Origin: Planctomycetota bacterium
GTDB taxonomy: Bacteria > Planctomycetota > MHYJ01 > JACPRB01
Direction of reading: 5' to 3'
Length of the DNA stretch: 64,000 nt
Assembly (NCBI GenBank): GCA_016209705.1
Contig: JACQVR010000021.1
Coordinates: forward strand, 24,010 to 88,009
Shown here: positions 1-64,000 of the stretch, one piece after another
Position numbering within the stretch: the first letter of the stretch is position 1
Layout: every line of letters starts with the position of its first letter
Translations under genes and position numbers: made by a program
Notes under the pieces: model-generated
Told to the model about the DNA's origin: nothing
Databases searched by the model: none
What the model saw: the letters and a program-made list of their open reading frames with translations, nothing else

Positions 1-1505
1 GTCAGGATGAGACAAAGCGACGCCACAATGGAGTCCTTGCCGAAATGAAGCAGAGAGGCGATACGCACCGGCAAGGTCATCGTCCCGGGAGGATTGACCA
101 GGACGGACGCCGAGAGCTCCCCCAGGCAGAAGAGGAACGAAATCGTCGCCGCGGCCCCGAGCCCCGGCCAGATGAGCGGACCCACGATGCGCAAGCCGGT
201 GCGGACCGGCCCCGCTCCCGACACGGCCGCCGCCTGAAGCAGGTTCCGCCGCACCGCCGCCAGCGCCGCCGCGAGGATCAGCGCCGGAAACGCCATGTAG
301 CGCGCCGCCGCGGCGTACGCGACGATTCCCGGTCCGGGGTAGAGCGAAGAGACGGGCCACACCTCCCGCGTCACGTAGAAGAGGATCCCGAGGCCCACCG
401 CCGTCCCCGGCACGATGAGCGGAACGATGACCAGCGCCTCCGCGACGTGGCGGGCCGCGCGCCCCAGCCCGCGGTAGGCGGCGGCGAACAGGAGGCCGCC
501 CGCCACCAGGAAGATCATTCCGAGGAGCGAAACGCGCAGGCTCGTGAGAAGCTGGTCGCCGGCGGTTCGAAGCGACTCCGCGTAATCGCCTCCCGCCGTC
601 ACCGCCAGGAACGCGACCGGAAGCAGCGTGGAAAGGGCGATGGCCAGCAGCGCGATTCCCATCACGGGTCGGGGCACGTTTCCATGGACCGGCCTGGCTG
701 AGCTGCCGAGCGTTTCATACGGCCTCGCCCGCAGCAACGCCTGGCGGGCGACGAAGATGGCGGCGACCAGCACGACCGGCGGGACGGCGGTCGCGATGGC
801 CCGCTTGACGTCGAAGTAGGCGCTGAATTCGGTGAACACCTCGATCGGATAGACGTTGACCATGAGCGCCGACGGCACGCCGAAGTCGGAAAACGAAAGG
901 AGGAACACGAGCATTCCTCCGCTGGCCAGATAAGGGGTCAAGAGCGGCCGCCAGATGTGCCACGCGCGGCGCCAGGGCCCGGCGGCCAGGCACGCGGCGC
1001 GGTCGGTGCCCGGATCGATCGAACGGAACCCTTGCGCGGCCAGGATGGAGACGCACGGGAAGTAGGAGAGCGACATGACGAACGCGGCGCCCAGCGGCGA
1101 GTAGATGTTGATCGGCGCCTGCCGCAATCCGAATGCGGACTTGAGCAGATTCGTCATGACGCCGTTCTGGCCCAGGAAGAAAATCCACCCCATGACGACG
1201 ACGATGGAGGGCAGGAGCAGCGGAAGCACCGAGAGCGTTTCCAGCGTCGCGCCGGCGGCGCCGCGGAGCCGCGCGACCGTCCAGCCGACGGCGACGCCCC
1301 AGACGAGCGCGAGCAGCGTCGCGACCGACGAAACGGCGACGCTTCGAAGCAGCAAGGTCCACTGGCGTTCCTCGCGCAGGACGTTGGAATAGGCGTCGAG
1401 CGAGAATCCCTCTTCGCCGCGCAGGGAGTCGTACAGCATCGCCAGCGCCGGCGCGAGGCAGGCCAGGACGACCAGCGCCACGACGGCGCGCCCGACGGCC
1501 TTCAC
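1..1505 (-). CDS. Fe(III)/thiamine-type ABC transporter permease (FbpB-like), 3' end truncated by window edge
   Basis: Read manually on the minus strand. GTG start overlaps the SBP stop (GTGA at 1502-1505). Highly hydrophobic MKAVGRAVVALVVLACLAPALAML..., with an SFSDFGVPSAL motif and EAA-like loops. Frame runs off position 1. Confidence 0.85.
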   Translation of the reverse strand, partial: MKAVGRAVVALVVLACLAPALAMLYDSLRGEEGFSLDAYSNVLREERQWTLLLRSVAVSSVATLLALVWGVAVGWTVARLRGAAGATLETLSVLPLLLPSIVVVMGWIFFLGQNGVMTNLLKSAFGLRQAPINIYSPLGAAFVMSLSYFPCVSILAAQGFRSIDPGTDRAACLAAGPWRRAWHIWRPLLTPYLASGGMLVFLLSFSDFGVPSALMVNVYPIEVFTEFSAYFDVKRAIATAVPPVVLVAAIFVARQALLRARPYETLGSSARPVHGNVPRPVMGIALLAIALSTLLPVAFLAVTAGGDYAESLRTAGDQLLTSLRVSLLGMIFLVAGGLLFAAAYRGLGRAARHVAEALVIVPLIVPGTAVGLGILFYVTREVWPVSSLYPGPGIVAYAAAARYMAFPALILAAALAAVRRNLLQAAAVSGAGPVRTGLRIVGPLIWPGLGAAATISFLFCLGELSASVLVNPPGTMTLPVRIASLLHFGKDSIVASLCLIL

Positions 1506-2506
1506 CGGAGAAAAGTCTCCTGAACGAACTTCGTGCTTTCCGGCACGATCTCCGCCGCCTTCATCCAGTCGGCCCGCATGGCGTTGATCTTCGAAAGATC
1601 GAAGCGTTCGCTGTAAGGGGAAATGCCATCGCGCAGCGGCATCTGCGCCGATTCGAGCTTCGCCAGGCGTTCTTCGACGCTCCTCGACGCGAGGTAATCC
1701 ACGAGCTTTCTTCCGGCGTCCGGATGAGGAGCGTTCTTGATGAGCATCACGGTATTGGGAATGACGAGCGTGCCGATTCCATCCGCGTCGGGATAGACCA
1801 TCTCGACGGGCTTGTTCTTGAGGAACGCCCCGTTGGCGTCGTCGGTATCGGTGAGGCAGATGGCGATTTCCCCATTCATGACCAGGTTGCGGGCGAACGC
1901 GTTGCCGACGACGATCCGGACGTCGTTGGCCTTGAGATCGACAAGCCATTGCTTCACCTTCTCGGCGCCGAGCGCCGCGAAGAGCGCGGCGACATGCGTC
2001 GAGGTTGTCCCGAACAAGGGCTTGGCGATCGCGACCCGGCCTTTGTACCTGGGTTGAGTCAGGTCGAAGATCGACTTCGGGGCTTCCTCCGGCTTGACGA
2101 GGTCCGTGTTATAGAGGATGACGCGCGCCCGCGCGGCGAACCCCACCCAGCGCTTTTCCGGATCGCGGAACGCGGCCGGAATGTCCTCCGCCCCGGCGGG
2201 CGCGTAGGGCTCCAGAAGGCCCATGTTCGCCAGGCGCACGGAGTTCATGACCTCGTTGTTCCAGAAGACGTCCGCTTCCGGCTTGTTCTTCATCTGGATG
2301 AGGCGGTTCACCAACCCCGTGGTCTTGGTGGCTTCCGTGTCGCCGACGATCCGCACCTGGATGCCGGTCCGCTTTTCAAAGTCTTTCAAGACCGGCTCGG
2401 AGAACATGAGATCGTGCGCCGTGTAGATCACCACGACGTCGCCTTCCGGTTCGGAGGTGCAGGCGCAGAGCAGACAAAGTGACGAAATCCAGGCGATCCG
2501 CGTCAA
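1502..2506 (-). CDS. ABC transporter extracellular solute-binding lipoprotein (iron(III)-type)
   Basis: TTG start overlaps the cytochrome stop (TTGA). Lipobox-like LLCAC. Motifs VVIYTAHD, DTEATKTTGLVNRL, ADVFWNNE and AARARVILYN are typical of FbpA/SBP_bac_6 proteins. Confidence 0.85.
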   Translation of the reverse strand: MTRIAWISSLCLLCACTSEPEGDVVVIYTAHDLMFSEPVLKDFEKRTGIQVRIVGDTEATKTTGLVNRLIQMKNKPEADVFWNNEVMNSVRLANMGLLEPYAPAGAEDIPAAFRDPEKRWVGFAARARVILYNTDLVKPEEAPKSIFDLTQPRYKGRVAIAKPLFGTTSTHVAALFAALGAEKVKQWLVDLKANDVRIVVGNAFARNLVMNGEIAICLTDTDDANGAFLKNKPVEMVYPDADGIGTLVIPNTVMLIKNAPHPDAGRKLVDYLASRSVEERLAKLESAQMPLRDGISPYSERFDLSKINAMRADWMKAAEIVPESTKFVQETFLR

Positions 2507-3564
2507 AATTCGATCTCCTTTTCGTGAACCAGCTTGGCCCAGTCGTCCATCTCGAGGAACAGGAACTTGTATCTCACCTCCACGCGAACCTTTCCGTGCT
2601 CGATCGGAAGATCGTAGGTGTAGGCGCGCGTCTCGCCCGGCTTGATCTGCGTCGATGTCTCCGTGGCCCGTTGCTCGCGCTTGACCGTCTTGATGGATTC
2701 CCGATGGGGTTCGTCCAAAGCCTGATTCCCTTCCTTGTCGTAAATCCAGGTCCTCACGAACATCTCGCGATTGAAGATCTCGCCGGGCACGTTGTGTCCG
2801 GTGCCGTCGTTGGCGAGCGTGATCCGGATCTTGCCGCCGTCGACTTTGACGTCGAGCGTGACGGATTCCTTCAGCATCGTGATGTCCCGCTGGGTGCGCA
2901 TCTTGTGGCTGCGCGCTTTGCGGACCGGGCCGCCGGTGGAGGAGGCGCGTTCCACCTCGGGCATGTGGCACGTTTGGCACGTGGTCCCTTTTTTCGACCA
3001 TTCCGAAGCGAGCCATTCGTCATACGTTCCGTGGGGCGCGTGGCAGGAGTTGCAGATCCTGGAATCCGTGAACGTCTTGTTGTGCACCGGATTGCAGGCC
3101 GCTTCGGCCGTCGGGAGCGGCCCTTCGACATGGTCCACGTTCTGGTGGCATTCGATGCAGCCGACTCCTTCCTCGTAGCGTGCCGTGCGGATGATCGGGA
3201 GCTTCTCGAAGCCGACTTCGAGAACAGGTTCTGGCGCGTGGCAGTTGTTGCACTCGGTGCGCTTGGGATCCTGCGGCAGGAACGGCGTGTTGAACCACGC
3301 TTGCGAGTGCTGATCCGCCTTCCATTCTTCCCAGATTTCGAGGTGGCAGTCCCGGCAATCGGCGTTGGACTTGAACGTGTACGGAGATTTCTTCACGGCC
3401 GCCGTCCGCCGGGGCGGCGGTTCGGCGGGCCGGGAGGGAGCAGGCGGCCGAAGCGGTTCGCGGGCGAGCTTACGCACGAGCAGAATGCCGCCGGCCAAGC
3501 CGGCGGCGGTCAGGACGATCAACGCGATCCGCGCGACGTCCCCCATTCCGGCGTTTGGGCGCAT
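2503..3564 (-). CDS. Membrane-anchored pentaheme c-type cytochrome (c554/c552-like) with C-terminal beta-rich domain
   Basis: Five CxxCH motifs (CRDCH, CNNCH, CIECH, CNSCH, CQTCH) and an N-terminal TM helix. Start is 3564 or 3546. Confidence 0.85.
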   Translation of the reverse strand: MRPNAGMGDVARIALIVLTAAGLAGGILLVRKLAREPLRPPAPSRPAEPPPRRTAAVKKSPYTFKSNADCRDCHLEIWEEWKADQHSQAWFNTPFLPQDPKRTECNNCHAPEPVLEVGFEKLPIIRTARYEEGVGCIECHQNVDHVEGPLPTAEAACNPVHNKTFTDSRICNSCHAPHGTYDEWLASEWSKKGTTCQTCHMPEVERASSTGGPVRKARSHKMRTQRDITMLKESVTLDVKVDGGKIRITLANDGTGHNVPGEIFNREMFVRTWIYDKEGNQALDEPHRESIKTVKREQRATETSTQIKPGETRAYTYDLPIEHGKVRVEVRYKFLFLEMDDWAKLVHEKEIEF

Positions 3565-3567
3565 CGT

Positions 3568-3642
3568 GTCTATAGTCCATGGTCCAGAGTCCATAGTCCA
3601 GAGTCGATGCGAATCGAGAGGCCGACTTAGGACTGTGGACTT
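3568..3642. repeat. Heptamer tandem repeat (AGTCCAN)n with inverted partner
   Basis: tatagtccat-ggtccag-agtccat-agtccag-agtc ... gacttag-gactgtg-gactt. Confidence 0.7.
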
Positions 3643-3688
3643 GATGATGAGACACTGGCGGCGCGATTCCGGTACGGCCTTGTGCCTG

Positions 3689-4108
3689 CTATCTGCCCAG
3701 GACTTCGATTCCCAAAGACCTCGCGCCCCGAAGGAGATCGACGTCCAGGGACGCCAGCGGAATCCCGCGGCGGATCGCCAGTTCAAGATAGGCGGCATCG
3801 TAGCTCGTCAAGCCATGCCGCCGGCACAGCGGAAGAACGTGAGAGAAGACGCGCTCTGAAGTCTCCCCATCGACTTCGATGTCCAGCATTTCGAGCAAGG
3901 AGAGAAACTGTCCGGACTTCGCAGGCGTGATTCGCCGATGCTTCTCGGCCAGCGCCAGGACGTTCGCGACTTCGAGCGGCCAGTGCGAGGGAACCACCGC
4001 CCCCTGATGCTCCAAGCGCTCTTGGATCCGATGCGATGGGGGCGTGGCCTCATCGGCAAAGCACCAGGCCATCGTCATGGAGCCGTCGATGACGAACGCC
4101 GCGGTCAT
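3689..4108 (-). CDS. vapC: VapC-family PIN-domain toxin
   Basis: FVIDGS..AWCF.DE, VPSHWPLEVANVL, LTSYDAAYLELA and LASLD motifs. Overlaps the antitoxin stop. Confidence 0.9.
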   Translation of the reverse strand: MTAAFVIDGSMTMAWCFADEATPPSHRIQERLEHQGAVVPSHWPLEVANVLALAEKHRRITPAKSGQFLSLLEMLDIEVDGETSERVFSHVLPLCRRHGLTSYDAAYLELAIRRGIPLASLDVDLLRGARSLGIEVLGR

Positions 4109-4359
4109 CGGCGACCCGCGGAAACGAGGTCTTTGACCCGAAGGCCGCGGAGGCGGTTGCCCTTGGCCAATTCACGCATCGCCAGGATCGCGGCGCGGCG
4201 CGCCTCCCGAGAACGCTTCGGCCGCACCGGCACCAGCCGGGCTACGGGAGCGCCGTGGCGGGTGATCGTGATCTCTTCGCCTTTCTCGACCCTTTCGAGC
4301 AACTCGGACAGATGCGTCTTGGCGTCGTACGCACCCACCGTTCCGCCGTGGGATGTCAT
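4105..4359 (-). CDS. Phd/YefM (prevent-host-death) family antitoxin
   Basis: VGAYDAKTHLSELLERVEKGEEITITRHGAPVARLVP. Confidence 0.92.
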   Translation of the reverse strand: MTSHGGTVGAYDAKTHLSELLERVEKGEEITITRHGAPVARLVPVRPKRSREARRAAILAMRELAKGNRLRGLRVKDLVSAGRR

Positions 4360-4371
4360 TCTGGATCCCTT

Positions 4372-4417
4372 TAGACCAGTCTACGACTAGTATAAACGCA
4401 GAGCTACTTTTTTCCAA
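4372..4417 (-). promoter_or_regulatory. Sigma70-type promoter and probable autoregulatory operator of phd-vapC
   Basis: Minus strand TTGGAA-17bp-TATACT followed by the imperfect palindrome TAGTCGTAGACTGGTCTA. Confidence 0.55.
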
Positions 4418-4453
4418 ACACATGTATGGCATGCTGCAGCGGCGGCACTTGGG

Positions 4454-4680
4454 TCATTCTTTGGGGACATGCTTGCGGAGAAAGTCACGCGGCGTCAGGA
4501 TGTCGATGCCCTCGAACCGGACCAGCGGCAGGAGGTCTTGGCGGTCGCCCGTAATCAGGACGTCGGCTTTCACGTCCACCGCGCAGTCCAGGATCCGGTT
4601 GTCGGAGTCCTTGCGCCGGACGACGTGCACCTTCCGCGGGGGATCCACGAAAAAGAGGGTCCTTTTAAGGCGAAAAACTT
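4454..4680 (-). pseudogene. C-terminal remnant of a PIN-family (TIGR00305-like) toxin
   Basis: DSDNRILDCAVDVKADVLITGDRQDLLPL..FEGIDILTPRDFL. The N-terminal half is missing and the fragment abuts a palindromic repeat. Confidence 0.7.
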
Positions 4681-4681
4681 G

Positions 4682-4756
4682 AACCGCCAAAGCGCCAAAT
4701 CGCCCAAAAGACCCCAAACAAACTGCCGGTGGCGCTTTGGCGTTTTAGCGGTTCAT
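4682..4756. repeat. Palindromic AACCGCCAA...TTGGCGGTT intergenic element
   Basis: aaccgccaaagcgccaaatcgcc...ggcgctttggcgttttagcggtt. A related copy lies at 17832-17906. Confidence 0.7.
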
Positions 4757-4803
4757 CCAAGAAATAGAGCGACTATTTCCTGTCAGATCCTTACGCCGGC
4801 GCG

Positions 4804-6162
4804 CTAGCACAGCAGCCTCTCGACCGGACCCAGCGATTCGCGGGCGCACACGACCAGAAGCTCGTCCCCCGGTTGTAGGACCGTCGTCCCCGAGGCGATG
4901 ATGGCTTCGCCGCCCCGCACCACGGCCCCGACGAGCACGCTGGGAGGGAAAGGGATGTCCTTGAGCGGCTTTTCGAACAAGTCGGCGTTCACGGGTTTCT
5001 CCGGGATCTTGAACTCGAGGACCTCCGCTTCGTGATCGCCCAGAAGCAGCGTCGCCTCGACCTTCCCCCGGCGCACGTGCCTGAGGATGGCATTGATCAT
5101 CGCGCGATTCGGGCTCAGGACGGCGTCCACGCCCAGCTTGTGCGCCAGGGGAACGTACCCGGATTCGTCGCATCGGACGATGACCTTTCGCGCCCCCAGG
5201 GACTTGGCGAAAATCCCGATCAGCACGGACATCTCGGCGTCTTTCAGGAGCACGACGACGGCGTCGATTTCCCGTTCCTCGATCCGGCCGCGGAGGAAGT
5301 CCGGGTCGGAACCGTCGCCATGAATGATCAGCGATCGAGGGAGCAGGCCGGCGACCAGCTCCGCGCGCTCGCGGTCCGCTTCGATGATCGTCGGCGTGAG
5401 ATTCTGAGCCTCCAACTCGCGGGCCACGGCCAGACCGCTGTTCCCGCAGCCCACGATCAGGACCCGCCGCACGAAGGACCACGGTTGCCCGGAGAGAATC
5501 GCCAGTTCCGCCACGTTGCCCGGCAGCGTCATGACGAACGCCCGGTCGTCCGCCTGGAGGCGGTCCGACCCCGTCGGGATGCGCAGGCCGTCGTGCCCCT
5601 GCACCGCGACGATGAGGAAATCCTTGGCAAAGTCGCGGCGGACGGAGGCGAGCGTCTCATGGACCAGCGGAGAGTCGGCCCCCAAGGCCATCCCGACGAG
5701 CACCACCTTGCCGCCCGCCAACTCGCGCACTTCGCCGCTTCCGACATAGCGAAGCGTATGGATCGTTTCCGTCGCGATCTCCCGCCGAGGGCTGATGAGG
5801 GCCTCAAGACCGAGCTCGTCCGCGCTGAGCGCGGGGTCGCCGGGAGCTTGCCAGGCCCAGCGCACGCGGGCCACGGTCCGGAGCCCCTCTTTTCCGCGCT
5901 TGCGGCCGGTCATGCACGCGATCAGGTTCACCTCGTCGCTGCCCGTGAGGGCCAGGAAAAGATCCGCCTGCTCGAGGCCCGCGCGCTGAAGCACGGCCGG
6001 GTTGACCCCGGAGCCGGGTACCACCAAGGCGTTCATGGACGCGTCCAGGCGGCGCGCCAGGTCCTCGTCCGCTTCGATGACCGCGACGTCGTGCCCTTCC
6101 TCGACCAGGACGCGCGCCACGTAGCTGCCGACTTCTCCCCCGCCGACGATGACGACGTACAT
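4804..6162 (-). CDS. trkA: Trk potassium uptake regulatory subunit TrkA
   Basis: Two RCK_N Rossmann motifs (GGGEVG, GCGNSG) plus two RCK_C domains; 452 aa. Confidence 0.93.
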   Translation of the reverse strand: MYVVIVGGGEVGSYVARVLVEEGHDVAVIEADEDLARRLDASMNALVVPGSGVNPAVLQRAGLEQADLFLALTGSDEVNLIACMTGRKRGKEGLRTVARVRWAWQAPGDPALSADELGLEALISPRREIATETIHTLRYVGSGEVRELAGGKVVLVGMALGADSPLVHETLASVRRDFAKDFLIVAVQGHDGLRIPTGSDRLQADDRAFVMTLPGNVAELAILSGQPWSFVRRVLIVGCGNSGLAVARELEAQNLTPTIIEADRERAELVAGLLPRSLIIHGDGSDPDFLRGRIEEREIDAVVVLLKDAEMSVLIGIFAKSLGARKVIVRCDESGYVPLAHKLGVDAVLSPNRAMINAILRHVRRGKVEATLLLGDHEAEVLEFKIPEKPVNADLFEKPLKDIPFPPSVLVGAVVRGGEAIIASGTTVLQPGDELLVVCARESLGPVERLLC

Positions 6163-6166
6163 GAAA

Positions 6167-7795
6167 TCAACGCCTCCCTCTTCTCGAGAACGGCGCCGTG
6201 AGCAGGACGATCACGGGAAAGATTTCCAACCGGCCCACCCACATCTGGAAGATGAACAGCAGCTCGACCGACACCGGCATTCCCGGGTCGGTGACGCCCG
6301 TCGACAAGCCCACCGTGCTCTGCGCCGAAACGCATTCGAAGATGATGTCGGCGAGCCTGATGTCGGAGCCCAATTGATGGGCGGCCACCAGCACCGCGCC
6401 GCTCAGGATGATGAGGTAGAAGCAAGAGAAGATCGCCGCCTCCGCCACCTCCCGCTGCATGGCGCTGGTGGCCAGGCTTCGTTCGCCGATCCGGAAGGGG
6501 ATGACCGCGTCGCCGGGCAGGAAGACTTTGCGGATCCGCCAGGCGATGGCGCGCAAGAAGAGATAGGCGCGGACCAGCTTGATCCCGCCGACCGTCGCCC
6601 CCGCCGAACCGCCGACGATCATCGCTCCCCAGGCCAACAGCAGCACCGCGGAGTTGCCCCAGCCGGCGATATTCGAAGTCTGCCATCCCGTGGTGGAGAC
6701 GCCGCTGACCACCTGAAAGATTCCTTCGCGAAGAGAGTCGGATACGGCCGGCGTGCCTTGAAGCAAAAGAACCAACACGGGAATCGCGGTCCCGAACAAC
6801 AGGATCATGAAACGGAACTGCGGGTCTTTCCAGAACACGTTCACCTTCCGCGTCCGCAGGAAGGCGTAATAAAGCGGGATGGAGATGGCGCCGAGGATCA
6901 TCGGCGGAATATGGACCAGATCCATGGCGTAGGACCGGTATCCCGCGATGCTGTCGTCGAGCGTGCTGAATCCTCCGGTAGATTGGGCCGTCATGGCGTG
7001 ATTGACGGCGTCGAAGAGGCTGGCCGCCCAGCCGTAGTCGGGCAGAATGAGGAGGGTCATGAGAAACAAATAGACCGTCACGAGGAGCGTCATCGCGGCG
7101 TAGATTTTCCATATGGCCCTGGCCGTCCCCAGCACGCTCGGCCGGAGTTTCATCCCCGCGGTTTCCGATTGATACAGCTCCAACTCGCCGACGACATGCG
7201 GGCGGGGAATGATCGCCAGCGAAAGAACGACGACGCCCGCTCCTCCGATCCACTGGCCCAGAGAGCGGTAAAAGAGCAATCCGTGCCCGATGGAGGGTTC
7301 GTGGACCGCCATGGTCAAACCGGTGGTGGTGAAGGCGCTCATGCTCTCGAAGAACGCGTGAAGGGGGTTTCTGAAATGGACGAGGCTTGAAGCATAACGC
7401 TCGCCCGCCGGGACGAACGCTTGCGCGACCTCGGGCGGCGTCCAGTACGCCGCGAGCAGGAACGGGAGGGCGCCGAAGCCGGCGCTGATGAGCCATCCGA
7501 GGGCCGCGATCAGCATCGCGTGACGGCGCGTCGGATCTCCCGCCTCGCGGCAGGCACGGTACGCCGACACGCCGAACCCGGCGGTCACCGCCGCCGTGAC
7601 CAGGAAGCTCAGCGCGCTGTAGATCTCTCCGTAGAGCAGGGAAACCAGGAGCGGGAGGAGGAGGAAGCCTCCCAACAGGACCTGCAAGGCGCCCACGTCC
7701 CGCATGACGATCCGGAAGTCCGAGCCGGCTCGGTCTCCCGAAACGCGAAGGTCCATGAAGACCGGCTTGTCGGCGAGCGGGGAGGGCGCTCCCAT
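6167..7795 (-). CDS. trkH: Trk potassium uptake membrane subunit TrkH
   Basis: FESMSAFTTTGL, QWIGGAG, STGGFS, STTG, GGSAGATVGGIK, STVGLS and MWVGRLE motifs. Confidence 0.93.
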   Translation of the reverse strand: MGAPSPLADKPVFMDLRVSGDRAGSDFRIVMRDVGALQVLLGGFLLLPLLVSLLYGEIYSALSFLVTAAVTAGFGVSAYRACREAGDPTRRHAMLIAALGWLISAGFGALPFLLAAYWTPPEVAQAFVPAGERYASSLVHFRNPLHAFFESMSAFTTTGLTMAVHEPSIGHGLLFYRSLGQWIGGAGVVVLSLAIIPRPHVVGELELYQSETAGMKLRPSVLGTARAIWKIYAAMTLLVTVYLFLMTLLILPDYGWAASLFDAVNHAMTAQSTGGFSTLDDSIAGYRSYAMDLVHIPPMILGAISIPLYYAFLRTRKVNVFWKDPQFRFMILLFGTAIPVLVLLLQGTPAVSDSLREGIFQVVSGVSTTGWQTSNIAGWGNSAVLLLAWGAMIVGGSAGATVGGIKLVRAYLFLRAIAWRIRKVFLPGDAVIPFRIGERSLATSAMQREVAEAAIFSCFYLIILSGAVLVAAHQLGSDIRLADIIFECVSAQSTVGLSTGVTDPGMPVSVELLFIFQMWVGRLEIFPVIVLLTAPFSRRGRR

Positions 7796-7797
7796 CC

Positions 7798-8256
7798 CTA
7801 TTTACTGTCCTCCTCCTGGATGATCTGATGCATGTCGTCGGCCGTTTTCGCCGCCATGAGCTTTTCGCGAAAGCTCGCGGTTTTGAAGACATGGCTGAAC
7901 CGGGCCAGGAGCTTCAGGTAATCGCCCTTCGAATTCGCGGGCGCGACCACCGCCAGGAAGAAATGCGTCGGCCGCCCGTCCGCCGATCCGAAATCAACCC
8001 CTTTGCGTGAACGCCCCAGGCAGACAGCAATTTTCCCGACGGAGTTGAGCTTGCCGTGCGGAACGGCAATGCCCTCGTTGATCGCCGTGGATCCCTGCTG
8101 CTCGCGATCGGCGAGGATGCGCGCGATCACTTCCTTGTCCACGCCTCCGAGCTGCTCCGCCAGAGGCTCGGCCAGCTCCCGGATGACCTCATTTTTCCGC
8201 CCCGCGCGAATCGCGGGGAAGATGAATTCCTTTCGTAAAATGTCTGCAAGCCTCAT
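7798..8256 (-). CDS. PTS EIIA-domain protein (Ntr/fructose type)
   Basis: DREQQGSTAINEGIAVPHGK with intact phospho-His, and GVDFGSADG. Confidence 0.9.
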   Translation of the reverse strand: MRLADILRKEFIFPAIRAGRKNEVIRELAEPLAEQLGGVDKEVIARILADREQQGSTAINEGIAVPHGKLNSVGKIAVCLGRSRKGVDFGSADGRPTHFFLAVVAPANSKGDYLKLLARFSHVFKTASFREKLMAAKTADDMHQIIQEEDSK

Positions 8257-8285
8257 CGGAGGATTTCCTCGGCTAGGAGCGTGTC

Positions 8286-8390
8286 GAGATATTCAAGGGG
8301 ATGTAGAGATATAGGGGATGCAGGTGATAAGTCCCCCAAGGTGTGGTATGGCACATCTCCATATCTCCAAATATCCCGACAATCTTCTAG
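8286..8390. repeat. Octamer-type (GGAGATRT / ATCTCC) inverted repeat element
   Basis: gagatattcaaggggatgtagagatataggggatg ... catctccatatctccaaatatcccg. Confidence 0.6.
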
Positions 8391-8532
8391 CTGGAATGGG
8401 GTGGCGGCGATGTGGAGGCTCCGCGGGCGGCGGTTCGGCGTCCCTGTCGGCATGGCGACCCATCTGGTTCCTTTCCGCCCAAGATCTAAACGCTCCGGCT
8501 TGAAAATGGCCGGGCGGGAACCATCCGGCACA

Positions 8533-8755
8533 GAGCCTACGGGGTTAGCTGGCGGGCCTTCGCCACGCCGGAGCGGCCGTGACGAAGACTCGGCCTGCGG
8601 GCATTCACTTTGCGGCTTGTTGCCGCCTCGGCTACGGCCGCGCAGGCGGGTTCGGGCTCCCGGATGGCCCTACCCGGCCCTTTGACGGAAAGGGCGAGGA
8701 TTCACCCCTTTAGGTGGGTCCCCCGTTCCCTCCTATCAGGAAGGGATTCGGCGTT
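8533..8755 (-). ncRNA. c-di-AMP (ydaO/yuaA) riboswitch containing a 94-bp insertion
   Basis: Minus strand CGCCGAAUCC..GGAACGGGGGACCCA..GGGGUGAAUCC..GGUAGGG..GCCCGAACCCGCC[insert]AGCUAACCCCGUAGGC matches the ydaO consensus as I recall it. It lies upstream of K+ transport genes. Confidence 0.88.
8557..8650. mobile_element. 94-bp REP/MITE-like insertion inside the riboswitch
   Basis: Flanked by GGCGGG at 8551-8556 and 8645-8650. Removing it restores the canonical riboswitch 3' strand. Confidence 0.7.
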
Positions 8756-8765
8756 GGTAACCCGT

Positions 8766-8794
8766 ATCATATCTTTTCTACCCCCCGAAATCAA
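8766..8794 (-). promoter_or_regulatory. Sigma70-type promoter for the riboswitch-trk operon
   Basis: TTGATT-17bp-TATGAT on the minus strand, about 10 nt before the riboswitch 5' end. Confidence 0.6.
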
Positions 8795-8886
8795 GACGGG
8801 CGACGACCCAGCCATAACATATTGCAATAAAGAAGGTTGTGTTATAAATTCGCCCGGCTTGAGCCGTAGCGGAGTTCGTCCCGTAA

Positions 8887-9127
8887 TTTCGCCTCACCCA
8901 TGTCGGGAATGCCTACTACGTCAGCGTTCGAGCGACCAACGAGGACGATTTCACCTCCACACCGGCCTTCAGCGACGGCGTGGTTCCTGTCTTGCCTCCT
9001 ATCGATCCAGGGAGCGGCGCAACCGCCGGCGGCGGCAAGTCGGGCGGCTGCGGCTCCGTGGGAATCGATCTAACCATTTTGATGTCGTTTTTGATATTCG
9101 CATGCCGGAGGTATAAGGAACTTTAAG
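8887..9127 (+). pseudogene. 3' remnant of a surface protein: FN3-like end plus Cys-containing C-terminal sorting tail
   Basis: Manual translation after TAA at 8884: FRLTHVGNAYYVSVRATNEDDFTSTPAFSDGV...GGGKSGGCGSVGIDLTILMSFLIFACRRYKEL*. No plausible start codon or RBS. Confidence 0.65.
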
Positions 9128-9269
9128 GGCTGACGCGAATCATGGGTGGCCTTCTACGAAAAGAAGGCGGAAGAGCGACGGCCGTAAACCAAGATCCGTT
9201 TCAAGATGACTTCTCGCGGCTGTTGCCGGCTTGCGCCGCGGGATCCGGAGGAGTTGAAGAGGCAGCCCC

Positions 9270-9445
9270 CTACCGCCTCCCGACCGCCACCAAGGCCAAG
9301 AAGCTCAGCACGCCGAACCAGAGGCCGGTGACGGCCGGTCCGCTCGCCGCGACACCCGAGCCGCACCCTCCGCCGGAGCCGCCGCCATGGACGCGTTCAC
9401 GGCGAGCGCGCCGATGGCCAGACCGGAGATCAAGGTGGCCTGCAT
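9270..9445 (-). pseudogene. Internally deleted surface-protein gene: signal peptide joined out of frame to a sorting tail
   Basis: SD (GGAGAG) then MQATLISGLAIGALAVNASMAA. In a shifted frame: GGGSGGGCGSGVAASGPAVTGLWFGVLSFLALVAVGRR*. Confidence 0.6.
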
Positions 9446-9662
9446 GGGTTCTCTCCCCCAAGCATCGTAATCAACTCCATTCGCGGAAAAAGTTGACTCA
9501 GGCAAGTTATCGACTTTCACGGAATATGGTGAGTACCACAAATAAAATTTGAGGTAGTCCAGTTTCGTGGTGGTCCGCTCGAAGCGCTGGGTCGATTCAA
9601 AAGGCGCGTAACAGGCGAAGGCTTCTCGTATCTTTCCTCAAGACATGCGCAAGGGGCACTTT

Positions 9663-11300
9663 ATGCGAAACCTCCTAACGTTCATGGAGTACGCCGCGCT
9701 TGCAGGCGCTCTGGCCGTTTTCGGCTGTCATTCCTCGGATCGAGACCCGGCCACCGGCACGGTGGACCTCTATATGACGGACGCTCCGGGCGAGTACCTG
9801 GAAGTGGTGGTTACCATCGACGCCGTCTCGATCAAGTCCTCCGGCGGCGACTGGGTGGAACTTCCGCTCAACACCGACATCGACGTCGGCGGAGCGGTCG
9901 TCGACAAGGACATCCCTCGCGGACGGCTGACGATCGACCTGGTGCAACTCGGCCAGGGCGAGCCGATGCGGCTGGCCTTGGGCCGTGTGCCCGCGGGACA
10001 CCTCGATCAGATCCGCCTGCACGTCGTGGAAGACATGGTCAACGGACAGCGTACGCCGTGGGTGCTGGAGGACATACCAGAAGCCATGCGCGAGTTCGTC
10101 AAGATCCCCAGCGGTCATCAGACTGGACTCAAAATCGTCCCCCGGAACGTGGAGGTTCTCGCGGACGGCCTTGTCGCGGTCACGCTCGATTTCGATGCCC
10201 AAAGGTCCGTGATCAAGCTGACCGATTCCGGCCTCGGGGGACCGAGCCGAGGGTTTGACTTCCTGCTCAAGCCGGTGATTTTCGTGAAAGACGCGGAAAG
10301 TCTGGTTCAGCCCGCCACGACCATCGCCGTCGGCCTGAATTTTCCGACGGGCGTGGACTATCTTCGGCGGGACGAGGCGACCGCCTCCGACGATCGCATC
10401 GCCGTCTCCAACGGGGGCACCGCCTCGAGCGCGGAATCCAGCAACGCATCGACCGTCTTGACGCTCGATCCCTCAGGGTACGCGTCCGGAACGCCGATCG
10501 ACGCGACGGCGACCGACGGCTCGGTCGTTCGAGCGGTGATGACGCAACCTCCTCTCGGCTTGCGGAGAAGCGAAGGACTTCGGGGAGCCGGGGCGTTTGA
10601 AGCGGTCGCCGGGGAAGAGGTGGCTCACTTCACGGCGGGCGACCCGCTCACGTTCACGTCGGATGTGATCGGCGGAACGCTCACGGCGGTGGAGCCTGTC
10701 GACTTCAGCGGGCGGACGGCCTACTTCTTAGGTCGGGGAACCGAGACGCTTTTCTTCGATCCGGCGTCGGGCCCGGCTCAGCCCGTCGGCATCTCCGGAC
10801 TGGCGGACGTGACCGGGCTGGCGTTCATTCCCAACGTGCCGGAGGGCATGTACGGCACGCTCATGGTTACCGATCGCGGCGCCGACCCGGCCGACCCGGC
10901 GGACGATCAGATCCTCGCGCAACCGTTGTCCGCGCTCGAATCCGGCGTCACTCTCCCGGGCCCCGCGATCCGGCATACGGCGGCCACGTTGGGTTTCCTG
11001 AACGAGCCGGTCGGCGTCGTTCGAAGCGCGGCGGGCGGCGTCTACGTCGCGATGCGAGGCAATGGATTCATCCATGAGCTGGGACCGGACCTCGCGCTGA
11101 TCCGGATCCTGGACACGGGCCTCGGCGCGTCCAGCTTGAACGGGATCGCGGTCGCCGGCACTCCGGCGCTGGCGGGATTCGAGACTTCCGGCGAAGCATT
11201 GCTTCTGGCCAACACGCTGGGCCTCGACGATCCGGCGGCCGGCGATCCTCTGGATCCGGCCGCCGCGGGGGGCGGCACGATCGAAATCGTGGTACCCTGA
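9663..11300 (+). CDS. DUF4382-domain lipoprotein with C-terminal beta-propeller-like region
   Basis: Lipobox AVFGC. GTVDLYMTDAP, VPAGHLDQIRL, KIPSGHQTGLKI, TLDFDAQRSV and LKPVI match DUF4382. NHL-like GLNFPTGV and LNEPVGV repeats follow. Confidence 0.8.
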   Translation: MRNLLTFMEYAALAGALAVFGCHSSDRDPATGTVDLYMTDAPGEYLEVVVTIDAVSIKSSGGDWVELPLNTDIDVGGAVVDKDIPRGRLTIDLVQLGQGEPMRLALGRVPAGHLDQIRLHVVEDMVNGQRTPWVLEDIPEAMREFVKIPSGHQTGLKIVPRNVEVLADGLVAVTLDFDAQRSVIKLTDSGLGGPSRGFDFLLKPVIFVKDAESLVQPATTIAVGLNFPTGVDYLRRDEATASDDRIAVSNGGTASSAESSNASTVLTLDPSGYASGTPIDATATDGSVVRAVMTQPPLGLRRSEGLRGAGAFEAVAGEEVAHFTAGDPLTFTSDVIGGTLTAVEPVDFSGRTAYFLGRGTETLFFDPASGPAQPVGISGLADVTGLAFIPNVPEGMYGTLMVTDRGADPADPADDQILAQPLSALESGVTLPGPAIRHTAATLGFLNEPVGVVRSAAGGVYVAMRGNGFIHELGPDLALIRILDTGLGASSLNGIAVAGTPALAGFETSGEALLLANTLGLDDPAAGDPLDPAAAGGGTIEIVVP

Positions 11301-11520
11301 GCTGCGGAGATCCCGGAGGAGCCGGAGCTTGGTGTATTCTTCTCCGTGAGCTCCGGCTGCTCCACGCGCTCGAAGCCGGAGGTTGTGCAACGGATTCCCA
11401 TTCCTCATCCACACCGCGGGACAGCCTCAATGTGCCGGATTTACGGATCCGGCTAGGCCAGTTCAACTGCCGTTCCGTGATGCCGCCGTACATATGTTTA
11501 GACGGTATCAGGAGAAATCT

Positions 11521-13626
11521 ATGTCGCCTTCCCGCACGATGCTGGCTCTTGGTCTCGGCGCCCTCTTCTTCGGCCCGGCCGTGGCGCCGCTTCAGGCCTC
11601 GGGGTCCTCCAAAGCTTCCGGACTCGTCCGGTCGCGCGATGGAGATATTGAAGAGCTCCGGAAGCTCCGGCGCGAGCGGCGCCATAAAGTGGCGGAAGCC
11701 GCGGCTCTGAAAAAAAACGCCGACGACGAGAGCCGGAGGAAAGCGGAACGGCTCCAAGAGGAAGTGGAGGCGGTGGGGAAATCCATCGATCGCGTGGTCC
11801 CCAAAATCATCCAGGCGCTGCTCAAGGATCTCAAGAGCGGCAAGCCGGAAGCCGTGGCCAAGGCGACGGCCCAGTTGGCCGAAGTGGGAACCCCGGCGGT
11901 TTCGGAGCTGGAGAAGTTGGCCACGTCCGGCAAGGGAGATGAGCAGGCGCGCATCCAAGCCGTTCTCACCCTGATCAAGCTGGTCGAGGCGGGCGATGAC
12001 GGCTTGTGGAGTCAATGGGCCTCAGGCGCCAAGGCCTCCTCCGAATACGAAGGCAAGAAGAAGAAGAACACGGATGACTGGAGCGCCATCCAGGCTTGCG
12101 GCGCGCCGGATACCGAGACGGCGGGGAGCAGGCCCACGGCATGGCGCGGCAAGACAGCGAGCAGGCGGCGGAGGAGGAACCGAGGCGAGGAGTGGCTCGA
12201 ATTGACCTACCAAGTGCCGGTGCGTCCCGTGCGGGTCCGCGTCCACGAAACGTTCAATCCCGGCGCCGTGGTGAAGATCGAGGCTCAGGATCCCGAGACC
12301 AACTGGCAGGTGTTGTGGGAGGGGAAAGATCCGACGACCGAAGCTCCGGCTTTCCTCGATGTTCCGTTCGATCCGCCCGCCTATGCGACGCGCTTGCTCC
12401 GAGTGACGCTGGATATGGAGGGAGTCTCGGGGATGAGCGAGATCGACGCGGTTCAGCTCATCGGCGAGCCGACGGGAGAAGCCGTCACGGTCAAGGAAAT
12501 CACGAGGGCGGATCTGCTGTGGGAGTACTTCGGGCCGCCGCCGCCGAAACACGCCATCTCGAAAGAGGAGGCCGTCAAGATCGCCGTGCAGGAACTCCTC
12601 AAGATGCAGGAAAAGACCGGCCGGTGGTCGTATGAGGCCTACCATCAGGACCCGCAAGAAAAGGGAGGGCTTCCCTACGGATTCCAGGTCGGGGGCACGT
12701 CGATCGTCGGCGAGGCGCTGCTCCTGACCGCCCCCGACGACAAGGAGGTGATGGCGGCCGTGCACCGCGGGCTGGCCTGGACGTTGAAAGCACTGGAGCA
12801 CAAGAAAATGACGCCCCGACTCAAGGAAGCGTACGACGTCCGCATCTGGGGCCACTGCTATGCGCTGCAATTCCTGTGTCGTCTCCGCGGCATGAACAAG
12901 ATGGGCGAGTACGCGGAGGCCGTCAAGGAATGGATTCCGAAGCTGGTGGACACCATCATCAAGGAGGAAAGCCCGAAAGGCGGCTGGAACTACGCGAGCC
13001 GTAGAGTCCCGGCGTCGTTCGTGACTTCTCCCATGGCGCAGGCGCTGATGCTCGCGAAATCGCAGGGCGAGGCGGTTCCCGACGAACTGATGCAGCGCAC
13101 CCTCGAGTTCCTGGAAGCGTGCCGTTTGAAGGACGGCTCTTTCTACTATGGCGGCTCGACGAAGCGGCCGAACTGGGATGGCGGAGGATTGCCCGGAAGC
13201 GCCGGTCGCGCGGTCGTGTCCGAATCGACGCTCGGGTTCATGGGCGGCAGCTCACCCGAGAGGATTCAATTCGCGCTCGACAACTTCTACCGGAACTGGC
13301 GAGAGCTGGAAAAGCGCCGCGCGAAATCCGGCACCCATACGGGAACCTACGGCATCGCCCCCTATTACTTCTATTACGCGCACCGCTTCCTGGCTCAGTT
13401 GATCGAACTGCTGCCGGAGGAAAAGCGCCCGGCGGAGCGCCAGCGCCTGTTCCATACGATCATGGCGACGCGCGACGACGACGGCACCTGGTGCGATCGC
13501 TATCACAAGGTCCACCATCGTTCCCGCAACGTCGATACGGCCTTCGTGCTTCTGGCGTTCCTGGCCGAGAAGGCGCCGCTGCCGCCGAGGTTGGGCAAGC
13601 GGATCGATGATTTTGACCCGCGCTGA
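11521..13626 (+). CDS. Secreted multidomain protein: coiled-coil/HEAT, discoidin/jelly-roll domain, prenyltransferase/squalene-cyclase-like alpha/alpha barrel
   Basis: Signal peptide. QWASGAKASSEY..WSAIQACGAPDT..EWLELTY..EIDAVQLIG. QW-type repeats (LLKMQEKTGRW, ESPKGGWNY, RLKDGSFYY, RDDDGTW). Confidence 0.75.
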   Translation: MSPSRTMLALGLGALFFGPAVAPLQASGSSKASGLVRSRDGDIEELRKLRRERRHKVAEAAALKKNADDESRRKAERLQEEVEAVGKSIDRVVPKIIQALLKDLKSGKPEAVAKATAQLAEVGTPAVSELEKLATSGKGDEQARIQAVLTLIKLVEAGDDGLWSQWASGAKASSEYEGKKKKNTDDWSAIQACGAPDTETAGSRPTAWRGKTASRRRRRNRGEEWLELTYQVPVRPVRVRVHETFNPGAVVKIEAQDPETNWQVLWEGKDPTTEAPAFLDVPFDPPAYATRLLRVTLDMEGVSGMSEIDAVQLIGEPTGEAVTVKEITRADLLWEYFGPPPPKHAISKEEAVKIAVQELLKMQEKTGRWSYEAYHQDPQEKGGLPYGFQVGGTSIVGEALLLTAPDDKEVMAAVHRGLAWTLKALEHKKMTPRLKEAYDVRIWGHCYALQFLCRLRGMNKMGEYAEAVKEWIPKLVDTIIKEESPKGGWNYASRRVPASFVTSPMAQALMLAKSQGEAVPDELMQRTLEFLEACRLKDGSFYYGGSTKRPNWDGGGLPGSAGRAVVSESTLGFMGGSSPERIQFALDNFYRNWRELEKRRAKSGTHTGTYGIAPYYFYYAHRFLAQLIELLPEEKRPAERQRLFHTIMATRDDDGTWCDRYHKVHHRSRNVDTAFVLLAFLAEKAPLPPRLGKRIDDFDPR

Positions 13627-13682
13627 GCGTCCGCAGACACCCCGCCGGTTCCTCAGATGATCCGAAGAACCGGCGGGGAGCG

Positions 13683-14592
13683 CTACTCCGCCCGCAACGC
13701 GTCCACCGGATTCAAGCGCGCCGCTCGTAGGGCGGGCACGCTGCCGGCGACCACTCCCACGGCCAACGAGACCGCCAGCGCCAGCGGAAGGCTCCACATC
13801 GGCGTTTCAATCCAGAAGCCGGGGATCGCGGCGGCCAGGAAGGCGCCAAGACCGACGCCGAGACTTATCCCCGCCATGCCCCCCGCCAGAGACAGGCCGC
13901 CCGCTTCGGCCAGAAAGAGGAGCATCACCTGCCGGTCGCTCGCCCCCAGGGCTTTGATCAGTCCGATCTCGCCGGTCCGTTCATGCACCGCCACCCAATG
14001 GTCTGCCCTTTGAGGTTCAGGTCGATCAAGAGGCGAACGATGTCCCGCCCCGAGGCGCAGTCGAGATTGCCCGTCGGCTCGTCGGCCAGCAGGATCGGCG
14101 GCTTCATCGCCAGCGCGCGCGATCGCCACCCGCTGGCGCTCCCCGCCGGAGAGCTGGTCCGGCCGGTGCTGGACCCGCGGTTCCAACCCCACCGCCGCCA
14201 AGGATTCGCCCGCGACCCGCCGCCGCTCCGCGCCGGGCCGGCCGGCGAAAATCATCGGCAGCTCCACGTTGCGCAGCGCCGACATCCGCGGCACCAGATG
14301 GAACGTCTGGAAAATGAACCCGATTTTTTCGCGTCGGACGAGGACCCGATCCCCCCTCGAGCAACGCGAGCGTGGGGATTCGAAGAACGTCCGGCTCGCG
14401 GCGGAGGATGACTTCGACGTCGGCGGACGTGCCCGGTTTCAACTCCAGCGAACGGACGTCGCCCTCGAGTTCGACTTCGACCACGACGGTGCGATTCTGT
14501 TCTTCCACCTCGGAAACATACGGAGCGATCCCTGCGCGGCGAAGCCGTTACCGCCACGTGCGGGTTGGCGACGGCCTGGCGAGTGGCGGCAT
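13683..14592 (-). pseudogene. Collapsed MacAB-type ABC export operon (adaptor, ATPase and permease fragments)
   Basis: Adaptor fragment EEQNRTVVVEVEL..LKPGTSADVEVI..VLRIPTLAL. ATPase fragment RREKIGFIFQTFHL..LSGGERQRVAIARA/ILLADEPTGNLD (frameshifted, no Walker A). Permease end ERTGEIGLIKALGA..PALRAARLNPVDALRAE. Confidence 0.85.
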
Positions 14593-14634
14593 CCGAAGTC
14601 CGGGCTCCGGATCGCCCTCCGACTCCCCCGGAGC

Positions 14635-14667
14635 GACTATGGACCGTGGACCGTGGACAATGGACTC
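14635..14667. repeat. Heptamer tandem repeat (GGACNNT)n
   Basis: gactat-ggaccgt-ggaccgt-ggacaat-ggactc. Confidence 0.65.
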
Positions 14668-14670
14668 AAG

Positions 14671-15036
14671 TTATGGCGTCATCCGGCCGGATTCACCGGC
14701 TCCGGGAACCGACATCACGCAATTCTCGCCGCCGAAAGGGTTGGGAACGCGGCGAGTCGCCTCGGGATTGTCCCGCCATTCGCCGTCGACGATCAACCGG
14801 TACTGGTAGTCGCCCGGGCGCAGATGCAGGCGAGTTCGCCACACGCCGTCCGGGTCTTTGCGCAATCGGTATCGGTCCGCCGCCCACCCGGTGAAGTCTC
14901 CCGTGAGGATCACTTCCCGTTGGGCATCCGTCCGAATCTCAACGAGGACTTCCGTCGTGTCGCGCGGCGGCGCCTGGCGGATGTCCATTTCAAATCCCAT
15001 GATCCCGCCCCGTGATTTCTGTAAACGTTCTTTCAT
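14671..15036 (-). CDS. Stand-alone CBM48/AMPK-type glycogen-binding domain protein
   Basis: EVILTGDFTGW..L..DPDGVW...L.L.PGDYQYRLIVDGEWRDNP...VPNPFGGEN. SD GAGGTGAGG lies before ATG 15036. Confidence 0.85.
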   Translation of the reverse strand: MKERLQKSRGGIMGFEMDIRQAPPRDTTEVLVEIRTDAQREVILTGDFTGWAADRYRLRKDPDGVWRTRLHLRPGDYQYRLIVDGEWRDNPEATRRVPNPFGGENCVMSVPGAGESGRMTP

Positions 15037-15116
15037 GGCCTCACCTCGATGATCAGCCGCTCCCTCTTGCACGGGGTCGTCCACGCCGCGGCCGGCGCCA
15101 CGCCCCGGATTGATAG

Positions 15117-15132
15117 AGCAAAAGGGATGCCA
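15117..15132 (-). promoter_or_regulatory. Sigma54 (-24/-12) promoter candidate upstream of the CBM48 gene
   Basis: Minus strand TGGCATCCCTTTTGCT has the exact GG-N10-GC spacing. Confidence 0.55.
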
Positions 15133-15742
15133 TGAGACCATCCAGCGCCTCGCTCGCGGGTGTGAATGAATCGAGAAACATTACCGAGGTCACGTCCATG
15201 GCCTTGGAAGTCCGCTCGGGTTTGGCCGCCAAGACGACATCGTTGAAATTTCCTCCACCCCTCGCGAAGATTTCACCACTCCGGAAGGAAAGGGGGCGCG
15301 CTTGAGGGATCTTGGAGTCTCTTGAGTGTCAAAGAGCCAGGCCATCTCGAAGCGGAAATATCGAGCCTTGCGAACGCCTTCCCATAGGCGATCCTGACCT
15401 GGAACACGTGGAGGAATTCAACCATGTCAAGAATCACGCTCTCCGCCATCAAGACCGATATCGGGGGATGCGTCGGGCATACGACGGTTCATCCGGACGT
15501 CGAAGAAATATGTTGGCGCTGCCTCGATGAGGCTCGTCAACAAGGCAAGGTTGGTGGGTCCACGCGACCTTTTCGATGATCCGGGCTTCGATCGCGCCCG
15601 TGACGAGGCGGACCGGATCGCGGAGGCGAAGGTACAGGGAGCCGACTTCGACGCCGTCGACGACGACGGCCAGCGGGACGACCTCTTGCGACCCATGAAC
15701 GCCTCCTTTCGGAAAGCGTCCCTCTTGACGAGGACCATCTCA

Positions 15743-15760
15743 CTGGAGACATGTCTCCAG
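15743..15760. other. Perfect 18-bp palindrome downstream of the tRNA
   Basis: CTGGAGACATGTCTCCAG. Confidence 0.5.
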
Positions 15761-15784
15761 CGAAAGCCCTTTAATTGAGGTTAA

Positions 15785-15858
15785 TGGGCGTTGAGGGACT
15801 CGAACCCCCGACCTCTTGGGTGTGATCCAAGCGCTCTAACCAACTGAGCTAAACGCCC
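15785..15858 (-). tRNA. tRNA-Val (anticodon CAC), CCA not encoded
   Basis: GGGCGTTTAGCTCAGTTGGTTAGAGCG CTTGG ATCACAC CCAAG AGGTC GGGGG TTCGAGT CCCTC AACGCCC A folds into a cloverleaf. Confidence 0.93.
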
Positions 15859-16057
15859 GGGAGACGGCCCGCGGTCGGGTCGTCTCCATGTCCGCGGAAT
15901 GTGCCTCCCCCTCGGCGGCCGTTCTCCGAACCCCCATCCAGATGCCCCCATGCCTTCGGCGAGCGCGGATCGTACCAGGATCGATTCGGATTTAGAAGCG
16001 TCGCCGCGGCACCGGCCGGCGTCGTACCTCACGCTCGAGCAACCTCGCACCGCCCGC

Positions 16058-16849
16058 CTATCCCGCCACGTCGAGCTTCTCGATATGTTCGCCCCGGAAC
16101 ACACGGACGGGGCCCGCGTCGAGACGCACTTCGATGCCTTCGATGGGATCCACCTCCTCCACGACGCCTCCGTAGGTCTTTCCCTCGGCGCGGATCCGGA
16201 CCCTCCGATTCAGGATCTCCGATCGATCCCGCCACGCCTTGCGAATCTCCTTGATCCGATGCGCCGGGTCGTCCGCCCAGCGCTCCATCGCCTCCATGAG
16301 CGCCCGCGCCACGTGGATCCGACTGACCTCCTCCCCCTTCTCGATCGACAGGGATGTCGCCGTCGCCCGCAGCTCCTTCGGAAAATCGGACGCCGCCACG
16401 TTGACGTTGACGCCGATTCCCGCGACGAACAAATCCGGCCTCCCCGAGATGAAGCGCGATTCCACCAGCACGCCCGCCAGCTTCTTTCCCGCCGACACGA
16501 CGTCGTTGGGGAAGCGGATCCCCGCCTCGATCCCGCCCGCCTCCTCCACCGCGTCCGCCGCCGCCAGGGCCGCCGCCGCCGTCACCAGCGGAACCCGATC
16601 CACGGAAATCTCCGGACGCAGGATCACGGAACACAGAATTGAGGTCCCCCGAGGCGCGAACCATTCGCGCCCCATCCGCCCCCTCCCTCGGCGCTGCTCC
16701 TCCGCGAAGATCGCCGTCCCGTGCGGCGCGCCTTCCACGGCCTGGCTCCAAGCCGCGTCGTTGGTGGACCCCACCGACTTGAGGCACAGAATCTTCCGCC
16801 CCATGTTCCGGGCCGCCAGCCGCGCTCCAATGGCATGAGGCGTCAACAT
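16058..16849 (-). CDS. birA: Biotin--[acetyl-CoA-carboxylase] ligase (no N-terminal HTH)
   Basis: VGSTND, AEEQRRGRGRMGREW, RFPNDV..GKKLAGVLVE and GIGVNVN motifs. Confidence 0.92.
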   Translation of the reverse strand: MLTPHAIGARLAARNMGRKILCLKSVGSTNDAAWSQAVEGAPHGTAIFAEEQRRGRGRMGREWFAPRGTSILCSVILRPEISVDRVPLVTAAAALAAADAVEEAGGIEAGIRFPNDVVSAGKKLAGVLVESRFISGRPDLFVAGIGVNVNVAASDFPKELRATATSLSIEKGEEVSRIHVARALMEAMERWADDPAHRIKEIRKAWRDRSEILNRRVRIRAEGKTYGGVVEEVDPIEGIEVRLDAGPVRVFRGEHIEKLDVAG

Positions 16850-17694
16850 GGACGAAGGTCGAGCGAGAGGTCGATCGCGGGAGCCGAGTGGGTCAACGCG
16901 CCCACGCTGATCCAATCCACCCCGGTCGCCGCGATCGCCCGCACCGACTTCAGCGTCACGCCGCCCGACGCTTCCAGCGTCAGCGCGGGGTTCGCCCGGC
17001 GAAGTCGAGGAACGAGCGATCGCAACGCGGCCACGCTCATGTTGTCGAGCAGCAACGCGTCCACTTCCCACGTCGCGAACACAAGCGCCTGCTCCGGCGT
17101 CTGCGCTTCGATCTCGATTCGAAAACGGGCTCCGCGGCGCCGGCGCAACGCCGCCACCGCGCGGCGCAGCGCCTCCAGGTCGCCCGCCCCTTGGATGTGA
17201 TTGTCCTTGATGAGCGCGGCGTCGAAGAGGCCGAACCGGTGGTTCGTTCCGCCTCCGGCCCGCACGGCGTATCGCTCCAGGAGGCGGCAACCCGGCGTGG
17301 TCTTGCGTGTATCGAGGATCCGCGCTCCCGTTCCGCGCACGGCGTCCACGAACGCCCGCGTCAACGTCGCGATCCCGGACAGGCGCTGCAAGAAATTCAG
17401 CGCCACCCGTTCGCCCGTCAGGATGGATCGAGCTTTCCCGGTCACCCGCGCGACGGCCCGCCCCGAACGCGCCCGCGCCCCGTCCTTCACGAGCGGGGCG
17501 AGCGCCGCTCCTCCCAGCCGCCGAAATACCTCTCGAGCCAGGGGAAGACCACAAATCACGGCCGGGCGCTTCAGGACAATCATGCCGACCGCGCGCCGGT
17601 CGAAAGGAATCGTCGCTTCAGACGTGACGTCGCCCGACCCCACGTCCTCCGCCAGAGCTTGGGCGACGAGGCGCGCTACCTCGGAACGGCGCAT
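16843..17694 (-). CDS. nadC: Quinolinate phosphoribosyltransferase
   Basis: AEDVGSGDVTS, ERVALNFLQRLSGIAT, DTRKTTPG, HRFGLFD..LIKDNH, LEASGG and ISVGALTHS motifs. Confidence 0.96.
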   Translation of the reverse strand: MRRSEVARLVAQALAEDVGSGDVTSEATIPFDRRAVGMIVLKRPAVICGLPLAREVFRRLGGAALAPLVKDGARARSGRAVARVTGKARSILTGERVALNFLQRLSGIATLTRAFVDAVRGTGARILDTRKTTPGCRLLERYAVRAGGGTNHRFGLFDAALIKDNHIQGAGDLEALRRAVAALRRRRGARFRIEIEAQTPEQALVFATWEVDALLLDNMSVAALRSLVPRLRRANPALTLEASGGVTLKSVRAIAATGVDWISVGALTHSAPAIDLSLDLRPC

Positions 17695-17721
17695 CAGGCG
17701 GCCCGGCCTTCCGGGTGATGG

Positions 17722-17980
17722 TCGAGATGTTGGAGATATGGAGATAGGCCGTGCCATCATTGAGGGTCTTATCTCCACGGCTTCGATATCAGCTTAGGGC
17801 TCGTGAAAAAGTAAGTGCTCTTTTTTTGATCAACCGCCAAAACGCCAAATCGCCATCGGGGTCTCTTTTGGCGAGCCTTTTGGCGGTTTGGCCGCTTTGG
17901 CGGTTCAAGTCTTCCACCAGAAATCGATCCTTTGTTTATTCACAACTCCTTATCTCCAATATCTCGACATCCCCTTGAAT
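17722..17980. repeat. Nested intergenic repeats: octamer arms enclosing an AACCGCCAA...TTGGCGGTT palindrome
   Basis: gagatgttggagatatggagatagg (about 17724), palindrome at 17832-17906, atctccaatatctcgacatcccc (about 17953). Confidence 0.65.
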
Positions 17981-17983
17981 CTC

Positions 17984-18862
17984 TCAACACGTCCCTAGCA
18001 CCGCCTTGACCGTCCGGCCGACGTCCGCCGGATCAAGCACGCACGTGACGCCCGCCTCGCGCAGGGCGCGATATTTTTCGGCCGCGGTGCCCTTGCCGCC
18101 CTGGATGATCGCCCCCGCGTGCCCCATCCGCTTGCCCGGCGGCGCCGTCTGCCCGCCCACGAAGGCGATGACGGGCTTGCGCATGTGCTCGCGGATGTAC
18201 GCAGCCGCGTCTTCTTCCATGGTGCCGCCGATCTCTCCGGCCATCACGACGGCGCGCGTTCCGGGATCAGCGTGGAACAGCTTCAGAATGTCGACGAAGT
18301 CGGATCCCTGCACGGGATCGCCGCCGATGCCCACGCACGTCGATTGGCCCAGTTCCAGCATCGAGAGCTGCCAGACGATCTCGTAGGTCAGCGTGCCGCT
18401 GCGCGACACCACGCCGATGTCGCCCTTTTTGTGGATGTAGCCGGGCATGATGCCCAGCTTGGCCTCACCGGGCGTGATAAGACCGGGACAATTGGGACCG
18501 ATCATCCGCGTAGACGTGTCTTTCAGGAAGGCCCGCAGGCGGCACTCGTCCATGATCGAGATCCCCTCGGTGATGCAGACGACGAGGGGAATTCCGGCCG
18601 CCGCCGCTTCCATTACGCTGTCCGCCGCGAACGCCCCGGGCACGAAGCAGACCCCGGCGTTGGCGCCGGTGCGGCGCACCGCTTCCTCGCAGGAATTGAA
18701 GACCGGCACCTTGCCGTCGAAGGTCTGCCCGCCCTTGCCGGGCGTGACACCGGCGACGACGTTCGTTCCATACTCGATCATCGCCCGCGCGTGAAACCCG
18801 CCGGCGCTGCCGGTGATGCCATGAACGACGACCCGGGTGTCTTTGTTGACCAGGATGCTCAT
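17984..18862 (-). CDS. sucD: Succinyl-CoA synthetase alpha subunit
   Basis: [40 protein letters not shown] and RMGHAGA motifs. Confidence 0.97.
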
Positions 18863-18868
18863 AAGTAC

Positions 18869-18924
18869 GATGTCCGAAGTTCGATGTCCGAAGTCCGGAC
18901 GGAGGGAGCTCCGCGACTTCGGAC

Positions 18925-18954
<30 letters not shown>
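18869..18954. repeat. Heptamer inverted tandem repeat overlapping the sucC 3' end
   Basis: atgtccgaagttcgatgtccgaagtcc ... gacttcggactcaggacttcggactcaggacttcggact. It supplies the sucC terminal KSEVLSPKS*. Confidence 0.75.
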
Positions 18955-20121
<1,167 letters not shown>

Positions 20122-20587
20122 CGCTCTGCGTATCCTGGGTTCCGCTTTCGGGGGGTTTGCTGCGGCGGACGGGTTGAATTCCGCCGCGCATGCTGGGGGC
20201 GGTGATTTTCTCCTCCATGATCTTTCCTTGGGTGAACTTCACCACCTTGCGCTTCGGAATATAGACCTCCTGGGCGGTGGCCTTGGGATTGCGCGCGATC
20301 CGGGGCGCGCGTTCGACGACCTCGAAGACGCCGAAATTTCTCAACTCGACGCGATTCCCTCGAAGGAGGGATTCGAGGATCATGTCGAGCGTTCCCTGCA
20401 CGACGCGCCGCGCCGACGCGATTTGAAGGCGGTGCTTGTCCGCCAGCGTGCGGACGATATGGTTCTTGGTCAGGGTTCGGTTGGAGCTGGACACGTCGGA
20501 TTCCTCGTAAAGGAACGGCCAGTAAAGCACCGCCTCCCGGAGCGGTCAAGCAAAACGCTTGGGTCAAGAGGCTTGGGGAGTTTGGGC

Positions 20588-21379
20588 CTACCCGAGCACG
20601 GCGTCCATGGAATAGTAGCCGGGTTTGGCGGACGCCACGAACGCCGCCGCGCGCAACGCGCCGCGCGCGAACAGGTCGCGGGATCCCGCGCGATGCGTGA
20701 CCGCGATGACCTCGTCTTCCGACGCGAACAGGACGGTGTGCTCTCCGATCACGCCTCCTCCGCGCACCGCGTGCACGCCGATTTCCCGGGGCGGCTTTTC
20801 CCCCGGCGCGCCCCGCCGGCCGAACGTGAAATCCGCGGGAAAGGACCTTCCCGTTTCCCGGGCGATCGCTTCCGCCACGGTGACGGCGGTCCCGCTCGGC
20901 GCGTCCTTCTTCCGGCGGTGGTGCATCTCGATGATCTCGATGTCGAATCGATCTCCCAGTTCCCGGGCGAGCGCCGGCAGGTGCCGAAGCAACGCCGCGA
21001 TCCCGACGCTGGTGTTGGACGCCACGAGCACCGGAATCCGGTCGGCCGCGGAACGCAGGCAGCGACGCTGGTCTTCATCGAAACCAGTCGTGCAGATCAC
21101 TGCCGGAGAGCCGGTTTTCACGCATTCCTCGAGACGGGCCAGCGAGGCCACCGGCGTGGAAAAATCCACCAGCGCGTCCACGCGCGCCTTCAGCGAGTCT
21201 GACACCGCGACGCTCAGAGGGGCGCGCCCCAGCAGCGTGCCGTAGTCCTGCCCGGCCGCCGGCGATCCCGGCGCTTCCAGCGCCGCCGCGATCTCGAAGC
21301 CGGGTTCTTGAAGGACCAGAAGCCCCAGCGCCCGGCCCATGCGCCCGAGCGCGCCGTTGATCGCCAATCGGAGGGTCAT
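20588..21379 (-). CDS. dapB: 4-hydroxy-tetrahydrodipicolinate reductase
   Basis: GALGRMG, DFSTP, CTTGF and EMHHRRKKDAPSGTA motifs. Confidence 0.96.
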   Translation of the reverse strand: MTLRLAINGALGRMGRALGLLVLQEPGFEIAAALEAPGSPAAGQDYGTLLGRAPLSVAVSDSLKARVDALVDFSTPVASLARLEECVKTGSPAVICTTGFDEDQRRCLRSAADRIPVLVASNTSVGIAALLRHLPALARELGDRFDIEIIEMHHRRKKDAPSGTAVTVAEAIARETGRSFPADFTFGRRGAPGEKPPREIGVHAVRGGGVIGEHTVLFASEDEVIAVTHRAGSRDLFARGALRAAAFVASAKPGYYSMDAVLG

Positions 21380-21382
21380 GGT

Positions 21383-22642
21383 TCAACGGCCGCCGAGCTT
21401 CGTTTTGGTCGTCTTTTCCACGCCCTCGCGGAGGTACGTGATGGTGACTTCGTCCCCCTCGCGAAGATCCGTGATGGCGTGCCGGAGTTCCTCGAACGTG
21501 TCCGTCGTCACCTTGTTGACTTTCAGGATCACGTCCCCCGATTGCAGTCCGGCCTCATCCGCGGCGGACCCGGCCTCCACCGAGGACAGCGGCACTCCCT
21601 TCTCCTCGTCCGACTCGGTTTGGGCGGTGACACCCAGGTAGCCCGGATTGCCCGGACGATACGGCCGGGGAGCGGGTTTCGGCGCGCCTCCGGCGCCCCA
21701 CATCTGGATCGTGCCGTCTCGATGCCCGCTGACCAGGCGCCTCCCATCCGGCGTGAAGGTGAGCGCCATCGTCCGATCCGCCTCGATGCGGCGCGCTTCC
21801 TTCCAGGTCCGGCAATCCCAGATCTGGATCCATCCGGAGCAGCTCACGGCCAGGTACTTCCCGCCCGGCATGAACGCGGCTGACGTGATGCCTCGGGGAC
21901 CATCCAGAGCCTGTCGCTCCCTGCCGCTGGCCACGTCATAAACGCGCAACCGGCTGTCCGGCCCCACCACCAGCAACGACTTGGAATCCGGCGAAAATTG
22001 GGTGAGCGCGGAGATCATCATCGCGCCTTCCAGGGTTCCGGTCTTCTCCCCCGTCTCGGCGCTGAAGATCCGCCCCACGGCGTCGCGCCCCACGCACGCA
22101 ATGTGGCGCCCGTCCGGCGACCAGGCCACGCTGCCTCCTTCCGCCGTGCGGCGCCCGATGAGCTGATGCTTCTCATCGCCCGAAGCCATGTCATAAACGC
22201 AGACCGTCCCGTCCGTCTTCAACGCGACGACCCGCTTTCCATCCGGGCTGATCGCGAAGCCGCCGTTCGCATAGTTGACGTTCGAGAAGGCGCGCAGCTC
22301 CCGGCCCTTCTGAGCATCGAAGACTTTCAACGTCCACGGCTTGTCGTTTCCGGGACATACGATGCGCGTGCCGTCGGGCGTCATCTGAACTCTCGTCTGG
22401 CCCAACGGATTGGGAAACGTCCGGATCTTGGCGCGCTTGTGAAAATCCCACAGCGTCAATTCATGCGTGGACGACAAGGAGACCAGCTTGCGGCCGTCGC
22501 GGGAGATGTCGATCGCCATGATGCGGCCGTTGCCGGACATGGAACCCCACACTTTCGCCGTGGAAGGGTTGAAGCGCTGCGAGGACGGCGTGATGTCCAT
22601 CCACAGCGTCGCGGCGAGCGCCGCCAGACCCCAGCGCATCAT
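21383..22642 (-). CDS. Secreted WD40-repeat protein with C-terminal PDZ domain
   Basis: About 7 WD40 repeats (ISRDGRKL, SPDGKRV, WSPDGRH, FTPDGRRL), then GYLGV..VEAGSAADEAGLQSGDVILKVN. Confidence 0.88.
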   Translation of the reverse strand: MMRWGLAALAATLWMDITPSSQRFNPSTAKVWGSMSGNGRIMAIDISRDGRKLVSLSSTHELTLWDFHKRAKIRTFPNPLGQTRVQMTPDGTRIVCPGNDKPWTLKVFDAQKGRELRAFSNVNYANGGFAISPDGKRVVALKTDGTVCVYDMASGDEKHQLIGRRTAEGGSVAWSPDGRHIACVGRDAVGRIFSAETGEKTGTLEGAMMISALTQFSPDSKSLLVVGPDSRLRVYDVASGRERQALDGPRGITSAAFMPGGKYLAVSCSGWIQIWDCRTWKEARRIEADRTMALTFTPDGRRLVSGHRDGTIQMWGAGGAPKPAPRPYRPGNPGYLGVTAQTESDEEKGVPLSSVEAGSAADEAGLQSGDVILKVNKVTTDTFEELRHAITDLREGDEVTITYLREGVEKTTKTKLGGR

Positions 22643-22645
22643 GAT

Positions 22646-23632
22646 TTACCTCCCAGGAGCGCGGGCCGACGCCGCGCCCCGAAGCCCGAAGACAAGGATC
22701 TTCCCGCGGTTCCCGAACACGACGAGCGACCGTCCATCGGCGCTGAATTTCAGCCGCGCCTGTTGGGCGTCGGATTCGCACAACGTCGCCGCTTCCCGCC
22801 CCGTCGCCGTCTCCCACAACTTCACCGATCCGTCGGTTCCGGTGGAAGCCAGGTATCGGCCGTCCTTGGAGAAGCTGACGAACGACGATCCCCCCGTGTG
22901 CCCTTCCAGCCGGCGGAATTCGTTCCACGTCCGCGCGTTCCAGATCACGATCCCCCCTCGCACGGCGGCCGCGACGTAGCGGCCGTCCCGCGATGCCTCG
23001 AACTGGGACAGATATCCCGCGCCTTCCGTGATCACGGTCGAGCGGCCCGATTCGATGTTCGTCGCCCGAAACACGCCGTCCTCGCCGCTCGTCAGAACGT
23101 GCGTCCCGCTTCCGTCGAAGTCGACCGCGTAGACGGAGCCGCTCGATACCTCGAGGCACTTCAGCTCCCGTCCGGTCGCGATGTCCCAAATCCTCACCGT
23201 TCCGTCCTGGCTGCCTCCGGTAGCCAATCGCCGCCCATCCGGGCTGACGGAGACCGATCAGGCGAACCCGTTGGGCATCTCGATCGAGGCGAGCTCCTCC
23301 AAGGAGGCGACGTCCCACACCTTGACGCTTCCGTCGCTGCCGGAGGTGGCCAAGATCTTTCCGTTGGCGCTCCACCCGCCGTCGTGGATGCCGCCGGCAT
23401 GCCCGCTCAGCGAGCCCGTCGTCGCGCCGGTTCTCGTGTCGATGACCTCCACCTCGTTGCCCTTTCGCGCGCATGCGTACCGGCCCGCGCCGGGCAGCCA
23501 GGGCGCGGCGGCGGGGGCGGACCCCACTTCCACGAAGCGGCGCGCGTCGATCGCGGCTCCGCCGGGCGTGATGTCCGCGGCGACGGACAAAGCGAAAAGA
23601 AGCCCGGCGCTGAACGAAAGCATGATCTTCAA
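22646..23632 (-). CDS. Secreted WD40-repeat protein interrupted by one in-frame TGA at 23258-23260 (candidate selenoprotein, or nonsense pseudogene)
   Basis: Track ORFs 23258..23632 and 22646..23227 are in the same frame. Read-through gives ..MPNGFA*SVSVSPDGRRLATGGSQDGTVRIWD, a seamless WD40 repeat. Confidence 0.75.
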
Positions 23633-23683
23633 TTATATACGATGCGTGATCCCCGTCGAGAAGAGAAGCCCGGAACCTCCCGA

Positions 23684-23711
23684 TTGACTCCGCGAGGGGA
23701 GACTCTACAAT
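23684..23711 (+). promoter_or_regulatory. Sigma70 promoter of SRP RNA
   Basis: TTGACT-16bp-TACAAT, ending just upstream of the RNA 5' end. Confidence 0.65.
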
Positions 23712-23717
23712 GCGCAT

Positions 23718-24001
<284 letters not shown>

Positions 24002-24008
24002 TTAATAC

Positions 24009-24041
24009 AGTCCAAAGTCCGAAGCCCAGAGTCCATAGTCC
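24009..24041. repeat. Heptamer tandem repeat (AGTCCNN)n
   Basis: agtccaa-agtccga-agcccag-agtccat-agtccc. Confidence 0.65.
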
Positions 24042-27000
24042 CTACGGGGGAGCCACGAACCGGCCGGTCCGCAGGTACAAGAGTCGGAAGTCCGCGTCCC
24101 GCGCCCCCAGGAGCGTCTCCACCGCGCGCAGGTAATACTTTTTCTGCTCCGCGTACCGCTCCGGATGCTCTTCGCGATCCGTCTTGTAATCCACCACCGT
24201 CCAGCGTTGCCCGATCCGCGCCACAAGGTCGACGACTCCCTGCACCACGCGCTCGCCGTCCGGCAGCAGGAACGGCAGCTCGCGCGCCACGATCTCGGAT
24301 CGCGCCAGGAAGTCGAACGCCTCCGATCGGACGAAGCGATCCAGGATTTCGCGCGCCGTTTCCGCGCCGTCCATCCCCAGCTCCTTCGCGCAAGAAGCCA
24401 CGAGCGGACCCACGTCGGGATTCGCGAAATCGAGACGCTGCATGACGAGATGGCAGAGCGTCCCGAGATCGGTCGCGTCCCGGCGGACCGGGTCGGCTCT
24501 TTCCTGGAGGCGCGACGGGCTGACGAAACGCGTCCGCTCCTGAATCTCGGTAAATTCCCGTTCCCGCTTCATCCAGACCTCGTCGAGCGCGCTCCAATCG
24601 ATGTCCGCGACTCCATCCTCCGGCTCCACCGGCGGGCGCCGGCCCGGCAGCGGCTCCTTCCACACGCAGCGGCGCACCTCGATGCCCAGCGCCTGCGGAT
24701 CCGGCATCGCCGCCAGCAGCTCGCCCATCGGCGATCTCGCGGGAGCGGACGCGCTCGCCGTCATCACCAGCCGCTCTCGCGCGCGCGTCAGCGCCACGTA
24801 CAGCACGCGGCGGGACTCCTCCCCCACGCGCCGCTTCCATAGAAGTCCCAGCGCCGCGCCGCCGGGATCCACGAGCGTCCGCCCGCGGATCCCCAGAAGT
24901 TCTTCGGGCCAGTCGTAGCGGACGGCCTCGTCGTCCCTCCCCCGCGGGTATCGGTGTAGATCGGGCAGGAAAACGACGGGAAACTCGAGTCCCTTGGCCT
25001 TGTGAACGGACATGACGCGCACCGCATCGAGCGCCTCGTCCGCCAGCGGACTCTCGCCCTCCTCGGTCCTCTCGTGGATGTCCCTCCTGAGGCGGACCAG
25101 GAACGCGCGCAGCGTGCCGGCCCCTTCGAGCGACGCCTCCGCCAGCCGCCGCATCTTCAAGAGATTCGCGACCGCCCGCTCCCGATGAAAGGACCGTCCG
25201 GCCAGCTCCAGGAGCGGCAAGCGCTCGAAGATCTCGTCCAGAAGCTCCGGCACGGGAACGCGGGCGGCCCGTCCATGCAGTTCGTTCAGCGATCGATAAA
25301 ACGTCGCCACGGCTTCGGGAGGATTCGCCATCCGATAATCGAGCGCTCCGGCGCGCGCCAGTTCCAGGAGCGTGGCGTCGTCGACCGCGCCCAGCGGCGA
25401 TCGCAGCAGCCCCGCCAGTGCGATCCGATCGAACGGATTGGCGATCGCCCGCAGCAGATTCACGAAGTCGATCACTTCCTGCGTTCCGTAGTAGTACTTT
25501 GCTCCCTCGACGACGTACGGGAGGCCGCACTGATGCAGCTCTTCGACGAGAAGGACCACGTCGGACATCGCCCTCAGGAGGATCGCGATGTCGCCGGGGC
25601 GCAGGGGACGCGTCCCTATCCCTTCGGGCACCTGAAGGGCGCCGACGTTCTTCCGGATCCAGGACGCGATCGTCTCGGCCTCCGCCCGTCGGGCCTCTTC
25701 CGACGACAGCTCCCGGACGCGGTCCCCCTCCTTGGGACCTTCGAACAGGATCGCCTCCACCTTCTGCGACGCCAGCACCGGCGCACGGTCCTCGTGCGCC
25801 TCGATCGCCACGTAGGGCGGCTGAAGATCGCCGGCCTCGCGGATGATCCGCTCGAACAGGCCGTTGACGGCGCGAATGATGCCCGAATGGCTGCGGAAGT
25901 TGGTCTTGAGGAAGAGCTCCGTTCCCCCTTGCGCCAGGATCTGCTCCTTCAGGCGCTTGTAGGCGACGATGTCCGCCCCGCGGAAACTGTAGATCGACTG
26001 CTTCGGATCGCCCACGATGAAGAGCTTCCCGCGCGCCAGGCGCACGTCCCGCGCCCGCGCCGCGTGCGACTCCGCCGTCTCGGCCAGGAACAGGATCACC
26101 TCGCATTGCACGGGATCGGTGTCTTGAAATTCGTCGACGACGAGGAACCGATACTTCGCCTTGAGCCGATCCCGAACTTCGGGAAAGTCCTCCGAAGCCA
26201 GCAGGTCCCGCACCCGCATGAGCAGGCCGTCGAATCCGACCAACCCTTCCCGCGTCATGCGGGCCCGGAACGAACCGGCGAAATCGCACGCCAGGCCGAT
26301 CGCCTCCCGCAGCAATCTCTCGTCCATCGAAACGATGTCGCGAGCGAGCGGAAGCGCCTCCGCCATGGCTTCCTGCGCCCGCTCGTAGTCCCCCGGCTCC
26401 CATCCTTTCTTGGCGGTGCTCACGCGAAGCGGCACGTCGCCCGCCGGCGCCTTTCCTTCCAGCACTTGCGATACGGCGTGCAACTGATCTTTGAGCCCGT
26501 TCGGTCCGGGTTGCCGCGCCGCCAGCGTGCGCAGTCGCGCCGTGAGTTCCTCGGTCAGTCGATCGAGCCGCCGCTGGCCTTTCTCCAGGATCCGCGCCGG
26601 ATCCAGAATCTCCTCGGGAATGCGGAACCGGGAGAGGCCTTCCGCGATCTCGCGCAGCTCTTCGAGGTCCACGCCCGCGAGGACCCGCCGCCAGACGTCC
26701 GGCCGCGGCGCGTGAAGCCCCAGCTCGGCGTCCAACCAGCGCTCCCACTCGCGCTCGAAAAGGTCATCAAAGCGGGGTCCTTGATCGATGGTGAAGCGCG
26801 GCTCGATCCCGGCTTCGATGGGATACTCGCGCAGGATGTGCGCGCAGAACCCGTGGATCGTGGAAATCTCGGCGCGATCAAGCCCCGCGAGCGCGGCCCG
26901 CAGCCGCTCGTCCAGCTCGGGACCCGCCTTCTCGCGCCACCACGCGCGGGCTTCCTCGTCTTCTTTCGAGGCCGGGATCAGGAGCGCCTTGAGCCGATCT

Positions 27001-27212
27001 TCGAGCCGCTCGCGCATCTCGGCCGCCGCCTTGTCCGTAAACGTCAGCATGAGCATGCGGCCGACATCGATGTCCAGCGCCAAAAGTTTCACCAGCACCG
27101 TATCGACAAGCAGCGTCGTCTTTCCCGTGCCCGCCCCCGCGGTCACGGCGACGTTTTCCTCGCCGAACATCGCCGCGAGGCGGATTTCCAGGTCCTTCGT
27201 CGGGGATCTCAT
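24042..27212 (-). CDS. addA: AddA-type UvrD helicase / PD-(D/E)XK nuclease
   Basis: AGAGTGKT, LTFTDKAAAEM, STIHGFC, VVDEFQDT, VGDPKQSIYSFRGAD, SVHKAKGLEF, YVALTRA and GVVDL..VVDYKT motifs. Confidence 0.92.
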   Translation of the reverse strand: MRSPTKDLEIRLAAMFGEENVAVTAGAGTGKTTLLVDTVLVKLLALDIDVGRMLMLTFTDKAAAEMRERLEDRLKALLIPASKEDEEARAWWREKAGPELDERLRAALAGLDRAEISTIHGFCAHILREYPIEAGIEPRFTIDQGPRFDDLFEREWERWLDAELGLHAPRPDVWRRVLAGVDLEELREIAEGLSRFRIPEEILDPARILEKGQRRLDRLTEELTARLRTLAARQPGPNGLKDQLHAVSQVLEGKAPAGDVPLRVSTAKKGWEPGDYERAQEAMAEALPLARDIVSMDERLLREAIGLACDFAGSFRARMTREGLVGFDGLLMRVRDLLASEDFPEVRDRLKAKYRFLVVDEFQDTDPVQCEVILFLAETAESHAARARDVRLARGKLFIVGDPKQSIYSFRGADIVAYKRLKEQILAQGGTELFLKTNFRSHSGIIRAVNGLFERIIREAGDLQPPYVAIEAHEDRAPVLASQKVEAILFEGPKEGDRVRELSSEEARRAEAETIASWIRKNVGALQVPEGIGTRPLRPGDIAILLRAMSDVVLLVEELHQCGLPYVVEGAKYYYGTQEVIDFVNLLRAIANPFDRIALAGLLRSPLGAVDDATLLELARAGALDYRMANPPEAVATFYRSLNELHGRAARVPVPELLDEIFERLPLLELAGRSFHRERAVANLLKMRRLAEASLEGAGTLRAFLVRLRRDIHERTEEGESPLADEALDAVRVMSVHKAKGLEFPVVFLPDLHRYPRGRDDEAVRYDWPEELLGIRGRTLVDPGGAALGLLWKRRVGEESRRVLYVALTRARERLVMTASASAPARSPMGELLAAMPDPQALGIEVRRCVWKEPLPGRRPPVEPEDGVADIDWSALDEVWMKREREFTEIQERTRFVSPSRLQERADPVRRDATDLGTLCHLVMQRLDFANPDVGPLVASCAKELGMDGAETAREILDRFVRSEAFDFLARSEIVARELPFLLPDGERVVQGVVDLVARIGQRWTVVDYKTDREEHPERYAEQKKYYLRAVETLLGARDADFRLLYLRTGRFVAPP

Positions 27213-27263
27213 ATCGGTATCCAAGCGAGATCACAGACGGAGCGGAGATCACGGAGCGAAAAC

Positions 27264-27433
27264 AACCACGGAGACACGGAGGCACGGAGAAAAATCTGGG
27301 GGATGTGGAGATTACTGGAGATATGGAGATCGAAAGGAGTGTTCGACCGAGCCAACGCTCCCCAAAAAAATATCTCCCTATCTCCCCCCATCTCCAGATC
27401 TCCTTAAAAAATCTTCTCCGTGTCTCCGTGGTT
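27264..27433 (+). mobile_element. About 170-bp composite MITE-like repeat, copy 1 (between addB and addA)
   Basis: Termini AACCACGGAGACACGGAG...CTCCGTGTCTCCGTGGTT enclose GGAGAT/ATCTCC octamer arms. A near-identical inverted copy is at 63029-63204. Confidence 0.8.
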
Positions 27434-30400
27434 ATTTTTCTCCGCGCACTCCCTGTCCTGAGCGCAGTCGAAGGGCGTCTCCTCCGTGCGCTCCCCCATG
27501 AAACCGGTCCGCCCGCCGGCGCGTGGGTCCGTGCTGCTTCCGGCAGACGACCGACATCGCGCAGGCGGCGCAGTGTTGAGGATCCGCCCGCAACACGAAT
27601 TCGCCGCGATCCATCGATCCCAGCACCCGGCCGAGAATCCCGAAGAACGCCTTCTCATGTTTCCAGAAATCGCCTTCGAGCCAAAGCTGGGCGGGTTCCC
27701 CTTCGGCCAATTCGCGCAGGAACAAATATCCCGAACACGATTCCGCCCGCTTCGGCGGTTTCCCCTGCTTCTCGAGAAACTTCTCCGCCAGCAAAAAATA
27801 CAGGGGGGGCTGAAAGTAGCGGCCGTGTTCGAGGACGCCCGTGGCCATCGTTTTCCACGGATAGCGGTTCTTCGACCACGACCTCTTGTAGTCGATCACC
27901 CGGAACGCCCCGTCGGGGCGCAGATCGAGTCGATCCAGAATGCCCTTCACCCTCACGCCGACTCCCAGATCCGCCTGGATCTCCAGCTCGAATCGCCAGG
28001 GATGGAAACCGCCGCGCGCCGCCATGTCATGGCGCACGGCCGCCTCGAGCACCGCCCGCATCCGCGACCGCTCGATCTCCCACAGCAACGGATGCCGGAT
28101 CGTGCGCGCCCCGGGCAACTGATCGAACACTTCCCGAAGCGTTGTCTCGAACAGCGGCGCGGCTTCCTCGATGGACGCCGGAACGCGCCCGTCCAGCCGT
28201 TCCCAAAACCGCTGGAGGAAGGCGTGGTAGATCTCGCCTTCCTCCAGCGCCGACGTCTGGAGTTCCAGCTCCGGTTCGTCCAGTTCCTCCAGATTCATGA
28301 CGCGCTCGCTGAAATACTTGAAGGGGCAGGTCGCGAACGTCTCCAACGCGGTGGGCGAAACGGTTTCCCCATGCCCGCGGATGCCGATCCGGCCGTCGCA
28401 GGCGCCGGCGGTCCGGGCGGACTCGATCCGCTCGAGGAACTCGAGGCCCCGTTCGAGATCCGCGTCCCGCGCGAGCAGTTCGACGTTCCGCGCCGACAGC
28501 GCCGCGCGCAGCGCCGCTTCCTTCCGCGTCAGGTGGAGGACGTCGACGGCGCGCAGGCGCTCCGCCGGGCGCCGCGGGACTTGATCCTCGCGTCCGACCG
28601 CCTCTCGCAGGAACAGCGACTTCACCTGGACGCGGCCTTGGTCGTCGGAGCGTTGCCAGGAAAGAACAAGTTCCTCGCAGGAGGCGGCCAGCAGCGTGAA
28701 CAGCAGCCGTTCCTCGTCGTAGCCGCGCAGCTTCTGCGGAAGGCGCGGTCCCAGCCGGGCTGCGATCCGCGCGCGCACCGCGTCGCGAACGAATGGGTCC
28801 TCGAGTATGAAGCGGGGAAACACCCGTTCATTGAGCCCCAGGACCCAGAGCTTGCGGAACGCCAGGCCGCGCGCCGACATGACGTCGACCACCCGCACGC
28901 CGCCGCCGCGGCCGGCCGGCTTCCGCGCGTCCGCCAGACATCGAAGGGCCGTCTCGCGAAGTTCGGTTGGCGACGGCGCCTCTCCGATCGTTTCCAGGCG
29001 GGCCAATCCGGCGAACGCGTCCCGGACCGAGGAGGCCACCTCCTCGCTCCCCAGCGGATCGAGGAGTTCGTCCAGGAGTTCCGCCAGCCAATCCGCGTAT
29101 CGCAGCCATCCGACTGCCTCGGGAGGGACGGCGCGCGTGAGGAGGCGCTCGACGGACTCGCGCAAAAGCCGCACCTGGCGGGCGCCGACCCGAAAGGACC
29201 GGCGTTCGTCCCGCGCTCCCCGCTCCAGAACGAACTCTCCCTCGGGGGGCAGGCGGCGGCGCCATTCGTCGGCGCCGCGTCCGATGCCCCGCGCGCGTGT
29301 CAGCATGTCCCAGAGCACCGCTTCGGGCGGCTCCGGACAGCGGAAGTGGGGCGACGACAGGAGGTCCATCATCGCGTCGCGGGGAAACTCCCCGTCCGCC
29401 AGGGTCAGCAGCGCGCGAACCGCCGAGACATATGGATGCCGCTCCGGCAAAACGGAGTCTCCGGCCGAATGCGGAATCCGGTTCTCGCGGAACAGGCTTT
29501 CCACGTGGATTTCGTACGGCTCGAGCGAGCGCGCGACGACCCCGATCTGATCGAATGGGACTCCTTCCTGGCGCCATTTCAGGATTTGCTTGGCGCAGGC
29601 CCATACTTCGTCGCGAGGGCCGGAGGCGTGAACGATCCTGGCTTCGACCTGTCCGCCGGCGAAAAGGTTCCGCGTCCTCAAGTTGGGGTCCAGGTCGCGC
29701 CTGGAGGCGGCCGCGCCGGCGAGCACCTCCGTGTAAAAACTCTGGGTGAAGGCGTATCCCGGATTCCCCGCTTCGAGCGGATAAAACAATCGCGCGGCGA
29801 AATTGCGAGCCACCGCGTGGAAGAGATCGATCTGAACCTGGACCAGCTCCAGGAATCCGTAGTAGATGATCTCGCGAAAAGCGCCCAGTTGAGCCGACTG
29901 CGGCGCCCGTTCGGCCGCCAAGCGAACCATGCCCGCGCGGTCCATCCAGTCTCTCCTGGCCAGCTCGGTCTCGTAGGCCTGGAGCAACGCGAAAACCTCG
30001 CCGAGCTTGAGCGGGTCTTCGGATCCCAATTCCCCTTCCTGAAGCGCCCGGTAGGAATCGCCGGGATCGAGGCCTCCCTCGCGAAGCTCCATCAAGAGGT
30101 GGAGAATAAACCGCGCCCGCCCCGGCGATTCCGGAACGCCGGACAGATAGCGCGCGTTGGGGAAGTCGCGCGCGACGATCCGCGCGACCAGCTTCTCGAG
30201 CACGAGATCGTCCTGAACGGGCGCGGCGTCTCCGGCCGCGAGCCGCGCGAACGACATGAGGTGATGGAAGTGCAGCGCGGCGACGCCTTGAGGGAACGCC
30301 TCCAGCGCCAGCTCCTTGAGACGCGTGGCGAGCCGCAGCGACGGCGCGACGATGCACACGGGCGCGAGCGGATCGTCTTTTTTCAACTCGCGCAGGCGCT

Positions 30401-30455
30401 CGACGAACGCCTGCTCCAGCGAGGGATGGAACGGGCCGGTCAGGATCTCGAGCAC
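27432..30455 (-). CDS. addB: AddB-type PD-(D/E)XK nuclease subunit with Fe-S staple cysteines
   Basis: ARGLAFRKLWVLGLNERVFP, SPTALETFATCPFKYF, GILDRLD..VIDYK and CAACAMSVVC motifs. The last residues derive from a REP-like repeat at 27451-27475. Confidence 0.9.
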   Translation of the reverse strand: MLEILTGPFHPSLEQAFVERLRELKKDDPLAPVCIVAPSLRLATRLKELALEAFPQGVAALHFHHLMSFARLAAGDAAPVQDDLVLEKLVARIVARDFPNARYLSGVPESPGRARFILHLLMELREGGLDPGDSYRALQEGELGSEDPLKLGEVFALLQAYETELARRDWMDRAGMVRLAAERAPQSAQLGAFREIIYYGFLELVQVQIDLFHAVARNFAARLFYPLEAGNPGYAFTQSFYTEVLAGAAASRRDLDPNLRTRNLFAGGQVEARIVHASGPRDEVWACAKQILKWRQEGVPFDQIGVVARSLEPYEIHVESLFRENRIPHSAGDSVLPERHPYVSAVRALLTLADGEFPRDAMMDLLSSPHFRCPEPPEAVLWDMLTRARGIGRGADEWRRRLPPEGEFVLERGARDERRSFRVGARQVRLLRESVERLLTRAVPPEAVGWLRYADWLAELLDELLDPLGSEEVASSVRDAFAGLARLETIGEAPSPTELRETALRCLADARKPAGRGGGVRVVDVMSARGLAFRKLWVLGLNERVFPRFILEDPFVRDAVRARIAARLGPRLPQKLRGYDEERLLFTLLAASCEELVLSWQRSDDQGRVQVKSLFLREAVGREDQVPRRPAERLRAVDVLHLTRKEAALRAALSARNVELLARDADLERGLEFLERIESARTAGACDGRIGIRGHGETVSPTALETFATCPFKYFSERVMNLEELDEPELELQTSALEEGEIYHAFLQRFWERLDGRVPASIEEAAPLFETTLREVFDQLPGARTIRHPLLWEIERSRMRAVLEAAVRHDMAARGGFHPWRFELEIQADLGVGVRVKGILDRLDLRPDGAFRVIDYKRSWSKNRYPWKTMATGVLEHGRYFQPPLYFLLAEKFLEKQGKPPKRAESCSGYLFLRELAEGEPAQLWLEGDFWKHEKAFFGILGRVLGSMDRGEFVLRADPQHCAACAMSVVCRKQHGPTRRRADRFHGGAHGGDALRLRSGQGVRGEK

Positions 30456-30554
30456 GCGAGGATTATATGCCCGAGCATGTCAGGAAATGACACATCCCCG
30501 TGAGGCGCATGTTGGATGGGTTCTAATTATTCAGTACGTGAACTGTTTTTTTTT

Positions 30555-30918
30555 CGGCGCCGAGGGGGATAAAACACCCGCGGCGCTCCTTCTTCTCGAA
30601 GGGGAGTCCCGTTACGTGTGGGTTCGTCTGACCCTGGACGACACGGCCAGCGAGAGCTCGGATCCGACCACCATGACAGAGATCACATTAACCAGCGTGA
30701 ATCCACCCACCCCGGGCACGGTCAATGACGGTGAAGGCGAAGATATTGACGAGCAAACGTCCACCGGCAACTCAACGGGCGGCTGCGGTTCGATAGGCGT
30801 GGACTTGCTCTGGATGATCATTCTTGTGCCGAAATGCCTGACAAAAATGGGCTCGCGTTTCGGTTCCGCAAAACGCCGGCCTCCCGGCGGCAAAGTGCAC
30901 GACGTCAGCGCCGCGTGA
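30555..30918 (+). pseudogene. 3' remnant of a surface protein with a GGCGS.G.DL sorting tail
   Basis: ..YVWVRLTLDDT...TSTGNSTGGCGSIGVDLLWMIILVPKCLTK.. with no plausible start; follows a T9 tract. Confidence 0.55.
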
Positions 30919-30964
30919 GATCCGCCTTCAGGCTCGCCTTCCAATATCTCGACGAAAATCCCCA

Positions 30965-31003
30965 TTGCATGATATTTCCGCGCGTAGTATAATGTCCGGA
31001 CAT
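30965..31003 (+). promoter_or_regulatory. Promoter and operator of the DUF1778-GNAT TA operon
   Basis: TTGCAT-17bp-TATAAT overlapped by the palindrome ATGTCCGGACAT. Confidence 0.7.
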
Positions 31004-31024
31004 GGTCCGTACAGGAGAAATCGG

Positions 31025-31294
31025 ATGGAAACGCGTACCCGATTCGAAATGCGCCTCGAAAAGGAACAGAAGGAACTGCTCGAACGGGCGGCGGCCGTGA
31101 AGGGTCAAGACCTCACCGCCTTCGCGCTCGGCGTGCTCCTCAAAGAGGCCTCCGACGTCTTGGCTCAGCATCGGGCTCGGACGGTCACCGAGAAGGGCAT
31201 GCGGGCGATCCTCAACCTCCTGGAAAATCCGCCCACGCCGAACGCGGCGCTCAAGAGGGCCGCGCGGCGCCATGCGGAAGAAGTGTGTGAATAG
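31025..31294 (+). CDS. DUF1778 (TacA-like RHH) antitoxin
   Basis: RFEMRL..EQKELLERAAAVKGQDLTAF..A..VL..LLENPPTPNAALKRA. Confidence 0.9.
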   Translation: METRTRFEMRLEKEQKELLERAAAVKGQDLTAFALGVLLKEASDVLAQHRARTVTEKGMRAILNLLENPPTPNAALKRAARRHAEEVCE

Positions 31295-31802
31295 CCCCGA
31301 AGGCTGGAGGATCGAAATCCTCACCCGGCGGCATGATCGGGAGGACTTCGATTGCGGAGAGCGGGCGCTTGACGAGTTCCTCAAGAAGTTCGCGCGACAA
31401 AACCAAGACCGCGATATCAGCCGAACCTTTATCGCCGTTCGAGGAACGGCGCCGAAGGTCTTGGGGTATTACACGGTTTCGGCGCACTCGATCGAGGCAT
31501 CACGCCTGCCGCCGGAGATGGTGCGCCGCTTTCCGCGATACCCCCTGCCGGTGGTCCACGTGGGCGGACTGGCGATCGACCGGAGCACACAAGGACAGGG
31601 ACTGGGCGAGATTCTGCTTTGGGATGCGCTCAAGAAGGCCGTCTTGGCGTCGGATCTGGTCGGCGTTCATGCCGTGGAGGTCATGGCCAACACATTCCAG
31701 GCCAGGCGTTTCTATGAGAAGTACGGGTTTGTCCCGATTCCCGAGGATCCATTTCATCTCATCCTGCCGCTGGCGACGGCTCGCAAACTGATCCAAGGCT
31801 AG
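31287..31802 (+). CDS. GNAT-family (TacT/AtaT-like) acetyltransferase toxin
   Basis: HDREDFDCG..ALDEFLK, VLGYY, PRYPLPVV..LAID...QGQGLG..LL.DAL and ARRFYEKYGF motifs. Confidence 0.9.
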   Translation: MNSPEGWRIEILTRRHDREDFDCGERALDEFLKKFARQNQDRDISRTFIAVRGTAPKVLGYYTVSAHSIEASRLPPEMVRRFPRYPLPVVHVGGLAIDRSTQGQGLGEILLWDALKKAVLASDLVGVHAVEVMANTFQARRFYEKYGFVPIPEDPFHLILPLATARKLIQG

Positions 31803-31962
31803 GTCGAGCCGAACCTCGATCTCGGGAAACGCCTGTGACGTCGCCATGAGCGTTCTTCGGTTCGGCGGCTGGCTTGGAGCGCCGTGCGCGAATGGTCTTT
31901 CTCACGTCCCCGTTTTTCTTTCGAATGGCGCGGTTGTGCATGAGGGCCCGCCGAAGAACGCG

Positions 31963-32034
31963 CTACGCCGGCCGCCCGCAGCAGCGCTTGAACCTCCTCC
32001 CGCTCCCGCAGGGGCAGGGCGCATTGCGGCTCAT
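31963..32034 (-). CDS. 23-aa stand-alone SEC-C motif peptide (or remnant)
   Basis: MSRNAPCPCGSGRRFKRCCGRPA*. Its ATG overlaps the dioxygenase TGA (ATGA). Confidence 0.5.
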   Translation of the reverse strand: MSRNAPCPCGSGRRFKRCCGRPA

Positions 32035-32933
32035 GATGCGAACATGAACGTCCGCATCGAGAGGTTCGGGCCGTGGAAGCCTTCGAAGATGTCTTTCACC
32101 TTGTCGCCGGGACCCGAGGCGCCCGCCACGACGAAGAGCGGATCGAAATGCTCCGTCGTGGGATGGGCCATTTCCGCGTGCGGGGCGCATTTCCGGTACT
32201 CCAGGAGGCTGTCCAGTTCGCGATGCTCCAGCTTCTCGCGCACCCACGAGTCGAACGCCAGCGCCCACGTGTCCACACGCGCGCCCCGCTCTTCCGCACG
32301 GCTCAGGCGCAGGTTATGGACCGCTCCGCCGCTGCCGACGAGGAGCACGCCTCGCTCGCGAAAAGGCGCCAGCGCCGCGCCCAGCTTCATCAGGTCCCGT
32401 GGCTCGTGCTCCGCCGTCAGCGCGACCTCGAGGACGGGAATGTCCGCCCTGGGATAGGCGTATCGCAACGGCACCCACGCGCCGTGGTCCAGGCCGCGCT
32501 CGCCGTCCAGCTCGGTCGGGAAACCGGCCGCGGAAAGCGCCGACGCGATGTCCTTGGCCAACGGCGGATGGCCGGGACTGGGATACGTGAGCGCGTACAG
32601 CTCCTCGGGGAATCCGTAAAAATCGTGGATCGTTTCGGAGCGCTCGGCGGCGGTCACGCGCGTCGGCGCCGGCTCCACCCAATGCGCGGACACGACGACG
32701 ATCGCCCGGGGCGACGGCAGATCCTCTCCCATCCACGCCACGGCGCGCGTGTATGCGTCTGGACGGACCGCCACCATCGGCGAGCCGTGGGAAACGAAAA
32801 CCACGGGCATGCGCGCAGGCGGCCGCGGGTCGCCCTCCGGCTTCGCCTTCGGCGCGGCGCAACCGACGAGTCCGCTCACCGCCCCGCCCGTGGCCATCTT
32901 CAATACGTCTCGGCGCGTGAAGTCCGCGCCCAT
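32031..32933 (-). CDS. LigB/DODA-type (YgiD-like) extradiol dioxygenase with Tat-lipoprotein signal
   Basis: FTRRDVLK..LVGC signal; FVSHGSP, VVSAHW, TIHDFYGFP, RGLDHGAWVPL, GSGGAVHNL and AHPTTEHF motifs. Confidence 0.9.
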   Translation of the reverse strand: MGADFTRRDVLKMATGGAVSGLVGCAAPKAKPEGDPRPPARMPVVFVSHGSPMVAVRPDAYTRAVAWMGEDLPSPRAIVVVSAHWVEPAPTRVTAAERSETIHDFYGFPEELYALTYPSPGHPPLAKDIASALSAAGFPTELDGERGLDHGAWVPLRYAYPRADIPVLEVALTAEHEPRDLMKLGAALAPFRERGVLLVGSGGAVHNLRLSRAEERGARVDTWALAFDSWVREKLEHRELDSLLEYRKCAPHAEMAHPTTEHFDPLFVVAGASGPGDKVKDIFEGFHGPNLSMRTFMFAS

Positions 32934-32945
32934 CCCAGGAATACC

Positions 32946-32975
32946 TTGAAAAGGTATACCTCAGTAAGGTATAAT
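32946..32975 (+). promoter_or_regulatory. higBA promoter and operator
   Basis: TTGAAA..TATAAT with the internal inverted repeat TATACCT-CAGTA-AGGTATA. Confidence 0.65.
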
Positions 32976-32986
32976 GCACCTGTCGC

Positions 32987-33277
32987 ATGGCGATTCAATC
33001 CTTCGCCGACCGAGCCACGGAAGACTTCTTCCTCCGGGGAAGCATCTCGAAGAGGGCGGGCTGGGCCGGCGCGGAGGCGACCGCCAGGAGAAAGCTCGAT
33101 ATGCTGCATTATGCATCCGGCGTGAAGGATTTGTCGAGTCCTCCCGGCAACCGCTTGGAAGCCCTGAAGGGGGATTTGAAGGGACTCCACTCCATCCGGA
33201 TCAACGACCGATGGAGAATTATTTTCCGATGGACGAAAGTGGGTCCGGAACAGGTCCGGATTGTGGACTATCATTAG
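32987..33277 (+). CDS. higB: HigB/RelE-family toxin
   Basis: IQSFAD..TE, ARRKLDML, PPGNRLEALKGD..G.HSIRINDRWRIIFRW and IVDYH motifs. Confidence 0.93.
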   Translation: MAIQSFADRATEDFFLRGSISKRAGWAGAEATARRKLDMLHYASGVKDLSSPPGNRLEALKGDLKGLHSIRINDRWRIIFRWTKVGPEQVRIVDYH

Positions 33278-33286
33278 GAGGCGCCC

Positions 33287-33580
33287 ATGAAGAAAATGCT
33301 CAGGAAACCGACTCCTCCCGGCGAGATCCTGCTGGAGGAATTTCTAAAGCCCTTGAGGCTCACCCAGCGTCAACTCGCGGGTCACCTCGGCTGCGACGTC
33401 AAGGTCATCAACCGCATCGTGAACGGTCGTTCTTCGGTCACGGCCGAGATGGCGGTCCGGCTGGCGGCCGCGCTGGGCACCACGCCTGAATTCTGGCTGA
33501 ACGCCCAGCAGGCGGTGGATTTGTATCGCGCCACACGGCGGGCCGGGACGTTGCCGGATGCGATCGCACACGCCGGGTAG
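33287..33580 (+). CDS. higA: HigA-family HTH antitoxin
   Basis: PGEILLEEFLKPL.LTQ..LA..L....INRIVNG...VTAEMAVRLA..LGTTPEFWLN.Q. Confidence 0.93.
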   Translation: MKKMLRKPTPPGEILLEEFLKPLRLTQRQLAGHLGCDVKVINRIVNGRSSVTAEMAVRLAAALGTTPEFWLNAQQAVDLYRATRRAGTLPDAIAHAG

Positions 33581-33673
33581 CCTGTGCCTCCCAGGGCAAA
33601 CGCTTGATTGCCCGCCGAAACCGAAGGTTTCGGCTATTAGAAATCGCGACACCCCCCAAGCGGGGAGCGATTT

Positions 33674-34927
33674 CTACCGCCGCACTGGTTTCCGCGCCTC
33701 CGCCGCGCGCTTCTCCGCCGCGTACGCGCGCAGTGCCTCCATCTGCGCATGAAAGTCGTGCGTCCCGCCGCCGTACGGCGCCTTGAAGAAGGCGCCGGTG
33801 TGCTTCATCGCGCCCGCCTCGCCGCCGCGGTGCGCCAGCTCCGCCAGTCGCACTAGGTCGATCACCAGCGGCGCCGCGAGCGCGGAGTCGCACCCCTGCC
33901 AGATGAACTGCATCGACATGCGCGCGCCCAGGAAACCTTCGAAATGGATGAAGTCCCACGCCGTCTTCCAATCGCCCAGCGACGGCACGTAATCGATCCG
34001 TACCCGCGAATGGGTCGCGGGATCCCCGAGAATGTCGCGCAACGCCCGGTCCTTGTCCTTGACCTTGGCGCGGTTGTTCTCCGGCGCGTCCAGCACCTGC
34101 CCGTCCCGATTGCCCAGGAGGTTGTGGCCTTCCCAGGACAGCACGCGCAGGTTCCGCCCCACGAACATCGGCGCCAGCACCGTCTTGACCAACGTCTCTC
34201 CGGTCTTGCCGTCCCGGCCGCAGTGGGGCACGCCGCGGCGCACCGCCAGGTCGTCGAGGGACGGCAAGCTCGATCCGATCGACGCCGTGAAATTGACGTA
34301 GGGAAATCCCGCGTCGATCGCGGCGTACGCATAGAGCACGCTCGCCGGAAAGAGGTCCTTGCGGTTCTCCTCCAGGAGCGCCGCCAGGGATTCCAGATAC
34401 GAGAATTCGCGCGGAATCGATCGATCCGGCTCGGACGACGCCAGATTGACGACAATGACATCGTCCAATCTATGGCGCGCCTGGAATTCGCGCCAGTCCC
34501 GCTGTAGCGAAGCCACGATCTCCTTCAACGGCAGGTCGTCGCGGTCCGGCGCCAGGGGCGAGAGTTTCCGGATCGCCTCGCCGCAGTTGAGCGTGACCCC
34601 CGGGCGGAGATCTGCGCTGGCCGCCAAGAGACCCGGCTTCGCGGCGTCGAGGATTTCCCGCGTCAGCACCCCGTTCGCCTGGGCGTACTCCTCCGCGGCC
34701 TGCGCCCAGTCGCCGCCGCGCGCTTCATGGCCGCCGACGACCAGGTCCGCGGGATCCAGCAATCCCGCGTTTTCGAAATCGGACGCGTCCGTCGCCAATC
34801 CCGTGGCGCCGGCCAGGCCCGCCTTCAGCGCCTCCAGACCCGTAGCCACAAGCGTGGCCACGGAGCCCAAGGCGCCCACCATCCAGACTCCGACCCGGCG
34901 CTCTTCGCCGGAAGGTTCATGGGACAT
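33674..34927 (-). CDS. ino1: myo-inositol-1-phosphate synthase
   Basis: GALGSVAT, VNLASSEP, GRDGKTGETLVK, NLLGNRDG, IDYVPSLGDWKTAWD and GCDSALAAPLVIDL motifs. Confidence 0.92.
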   Translation of the reverse strand: MSHEPSGEERRVGVWMVGALGSVATLVATGLEALKAGLAGATGLATDASDFENAGLLDPADLVVGGHEARGGDWAQAAEEYAQANGVLTREILDAAKPGLLAASADLRPGVTLNCGEAIRKLSPLAPDRDDLPLKEIVASLQRDWREFQARHRLDDVIVVNLASSEPDRSIPREFSYLESLAALLEENRKDLFPASVLYAYAAIDAGFPYVNFTASIGSSLPSLDDLAVRRGVPHCGRDGKTGETLVKTVLAPMFVGRNLRVLSWEGHNLLGNRDGQVLDAPENNRAKVKDKDRALRDILGDPATHSRVRIDYVPSLGDWKTAWDFIHFEGFLGARMSMQFIWQGCDSALAAPLVIDLVRLAELAHRGGEAGAMKHTGAFFKAPYGGGTHDFHAQMEALRAYAAEKRAAEARKPVRR

Positions 34928-36128
34928 ACTTCATCACCGCATTGAGAACGTTCAACACGTACGAGGTCACCAGCAGCGGATCGCTCTCCCACCACCGGGG
35001 ATTCTCGTTCACCCACATTTTCTGTTCCTTCTGCACCTTCAAGAGCTGTTCCCCCAGCTCCGCGGCCCATTCGTGCTCCTTGCCGTCGAACGTCTTGAAG
35101 GTCTTCTCGCCCAGCGCGTCGAACGCGCGCGCCATCATGAGGTAGTAGTAAAAAAGCCCCTGGAGATGCGTGCGCTTGTCGTCGAACGGGAATCCCGGGT
35201 GCCCCTCGACGGAGTAGTTCTTCCGCACCCAGTCGACGGCCGCCTTCACCCGCGGATCGTCCTTGGACAGCCCGGCATAGATGTACGTCTTGATCCCGTC
35301 GTAGGTCATCGAACCGTAACTCTTGATGACCTCCTTATCCACGACCTTGACGAATCCCGCCTTGTGCACGGAACGATCGGGATCCGCGGCGTAGAACAGG
35401 CCGCCGTCGTCGCCGACGGACAGGCCCTGTTCCTTGAGCTTGGCCACGAATTCGGGATCGTCGTTGGTCTCGCTGTTGTTCTGGCACCGCTCCACGTACT
35501 CCACCACGAGCTTCCAGAATGGGTCGTCCTTGGGAAGCCCGGATCGCTTCATCCCCTCCGCCGCGAACCCGGTGGTCGAGAGGTTCGGGATCGTGGGACG
35601 GGCGACGGGCCGTCCTTTCTCGTCCCTTCCGGGCTCCTGATCGCCGTATCCCAGGCCTCCTTTGGCCAGTCCTTCCTTGAGCTGATTGTTCTTGAGATAT
35701 CCGCGGGCATTGCCGATGGCGTCTTTCTGGTCCGGCGCCGCGATGCTGATCGCCATGAGCCCGAGCGATGTCGTGTAGACTTTCAGGAACGATCCGCTCG
35801 GCCCTTCGCCGAAGCTTCCGTCGGTGTTCTGCTTGGACACGAGGAACGCGACCGCCTTCTCGACGGGGCTCTTGTATTTCTTGTCGACGCCGCCGGGCGC
35901 CTCGCCGAGCGCCGTCACGATCAGCGCCGTGTACGCTAGACTTGGCGCTCTCTGATCCTTCGGGCCGCTCATCCACGCCCCATCCTTGTCTTGCTGTTCC
36001 ACCAGCCAGTCGGCGGCGCGTTCATACGCCTCCTTCAAGCGTTTCTCCAGCGGTTGATCCTGAACCGCAGCGGCCGCGGAGCCCCACGCCAGCGCGAGCG
36101 CCAAACCGAAGATTGAGATCTTTCTCAT
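34917..36128 (-). CDS. Secreted prenyltransferase/squalene-cyclase repeat protein
   Basis: Signal peptide; QW-type repeats WLVEQQDKDGAW, FLVSKQNTDGSF, GGLGYG, SYGSMTY.G and GLFYYY. Confidence 0.85.
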   Translation of the reverse strand: MRKISIFGLALALAWGSAAAAVQDQPLEKRLKEAYERAADWLVEQQDKDGAWMSGPKDQRAPSLAYTALIVTALGEAPGGVDKKYKSPVEKAVAFLVSKQNTDGSFGEGPSGSFLKVYTTSLGLMAISIAAPDQKDAIGNARGYLKNNQLKEGLAKGGLGYGDQEPGRDEKGRPVARPTIPNLSTTGFAAEGMKRSGLPKDDPFWKLVVEYVERCQNNSETNDDPEFVAKLKEQGLSVGDDGGLFYAADPDRSVHKAGFVKVVDKEVIKSYGSMTYDGIKTYIYAGLSKDDPRVKAAVDWVRKNYSVEGHPGFPFDDKRTHLQGLFYYYLMMARAFDALGEKTFKTFDGKEHEWAAELGEQLLKVQKEQKMWVNENPRWWESDPLLVTSYVLNVLNAVMKYVP

Positions 36129-36142
36129 GACCGCCTCCCTTA

Positions 36143-36549
36143 AGAGCCTATCTCAGTAGGCCTCGTGAGCCACGGCGGGCCGGGAAGCGAGGCGCGCAAA
36201 GCCACCCCTCCATCCGGGCCCGCCAGCGTCCCGTCCGCTGGCCTACTTTTTCTCATTCGATTCCGCTGCACCAATGCTATCTGCCTTCTATGCCGCCCTA
36301 TGTACGCCGCGGACGGGACGCTGGCGGGTCGCGAGGAGGAGGCGAGATCGATAGAGATCTGCCGACGACTCGCGACGTCGCACGCCGACGCTTCCCGGCC
36401 CGCCCCTTCGGGGTGGCGGCGGGGAGGGCTCGTTTGCAGCGTCGCGCCTCCACAGCGTATTTCTCCGTTAATACGCTTGCGTCGGCGCTCCTTGCATCCG
36501 CCCCCTCCGCGCCGTCACCGCGGCCACGATGCCTCCTGAGATAGGCTCT
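36143..36549. mobile_element. About 407-bp non-autonomous MITE with long terminal inverted repeats
   Basis: Left AGAGCCTATCTCAGTAGGCCTCGTG and right CACGATGCCTCCTGAGATAGGCTCT in TA-containing context. Nested internal inverted repeats. No transposase ORF. Confidence 0.75.
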
Positions 36550-37579
36550 AACGTGAACGAAGCTCGTAATACCGACGCACCACGTCATCGTACTCGGGAT
36601 CCCACGTCTTCTTGTCCCGCGCGGTTCCGGTCGCTTCGCCCGGGGTAGGCGCCACGACCGGCCCTCCGGGCGCCGCCGGCGCCTCGAATTGTCGCGGCCG
36701 GCCGGAAGGACCGCCCAGATCCCCTCTCGCCTGGGCGGCCAGCGCCCGCGCTTCCAGATCGTCCGGCGCGACGTCCGGCACCGTCACGCCCCGCCGCGCC
36801 AGCTCCCGGGTCGCGGAAGCTCCGGCGGCATCCAGCAGGTCGGCCAGCGCGCGCAGGGACTCGCCCCCCGCGGCGTTCGCGCCGGTCAACTCCCCTTGTT
36901 CCTTCCGGATGGCGACGGCCAGTTCGCGGGCCCCCACCGCCGCCTCCCGAATCCGGCCCATGTCGGTCGACCCCAGATCCTCCAGAATCTTCCGCGCCTT
37001 CTCGGCCCACTTCGGGTCCTCCAGCCGGCGGACGGCGGGAGCGAGCGCCGCCCATTCACGAGTCATCGCGCCGCGCAAGCCGGCGTCCGCCGTCGCGGGC
37101 GCTTGGCGACGATCCGGCGCCATCCACAAGGCGCCGAAGAGGGCCAGCGCCGGCGCCAGGAATCTGGCTTCGCCCGGCCACCGGAATCGGCCTACGGCCG
37201 CCGGGCGGGCGCGTCCCAACGCCTCCGACGCGTCCCGCACGACCGCCTCCGACAAGCCGCCGGCGGACGCGCATTCCAACGCGGTGGCGACCCGCTCTTC
37301 GAGTCCGAGCATCCGATCGAGCGTGGCCGCCGCGCGGCGCAAGTCCACGCGTCGCGCCGCTTCGCGAATCGCGGCCGCCGCCGGCACCGCCGCCGCCGCC
37401 CACAGCACGGCGCGCGGCCAGGAAAATAGTTTAGAGGCGGCGAGGTATCCCGAGGCGATCAGCGAGGCGTACAGGGACCACCTCACCGCCATCTCCAAAA
37501 TCGCGGTTCGCTTCATTCGCGCGCGGGCCGCGCGCACTTCCGTTTCGATTCTCCACACTCCGGCGTCCGTATCCGTCAC
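36548..37579 (-). CDS. Hypothetical membrane protein with coiled-coil region
   Basis: Two to three TM segments, AATLDRMLGLEERVATALE and C-terminal EYDDVVRRYY. The stop codon overlaps the MITE terminal repeat. Confidence 0.7.
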   Translation of the reverse strand: MTDTDAGVWRIETEVRAARARMKRTAILEMAVRWSLYASLIASGYLAASKLFSWPRAVLWAAAAVPAAAAIREAARRVDLRRAAATLDRMLGLEERVATALECASAGGLSEAVVRDASEALGRARPAAVGRFRWPGEARFLAPALALFGALWMAPDRRQAPATADAGLRGAMTREWAALAPAVRRLEDPKWAEKARKILEDLGSTDMGRIREAAVGARELAVAIRKEQGELTGANAAGGESLRALADLLDAAGASATRELARRGVTVPDVAPDDLEARALAAQARGDLGGPSGRPRQFEAPAAPGGPVVAPTPGEATGTARDKKTWDPEYDDVVRRYYELRSR

Positions 37580-37621
37580 CACGGGTTGCTCGGATCCTTC
37601 GTCATCACGAAGACGCCCGGA

Positions 37622-37770
37622 TCGGAGCTCACAGAGGAGACGGAGAACACGGAGAGGAATAACCACAGAGGCACGGAGAAGATTACGCGGGGAGGAGATC
37701 CCCAGAAAATTTTCTCCGTGTCTCCGTGGTCGCGTTTCTCTCCGTCCGCTCCGATTCCTCCGGGAACTCC
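37622..37770. repeat. CACGGAG nonamer-type inverted repeat element (short relative of 27264-27433)
   Basis: aaccacagaggcacggagaa...ttctccgtgtctccgtggt. Confidence 0.7.
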
Positions 37771-37774
37771 CGGG

Positions 37775-38755
37775 TCATTTCGCCAACTCCGCCTCGAGCG
37801 CGGCGATCTCCCGCCACTCCACCTCCGTGGGAGCTCGAAAAATCACGCGCACTTTCGTCCCCGGTTCGGGCAACACCTCATAGTTGGCGGCGAACATCGT
37901 GTCGTCGTCGGCTTCCTCCAGAGGGTTCTCCAGCAGGCTGTAGCCCACGAAGCGCCACGTCGTGATCACCAGGCGGCTCTCTGAAGCCGACAGAACCCGA
38001 TTGGGCTTCTTGCCGCCCAGGGAGGCCAGATCCTCGACCGTCCGCATGGTGCCCACGTAGGACCATCCGACGCGCGGCATGGCGCTTTCCCGCTTGATGC
38101 TGATGACCACGTCTTCGGCCCGGTGGGTGACGGCTTTGCCTTGTTCATCGGTCCATTGCACCAGCACGATAAGGCGCGCGCCTTGCGGCACCGTCGGATC
38201 GTTGAGCCGTTCGGGATTCGGTCCGCGCTGAAAGCCGCAGAAGGCGAACGCCAGGTCGAGCGAGGAAACGTCGCAGTGAAGGCGAAGCGCGCTTTCGTGT
38301 TCTTTCCCGCTCCCTTCCGCGCAGGCCAGCAGTTCGATGATCTCGCGATTCATGATCACCATGCCCTCGACGACGGCGCCCGTTCCGGTGACCTTGCCTT
38401 GCGCATCGCGCCGCTCATATTGATAACCGCCGGGAAACTTCACGAACCCGCGCTGATCGACTTCCTTTTCGTCCGAAGGATCGGGCCATGTGGGCTCTCC
38501 CTCCACCGGTTTCACCGCCAATTGCTCGCGGCGAAAGGCCTGCTCTTCTTGATTCGAAGCGGGCTCCGCCTCCTGGGTCGGTTCAACCCCCTTCTTGGAT
38601 CCGCCGGGCGTTGGAGAAGGAGCCTGCGCGGGTTTCGCGCCGCTTGCGACGTCTGCTGTCTTGGACGGCATCGGCGCCTTGGAATCCGGCTCGGGGGAAC
38701 AGCTTGCAGCCAGCGCCCAACCCGCAACCCACAGGCAGTAAAGCGATCTCTTCAT
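37775..38755 (-). CDS. YdjY-like domain lipoprotein
   Basis: Lipobox LAASC; IELLAC..G.KEHESAL, G..L.VLVQW, W.YVG and LPEPGTKVRVIF resemble YdjY-type proteins. Confidence 0.6.
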   Translation of the reverse strand: MKRSLYCLWVAGWALAASCSPEPDSKAPMPSKTADVASGAKPAQAPSPTPGGSKKGVEPTQEAEPASNQEEQAFRREQLAVKPVEGEPTWPDPSDEKEVDQRGFVKFPGGYQYERRDAQGKVTGTGAVVEGMVIMNREIIELLACAEGSGKEHESALRLHCDVSSLDLAFAFCGFQRGPNPERLNDPTVPQGARLIVLVQWTDEQGKAVTHRAEDVVISIKRESAMPRVGWSYVGTMRTVEDLASLGGKKPNRVLSASESRLVITTWRFVGYSLLENPLEEADDDTMFAANYEVLPEPGTKVRVIFRAPTEVEWREIAALEAELAK

Positions 38756-38922
38756 GGTACATGCTGTGGCAATTTTCCGGCCACAAAACGCGGGCGTAAC
38801 CATGCTGAACCCTTTCAACGCTGGAAGGTTGGAACTGATACGGACGGGGCGCGAAAAACGCATCGCAGGTGTATAGAAAATAGACAGCATTTCACTAAAT
38901 GCGCAACACCGCCGGCGGAAGT

Positions 38923-39969
38923 TCAAGGCAATCGCTTGCGGATGAATTCGGCCCGGACCACATCGCGTTGCTCGGGATCCAGCGCTTTTCCTTCGATTTT
39001 CTGCAAATGGCTGGGTTGGGTGAATACGAAAAGCTCGTTGACGGCGGCCATGGGAACATGGGAAAGGAGTCCCAAATGCACGCCCAGCCGCAAGGCGGAC
39101 AGCAATTCGATCGTTTCTTCCGAGGAGATGGTGCGGGCGTGCTTCAGGATTCCGTAGGCGCGCCAGACCTTGTCTTCCACCTTGCGCGGCTCGTCGTGCA
39201 GCAGCTTATGGCGCCAGGACCGCTCGAACTTGAGCACTTCGGGGACGACCTTCCTCATCTCGGAGAGGATGTCCTGTTCGCTCTTGCCCAGCGTGGCCTG
39301 ATTGGAAATCTGGAAGAGATCGCCGACGGGCGAGGTCCCTTCCCCGTTGAGACCGCGCACCGTGTAGTTCAGTCGAGCGAGCGTCTGGAGAACCTTGTCC
39401 ATTTGCTTGGAGATGACCGCGGCGGGCAAATGAAGCATGACCGAGACGCGCATCCCCGTTCCCACGTTCGTGGGGCACGCCGTGAGATAGCCGAATCGCG
39501 GATGAAACGCGTAGCTCAGACGCTTTTCCAGCTCCGTATCGGCCTGGTCGACCCCTTCCCAGGTCAGGTCGAGCTGCAATCCCGATCGCATGGCCTGAAG
39601 CCTGAGGTGATCCTCCTCGTTGACCATGATGCTGAGCGTCTCGTCGGAGTTGATCGCCACGCCGCGCTCGCCTTCCCCGACCGCGTGTTCCCGGCTGACC
39701 AGATGCCGCTCGAACAGGAGCTGGCGGTCGATCATGGGCATCCGCATGAGGGAAAGATACTGGAAGTCCCGCGTGGGGAACGCTTCCTGGAGCCTTCCGC
39801 GCACATACTGCTCGATCTGCGAGCGGGTCTCCGGATTGGCGACGGTCAGAAAGGGAAATCGGCTCAGGTTGCGGGCCAGTCGCACGCGCGTGGACACGAC
39901 CACGTCGCCGTCGGGCCCGTTGCCCTTCAACCACTCACCGGATCGCTGGAGAAAGTCGTCCCACTTCAT
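38923..39969 (-). CDS. mcsB: Protein arginine kinase McsB
   Basis: VSTRVRLARNL, ERHLVS, MVNEEDHLRLQ, GYLTACPTNVGTGMRVSVMLHLP and QISNQATLG motifs. Confidence 0.95.
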   Translation of the reverse strand: MKWDDFLQRSGEWLKGNGPDGDVVVSTRVRLARNLSRFPFLTVANPETRSQIEQYVRGRLQEAFPTRDFQYLSLMRMPMIDRQLLFERHLVSREHAVGEGERGVAINSDETLSIMVNEEDHLRLQAMRSGLQLDLTWEGVDQADTELEKRLSYAFHPRFGYLTACPTNVGTGMRVSVMLHLPAAVISKQMDKVLQTLARLNYTVRGLNGEGTSPVGDLFQISNQATLGKSEQDILSEMRKVVPEVLKFERSWRHKLLHDEPRKVEDKVWRAYGILKHARTISSEETIELLSALRLGVHLGLLSHVPMAAVNELFVFTQPSHLQKIEGKALDPEQRDVVRAEFIRKRLP

Positions 39970-40008
39970 GAATCGCCCGTATGAGTTTACTTCCTTCCTT
40001 GCGGGCGA

Positions 40009-40059
40009 CCCTTCTCCGCTAAAGCTACGGAGGGCCTCCGAAGCCTTGGCGAAGGAGGC
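40009..40059. repeat. REP-like hairpin element
   Basis: ccttctccgctaaagctacggagggcctccgaagccttggcgaaggagg. Confidence 0.55.
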
Positions 40060-40096
40060 TCACCACGCCGCCCCCAGGTGGTACGTCGCAGGCGGC

Positions 40097-40591
40097 TCAT
40101 TCGCTCAGCTCCGTTTCCAGCGTCTTGATCCGGTCGCGGATTTGCGCCGCCTTTTCGAAATTCTCCGATTTCACCACCGTTTCCAGCTCGCGCTTCAGCC
40201 GCACCAGTTCGGATTCCTTGCGCACCACGCTCTCGACCGTTCGCGGCGTTTTCCCGACGTGCTGGGTCGACTGATGGACTTTTTCGAGCAGCGGGAGCAG
40301 GCCCGCCTTGAACACTTCGTAATCGTTCGCGCAGCCCAGCCGCGTCTTGGCCTTGAACTCCGAATACGTGATGCCGCATTCCGGACACCGCAGCGATCCC
40401 GTTTCGCCTTTCCCCGCCTTGGGAACCTCCATGAGGTTGCCCAGGATGTCGGAGATGGAAAAAGTGAACTTCATGCCGATGCCGGCGGAGCGGGCGCATT
40501 CCTCGCACAGGTGAGCTTCCTTCTTGGTTCCGTTGACCACTTCGGTCACATGAACCGTCGCTTGATTCTTGGAACACTTTCCGCAGATCAT
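40097..40591 (-). CDS. mcsA: McsA (CxxC motifs plus UVR domain) activator of McsB
   Basis: CGKC, LCEECA, CPECG, RLGCANDY, HVGKTP and ENFEKAAQIRD motifs. Confidence 0.93.
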   Translation of the reverse strand: MICGKCSKNQATVHVTEVVNGTKKEAHLCEECARSAGIGMKFTFSISDILGNLMEVPKAGKGETGSLRCPECGITYSEFKAKTRLGCANDYEVFKAGLLPLLEKVHQSTQHVGKTPRTVESVVRKESELVRLKRELETVVKSENFEKAAQIRDRIKTLETELSE

Positions 40592-40607
40592 GGGGAACTC
40601 ACTTTTA

Positions 40608-41966
40608 TTATAGCGCCCGATCGCTGTTTTTCGCTTCTTTTGCGAGCGGCGTCGCTCCTCCCTCTTCCACGATCCGCTTTTCCCAGCGGATCAGTTCGGA
40701 CACGCTCGCGAGCGTTCCTCCGGCGCGGATCTCCCCACGCAACCGATTCTCCTTTTCTAGAACGTCCATGGCGCGGTTGGCGATCTCCACCGCGCGCGCG
40801 CCCGGCACCCGGACGACGCCGCTGTCGTCCCCGATGATCCAGTCGCCCGGACTCACGGTCACGCCTCCGAGGCGCACCGGCACGTTGATCTCGCCGAACC
40901 CCTTGGGCTCTCCGGCGGTCGGGGTCAAGATGCGCGCCCACGCCGGGAATCCCAGGGCGCGGATGGCGTCGACGTCCCGGATGGCGCCGTCGATGACCAC
41001 GCCGGCGATTTTCCGCTGAAGGCAGGACTCGCTCGCCAGCTCGCCCCACACCGCGGGGCCGCGCGAGCCCGCGTCGATCACGAGGACTTCGCCGGGCTTG
41101 GCCACGTCGATCGCTTCGACCGGTTTGGCCCAGTCCCCGGGATAGGTTCGCACGGTGACGCACGGCCCCGCCATCTTGCGGCCGGTCTGGAGCGGTATGA
41201 GTTCCGCCAGTTCCCCCGAGCGGTGCATCGCGTCGGAGATGTTGGGCGTGGAGACGGTTTCGAACAGGCGCCGGATTTCCTCTTCGGAACGCGCGCGCTT
41301 GTACAGATCGGTCGCCACGCCGACACCGTCCCGCATGGCCTTCAAGATGAGACGGACGGCGTTCTCCGCGTCGGCGCTCTTGGTCACCGCGCCTCCGACG
41401 ATGACGATGTCGGCGCCCGCTCGGACCACCTCGGCGGCCGTTTCGCTGTTGATGCCTCCTGCGACCGCGATGCGGATGTCCACGTGGGGTCGCAACCGGA
41501 GCAGTTCGGTGGTCGGATCGCCGCCGCGCATCTGGTCGTCGATCGGCAGATGCAATCCGACATGGTGCGCCCCCCATTCCTGGCACTTGCGCGCGAGTTC
41601 CACCTGGGCGTCCCCGTGAACGCCCAGAAGGTCGATGGCGACATCGATCCCATAATTCCGTCCGGCGTCGATGCATTCCAGGATCGTGGCGTCGGAGCCG
41701 GTGCTGCACACTGTCGCGCAATTAGCGCCCGCCTTGGCCGCCGCTTCGAATTCCGCCCGGCCCGCGTCCAGCGTCTTGAGATCCGCGATGAGATAGGCGC
41801 GGGGGAACTCGCGGCGCAGCGCCCGGATGGCTTCCAGTCCTTCGCTCTTGATGAGCGGAGTGCCCGCCTCGATCCACTCGGCGCCGCCGCGGACCGCTTC
41901 CCGGGCGACCTTCAAGGCCCGGGTCAGTTCCAGGAAATCCAGCGCGACTTGCAGGGTGGGTCCCAT
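40608..41966 (-). CDS. hxlA: 3-hexulose-6-phosphate synthase fused to an RraA/HMG-aldolase-like domain
   Basis: LQVALD, EAGTPLIKSEG, ADLKTLDAG and AVAGGIN, then STPNISDAM, GDWAKPVEAID, AVWGELA, DGAIRDV and GDWIIGDDSGV. Confidence 0.88.
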   Translation of the reverse strand: MGPTLQVALDFLELTRALKVAREAVRGGAEWIEAGTPLIKSEGLEAIRALRREFPRAYLIADLKTLDAGRAEFEAAAKAGANCATVCSTGSDATILECIDAGRNYGIDVAIDLLGVHGDAQVELARKCQEWGAHHVGLHLPIDDQMRGGDPTTELLRLRPHVDIRIAVAGGINSETAAEVVRAGADIVIVGGAVTKSADAENAVRLILKAMRDGVGVATDLYKRARSEEEIRRLFETVSTPNISDAMHRSGELAELIPLQTGRKMAGPCVTVRTYPGDWAKPVEAIDVAKPGEVLVIDAGSRGPAVWGELASESCLQRKIAGVVIDGAIRDVDAIRALGFPAWARILTPTAGEPKGFGEINVPVRLGGVTVSPGDWIIGDDSGVVRVPGARAVEIANRAMDVLEKENRLRGEIRAGGTLASVSELIRWEKRIVEEGGATPLAKEAKNSDRAL

Positions 41967-42010
41967 GGCGGACATCATAATAGCATAGGGCCGTCGCGCG
42001 CGCCGGAGGA

Positions 42011-43828
42011 TCAGATCCATCCTCGCTGGTAGAAAATCCATTCGGCGGCGAGCATCAGCAAACCCAGTGCGCCGACGACGGCGGGGTACGGCAGGTCTTT
42101 CCACCAGGGCGGCGGCTCCGGAAGGCCCGGGCCGGGGGTGTCCGGAACGCGCCCGGCATCGAGGGGCTCCGTTCCTTCGACCGCGACCCATTCCGTCCGT
42201 CCGCCGCACTCGATCTTGACGAGTCCCGATCGAGGCAGAAGAACGCGGGCTTCCCCACGATGCGGTTCGATCGAACGACTGTCGGTGCGGTCCTGCCGCA
42301 CTTCCGTGATCCGCACGTCGGCCCCTGGTTCCGCCAGCGGGGCGACGTTCCTCAGCACGCCGCCCGCGCGCGCGGTTCGGGGAAACGCGCGGCGCCCCTC
42401 GTCGGACAGCCACGCCAGCGCGTTGCGCAGGAAAATCGGGAACGACGCCTTCAAGGCGAAGTCGCCCTCCTCCACGCGGAACGAGAATCCGAACTGGATC
42501 CACGCCAGGCCTTGGCGCCTCCCCCAGGTAGCGATCGCGCCGCGATCGGACAGGACCAGCGGATTGCCCTCGAGGAGCCGCGCCCGGCGGCACAGGACGT
42601 CGCCGTACTCCACCCATCGATGGATCGGATGATCGCGGTCCCAGTCCACGATCTTCGGCACGGACGCTTCGCCCGCGGCGGCCGCCGGGGCATGCGGTCC
42701 CTCCGATCCCAATAGCAGGTAGCCTCCGTCCGGAAGCGGCGCGGAGGGCGCCGTCCGGTCGAATATGACGACCGCGCCCTCCGTGAGGGGATCGGAAGGG
42801 CGTCCGACCGAGAGGGTCACCGTCTTTTCCTGCTCGAGGAGCTGGAGCGCCGACCATAGATGGGGATCCGGATGCTCCGGATCCGACACTAGCAAAACGG
42901 GGACCGGCGCTGTCGGCGGAACCACGAAGGCCGCGACATCGTCCTCAGGATGCGCGTCGCCGGTCGCGAGGCGCAGCTCGATGAAGGCACCGCGCTCGAA
43001 GCGCTCCGCGGGCCATGCCTGCGGATCCAAGGGCACCTCCACGGCTTTGCGCTCCCGCGGCTGGAGCGAAACGGCGAACGTCGCGAAGACGCGTCCGCGA
43101 TTGCGCGCCTCCAGCGCTCCTTGCGCTGGGGCATCCGAAGCGTTCACGGCCGTGACCTGCGCGGAGAGACGTCCTTCTTCCCGCAGGAGCCGCGGTTGGG
43201 TCAGGCCGGTGTTCGCCTGCGGCGTTCCCACGGGGAGGATCCCGAGGTTCCGATCCTCCATGGCGGGCCACGGGCGGCTCGTGAGAACGTAGAGAGTCGC
43301 CTCGGGATTTGCGCACGCCGCCAGTCGGGCGGGATCCTCGGCGATCGGGTCGCGCGAGATCCGCTCCAGCGCCTCCGTCCGGCGATGGCGATCGGACGTT
43401 TCCGGTTCGACCACTCCGGTCGCGTCGATGATCGCCGCCGTATCGACCCGTCCGAGGCGCGCCAAAAGTTCGCGCGCGCGATCCAAAGCGAGATCGAAGC
43501 GTAGGCGGCCGTCCGGCTCGCGGACGAAAAGCTCGGGGGACGTATCGATCACCAAAGCATAGCGTCGGGGCTCGGGCGTGAGCCCGCGGACCGTCGGATC
43601 GGCGAGGGCCGACGTCAGCAGCGCCAGCGCGGCCAGGGCCCAGATCAGGCCGAGGAGGCGGCGCAGCTTGCGGAACGCCGACTTTCGCTCTTCCGGCAGC
43701 AGCACCTGATCCCAGAATAGGAGGCTGGGAACTGGCAGCCGCCGGATTCGGCCGCGGTAGAAGTGTGCGGCGACGATCGGCGCCGCCAGCACCAGAAGCC
43801 ACAAGGCCCGAGGGTTTCCGAACTCCAT
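42011..43828 (-). CDS. BatA-domain / vWA-like membrane protein
   Basis: MEFGNPRALWLL..PIVAAH...R..VPSLLFW..ALADP..ALVIDTS, FPIFLRNALAWL and C-terminal TM ending AAEW. Confidence 0.8.
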   Translation of the reverse strand: MEFGNPRALWLLVLAAPIVAAHFYRGRIRRLPVPSLLFWDQVLLPEERKSAFRKLRRLLGLIWALAALALLTSALADPTVRGLTPEPRRYALVIDTSPELFVREPDGRLRFDLALDRARELLARLGRVDTAAIIDATGVVEPETSDRHRRTEALERISRDPIAEDPARLAACANPEATLYVLTSRPWPAMEDRNLGILPVGTPQANTGLTQPRLLREEGRLSAQVTAVNASDAPAQGALEARNRGRVFATFAVSLQPRERKAVEVPLDPQAWPAERFERGAFIELRLATGDAHPEDDVAAFVVPPTAPVPVLLVSDPEHPDPHLWSALQLLEQEKTVTLSVGRPSDPLTEGAVVIFDRTAPSAPLPDGGYLLLGSEGPHAPAAAAGEASVPKIVDWDRDHPIHRWVEYGDVLCRRARLLEGNPLVLSDRGAIATWGRRQGLAWIQFGFSFRVEEGDFALKASFPIFLRNALAWLSDEGRRAFPRTARAGGVLRNVAPLAEPGADVRITEVRQDRTDSRSIEPHRGEARVLLPRSGLVKIECGGRTEWVAVEGTEPLDAGRVPDTPGPGLPEPPPWWKDLPYPAVVGALGLLMLAAEWIFYQRGWI

Positions 43829-43841
43829 GAGGGGGGAACGA

Positions 43842-44717
43842 TCACCTCTGGTCCAGGATGCCGCTGCGGCGGAAGATGTCCCGCACTCGCTTTTCCAGCG
43901 GCTCGTCGCTGCGCACGCGCACGTAGTACAGTTCGTGCTCGGTGGCGAAGCGCTCCAGCTCGGCACAGAAGGCGCGGAAGCGGGCGCGATACTGATCGAG
44001 GGTCGCCTCGGTGATCGGCACGTCGCGCTTGCGCCCGGTTTCCAGATCGATCAGAAAATAGCGGCCGCGTTCGGCGGGCTCGATCTCCTCGCGCGCGACG
44101 AGGTGGATGAGATGGACCTCGTGGCGCTGGGCGAGCAGGCGCCGGAGTCCTTCGCCGTAACCGGTCGGGTCATAGAAATCGCTCAACAACAGGATGAGGG
44201 ACTTCCCCCGGTTCCCGGGCCAGGGCGCCGCCAGAGCCCCGAAGTCCGTGGAACCCGAAGGCTGAAGGGTTTCGATGGCCGCCAGTAGGGCGAAGGCGGA
44301 CGCCTTCCCGCGCAGGTTCTTGGCGATCGGCGCCAGCGCCGTCGTCAGCGAGTAGAGGCTCACGCTGTCGAAGTGGGCCAGGCCGATGTATCCCAGCGCC
44401 GCGGCCAGTTCGCCGGCGGCCTCGAACTTGGGAGGGCGGCCGAAGGTCATCGAAGCGGAGAGATCCATCACGAGCGACACGTGGACGTTCTCTTCCGCGC
44501 TGAATTCCTTGACGAACAACGATCCATGGCGGGCATAGACGTTCCAGTCGATGTAGCGGATCTCGTCGCCGGGCGCGTAGCGCCGGTAGTCCGCGAACTC
44601 GAGGGAGGCTCCCCGGCGGGGCGTGCGGCGGTCGGCGCGCTCGTCCGAGGACAGCAGCCGGCGCGCCATCAGGTTGAGCGCGTCCAGGGTCCGTATGAAA
44701 TCCGATCCGAACTTCAT
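43842..44717 (-). CDS. DUF58-domain protein (MoxR-associated)
   Basis: GASLEFADYRRYAPGDEIRYIDWNVYAR, DLSASM and LLSDF motifs. Confidence 0.92.
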   Translation of the reverse strand: MKFGSDFIRTLDALNLMARRLLSSDERADRRTPRRGASLEFADYRRYAPGDEIRYIDWNVYARHGSLFVKEFSAEENVHVSLVMDLSASMTFGRPPKFEAAGELAAALGYIGLAHFDSVSLYSLTTALAPIAKNLRGKASAFALLAAIETLQPSGSTDFGALAAPWPGNRGKSLILLLSDFYDPTGYGEGLRRLLAQRHEVHLIHLVAREEIEPAERGRYFLIDLETGRKRDVPITEATLDQYRARFRAFCAELERFATEHELYYVRVRSDEPLEKRVRDIFRRSGILDQR

Positions 44718-44756
44718 CAGGAAAGTGTATCAACCGCCGTGCCGTCCCGCCACGCA

Positions 44757-44955
44757 GGAGATGGGGAGAGGCGGGGGATCGGGGGATGGGGACTGATGCA
44801 GCAATGCGTAGTCGGATGTCGTCTCCTCATCTGGACGTATCTCCCTATCTCCAAGGGGATGGTGAGATGCGGGGGGATCGGGGGATGGGATTGGGAGATG
44901 ACGGTGCTCCGAGGTTCCGCTCTCCACAGCTCCCATCGATCTCCCGATCCCCCAC
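44757..44955. repeat. Octamer-type GGGGAT/ATCTCC inverted repeat cluster
   Basis: ggagatggggagaggcgggggatcgggggatgggg ... atctccctatctcc ... cccatcgatctcccgatcccc. Confidence 0.55.
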
Positions 44956-45005
44956 GCCCCCTCGTAACACTTCTTCGGCCCGATCGTCGTGTATACTGGA
45001 AGCAG

Positions 45006-45797
45006 ATGCCCGTACCTGCGTGGATCGAGACGTTCCTGCTGGTCGGCGTACTCTTCGTCGTCGTCGCCGTCCCGGTCAAGATCCTCTGGGAAGCCACGCG
45101 GCGGACGCGCGAGCGCCGGCAGCGGGCGGCTCAGCTCGCGGATCGACTTCGGGAACACTTCAGCGAGGTGCGCCTTCATCGTCCGTGGCTCGGCGAGGAC
45201 GAAATTCACTTCACGCACGAGGGCTTTGATGTCACGTTGCGAATCCCTCGACCGAACCGCATCGATGTGGCGATGGAAGCGCATCCCTCGACGCCGGCGG
45301 CGCTGGTCGTCCGAACCCGGCGCGCGCTGCGGCTGCTTCCGGCGATGCACGGGATGCAGATGTTGGAGCGCGTGACGACGGGCGATCCGCTGATCGACGA
45401 TGAACTTGAGCTATACGCCAATCCCGTCCTTGCCGGGTTCCTCAGAGATCGATTCATGGACGCCCTGGCGGCCGCCGGCGATCCGCCGGCGTGGACCGAA
45501 AGCCTGGTCGTGTTGAAGCGGGCGCCGGGCGTGAAGCGGTTCGTCCTGCGGTTCGCGCCCGACCGCGCCATCACGCTGAACCTCAAGCTCCGGACGGAGG
45601 ATCTTTGGTATCGAGCGACCGAGCTGGAGGGGATCCTGCACCATGTTCGGCGCATGAACGACCTCCTGGTCCATTACGACCGCCCTCCTTCCCGCGTCAC
45701 CGGACCCGGCGAAAGCTCTGAGCGAACCCCCCGCCCGCGCCCTGGGCCGGATCGCAACGCGACGCCTCCTCCGCGGAAAACTCCGGATGGCGCGTGA
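45006..45797 (+). CDS. Hypothetical single-TM membrane protein
   Basis: MPVPAWIETFLLVGVLFVVVAVPVKILW, with GC3-rich codons. The 3' end overlaps convergent rsmB. Confidence 0.65.
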   Translation: MPVPAWIETFLLVGVLFVVVAVPVKILWEATRRTRERRQRAAQLADRLREHFSEVRLHRPWLGEDEIHFTHEGFDVTLRIPRPNRIDVAMEAHPSTPAALVVRTRRALRLLPAMHGMQMLERVTTGDPLIDDELELYANPVLAGFLRDRFMDALAAAGDPPAWTESLVVLKRAPGVKRFVLRFAPDRAITLNLKLRTEDLWYRATELEGILHHVRRMNDLLVHYDRPPSRVTGPGESSERTPRPRPGPDRNATPPPRKTPDGA

Positions 45798-46998
45798 GGA
45801 ACGCCGCGCAGCGCTCCTCGTTTTCCTCCGGCTCCAGAGAACAGGTGCTGTACACGAGGCGTCCCCCCGGCTTGACCAGGAGCACGGCCGCGTGGAGCAG
45901 GGCGTCTTGAAGCGGAAGCAGCTTCGGGATGTCGTCGGGTCTCAACCGCCACCGCGCGTCCGCGCGCCGGCCCAGGACGCCCGTGTTGGAACAGGGCACG
46001 TCCGCGAGCACGCCGTCCATTCCGCCGCGCAGCGGGACGCGCCGCGCATCCGCAACGACGGGATGCACAACGCCTGGAAACGCCGCCGCAGAGGCGCGGA
46101 TGAGCCGCACTTTTTCGGGCGTCCGATCGATGGAGACGATCAGGCCGCTTCCTCCCAGCAACGAAGCCAGGTGGGCGGTCTTTCCGCCGGGGGCGGCGCA
46201 CAGATCCGCGAGGATCGCGCCGGAACGGGGCGCCAGGAGCGGCGCGGCCCGTGCCGCCGCTTCATCCTGCACCCGAAGGAGACCGCGGCGGAACGCCTCC
46301 AGTCTCGTGAGGTCGCCGCCCGCGATCAGCGCCACGAGGCCCGTGGGCCGCGCCTCGGTCCGGATGCCTTCTTTCGCCAGATAAGAGGCCGGATCGATGG
46401 AGACATTGGGAGCCACGGTGATGACGGGAGCTTCGTTGTTTGCGGCGCACAACGCTTCGATCCGGTCCCAGCGCCACCCGTGGCTCACCCATCGCCGGAG
46501 CAGCCATGGGGGATGAGAATAGGCGATCGACAAACGCTCCACGGGATCGTCGCCCCACAGCGCTCGCCGGAGGCCCAGCGGCGGAAGACCTGGCCTGGGA
46601 AGAAGATGCGGGCCGTGCCGCAGGCGCAGCGTTCCCCGCAGGACCGCGTTGACGAACCGGCCCGCCCCGGGCGAACGGCGCTTGGCGAGCGAGACCGCTT
46701 CGTCCACCGCGGCGTAGGAAGGAACGCGCGTCAGGTAGATGAGTTGGTAGGCGGCCACACGCAGGATCGATCGAACGCGTTCATCGATGTGGCGCTTTCC
46801 CGAGGCGGCTTCCAGGAGGGCGTCCAACGTCAAGCGATGGCGCACGGAACCGAACACGAGCGCCGTCAAGAACGCCCGATCCCTTCGCGCCGGCCAGCGC
46901 TCCCGTACCGGCGCCAGCGCGTCGTCGATGAACAGCCGCTCCTGTTCGGCGCGCTCCAGGACCTCCACCGCCGCGCCGCGCAGGTTCATGTCCGCCAT
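45697..46998 (-). CDS. rsmB: 16S rRNA m5C967 methyltransferase RsmB/Sun
   Basis: NusB-like N-terminus; YSHPPWL, VQDE, DLCAAPGGKT, DVPCSNTG and YSTCSLEPEEN motifs. Confidence 0.92.
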   Translation of the reverse strand: MADMNLRGAAVEVLERAEQERLFIDDALAPVRERWPARRDRAFLTALVFGSVRHRLTLDALLEAASGKRHIDERVRSILRVAAYQLIYLTRVPSYAAVDEAVSLAKRRSPGAGRFVNAVLRGTLRLRHGPHLLPRPGLPPLGLRRALWGDDPVERLSIAYSHPPWLLRRWVSHGWRWDRIEALCAANNEAPVITVAPNVSIDPASYLAKEGIRTEARPTGLVALIAGGDLTRLEAFRRGLLRVQDEAAARAAPLLAPRSGAILADLCAAPGGKTAHLASLLGGSGLIVSIDRTPEKVRLIRASAAAFPGVVHPVVADARRVPLRGGMDGVLADVPCSNTGVLGRRADARWRLRPDDIPKLLPLQDALLHAAVLLVKPGGRLVYSTCSLEPEENEERCAAFLTRHPEFSAEEASRCDPAQGAGGGFAQSFRRVR

Positions 46999-47627
46999 GC
47001 GGAGTCGCGTTCGCGAAGAGTGTGCGGGCTGAAGATCCAGAATCGGCGCCAGCGCTCATGCTTTTGCAGAAAGGCGCGGTCGGCGCCGGTCAGCAGGTGC
47101 GGGAAGTTGCGCGCCTTGAATTTCAGCAGACCGCTGCGATCCACGTCCTGGAGCCGTCGGGCCAGGCCGCGCCAGGGGGAAGCGGCGTCGACGCGCACGG
47201 CGTTGGCAAAGTCGATCAAATAGGGACGTCCGTCCGCTTCGGAGATGAGGATGTTTTTTTTCTGGCGCAAATCCAGATGCAGGACGCCGCGGCGATGCAC
47301 GCTCCGGAGGGTCTCCTCGAGCGCATGGTAGACGCGGTCGGGAAGCTCGCCGGGCCTGAATTTGCCGATCGTCCGGCCGGCGATGTATTCGGTCATCAGG
47401 GCGTGTCGGCCGATGATCGCGTAGGCCCGCGGGATTCCGGGAATTCCTTCCAGGCGGCGCAAGAGGCAGAATTCGCGCCGCACGAGGATCGGAGCGAGGA
47501 GGTTTCGGGTGAGGGGATTCTTGGACCCGAAGTCCTTGAGCACCGCCCGGCCGCCCGCGCGTGGGACCACGCGGATCACGGGCGAAAGAAAGCCGCCCTT
47601 GTCGCGAAGAATCGAGGGATCGCTCAT
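46986..47627 (-). CDS. RIO/Kdo-like kinase-fold protein
   Basis: AVLKDF, RE...L..LEGIPGIP, HRRGVLHLDLRQKKNIL and YLIDFA motifs. Confidence 0.8.
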   Translation of the reverse strand: MSDPSILRDKGGFLSPVIRVVPRAGGRAVLKDFGSKNPLTRNLLAPILVRREFCLLRRLEGIPGIPRAYAIIGRHALMTEYIAGRTIGKFRPGELPDRVYHALEETLRSVHRRGVLHLDLRQKKNILISEADGRPYLIDFANAVRVDAASPWRGLARRLQDVDRSGLLKFKARNFPHLLTGADRAFLQKHERWRRFWIFSPHTLRERDSAWRT

Positions 47628-48256
47628 CGCGCCAGCGGGACCACGCGGGTCACGAAGGAGATCAGGTCGTTGTTGAAAAGGATCGCGATCGTGCCCGCCG
47701 CGATCGCGAGGGGAGTCCATTGTTCGCTGTTGGCGCAGGCGGCCTGCCAGCTCCAGCGCTGCCGGCCCGCGCGTTCATATCGAACCAGGCGGGGAAAGTA
47801 ATCCGGAACGGACCGGTCGTAGTGATCCCAATCCGGACCGAAGTGCGCGCGCAGCCGATCTCCTTCGCGCTTTTTCTTGTACGGTGCGTAATAGAGGATG
47901 AACCCCAGGATGCCGACGCCCAGGAGCATCCAGTTCATGTGGGCCTGCCACCACACGGCGCCGAGGTCTCCGCGGGCCATGACCGCGAATCCCGCCATGC
48001 AGAAGAACGTGCCGATATAGAGGGGGTTCTTGACGTACGCATAAGGGCCCGTCACCGTCAGGACCTTGTTCTTGACCAGATGGCCGGCCGCCCAGAGGCG
48101 GATCCACTCGCCGCCGGCGACGAGCGCCACGCCCGTCCAGAACCACCAGGTCAAATGTTTGTTCGACTGCCGGTCGGCGAAGACGACGAGGGTCACGACC
48201 AGAAGATAGACGGCCAGGAGGCGCCAGCTCAATTTTCGGAGGCGCGTCGCTTTCAC
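47624..48256 (-). CDS. Isoprenylcysteine carboxyl methyltransferase / PEMT family membrane protein
   Basis: GEWIRLWAAGHL.K...LTVTGPYAYVKNPLYIG and E...L..HFG..W..Y...VP..FP motifs. Confidence 0.85.
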   Translation of the reverse strand: MKATRLRKLSWRLLAVYLLVVTLVVFADRQSNKHLTWWFWTGVALVAGGEWIRLWAAGHLVKNKVLTVTGPYAYVKNPLYIGTFFCMAGFAVMARGDLGAVWWQAHMNWMLLGVGILGFILYYAPYKKKREGDRLRAHFGPDWDHYDRSVPDYFPRLVRYERAGRQRWSWQAACANSEQWTPLAIAAGTIAILFNNDLISFVTRVVPLAR

Positions 48257-48294
48257 GGTCGGAGTTGTATCAGGAAGCCCGGCCCAGGGCAATT

Positions 48295-48413
48295 GTTACA
48301 ATTAATTTTCAAAATTAATCGTAACAAGGTCCGTCGGGACCAAACGTAACTCCTGACGGAGCAGGGGTCGCACGAGGAGCTTGTTACAATTAATTCTCAA
48401 AATATATTGTAGC
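48295..48413. repeat. Two 31-bp AT-rich imperfect palindromes
   Basis: GTTACAATTAATTTTCAAAATTAATCGTAAC (48295-48325) and GTTACAATTAATTCTCAAAATATATTGTAGC (48383-48413). Confidence 0.8.
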
Positions 48414-48437
48414 GCTTTATAAATTATAAATTATGAC

Positions 48438-48465
48438 TTGACAGGGGCTTGGCCCGACGTATATT
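48438..48465 (+). promoter_or_regulatory. Sigma70 promoter of tsaB
   Basis: TTGACA-16bp-TATATT with an AT-rich UP-like region. Confidence 0.6.
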
Positions 48466-48482
48466 CAGAGCATCGGATTCTC

Positions 48483-49172
48483 ATGCGCGTGCTGGGGTTG
48501 GAGTCGGCCGGGCCGCGGGGCGGCGTCGCGCTCCACGAGGAGTCGCGCGTCCGGAGCGAGATCTTGTTCGAAAAGGGCATGGTCCACGGCCGCGACATCG
48601 CCCCCGCCGTGGATCGGATGCTGCGGGACGTGGGATGGCGTCCCGCGGATCTGGATCTGGTGACGGTGGATATCGGGCCGGGGTCGTACACCGGCGTCCG
48701 CGTGGGACTGGCCGCCGCGAAAGGGCTCGCCGTCGCGTTGGGCCGGCCGATTCTCGGCGTGCCTTCGCTGGATGCGATCGCTCACGTCCTGGCCCGCCGG
48801 CCGGAAAGGATCCTGGCCCCGGCGCTCGACGCCAAGTGGGACCAGATCTACGGGGCGCTCTACGAGGCGCGCGAAGGAGCCGCGCGGCGCACGACCGAAA
48901 TGTTCGCGGAGCCGCCGGAGGCGTTCGCGGCCCGAGTGCCCGAAGGAGCCCTTGTCGCGGGCGACGCGCTGGAACGCCACGCCGCGCTCTTCGCGGCCCG
49001 AGGAGCGGCGCTCGCGCCGAAGGAGGAATGGGCGCCCCGCCCGTCGGTCATCGCCGAGCTCGGCCGGCGGAGATACGAAAACGGCGAACGGGACGACGTC
49101 GCCAAGCTGGCGCCGCTTTATCTGAGACCGACGGAAGCGGAAGTCAAATTCGGCAAGAAATCGAAACCATAG
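48483..49172 (+). CDS. tsaB: tRNA threonylcarbamoyladenosine biosynthesis protein TsaB
   Basis: VDIGPGSYTGVRVG..AAKGLA, GVPSLDA, LDAK and PLYLRP motifs. Confidence 0.93.
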   Translation: MRVLGLESAGPRGGVALHEESRVRSEILFEKGMVHGRDIAPAVDRMLRDVGWRPADLDLVTVDIGPGSYTGVRVGLAAAKGLAVALGRPILGVPSLDAIAHVLARRPERILAPALDAKWDQIYGALYEAREGAARRTTEMFAEPPEAFAARVPEGALVAGDALERHAALFAARGAALAPKEEWAPRPSVIAELGRRRYENGERDDVAKLAPLYLRPTEAEVKFGKKSKP

Positions 49173-49358
49173 AGAGGGACCGAAACAGGGGGATGCGAAT
49201 CCTGCGCGCGGCGATCCGGCCATAAGGGCCGCCCGCGCCTGGATCGGGGATGCCCGCGGCCGCGCCGGGGGAACCATCGACTTGCCGCCGGCAAGTTCGG
49301 GGAAATGCGTCATGGAGAGAGGCACGGGCATCCCCCCGCCTCTCCGAGCCGTCACGCC

Positions 49359-50546
49359 ATGAGAGGACACCGCGTCTGGGCCGAAATCGACCTGACCGCG
49401 CTGCGGCGGAACATCGCGGTGGTCCGCTCGGAAGTCGGGCGCCGCACGCGCATCATGGCCGTCGTCAAGGCCGACGCCTACGGGCACGGCGCCGTGCAGA
49501 TTTCCAATCACGCCCTCGCGGCCGGTTGTGACGCCCTCGGGGTGGGTGATTCGGCCGAGGCCTTGGAACTGCGGGACAGCGGCATCACGCGGCCCATCCT
49601 CATCCTCGGCGCCATCATCGAGGAGGAAATTCCCCAGGTTGTCGAGTACGACGTCGCCGTCAGCGTCCACTCCTCGGACCTGCTCGATCTCCTGGACCGT
49701 GAAGCCCGTCGGCAGCACCGCCTCCTGCGGGTCCATTTGAAAATCGATACCGGCATGGGACGCCTGGGCGCGTCGCCCGCGCGCGCCGCGGAGATCGCCC
49801 GGGAAATCGTGTCGCGACGGAATCTCGAATTGGAGGGCCTCTGCACCCATCTCTCGAGCGTCGCCTCGGCGAACGGCGCCTACACCCGGCAGCAGTTGGA
49901 TCGCTTTCAGGAAGCGGTCGCGGAGCTGGATCGGCTCGGGCTCCGCCCGCCGATCATCCACGTCGCCAACAGCGTCGGCCTGTTCACGTTTCGTGAAGCG
50001 CACTTCGACATGGTTCGAACCGGAATCACCCTCTACGGCCTCGGCCCCGGTCTGTTCGCCAGACTGAACCTGTCGTTGCATCCCATCCTTTCCCTCAAGA
50101 CGCGCATCGCGTTCCTCAAGAACGTGCCTGAGGAGTCGGCCATCGGCTACGATCAATCCTACGTGACCCCCAAGGCGACCCGGATCGCCACGTGCCCCGT
50201 CGGGTACAACGACGGCTATCCGCGCCTCCTCACCAATCGCGCGTTCGCCCTCGTGCGCGGGCGCCGCGTGCCCGTCGTCGGCACCGTCACCATGGACTAC
50301 ATCATGCTCGATGTCGGAGACCTCGAAGAGGCCGGCGTCGGCGACGAAGTGACCCTCGTCGGTCGGGACGGACTGGAAGAGATCCGGCTGGAGGAGCTGG
50401 CCCGGACGATTGGAACGATCCCTTACGAGTTGACCTGCGGATTCGGGCGGCGTGTCAGGCGGGTGTATCTGGAGACGCCAGATCTGCCGGCCGTCGCGCG
50501 GAAACCTATCGAAACTCCACTTTCACTTCGAGCTTGCGGCTCTTGA
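49359..50546 (+). CDS. alr: Alanine racemase
   Basis: AVVKADAYGHG, HLKIDTGMGRLG, GLCTH, HVANS, VRTGI.LYG, PVGYNDG and GTIPYE motifs. Confidence 0.96.
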   Translation: MRGHRVWAEIDLTALRRNIAVVRSEVGRRTRIMAVVKADAYGHGAVQISNHALAAGCDALGVGDSAEALELRDSGITRPILILGAIIEEEIPQVVEYDVAVSVHSSDLLDLLDREARRQHRLLRVHLKIDTGMGRLGASPARAAEIAREIVSRRNLELEGLCTHLSSVASANGAYTRQQLDRFQEAVAELDRLGLRPPIIHVANSVGLFTFREAHFDMVRTGITLYGLGPGLFARLNLSLHPILSLKTRIAFLKNVPEESAIGYDQSYVTPKATRIATCPVGYNDGYPRLLTNRAFALVRGRRVPVVGTVTMDYIMLDVGDLEEAGVGDEVTLVGRDGLEEIRLEELARTIGTIPYELTCGFGRRVRRVYLETPDLPAVARKPIETPLSLRACGS

Positions 50547-51369
50547 TCCGCACCGTGCCGATCTTCTCCTCTTCTTCCACCATTTCATTCGGCCGGTAGA
50601 TCTTCTTGGTGACGTCCTTCGCGGCCTCCACGCTTCCCGTCACGCTCAACGAAACCGGCCGGCCGGAGGACGTGTCGAACACCATGCGCCCTTGGTTGAC
50701 GGCCAGGGTCGAGGCATAGCCCTTCGGCGTGCGGCCCTCCAGGGATCCTGAAAAGAGAAGCGTCGCGCGGCCCTCGGTCAAGCTCTCGACCTGGACGTTG
50801 AATCGGCCGCGCGCTTGGGGCAGGTCGGGAACCGAGATCAACCCCATGAGCTCCCCGCCGTCGACGCTCCACGCCGCCCCTTCCTTCACCTCCACGCCGT
50901 CCGGCGGGAGGAGGCGGACAACCTCTTCCCACGCGCCGACGCCCGCCGCTTCCGGCGAGGGAGGAGATCCGTCCTCCGCTTGAATCGTCCGGCCCACCGC
51001 GGTTCGGGTCACCAGGTATGTTTGCCCCTGCATGTCCAATTCTTTCGACTCCGGGGAGCGGTTCGTGCCGGATTGCTGCACCTTGGCCGAGACGCAGGTG
51101 ATTCGCAGGATGTCGCCCGGCGCGCTCTCCTGCATGTAGGAATCGCTTCTGGCCACCGCGAGCTGGCGGGTGATCGTCCCTTTATCGTCTTCGGTAATGA
51201 TCTCCAGTTCCAGGGCCGATTCGACGCGGACGTCGATCTTCTTTCCGAGAGGCAGTTTCTGGGGGACCAAAGAAGGGTTCCCCGAAGCGTCCTGGTTCTC
51301 GCTCGTGAAGCCGGAACCAAAAGAAGCCGCGATGTAAAGCGCGAACATCCCGGCGGAAATCCGCGTCAC
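50506..51369 (-). CDS. Hypothetical secreted beta-rich protein
   Basis: Signal-like N-terminus and coding-like codon usage. Start is an estimate. Confidence 0.65.
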   Translation of the reverse strand: MTRISAGMFALYIAASFGSGFTSENQDASGNPSLVPQKLPLGKKIDVRVESALELEIITEDDKGTITRQLAVARSDSYMQESAPGDILRITCVSAKVQQSGTNRSPESKELDMQGQTYLVTRTAVGRTIQAEDGSPPSPEAAGVGAWEEVVRLLPPDGVEVKEGAAWSVDGGELMGLISVPDLPQARGRFNVQVESLTEGRATLLFSGSLEGRTPKGYASTLAVNQGRMVFDTSSGRPVSLSVTGSVEAAKDVTKKIYRPNEMVEEEEKIGTVRIKSRKLEVKVEFR

Positions 51370-51446
51370 GATTCCTCCCCCGGAGGGCATTCGATGCGTT
51401 GGTCGGAGTTTCCACCGGATTCTATAATGCCTCCAACCGGCGTCAA

Positions 51447-52448
51447 ATGAAATTAAGGGACTTCGATTACTTCCTTCCGGCCGAGCTGGTCGCGCAGACT
51501 CCGGCGCCCCGCCGCGACGGCGCGCGCCTGATGGTGGCTGGCCCTCAAGGCATCGAACATCGGCGCTTCTCGGATCTCGGGACGTATCTGCGCGCGGGCG
51601 ACCTCCTGGTGCTGAACGACACGAAAGTCCTGCCCGCGCGATTGTCGCTGCGCCGCGAGACGGGAGGTCGCGTGGAAGCTCTGCTCGTTCGCCAAGTCGA
51701 AGCGCGCCGCTGGGAAGCGCTCCTGAAGACATCGCGGCGCCTGGGCGTCGGCGAACGCCTGCGGGTGGAGGAGCGCTTCTGGAGTCGGATCATTGATCGA
51801 AGGCCGACGGGAAGGTGGATGCTGGAATTCGATCGTCCCCTGGACGGCGACCTGGATCGGTTGGGCCGCGCTCCGTTGCCGCCGTACATTCGGCGCGCGC
51901 CGACGACCCTCGATCGGGAGCGCTATCAGACGGTCTACGCGGAACGCCCCGGATCCATCGCTGCGCCGACGGCGGGGTTGCATTTCACGGAAGATCTGCT
52001 GAAGCGCGTCCGCCGAGCCGGCGTATCGATCGCTCGACTGACCTTGCACGTCGGAACGGGCACGTTTCTTCCTGTCTACGTGGAAGACGTCGAAGACCAC
52101 CGTATGGAAGCCGAATGGTACGACATTCCGGAAGAGACGGCGGTGGCGGTGCGCCGCGCCCACGAGGAAGGCGGTCGCGTGGTGGCCGTGGGAACCACCT
52201 CCTGCCGGACTCTGGAGACCTGGGCGCGGACGAAAGCGACCCGCGGATGGACGGATCTGTTCATCCGTCCGCCGTTCCAATTCCGGGAAGTAGACGCGCT
52301 CATCACGAATTTCCATCTCCCGAAGAGCACGCTTCTCATGCTGGTGTGCGCCTTCGCCGGGCGCGAATGCGTGCTCCGCGCCTACGCCGAGGCCGTTCAA
52401 AGGCGGTATCGCTTCTTCAGCTACGGCGACGCCATGCTGTTACAATAA
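51447..52448 (+). CDS. queA: S-adenosylmethionine:tRNA ribosyltransferase-isomerase
   Basis: DFDYFLP.ELVAQ.P, NDTKVLPAR, PLPPYI, RYQTVYA, AAPTAGLHFT, TNFHLPKS and RFFSYGDAM motifs. Confidence 0.97.
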   Translation: MKLRDFDYFLPAELVAQTPAPRRDGARLMVAGPQGIEHRRFSDLGTYLRAGDLLVLNDTKVLPARLSLRRETGGRVEALLVRQVEARRWEALLKTSRRLGVGERLRVEERFWSRIIDRRPTGRWMLEFDRPLDGDLDRLGRAPLPPYIRRAPTTLDRERYQTVYAERPGSIAAPTAGLHFTEDLLKRVRRAGVSIARLTLHVGTGTFLPVYVEDVEDHRMEAEWYDIPEETAVAVRRAHEEGGRVVAVGTTSCRTLETWARTKATRGWTDLFIRPPFQFREVDALITNFHLPKSTLLMLVCAFAGRECVLRAYAEAVQRRYRFFSYGDAMLLQ

Positions 52449-52519
52449 ATTTTGAGAATTATTTGTAACGTTACGATAAGTTTTGAGAATATAGTGTAAC
52501 TGAGAGAATATTTTGTAAC
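52439..52519. repeat. Tandem 31-bp AT-rich palindromes (2 full, 1 partial), inverted relative to 48295-48413
   Basis: GTTACAATAAATTTTGAGAATTATTTGTAAC GTTACGATAAGTTTTGAGAATATAGTGTAAC ..GAGAATATTTTGTAAC. Confidence 0.8.
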
Positions 52520-52521
52520 AG

Positions 52522-53766
52522 CTACTTGGGGGGGCCGGAGCGACGGGACGGGGGGCGAAGGCGCCGCGTGGAGGCCCCACCGTCGATCGACGCCGGGCCC
52601 CGCGAGGGCCCGCGCAGCTGCTTCAGGATGCCCGACGCTTCGTCCCGCTCCGGCCGGTACTCCAGCGAGCGCAAACCCTCGATCTGCGCGTTGATGTCGT
52701 CGATCAACTCCCGCGTATCGGCGTACCGCAGGGTCTTGTCCTTCGACATCATCCGCTCGATGAAGTAATGCATGTGCCTGGAAATCCGGCGGTTCTTGAT
52801 CTCGGTGGAATTGAGCGCCTCCATGACCTGCTTGGCCATGACGTCCAAACTATCCGTGCCGGAGAACGGCACCTCGCCCATCACCATGTGATACAGCGTC
52901 GCGCCCAGCGAATAGATGTCCGCGCGCGCGTCCAGATCCGCCGATCCTTGGGCCTGCTCGGGCGACATGTACTGCACCGTTCCGCTCGTCGTCCACTCCT
53001 CTCGATCCGACGCGCGGCCCACCGGCTGCGAAAACCCCAAGTCGCACAGCTTGATGCGCTTCGATGAGGTGATCATGACGTTGCCGGGCTTGATGTCGCG
53101 ATGAACGATGCCTTGCCGGTGCACGTACTCCAGAACCTCGGCCGTCTTCAGTATGATCTCCAGCGCCCGCGCTTCCGAAACGCCCTTCTCGCGCTCCAAG
53201 ACGTCCTGCACCGTCTCCCCATCCAGATATTCCATCGCCAAGTAGACGAGCGGTCCCGCCCGGCCGTGCTCATATCCCTTCACCAGATTCGGATGGCTCA
53301 TCTGAACCAACAGCCGCGACTCGCGATGAAAACGGTCGAGCGACTTGGGATCCTTCGCCTTGGAAGGATGGAGGATCTTCAACGCCACCTTGCGCCCTTG
53401 ATGTTTCACGTCCTCCGCCAGAAACACGGTCGACGTGCCGCCGGATCCCACCTTTCCCAGGATCTTGTAGCCGGGGACCGGATCCCCGGGAGTGGGCGCC
53501 GGTCTGGGCGCCCCTTTCGCGGGCGCGACGTCGATGCGCTGGGTCTCCTGCGCGGTGAGAATCTTGCGGGCGGCCGATTCCAGCGCCGCCGCCTGTTCGG
53601 GAGTCACCAAACCGCGTCGCAAGACGAGCTGGACGATGGATAGAGCTGGACCCTCGGAAGGCTGAGCGCCGAACTCTTTCAGACACGCGCCGGCCGCCTC
53701 GCGGGTCATCAGCTTGTGGCGCACGGCCAGAGACAGAAGGATCTGCTCGAACGTGCCGCGGCTCAT
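52522..53766 (-). CDS. Hanks-type Ser/Thr protein kinase (cytoplasmic)
   Basis: VGSGGTSTVF, VALKIL, HRDIKPGN, DLG, GTVQYMSPEQ and DIYSLG motifs. Confidence 0.93.
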   Translation of the reverse strand: MSRGTFEQILLSLAVRHKLMTREAAGACLKEFGAQPSEGPALSIVQLVLRRGLVTPEQAAALESAARKILTAQETQRIDVAPAKGAPRPAPTPGDPVPGYKILGKVGSGGTSTVFLAEDVKHQGRKVALKILHPSKAKDPKSLDRFHRESRLLVQMSHPNLVKGYEHGRAGPLVYLAMEYLDGETVQDVLEREKGVSEARALEIILKTAEVLEYVHRQGIVHRDIKPGNVMITSSKRIKLCDLGFSQPVGRASDREEWTTSGTVQYMSPEQAQGSADLDARADIYSLGATLYHMVMGEVPFSGTDSLDVMAKQVMEALNSTEIKNRRISRHMHYFIERMMSKDKTLRYADTRELIDDINAQIEGLRSLEYRPERDEASGILKQLRGPSRGPASIDGGASTRRLRPPSRRSGPPK

Positions 53767-53931
53767 AGACTCCCTTCCAGGATGCTATCCCCCGGCGGGG
53801 AGAGCGTCAACCCGCCTTCGCCCCGCCCATTCTGGATTTCTCGAAAAACGGGCGGGGGATTCGGTTGGCGCGCCCGCGCCGGAGCCGGTATAATTTCGCC
53901 ATCGCGCATTCCGGGGGTTGCCGTGGTCAAC

Positions 53932-54375
53932 ATGGAGCTCAACAAGATCGTCATCTCCGAAACCAACGATGACCAAGTCATCGTCCTCAAGGAAGTGGGA
54001 GGCAACCGCGCTTTTCCCATCGTCATCGGGATCTGGGAGGCGGTGGCGATCGACCGCAATCTGAAACAAAAGCGGACGCCTCGCCCCATGACCCACGACC
54101 TGATCGAGAACGTCATCAAGAGCCTCAACGCCCGCCTGGAACGGATCATCGTCCATGACCTCCGCGAGCGCACCTTCTACGCCAAGCTGGTCCTGAGATC
54201 GAACGGACAAGTCGTCGAAGTGGATTCCCGGCCGAGCGATGCCATCGCCCTGGCCGTACAGATGAAGGTGCCCATCTTCGTCGAAGACTCCGTGCTTGAA
54301 GAAGTCGCGGCGAACAGCATGCCCGAGCCGCCGGGGTTCTCTCCGGACGACGACGACGACGAGGAAACCGTTTAG
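53932..54375 (+). CDS. Bifunctional nuclease family (DUF151) protein
   Basis: FPIVIGIWEAVAI, PRPMTHDL, FYAKL and DSRPSDAIALA motifs. Confidence 0.92.
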   Translation: MELNKIVISETNDDQVIVLKEVGGNRAFPIVIGIWEAVAIDRNLKQKRTPRPMTHDLIENVIKSLNARLERIIVHDLRERTFYAKLVLRSNGQVVEVDSRPSDAIALAVQMKVPIFVEDSVLEEVAANSMPEPPGFSPDDDDDEETV

Positions 54376-55958
54376 ATCCGACTGAGCAAGACCGTTTGCC
54401 CCCCCGCATAGTTCAGCAGGATGTCCTGCCGCCCGTCCAGGTCCAGGTCGATGAACGTCATATACTTGGGATCGCGCTCGGCCTGGTAAGAACCCGCAAG
54501 GTCCTTTTCGAAGTCGATGTTTTTCGTCCGGCCTCCCGCCGCCCACGCGTCCCGGCCCCGGTAGACTTCGACCGCGGACGTTTTGGGGTCGTACACGACG
54601 GCATCCGGACGCCCGTCTCCCGACAAGTCGCCGGGAACAAAGAAAAGCGGCCGGGACGCCGCCCCTTTTTTCTGGATGTCCTCGATCCGCACGCGGACGT
54701 CCCGCGCGTACACCGGAGTCGTCACATAGGCGTTTCGACGGGCGTCGAACTGAAATACTTCGTAGGTGATCGTTATGTCCCCCAGCACGAATCCTTCCAC
54801 CGCCTTGCCGAGAATGTCGGTGCGCAGCCGGGACGTCAGGCAGTCCAGCCTGCCGTCGCCGTTCATGTCGATGAATTCCGGATTGAGGCTCACCCCGTCG
54901 ATATGGATGTTCGCGTCGGCCTGAAAATTCCCCAGGCCGGTCCCGATATGCGTGTAGATGTTCGTCTTGATGCTCTCGAACAGGCCGAGCTGGCCCTCGA
55001 TGCGGGTCACGACCAGATCCATGATGCCGTTGCCGTCCAAGTCGCGGAATCGGACATCGGAAACGTTCACCGTGTCCTTGCGCCGTTCCTCGCTGAGCGC
55101 CGGAATCCGATACGAGCTCGGCCGAGAACGAAATACCCCCGGAGCCTGCTGAAAGTAGATGATCAAGACATTTCCCTGGATGCTCACCAGCTCGCTCAAA
55201 CCGTCCCCGTTCAGATCCACCGCCAGGAGATGAGGAAGTTCCTCGTAGACGTCGAACAGCGCGGAGGTGGGTGGAAACCCGCGGGCGAGTCCGCGCTCCC
55301 AATCCACGGCGAAGCGGCGCGGCCCCAGCGAAGGAACGCGATTCGCCGCCGGCTCGGCTTCCAACCGCGCCACGCGTCCGAATCGGCCGGGCTCGGTCTG
55401 AAAGTACACCTTGTAGCCTCCGGGAACCGGCAGGATCAGGTCGTCGCGCCGGTCGCCGGACAGGTCCTGTTGGAGCGACCAGATGGGCAGCGACTGCGGC
55501 GAAGGCGAGTCGAAGAACGTCGCCGTGTGCAGCAGCTTGCGCGGTTCTTCCGCCATGGAGCCGTTCTGGAAGGCGTGGAAGTAGACGCCATCGGGGGCGA
55601 GGAGGCAGATGTCCACGCCGCCTTCGGGCACCACGTCGGCCACGGCGAGGGCGGCCGCGAACTCCGCGACGGCCCATATCTGGGTTGGGTTTTCCGGAAG
55701 GATCGGCCTTTTCGCGGCTCCCGCATGCAGCGCCAGCCACCGCACCGGAGGATCGACGTCGTAGTCGATCGACACGGCCAGCGCGTCCATGATCCCGTCG
55801 CCCGTGAAATCATAGAACAACGTATCGAGACGGCGGCCATGAGCGGTCAGATGCAATACCTCGAACGCATCCCGGCGCTCCGGCGGCGCCCCGCCCACGA
55901 GGACCGACATTCCCGCGACGGCGATCCAGACGGCGACGCGTCGTTGAATCCCTTTCAT
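54372..55958 (-). CDS. Secreted FG-GAP/VCBS repeat protein
   Basis: Repeated DxxGDGxxD motifs (DFTGDGIMD, DLNGDGLSE, DLDGNGIMD, DMNGDGRLD, DLSGDGRPD) and a signal peptide. Confidence 0.85.
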   Translation of the reverse strand: MKGIQRRVAVWIAVAGMSVLVGGAPPERRDAFEVLHLTAHGRRLDTLFYDFTGDGIMDALAVSIDYDVDPPVRWLALHAGAAKRPILPENPTQIWAVAEFAAALAVADVVPEGGVDICLLAPDGVYFHAFQNGSMAEEPRKLLHTATFFDSPSPQSLPIWSLQQDLSGDRRDDLILPVPGGYKVYFQTEPGRFGRVARLEAEPAANRVPSLGPRRFAVDWERGLARGFPPTSALFDVYEELPHLLAVDLNGDGLSELVSIQGNVLIIYFQQAPGVFRSRPSSYRIPALSEERRKDTVNVSDVRFRDLDGNGIMDLVVTRIEGQLGLFESIKTNIYTHIGTGLGNFQADANIHIDGVSLNPEFIDMNGDGRLDCLTSRLRTDILGKAVEGFVLGDITITYEVFQFDARRNAYVTTPVYARDVRVRIEDIQKKGAASRPLFFVPGDLSGDGRPDAVVYDPKTSAVEVYRGRDAWAAGGRTKNIDFEKDLAGSYQAERDPKYMTFIDLDLDGRQDILLNYAGGQTVLLSRI

Positions 55959-55990
55959 GAACCTGTTGTTATGATAATGGACTCCGTACC

Positions 55991-58093
55991 ATGCAGGAAT
56001 CTCTTTCCTTCTCGGGCTCCAAGGAAGACATGCGCCGATCCTTGGAGGCGGCGGCGCGCGAGCTCGACGCCTCGGTGCGCGAGGACGGCGCCGAGGGATG
56101 GATCGTGGCGGGGGGGACGTGGCTGAGCACCCATCCGAACACGGTGCGCTGGCTCGTCCACGTCGCGCCGGCCGGAGAAGGCACCTGGCGACTGGCCGGA
56201 CGGCCGTCCCGGCTTCCCTGGACCCGCCGCCGCATGGAATTCCTGACCGCCTTCCGAAGCCGGCAAGTCGCGGACCTCGTGCGCCGTCCGCGTTCTTTGG
56301 CGCCCCATGAGCGATCTCCGTTCTCTTCCTCTGCGGGCCCGCCGCAGGTCGCCTTCCGAATATCTCGCGAGGTGGCCGCCGCGGCGCTGTCCATGGCGCT
56401 GCTCCTCACCGCCGTCCTCCTGGCCGCCATCCCGATCGTGGAGGGTGAAATCGACCGCATGCAGGGACGCGTCGAGGTATTCCAGCGAGTCGGCATGATT
56501 CCGCTTCCGACCGCGGGAGAACTGTCGGCCTTGCGCTTCGCGGATCGGCTCGCCGCCGCCTTTCTGCTCGCGGCCCCAGTGGCCTTCTTTTTGGGCGCCG
56601 TTCACGCGCTGGTCCATGGGCTGGGTTCGCGCTTCGAAATCGTCGCCCGCTTCGCGCCCTGGAGTTCCGCCTTCCTGCTGGGCGCCTGCACGATGGCCTA
56701 TTGGCCGCGGATGAATCCCCTCCTGGCCGTTGTCTTGGCGATCATGGCCCCCGCCGCCGCCCAACTGGGCACGGGCCTCGTCTGGGGACGGGGACGCGAC
56801 GAGGTCCGTGACGGGCGCGCGCCGCGACGCCTGTCCTGGGCGGTGAAAATCGGCGGAGCCGCGGCCGTCCTGGCGATCCTCGCGGTATTGATCCCCTTCC
56901 CGCGCGGCACGTCCGAACGGACGGATGCCACGAGCGTCTTTCGCGACCGCTATCTTCTGACCAACGCGCTCGGGCGGGCGTTCGGGCGCTTCTACTACCG
57001 ATACACGCTCTACGCGGCGGAACCGCTCAAGCCGGCCTACGGGAAAAATCCGGACGCTCCCGACGCGGCCGTGTATGATCGGGATCAACGAACTGTCCTG
57101 GTCATCGGGAAAATAGATGGCGAGGAGCGTCATCTGAAAGACATGGAGTTCCTGATCGAGCGGGTTCCCGACAGCCAGACGGCGGCGCCGTTGATCGAAA
57201 AGAAGCAGCATGATCTGTACGTTTTGGCGCAGGACGTCAGTCGCCCCGTGTCCTGGCTTCAGGAGCGCGGCCTTCTCGGCCGAACGATCTGTCTTCAAGG
57301 TCCCAGCCAGGACCGTCCCGCCGGCTTGCGGGTCGTGCCCATCCTTTCGGACGATGCGACGTGGCGGCGCGCGGTTTTCGACGCCTGCCGCTTCTCGTGG
57401 CTTCAAGGAACGCTCGTCGAACTGTCGTGGGAAGGCTGGACGGCGCTCTTTTATGCGGGACCCGCCTTCCTGCTCCTCCTGGTGATCGGCGCCATCGCCG
57501 CTCCGGTAGGATACCTGTATGCGCGCTTTTCGATCGCCGCGGGGCACGCGGCGATCGCGGGAGTATTTCTGCTGTCCGCGGCGGGGCTGGCCGCCTTCCT
57601 CGCCTCGCGATCCGGCGAGATCGCGCGCATCGTCGACATCCGCGAGGAGCGAACGGACGATCTCAAGACGCTGGAGATCCTCGAAAAGGGACTCCAGGAC
57701 GCCGACGCCGACGTGCGCTACGAGGCCGCCCATCGAGCTTATCAGCTTCTGCGGCGACCCTCGTTCCCGCGCGGCCGCCTCGTGGACCCCCTGCTCCGAG
57801 GCGTGAACGATCCGGAAATCCGCGTTCGGCTGTGGTGCGCCGCCGCCCTGGGATGGACTCGCGACGAACGGGCGCGCCCGGCGCTGCACGCGGTGACGCG
57901 CGACCCGGAAATCTTCGTCCGGTATCGCGCCGCCGAGGGGTTGGGCGCGCTGGATCAAGCGTCATGGCGCACCTCCCGCGCCGCTCCTCCTGAATCGATC
58001 GAGACGCTGCGCGCGATGATGGCTACAGGATGGTGGTACGAAGGCCTCTACGCGCTGAACGCGCTGCGGAAAATCGAGCCGGGCAAGCATTGA
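55991..58093 (+). CDS. Polytopic membrane protein with C-terminal HEAT repeats
   Basis: Multiple TM segments; DADADVRYEAA, DPEIRVRLWCAAALG and DPEIFVRYRAAEGLG repeats. Confidence 0.75.
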   Translation: MQESLSFSGSKEDMRRSLEAAARELDASVREDGAEGWIVAGGTWLSTHPNTVRWLVHVAPAGEGTWRLAGRPSRLPWTRRRMEFLTAFRSRQVADLVRRPRSLAPHERSPFSSSAGPPQVAFRISREVAAAALSMALLLTAVLLAAIPIVEGEIDRMQGRVEVFQRVGMIPLPTAGELSALRFADRLAAAFLLAAPVAFFLGAVHALVHGLGSRFEIVARFAPWSSAFLLGACTMAYWPRMNPLLAVVLAIMAPAAAQLGTGLVWGRGRDEVRDGRAPRRLSWAVKIGGAAAVLAILAVLIPFPRGTSERTDATSVFRDRYLLTNALGRAFGRFYYRYTLYAAEPLKPAYGKNPDAPDAAVYDRDQRTVLVIGKIDGEERHLKDMEFLIERVPDSQTAAPLIEKKQHDLYVLAQDVSRPVSWLQERGLLGRTICLQGPSQDRPAGLRVVPILSDDATWRRAVFDACRFSWLQGTLVELSWEGWTALFYAGPAFLLLLVIGAIAAPVGYLYARFSIAAGHAAIAGVFLLSAAGLAAFLASRSGEIARIVDIREERTDDLKTLEILEKGLQDADADVRYEAAHRAYQLLRRPSFPRGRLVDPLLRGVNDPEIRVRLWCAAALGWTRDERARPALHAVTRDPEIFVRYRAAEGLGALDQASWRTSRAAPPESIETLRAMMATGWWYEGLYALNALRKIEPGKH

Positions 58094-58100
58094 CAATGGT

Positions 58101-58138
58101 AGTTCGAAGTCTGAAGCAGGAAGTTGGAAGTCCGAAGC
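58101..58138. repeat. Heptamer tandem repeat (GAAGTNN)n
   Basis: agttcga-agtctga-agcagga-agttgga-agtccga-ag. Confidence 0.6.
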
Positions 58139-58163
58139 GAACGCCTCAAGGGCGCGAGCGTGA

Positions 58164-59564
58164 TTACGCTTCTTCGTCTTTCATCGCGGCGGAAGGCTTC
58201 ACCGGAAGCGTGAACGTGAACGTGGCTCCTCGGCCCGCCTCCGATTTCACGCCGATGCGACCGCCGTGCCGCTCCACGATTTTTCGGGCCGTGGCCAGGC
58301 CCACCCCCGTTCCCTCGGCGCCGTCGCCTCCGTGCAGCCGCTGGAAAATGCGGAAGAGTCGGCTGTGATACTGAGGATCGATGACGATGCCGTTGTCCTG
58401 AACGGCCACCTCCCAATGATCGACCCTTCGGTAGGCTGAAATATGGATCCGCGGCGGCGCCGCGCTGCGGTACTTCATGGCGTTGTCGAGCAGGTTTTGA
58501 AACAGATCCACCAGCAGCGATCGAAAGCCTGTCACGACGGGAAGCTTGTCCCACGTCACCTGGGCGGCGGAGGTTTCCAGTTCGCTCCGGAGATTCTTGA
58601 GCGCGGCGTGGACCACGTCCGTCAGGTCGACGCGCTCCTGAGGTTGCGACCACCGGTGGACCCGCGAATAGGACAAGAGATCGACGATCAACGCCTTGAG
58701 ACGGTGCGCGCCGCTCACGGCGTACCGAATATACTCCTCGCCCTCGGGATCCAGCTTGTCCTGGCATTTCTTTTGTAGAAGCTGGAGGAAGCTGGTGATG
58801 CTGCGAAGGGGCTCCTGAAGATCGTGAGACGCGACGGCCGTGAACTGCTCCAGTTCCGCGTTGGAGCGGATCAGATCCCGGGCGCGATGCTTCAGGCGCG
58901 CCTCGGATCGCATCCGCTCGAGGACCGGTCCCAGGTGGGCGCCGACGAGGCCCATGATTTCCAGCATCGGGTCTTTGGGCGCCTCGCTTTGGGGAGAGAA
59001 GAACTCGAGCACCGCCTGCACTTCCAAGCGGACCAGGACGGGGAATCCGAACCCGCTGCGCAGGCCGACCTCGGCGGCGATCTTGGCTCGAGGGAAATCG
59101 CCTTCTTCGGCCACATTCGGAATCCACGCCGGTTTGCCGCTTTCCCAAACCATTCCGGGAAGGCCGATGCCCCGGGGGATTCGGGCGCGCTCGGACAACA
59201 AACGAAACAACTTGAAGCGTTCCGGAGCATCCAGGTGCCAGAGGCCCATGGACGCCAGTTCGGATTGGGTCCCTTCGTTCAGGAGATAGGCGTGTCCGAC
59301 CGGCCATCCGGTGTGCGCGCAGATCTGATCCAGGGCCACCTGGAAGGGTCCTCCGAGGGTTCGGGCCTCGTGGGCCGCTCGCGCCACGGAGTGGAGGAGC
59401 TTCAGGTTGGCGTTCCGCTGGCGCAGTTCTTCACGGACTTCGTACAGGTCGTGGAGGGCCTGTTCCGCGACCATTTCCACTTCTTTGCGCGCCGCGCGCT
59501 CGCGCAGATAGCGGTTTTGAAGCTGCTCTAAGTTGAAAGAAAGGGCCCGTTCCGTATCCGCCAT
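58164..59564 (-). CDS. Cytoplasmic GAF-domain sensor histidine kinase (orphan in this window)
   Basis: GAF (GIGLPGMVWESGKPAWI..DFPR), H-box ASHDLQEPL, N-box NLLDNAMKY, F-box FQRLH and G2 GTGVGLA. Confidence 0.9.
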   Translation of the reverse strand: MADTERALSFNLEQLQNRYLRERAARKEVEMVAEQALHDLYEVREELRQRNANLKLLHSVARAAHEARTLGGPFQVALDQICAHTGWPVGHAYLLNEGTQSELASMGLWHLDAPERFKLFRLLSERARIPRGIGLPGMVWESGKPAWIPNVAEEGDFPRAKIAAEVGLRSGFGFPVLVRLEVQAVLEFFSPQSEAPKDPMLEIMGLVGAHLGPVLERMRSEARLKHRARDLIRSNAELEQFTAVASHDLQEPLRSITSFLQLLQKKCQDKLDPEGEEYIRYAVSGAHRLKALIVDLLSYSRVHRWSQPQERVDLTDVVHAALKNLRSELETSAAQVTWDKLPVVTGFRSLLVDLFQNLLDNAMKYRSAAPPRIHISAYRRVDHWEVAVQDNGIVIDPQYHSRLFRIFQRLHGGDGAEGTGVGLATARKIVERHGGRIGVKSEAGRGATFTFTLPVKPSAAMKDEEA

Positions 59565-59652
59565 GCCTAGATTCTTTATCGGCTATCGAGGGTGGCATGG
59601 CACACTTTCTAATTTGCTCCTTCCCGGCGGCGAGCCGCCGGCAAGGAACAAA

Positions 59653-59859
59653 TCAAAACACGACCTTCTTCCGGCCGCATTGGGGGCATTCGTACCAGTC
59701 CGGTTTCAGGAGAATGAAGTATCCCATCGGATACAAGAGAAGCGTGCACTTGAGAATCCGGGCGAACACGCGTTTCCATGGGAAATTCGTGGGATTCATC
59801 GTCGAATGCCCGCAGGACGGACATTTGAGGGGAACGGCTGATGGAGGTCGCGGGTTCAC
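59653..59859 (-). CDS. Small CxxC-hydrophobic-CxxC (LITAF-like zinc ribbon) protein
   Basis: CPSCG...ILKCTLLLYPMGYFILL..YECPQCG. Confidence 0.6.
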   Translation of the reverse strand: MNPRPPSAVPLKCPSCGHSTMNPTNFPWKRVFARILKCTLLLYPMGYFILLKPDWYECPQCGRKKVVF

Positions 59860-59870
59860 ATCAGAATGAT

Positions 59871-59944
59871 AGGAGATTTGCAGATGCGGGGAGATGTGGA
59901 GATCTTTTTTTCATCCCCCTATCTCCCCACATCTCCCTATCTCC
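59871..59944. repeat. Octamer GGAGAT/ATCTCC inverted repeat (possible terminator for ilvE)
   Basis: aggagatttgcagatgcggggagatgtggagat...atccccctatctccccacatctccctatctcct. Confidence 0.65.
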
Positions 59945-60918
59945 TACGGCGCCGACGCTTTCGCCGGGCGCTGACCCAACCCGGAGATGTCGGGAACCGT
60001 TTCGTACGAACGCAACCATTTCGCGTATCGTTCCGCCCGGCCGCGCACGGCGTCGAAATAAAGGGATTGGAACTTGTGCGTGATGGGCCCCATCCCCCCC
60101 CGACCGATCGGCCGGCCGTCGATCTCGCGAATCGGCGTCACTTCCGAGGCCGTGCCGCAGAAAAATGCCTCGTCCGCGATGTACGCTTCATCGCGCGTGA
60201 ACCGCTGTTCGACGACGGTCAGGCCGAGGTCCCGCGCCAGTTCGATGATCGTGTCGCGCGTGATTCCGGGCAGGATGCACGTGAGGGGCGTGGTTTTCAT
60301 CACGCCTTTCCGGACGATGAAGATGTTCTCCCCGCTCCCTTCGGCCACGTAGCCGTCGGGATCCAGCATCAGCGCCTCGTCGTAGCCGAGCGCCTTGGCT
60401 TCCTTCTTGGCCAGGACTCCCGTGACATAATGGCCCGTCACCTTGGCGCGCGTCATCGCGGAATTTGGCGCGTAACGCGAGTACGTACTGACCTTGACGC
60501 GGATGCCCCGCTTGAGCCCTTCCTCTCCCAGGTACGCTCCCCACTTCCAGGCCGCGATCACCAGACGAATCGGGTTGTCCGCCGGAAAGACGCCCATGAC
60601 TCCGTCGCCGATGTACGCGATGGGTCGCACGTAGCCTTCCGCCAAGCCGTTGGCGATCAGCGTCTCGACGCACGCGTCGCTGACCGCGTCGAAATCATAG
60701 GGGATCTTGAAGCCGAGAATCTTGGCGGAATCGAAGAGGCGCTGAATGTGCTCCCGCAGGCGGAACACGGCGGAGCGCCCGTCGTCCAGGCGGTAGGAGC
60801 GGATGCCTTCGAACGCGGCGGCTCCGTAATGGAATGAATGGGTCAGGACGTGGATCTTGGCCTCGTCCCAAGGCACCAGCGCCCCGTCCATCCAGATCGA
60901 CCGCAACTTGTCAACCAC
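59944..60918 (-). CDS. ilvE: Branched-chain amino acid aminotransferase
   Basis: HYGAAAFEGIRSY, FRLREH..RL, YVRP, AK..G.Y, EGSGENIF, ILPGITR and DEAFFCGT motifs. Confidence 0.95.
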   Translation of the reverse strand: MVDKLRSIWMDGALVPWDEAKIHVLTHSFHYGAAAFEGIRSYRLDDGRSAVFRLREHIQRLFDSAKILGFKIPYDFDAVSDACVETLIANGLAEGYVRPIAYIGDGVMGVFPADNPIRLVIAAWKWGAYLGEEGLKRGIRVKVSTYSRYAPNSAMTRAKVTGHYVTGVLAKKEAKALGYDEALMLDPDGYVAEGSGENIFIVRKGVMKTTPLTCILPGITRDTIIELARDLGLTVVEQRFTRDEAYIADEAFFCGTASEVTPIREIDGRPIGRGGMGPITHKFQSLYFDAVRGRAERYAKWLRSYETVPDISGLGQRPAKASAP

Positions 60919-60970
60919 TCCGAGGCCCTTAAATCGTGAGGTTCCGGTGAGGTCGCGGAAGGTGTGCGGG

Positions 60971-63204
<2,234 letters not shown>

Positions 63205-63287
63205 ATCTTTCTCCGTGAACTCCGCCCCCTCGGTGTCCTCCAGTTCGGATTGGAGGTTTCCAACGCCTCCGCGGCGAATAAAAAAAA

Positions 63288-63644
63288 TCAGGAATACAGC
63301 CGCCGTCGCAAGCCTTCGAGACGTCCGGCGTCGACTCCCGACGCGGCGGAGTGGCTTTCAAACAGCGAACGGCGCACGAAGATCATGCAGGGATCCTCGA
63401 GTCCGCGCACCATGTCCAGCAGCAGCATCTGATCCAGGCCTCCGAGTTGATGGGCTCTGGCCAGCATCTTGAAGCGGCGCCGGAAGAGGCGGGCGCGGCG
63501 CGTCTCCGCCGAAAACTGCCATCGAATCCAGAAAACGACCAACACCAGCAGCAAGAGCACGCCGGCCGCCTCGATCGCCAGCGCCTGGGTGCGCCCGCCG
63601 ACCAGGTCGATGAAGTACTCCTGAAAACCTTGAAGCTGAGTCAT
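63288..63644 (-). CDS. Hypothetical single-TM protein
   Basis: TM helix, then LARAHQL...LEDPCMIFVRRSLFE..LRRRLY. Lies directly downstream of the HEAT gene. Confidence 0.7.
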   Translation of the reverse strand: MTQLQGFQEYFIDLVGGRTQALAIEAAGVLLLLVLVVFWIRWQFSAETRRARLFRRRFKMLARAHQLGGLDQMLLLDMVRGLEDPCMIFVRRSLFESHSAASGVDAGRLEGLRRRLYS

Positions 63645-63647
63645 CGT

Positions 63648-64000
63648 CTAGGACCACCGCTCCAGGACTTCATGGATCACCGCTCGGGCGGCGTGACTGG
63701 CTTCCGCCGCCATCCGGGCTTTGAGCATTTCCCGTCCCCCCTCGATCCGGGTCATGCCGATCGCCTGCACCGCCGCCGATCGGATCCGTTCGTCTCGGGA
63801 TCCCAGCATGCGTCCCAGATGAAGCTTGGCTTCCGCCTGCCCGAACGCGGCGATCACCTGTCCGGCGGCGGCCGCGACCTCGGGATTGGAATCCAGGACG
63901 AAGGGAAGGAAAAGCGCTCCGAAGCGCATGTCGTGCAGGTCCTGCAGCGTCTCCAGGACCTGCGAGCGAACCGTCGCCTGCTCGGGAGCCATCAGTTCGA
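63648..64000 (-). CDS. HEAT-repeat protein, 5' end outside the window
   Basis: LDSNPEVAAAAGQVI, LGSRDERIRSAAVQAIG. Confidence 0.7.
   Translation of the reverse strand, partial: ELMAPEQATVRSQVLETLQDLHDMRFGALFLPFVLDSNPEVAAAAGQVIAAFGQAEAKLHLGRMLGSRDERIRSAAVQAIGMTRIEGGREMLKARMAAEASHAARAVIHEVLERWS

Follow-up and report, generated by a model that had tools for sequence, protein, structure and literature searches.

A predicted WD40 propeller selenoprotein family from uncultured Planctomycetota

Introduction

Prokaryotic selenoproteins are mostly thioredoxin-like or metal-centre redox proteins, and an inventory of 2026 comprises 119 families (PMC13188914). In genes of the E. coli fdhF type an in-frame UGA is accompanied by SelA, SelB, SelD and tRNA-Sec, by Cys orthologues and by a downstream G-G-loop hairpin within the coding region; the consensus model of this bacterial SECIS element has a loop beginning with G at 16–37 nt from the UGA (PMC13188914). 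No WD40 or propeller protein is entered in Table 1 of the 119 families, where the families of Haft and Tolstoy 2025 (mSystems) are covered as rows. The terms 'WD40', 'repeat', 'propeller' and 'NHL' are absent from the main texts of PMC1976440, PMC2398784, PMC9312934, PMC12013277, PMC13326102 and PMC13188914, and were not found in the accessible portions of the BSepDB and deep-Sep supplements. The freely accessible part of the literature on bacterial WD40 or beta-propeller selenoproteins, subscription papers being outside this scope, likewise yielded nothing on such a family. An NHL-repeat selenoprotein in early surveys was not borne out by the term search of the selenoproteome papers.

To our knowledge, WD40 domains are usually regarded as scaffolds for binding that have no activity themselves. 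According to the accessible part of PMC5587647, Planctomycetes are rich in WD40 proteins. The described WD40 proteins closest to the one reported here are PkwA of Thermomonospora curvata (PDB 5YZV), WDR61, WDR5 and the repetitive propeller 2YMU. A propeller with a link to selenium is SELENBP1 (methanethiol oxidase), which is seven-bladed and does not belong to the WD40 type. As far as the accessible text of PMC10362175 goes, it uses His, Asp and Glu of its cavity for copper-dependent thiol oxidation and binds selenium as selenite; a selenoprotein coded by UGA is not described there. Sec and PDZ occur together in the Trx7/PDZ (seleno)protein NF041199, with Sec in the CxxU motif of a thioredoxin fold.

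The gene described here was found in a window of 64,000 nt, the whole stretch of planctomycete DNA that was analysed. It shares the above features with the fdhF type. In contrast, the conserved loop lies at 39 nt instead of 16–37 nt and is mostly preceded by another conserved hairpin, and the encoded fold is a predicted WD40 propeller. Like the known WD40 proteins the product has WD40 repeats and seven predicted blades; unlike them, its family has a leader, an invariant His-Asp pair and an invariant Sec or Cys at predicted top-face positions, and an insertion in the stretch G-G-S-x-D. With SELENBP1 it would share the seven blades, a cavity His and Asp and thiol chemistry (an analogy of the site alone, drawn from the accessible text of PMC10362175), but SELENBP1 was absent from the Pfam, NCBIfam and fold matches of the window protein. 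NF041199 is matched weakly, via its PDZ domain, by the neighbouring WD40-PDZ gene (34.8 bits, cut-off 300), whereas the Sec would here be on the propeller and the PDZ domain is encoded by a separate gene without Sec. In NCBIfam 20.0 the best match was TolB with 21.5 bits (cut-off 343), and no selenoprotein model was matched at E 0.1. The statement of an earlier note on this DNA, whose author knew of no characterised bacterial WD40 selenoprotein family, agrees with the inventory of 119 families (PMC13188914).

Results

Gene structure and export

The minus strand from 23632 to 22646 was translated as one open frame with a sole TGA at 23260–23258 and the stop TAA at 22648–22646. Counted from the ATG at 23623, the TGA is codon 122 of a 325-aa product. 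The earlier note had described a frame that is intact on both sides of a single TGA; the frame and its context were found as described, and the strand, which had not been given, is the minus strand. The coordinates of all features are summarized in Table 1.

Table 1 Features of the WD40 selenoprotein locus (positions in the window)
Feature	Position	Strand	Remarks
WD40 selenoprotein gene	22646–23623	−	325 aa, TGA predicted to be read as Sec (residue 122); alternative TTG start 23632
In-frame TGA, Sec122 codon	23258–23260	−	R1 (top-face) position of blade 3; strand E121–126
His80-Asp81 codons	23381–23386	−	R1 and R2 of blade 2; strand E79–84
Predicted signal peptide	23576–23623	−	16 aa, hydrophobic, V-A-A end before conserved Asp; sequence pattern
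TATAAT box	23632–23637	−	candidate −10 element, short leader; 8 nt upstream of ATG
First hairpin	23233–23244	−	+14 to +25 after UGA, GGAU loop; fold prediction
Second hairpin, conserved SECIS candidate	23210–23224	−	+34 to +48, 6-bp stem, G-G-N triloop; 5/6 pairs in window gene
Downstream WD40-PDZ gene	21383–22642	−	419 aa, no Sec; hydrophobic leader, WD40 propeller (PF00400), C-terminal PDZ (PF13180 at 334–416)

Translation more likely starts at the ATG 23623 than at the TTG 23632, because a TATAAT box lies closely upstream of the ATG and overlaps the TTG, on whose first base it ends, and because the public gene call (121 aa, from ATG 23623 to the TGA) starts there. A TATAAT-like hexamer was found 2–23 nt before the start codon in all 16 loci with enough flanking sequence (L020–L036; loose pattern, without shuffle control), which suggests very short 5' leaders.

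A hydrophobic leader of 12–25 aa precedes an Asp in 55 of 55 scorable rows of the family alignment (5 of the 60 rows were skipped). The leaders often end with A-x-A before the conserved Asp, which is Asp17 of the window protein and is kept in 58 of 60 rows; some of them have merely 12–13 aa. The protein is thus likely exported, as judged from the predicted leader.

The TGA was also present in assembled contigs of the sequencing runs X1 (depth 15) and X2 (depth 9), with 0 differences. Both runs belong to the same study, possibly the source of this genome, and are not independent of the assembly, so that they show its self-consistency only. The small-share runs X3 and X5 do not reach the TGA.

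Orthologues and the Sec/Cys column

A search of 61 genomes resulted in 17 best matches, one per genome, all from the family of the window organism (E ≤3.6e-45; next match 2.5e-38). The proteins of these 17 genomes, which represent 9 genera, share 33–47% identity with the window protein, and the codon at column 122 is TGA in 13 and TGC in 4 of them. Metagenomes were searched with a pattern spanning the His-Asp stretch and not column 122. Of the 22 loci found, 20 span the column, and after merging of 3 loci with identical DNA a set of 34 distinct copies including the genomes was obtained. Column 122 is TGA in 23 and TGC in 11 of these copies; no other codon and neither TAA nor TAG occurs.

Among 120 protein matches listed, 27 score 106–127 bits on the family profile, and the next one, as the best of the generic WD40 repeats, 63 bits. 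All 27 have Cys at column 122 together with the His-Asp pair and are named 'WD40 repeat protein' by their sources. The position was consequently TGA or Cys throughout and never Trp. The earlier note had placed the TGA at a variable residue of the WD40 repeat; this was not borne out, as the column is an invariant Sec/Cys in the family.

Gene callers end the gene at the TGA, and the family is therefore invisible in protein databases save as its Cys form. When 1.84 billion representatives were searched with a full-alignment profile, the best 150 matches were long generic WD40 proteins, and with the 121-aa N-terminal piece as query the sole match was the truncated window protein itself.

A profile of 73 columns from blades 2 and 3 matched 17 of 20 genomes in the family at E 1e-20 and none of 36 other genomes in the class. 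In a shallower search of 401 genomes of the phylum, with five candidates scored per genome, five members from this family and no true member outside it were found. The match in G161 (L055) with E 5.7e-63 is a generic WD40 protein (best 60.5 bits) and not a member. A pattern search derived from a 7-sequence alignment resulted in six genome loci, all duplicates of known copies; a single pattern misses subclades with other residues near His-Asp. Named records of the WD40 selenoprotein family are from uncultured Planctomycetota. In the data searched, the predicted selenoprotein family was found only in one uncultured family of this phylum.

Trees were calculated with column 122 masked. Three changes between Sec and Cys are needed on the careful tree of 34 rows and six on the quick tree of 60 rows, where at least four are forced by starred branches. 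Midpoint rooting makes Sec look ancestral, although such a rooting is not an inference of the root itself. A large Cys-only clade comprises 26 of the 60 rows, and its two genomes, G009 and G018, have no Sec gene that could be found.

Sec machinery and further in-frame TGA codons

A Sec reading presupposes the Sec machinery, whose absence the earlier note had named as a refutation. The source genome (91.8% complete) encodes SelA (556 bits, cut-off 268), SelB (345 bits, cut-off 242), a Sec-type SelD with its own in-frame TGA (363 bits, cut-off 125) and a tRNA-Sec with anticodon UCA (70.8 bits, above cut-off). Each of the 13 genomes with TGA carries selB and has three or all four of the Sec genes; not found were selA in G017, selD in G004 and tRNA-Sec in G007, G008 and G010. 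For the genomes with the Cys form two situations were observed. None of the four Sec genes was found in G009 (88% complete) and G018 (65%), while G013 with four of four and G019 with three of four retain the machinery. The Cys form is thus not a simple consequence of machinery loss.

TGA is the commonest stop codon of the source genome and ends 937 of 1747 long ORFs; it is thus not reassigned wholesale. In a rough scan, several genes of the thioredoxin-fold, peroxiredoxin and AhpD-like types were found to have TGA in place of the redox Cys codon. As judged from these redox positions, the organism is predicted to make wide use of Sec.

A scan based on codon usage resulted in at least nine further in-frame TGA candidates (9 of 25 retained: C34:24220+, C59:9789−, C65:952−, C69:2898−, C78:64478+, C95:64334+, C107:9108−, C132:8594+ and C83:1143−). 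This list is a lower bound, as the scan missed both the WD40 gene and selD. By their motifs we take them to be two DsbD-like proteins with UxxC, a peroxiredoxin, a small G-U protein, a thioredoxin-7-like protein with UxxC, an AhpD-like protein with CxxU, a thioredoxin with UxxC and a deiodinase-like protein, C83 being without label. Most of the nine have a hairpin with a G-G/U loop 16–29 nt after the UGA. Another WD40 match with one in-frame TGA was observed in a related genome (G015:C737:5641–6261), where the TGA may be a gene boundary.

RNA hairpins downstream of the UGA

The earlier note had proposed a SECIS-like hairpin with a GGAU loop 17 nt after the UGA. This hairpin exists in the prediction, with a 4-bp stem and pair probabilities of 0.99 in an 80-nt fold; as evidence for a SECIS element it is weak. 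The loose bacterial rule, which asks for a G within the first two positions of the loop, a loop 16–37 nt from the codon and a stem of at least 4 bp, was satisfied by 17 of 23 TGA copies but also by all 11 Cys copies, and was therefore dropped as a test. The first hairpin alone is no more than chance by this measure. With the stricter G-G/U loop, 10 of 23 TGA copies and 4 of 11 Cys copies were positive. In the region from +10 to +28, at least six of seven pairs are formed in 15 of 23 TGA copies and in none of the 11 Cys copies, with a varying loop. This first hairpin is less constant and takes several forms, among them the one of the window gene at +14 to +25.

The RNA element that is conserved is another one, which was not mentioned before. 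In this second hairpin +34 to +39 pairs with +43 to +48, across codons for Ala-Thr-Gly-Gly-Ser. Of the 23 TGA copies, 21 form five or six of the six pairs, and 18 form all six; none of the 11 Cys copies reaches five pairs, even though the peptide that they encode there is the same or nearly so. Paired cells amount to 93% in the TGA copies and 62% in the Cys copies. The third base of the Ala/Val codon in the 5' arm is T in 20 of 23 TGA copies and in none of the 11 Cys copies. As GCT accounts for 4.9% of the Ala codons in the source genome, the hairpin relies on rare codons. A double change from A-U to G-C was observed in 4 of 20 distinct rows.

Under synonymous resampling, for which the codon usage of the source genome was applied to all copies, a perfect second stem had a chance of 0.0001–0.006 per gene. 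The corresponding value was 0.019 for the window gene, whose stem has one mismatch, and 0.21–0.63 for the Cys copies. These values refer to registers that were derived from the same sequences that were scored, and the copies are kin. The RNAalifold consensus is weak (−6.5 kcal/mol). At the corresponding site of eight other WD40 repeats of the source genome two to four pairs are formed. In L021 and L035, the two TGA copies that lack the second hairpin, a hairpin with a G-G loop is located at 21 or 17 nt.

The loop of the second hairpin begins 39 nt after the UGA, 2 nt past the range of the model. From these comparisons we infer that the second hairpin would be the usual SelB site in the family; the window gene has both hairpins.

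Fold and candidate site

The protein matches PF00400 (WD40) with 107 bits (cut-off 27). A structure model from a 17-row alignment (pLDDT 88.7, pTM 0.85) has 28 strands in seven blades, which require both the half before and the half after the TGA, and the product is accordingly predicted as a seven-bladed WD40 propeller. The top structure matches were the WD40 folds of PkwA (Foldseek E 2.7e-23 and TM 0.73 to 5yzv_B; Z 30.8 to 5yzv_A), WDR5 and WDR61 (Z 31.9). No propeller enzyme was among the best 50 rows of the structure searches; as WD40 scaffolds fill them, this absence says little.

The residue that follows the first bulky residue of strand a is called R1 and protrudes on the top face, according to the accessible part of Wu et al. 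2012 (PMC3419727). Besides the positions given in Table 1, Tyr/Phe120 is R1-2 of blade 3 and Tyr/Phe165 is R1 of blade 4. Invariant in the 60 rows are His80, Asp81, Sec/Cys122, Gly136 and Ser138; for His80-Asp81 this holds by construction of the search pattern in 17 metagenome rows, but not in the other 43. Aromatic residues (Tyr/Phe) occupy position 96 in 54, position 120 in 60 and position 165 in 56 of the 60 rows. The insertion beside the site, G-G-S-x-D, is of one residue. No UxxC or CxxU motif is present, and apart from column 122 no column has Cys in more than 9 of 60 rows; half of the rows (30 of 60) lack any other Cys after residue 25.

Sec122 and His80-Asp81, at predicted top-face positions of adjacent blades, would form a reactive site, their closeness being judged from the repeat position. 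Sequence-adjacent His and Asp do not correspond to the layout of a classic catalytic triad.

Neighbourhood of the gene

As noted before, the WD40-PDZ gene begins after a gap of 3 nt. A WD40 paralogue is directly downstream in 15 of 17 genomes, and the selenoprotein gene heads an array of one to three or more tandem WD40 or WD40-PDZ genes. The genes of these arrays (window 21383–22642; L100–L113) often have overlapping stop and start codons, and they all open with a leader that is short and hydrophobic, an Asp and a proline-containing stretch that is similar among them. Number and order of the partners vary and their alignment has no conserved Cys. The two exceptions without downstream paralogue are Cys forms in genomes where no Sec genes were found. 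In the Cys-only clade the downstream WD40-PDZ genes are lost in the four loci inspected (L111 of G009, L114 of G018, L069 and L077).

Near the loci of the family no redox gene and no conserved metal transport or resistance gene was found. No hint of function comes from the remaining block, which consists of housekeeping genes in the same order in the relatives. We take these to be dapB-like, HU/IHF-like, sucC-like and sucD-like genes downstream (window 16058–21379, minus strand) and AddAB-like helicase-nuclease genes upstream (24042–30455, minus strand). Relatives have an additional 8-oxoguanine glycosylase-like gene and an AAA_26/DRTGG gene in this block. A large bacterial SRP RNA is encoded on the plus strand (23719–24000; RF01854, 130.5 bits, gathering 60). 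It is transcribed divergently from the selenoprotein gene and lies 96 nt away from the ATG of the latter; most relatives have a family-2 glycosyltransferase gene (PF00535) in its place. A tRNA gene was detected at 15785–15858 on the minus strand (RF00005, 70.6 bits).

Discussion

The earlier note had proposed a Sec residue on a secreted beta-propeller. The Sec residue on a predicted propeller is supported by the Sec machinery, by the column with TGA or Cys only and by the contigs with TGA, which are not independent of the assembly. Taking the sequence comparisons together, insertion of Sec at the UGA by a SelB-dependent route is almost certain. It is also very likely that the UGA is decoded as Sec in combination with a functional Sec site, an estimate that does not extend to the exact chemistry. 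The UGA would be read by SelB and tRNA-Sec, likely guided by the hairpins in the coding region. SelB would bind the G-G-N triloop hairpin at 39 nt, and the first hairpin may make the effective distance shorter, or may itself act as a second site.

Together with His80 and Asp81, Sec122 likely makes up a reactive site at the propeller's top face. For this site we favour, at about even confidence, a selenolate in the envelope that is tuned by His and Asp and would serve as a nucleophile or redox centre consisting of one residue, its substrate, a peptide or a small compound, being held in the propeller mouth. Since no second Cys is conserved, recycling would need an outside thiol; candidates are the Sec-type thioredoxin-fold proteins of the genome. 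A redox role is backed neither by a CxxU or UxxC motif nor by a neighbouring redox gene. The co-transcribed WD40-PDZ paralogues may bring protein substrates, but are dispensable in one Cys clade. The complete picture, an exported Sec-His-Asp enzyme on a WD40 top face that works with WD40-PDZ paralogues on envelope proteins and has a two-hairpin SECIS element with a SelB loop past the accepted distance, is tentative and somewhat doubtful as a whole.

Instead of forming a nucleophile, Sec122, His80 and Asp81 could coordinate a soft metal such as Cu, Zn or Hg at the propeller mouth, and the protein could be a metal sensor, chaperone or metallo-enzyme. This is conceivable but rather unlikely. Metals are typically bound by residues such as His, Asp and Sec/Cys, the conserved aromatic residues at 96, 120 and 165 surround the site without a conserved resolving Cys, and the copper-dependent reaction of SELENBP1 in a propeller cavity, as given in the accessible text of PMC10362175, would be a parallel. 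But merely three candidate ligands are invariant, and a nearby gene for metal transport or resistance is not conserved.

With still lower probability, the propeller is a non-catalytic binding scaffold, in which Sec/Cys122 serves as redox switch or as selenenyl-sulfide anchor for a partner, e.g. the WD40-PDZ paralogue. The nearest folds, all WD40 scaffolds, and the paralogue directly downstream in most genomes would fit such a role, as would the R1 positions, which are protein-binding hotspots according to the accessible part of PMC3419727. However, the partners have no conserved Cys with which an anchor could be formed, they vary in count and order, and one Cys clade without partner gene still keeps His-Asp and Cys.

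Two further explanations concern the UGA itself. That it is a true stop, be it from a recent nonsense mutation, from an error in sequencing or from a split of the gene into pieces of 121 and 193 aa, is extremely improbable: TGA is the commonest stop of the genome, a TTG at 23227 opens the downstream 193-aa ORF and the 121-aa piece is found in the public protein set, but TGA recurs at the same column in the 23 distinct copies from nine genera and many metagenomes, alternates with TGC alone and is tracked by the hairpin, the contigs of two runs agree on it, and the leader is on the first piece alone, so that split halves would sit in different compartments. A reading as Cys, Trp or another residue by a route other than Sec (code reassignment or a special tRNA) can hardly be expected either: Cys is indeed the sole alternative residue, but TGA is in regular use as stop, the lone UCA-anticodon tRNA found scores as tRNA-Sec, selA, selB and the TGA-bearing selD are present, and TGA is found at the redox Cys of several other genes of the same genome.

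Returning to the reading of residue 122 as Sec, this is a real, uncatalogued selenoprotein family, in which the decoding route is known and the fold and the site are new. The family offers a natural experiment on the rules for SECIS elements: TGA copies retain a hairpin 39 nt from the UGA, and every Cys lineage has lost it. The natural Cys orthologues make the chemistry of the site directly testable in E. coli. Chemistry on a WD40 scaffold is suggested by the binding face, where a Sec/Cys and a neighbouring His-Asp are both invariant. If the catalytic reading is true, the WD40 domain would be active in its own right, and the protein would belong to a broader class of exported propeller selenoproteins that has been overlooked.
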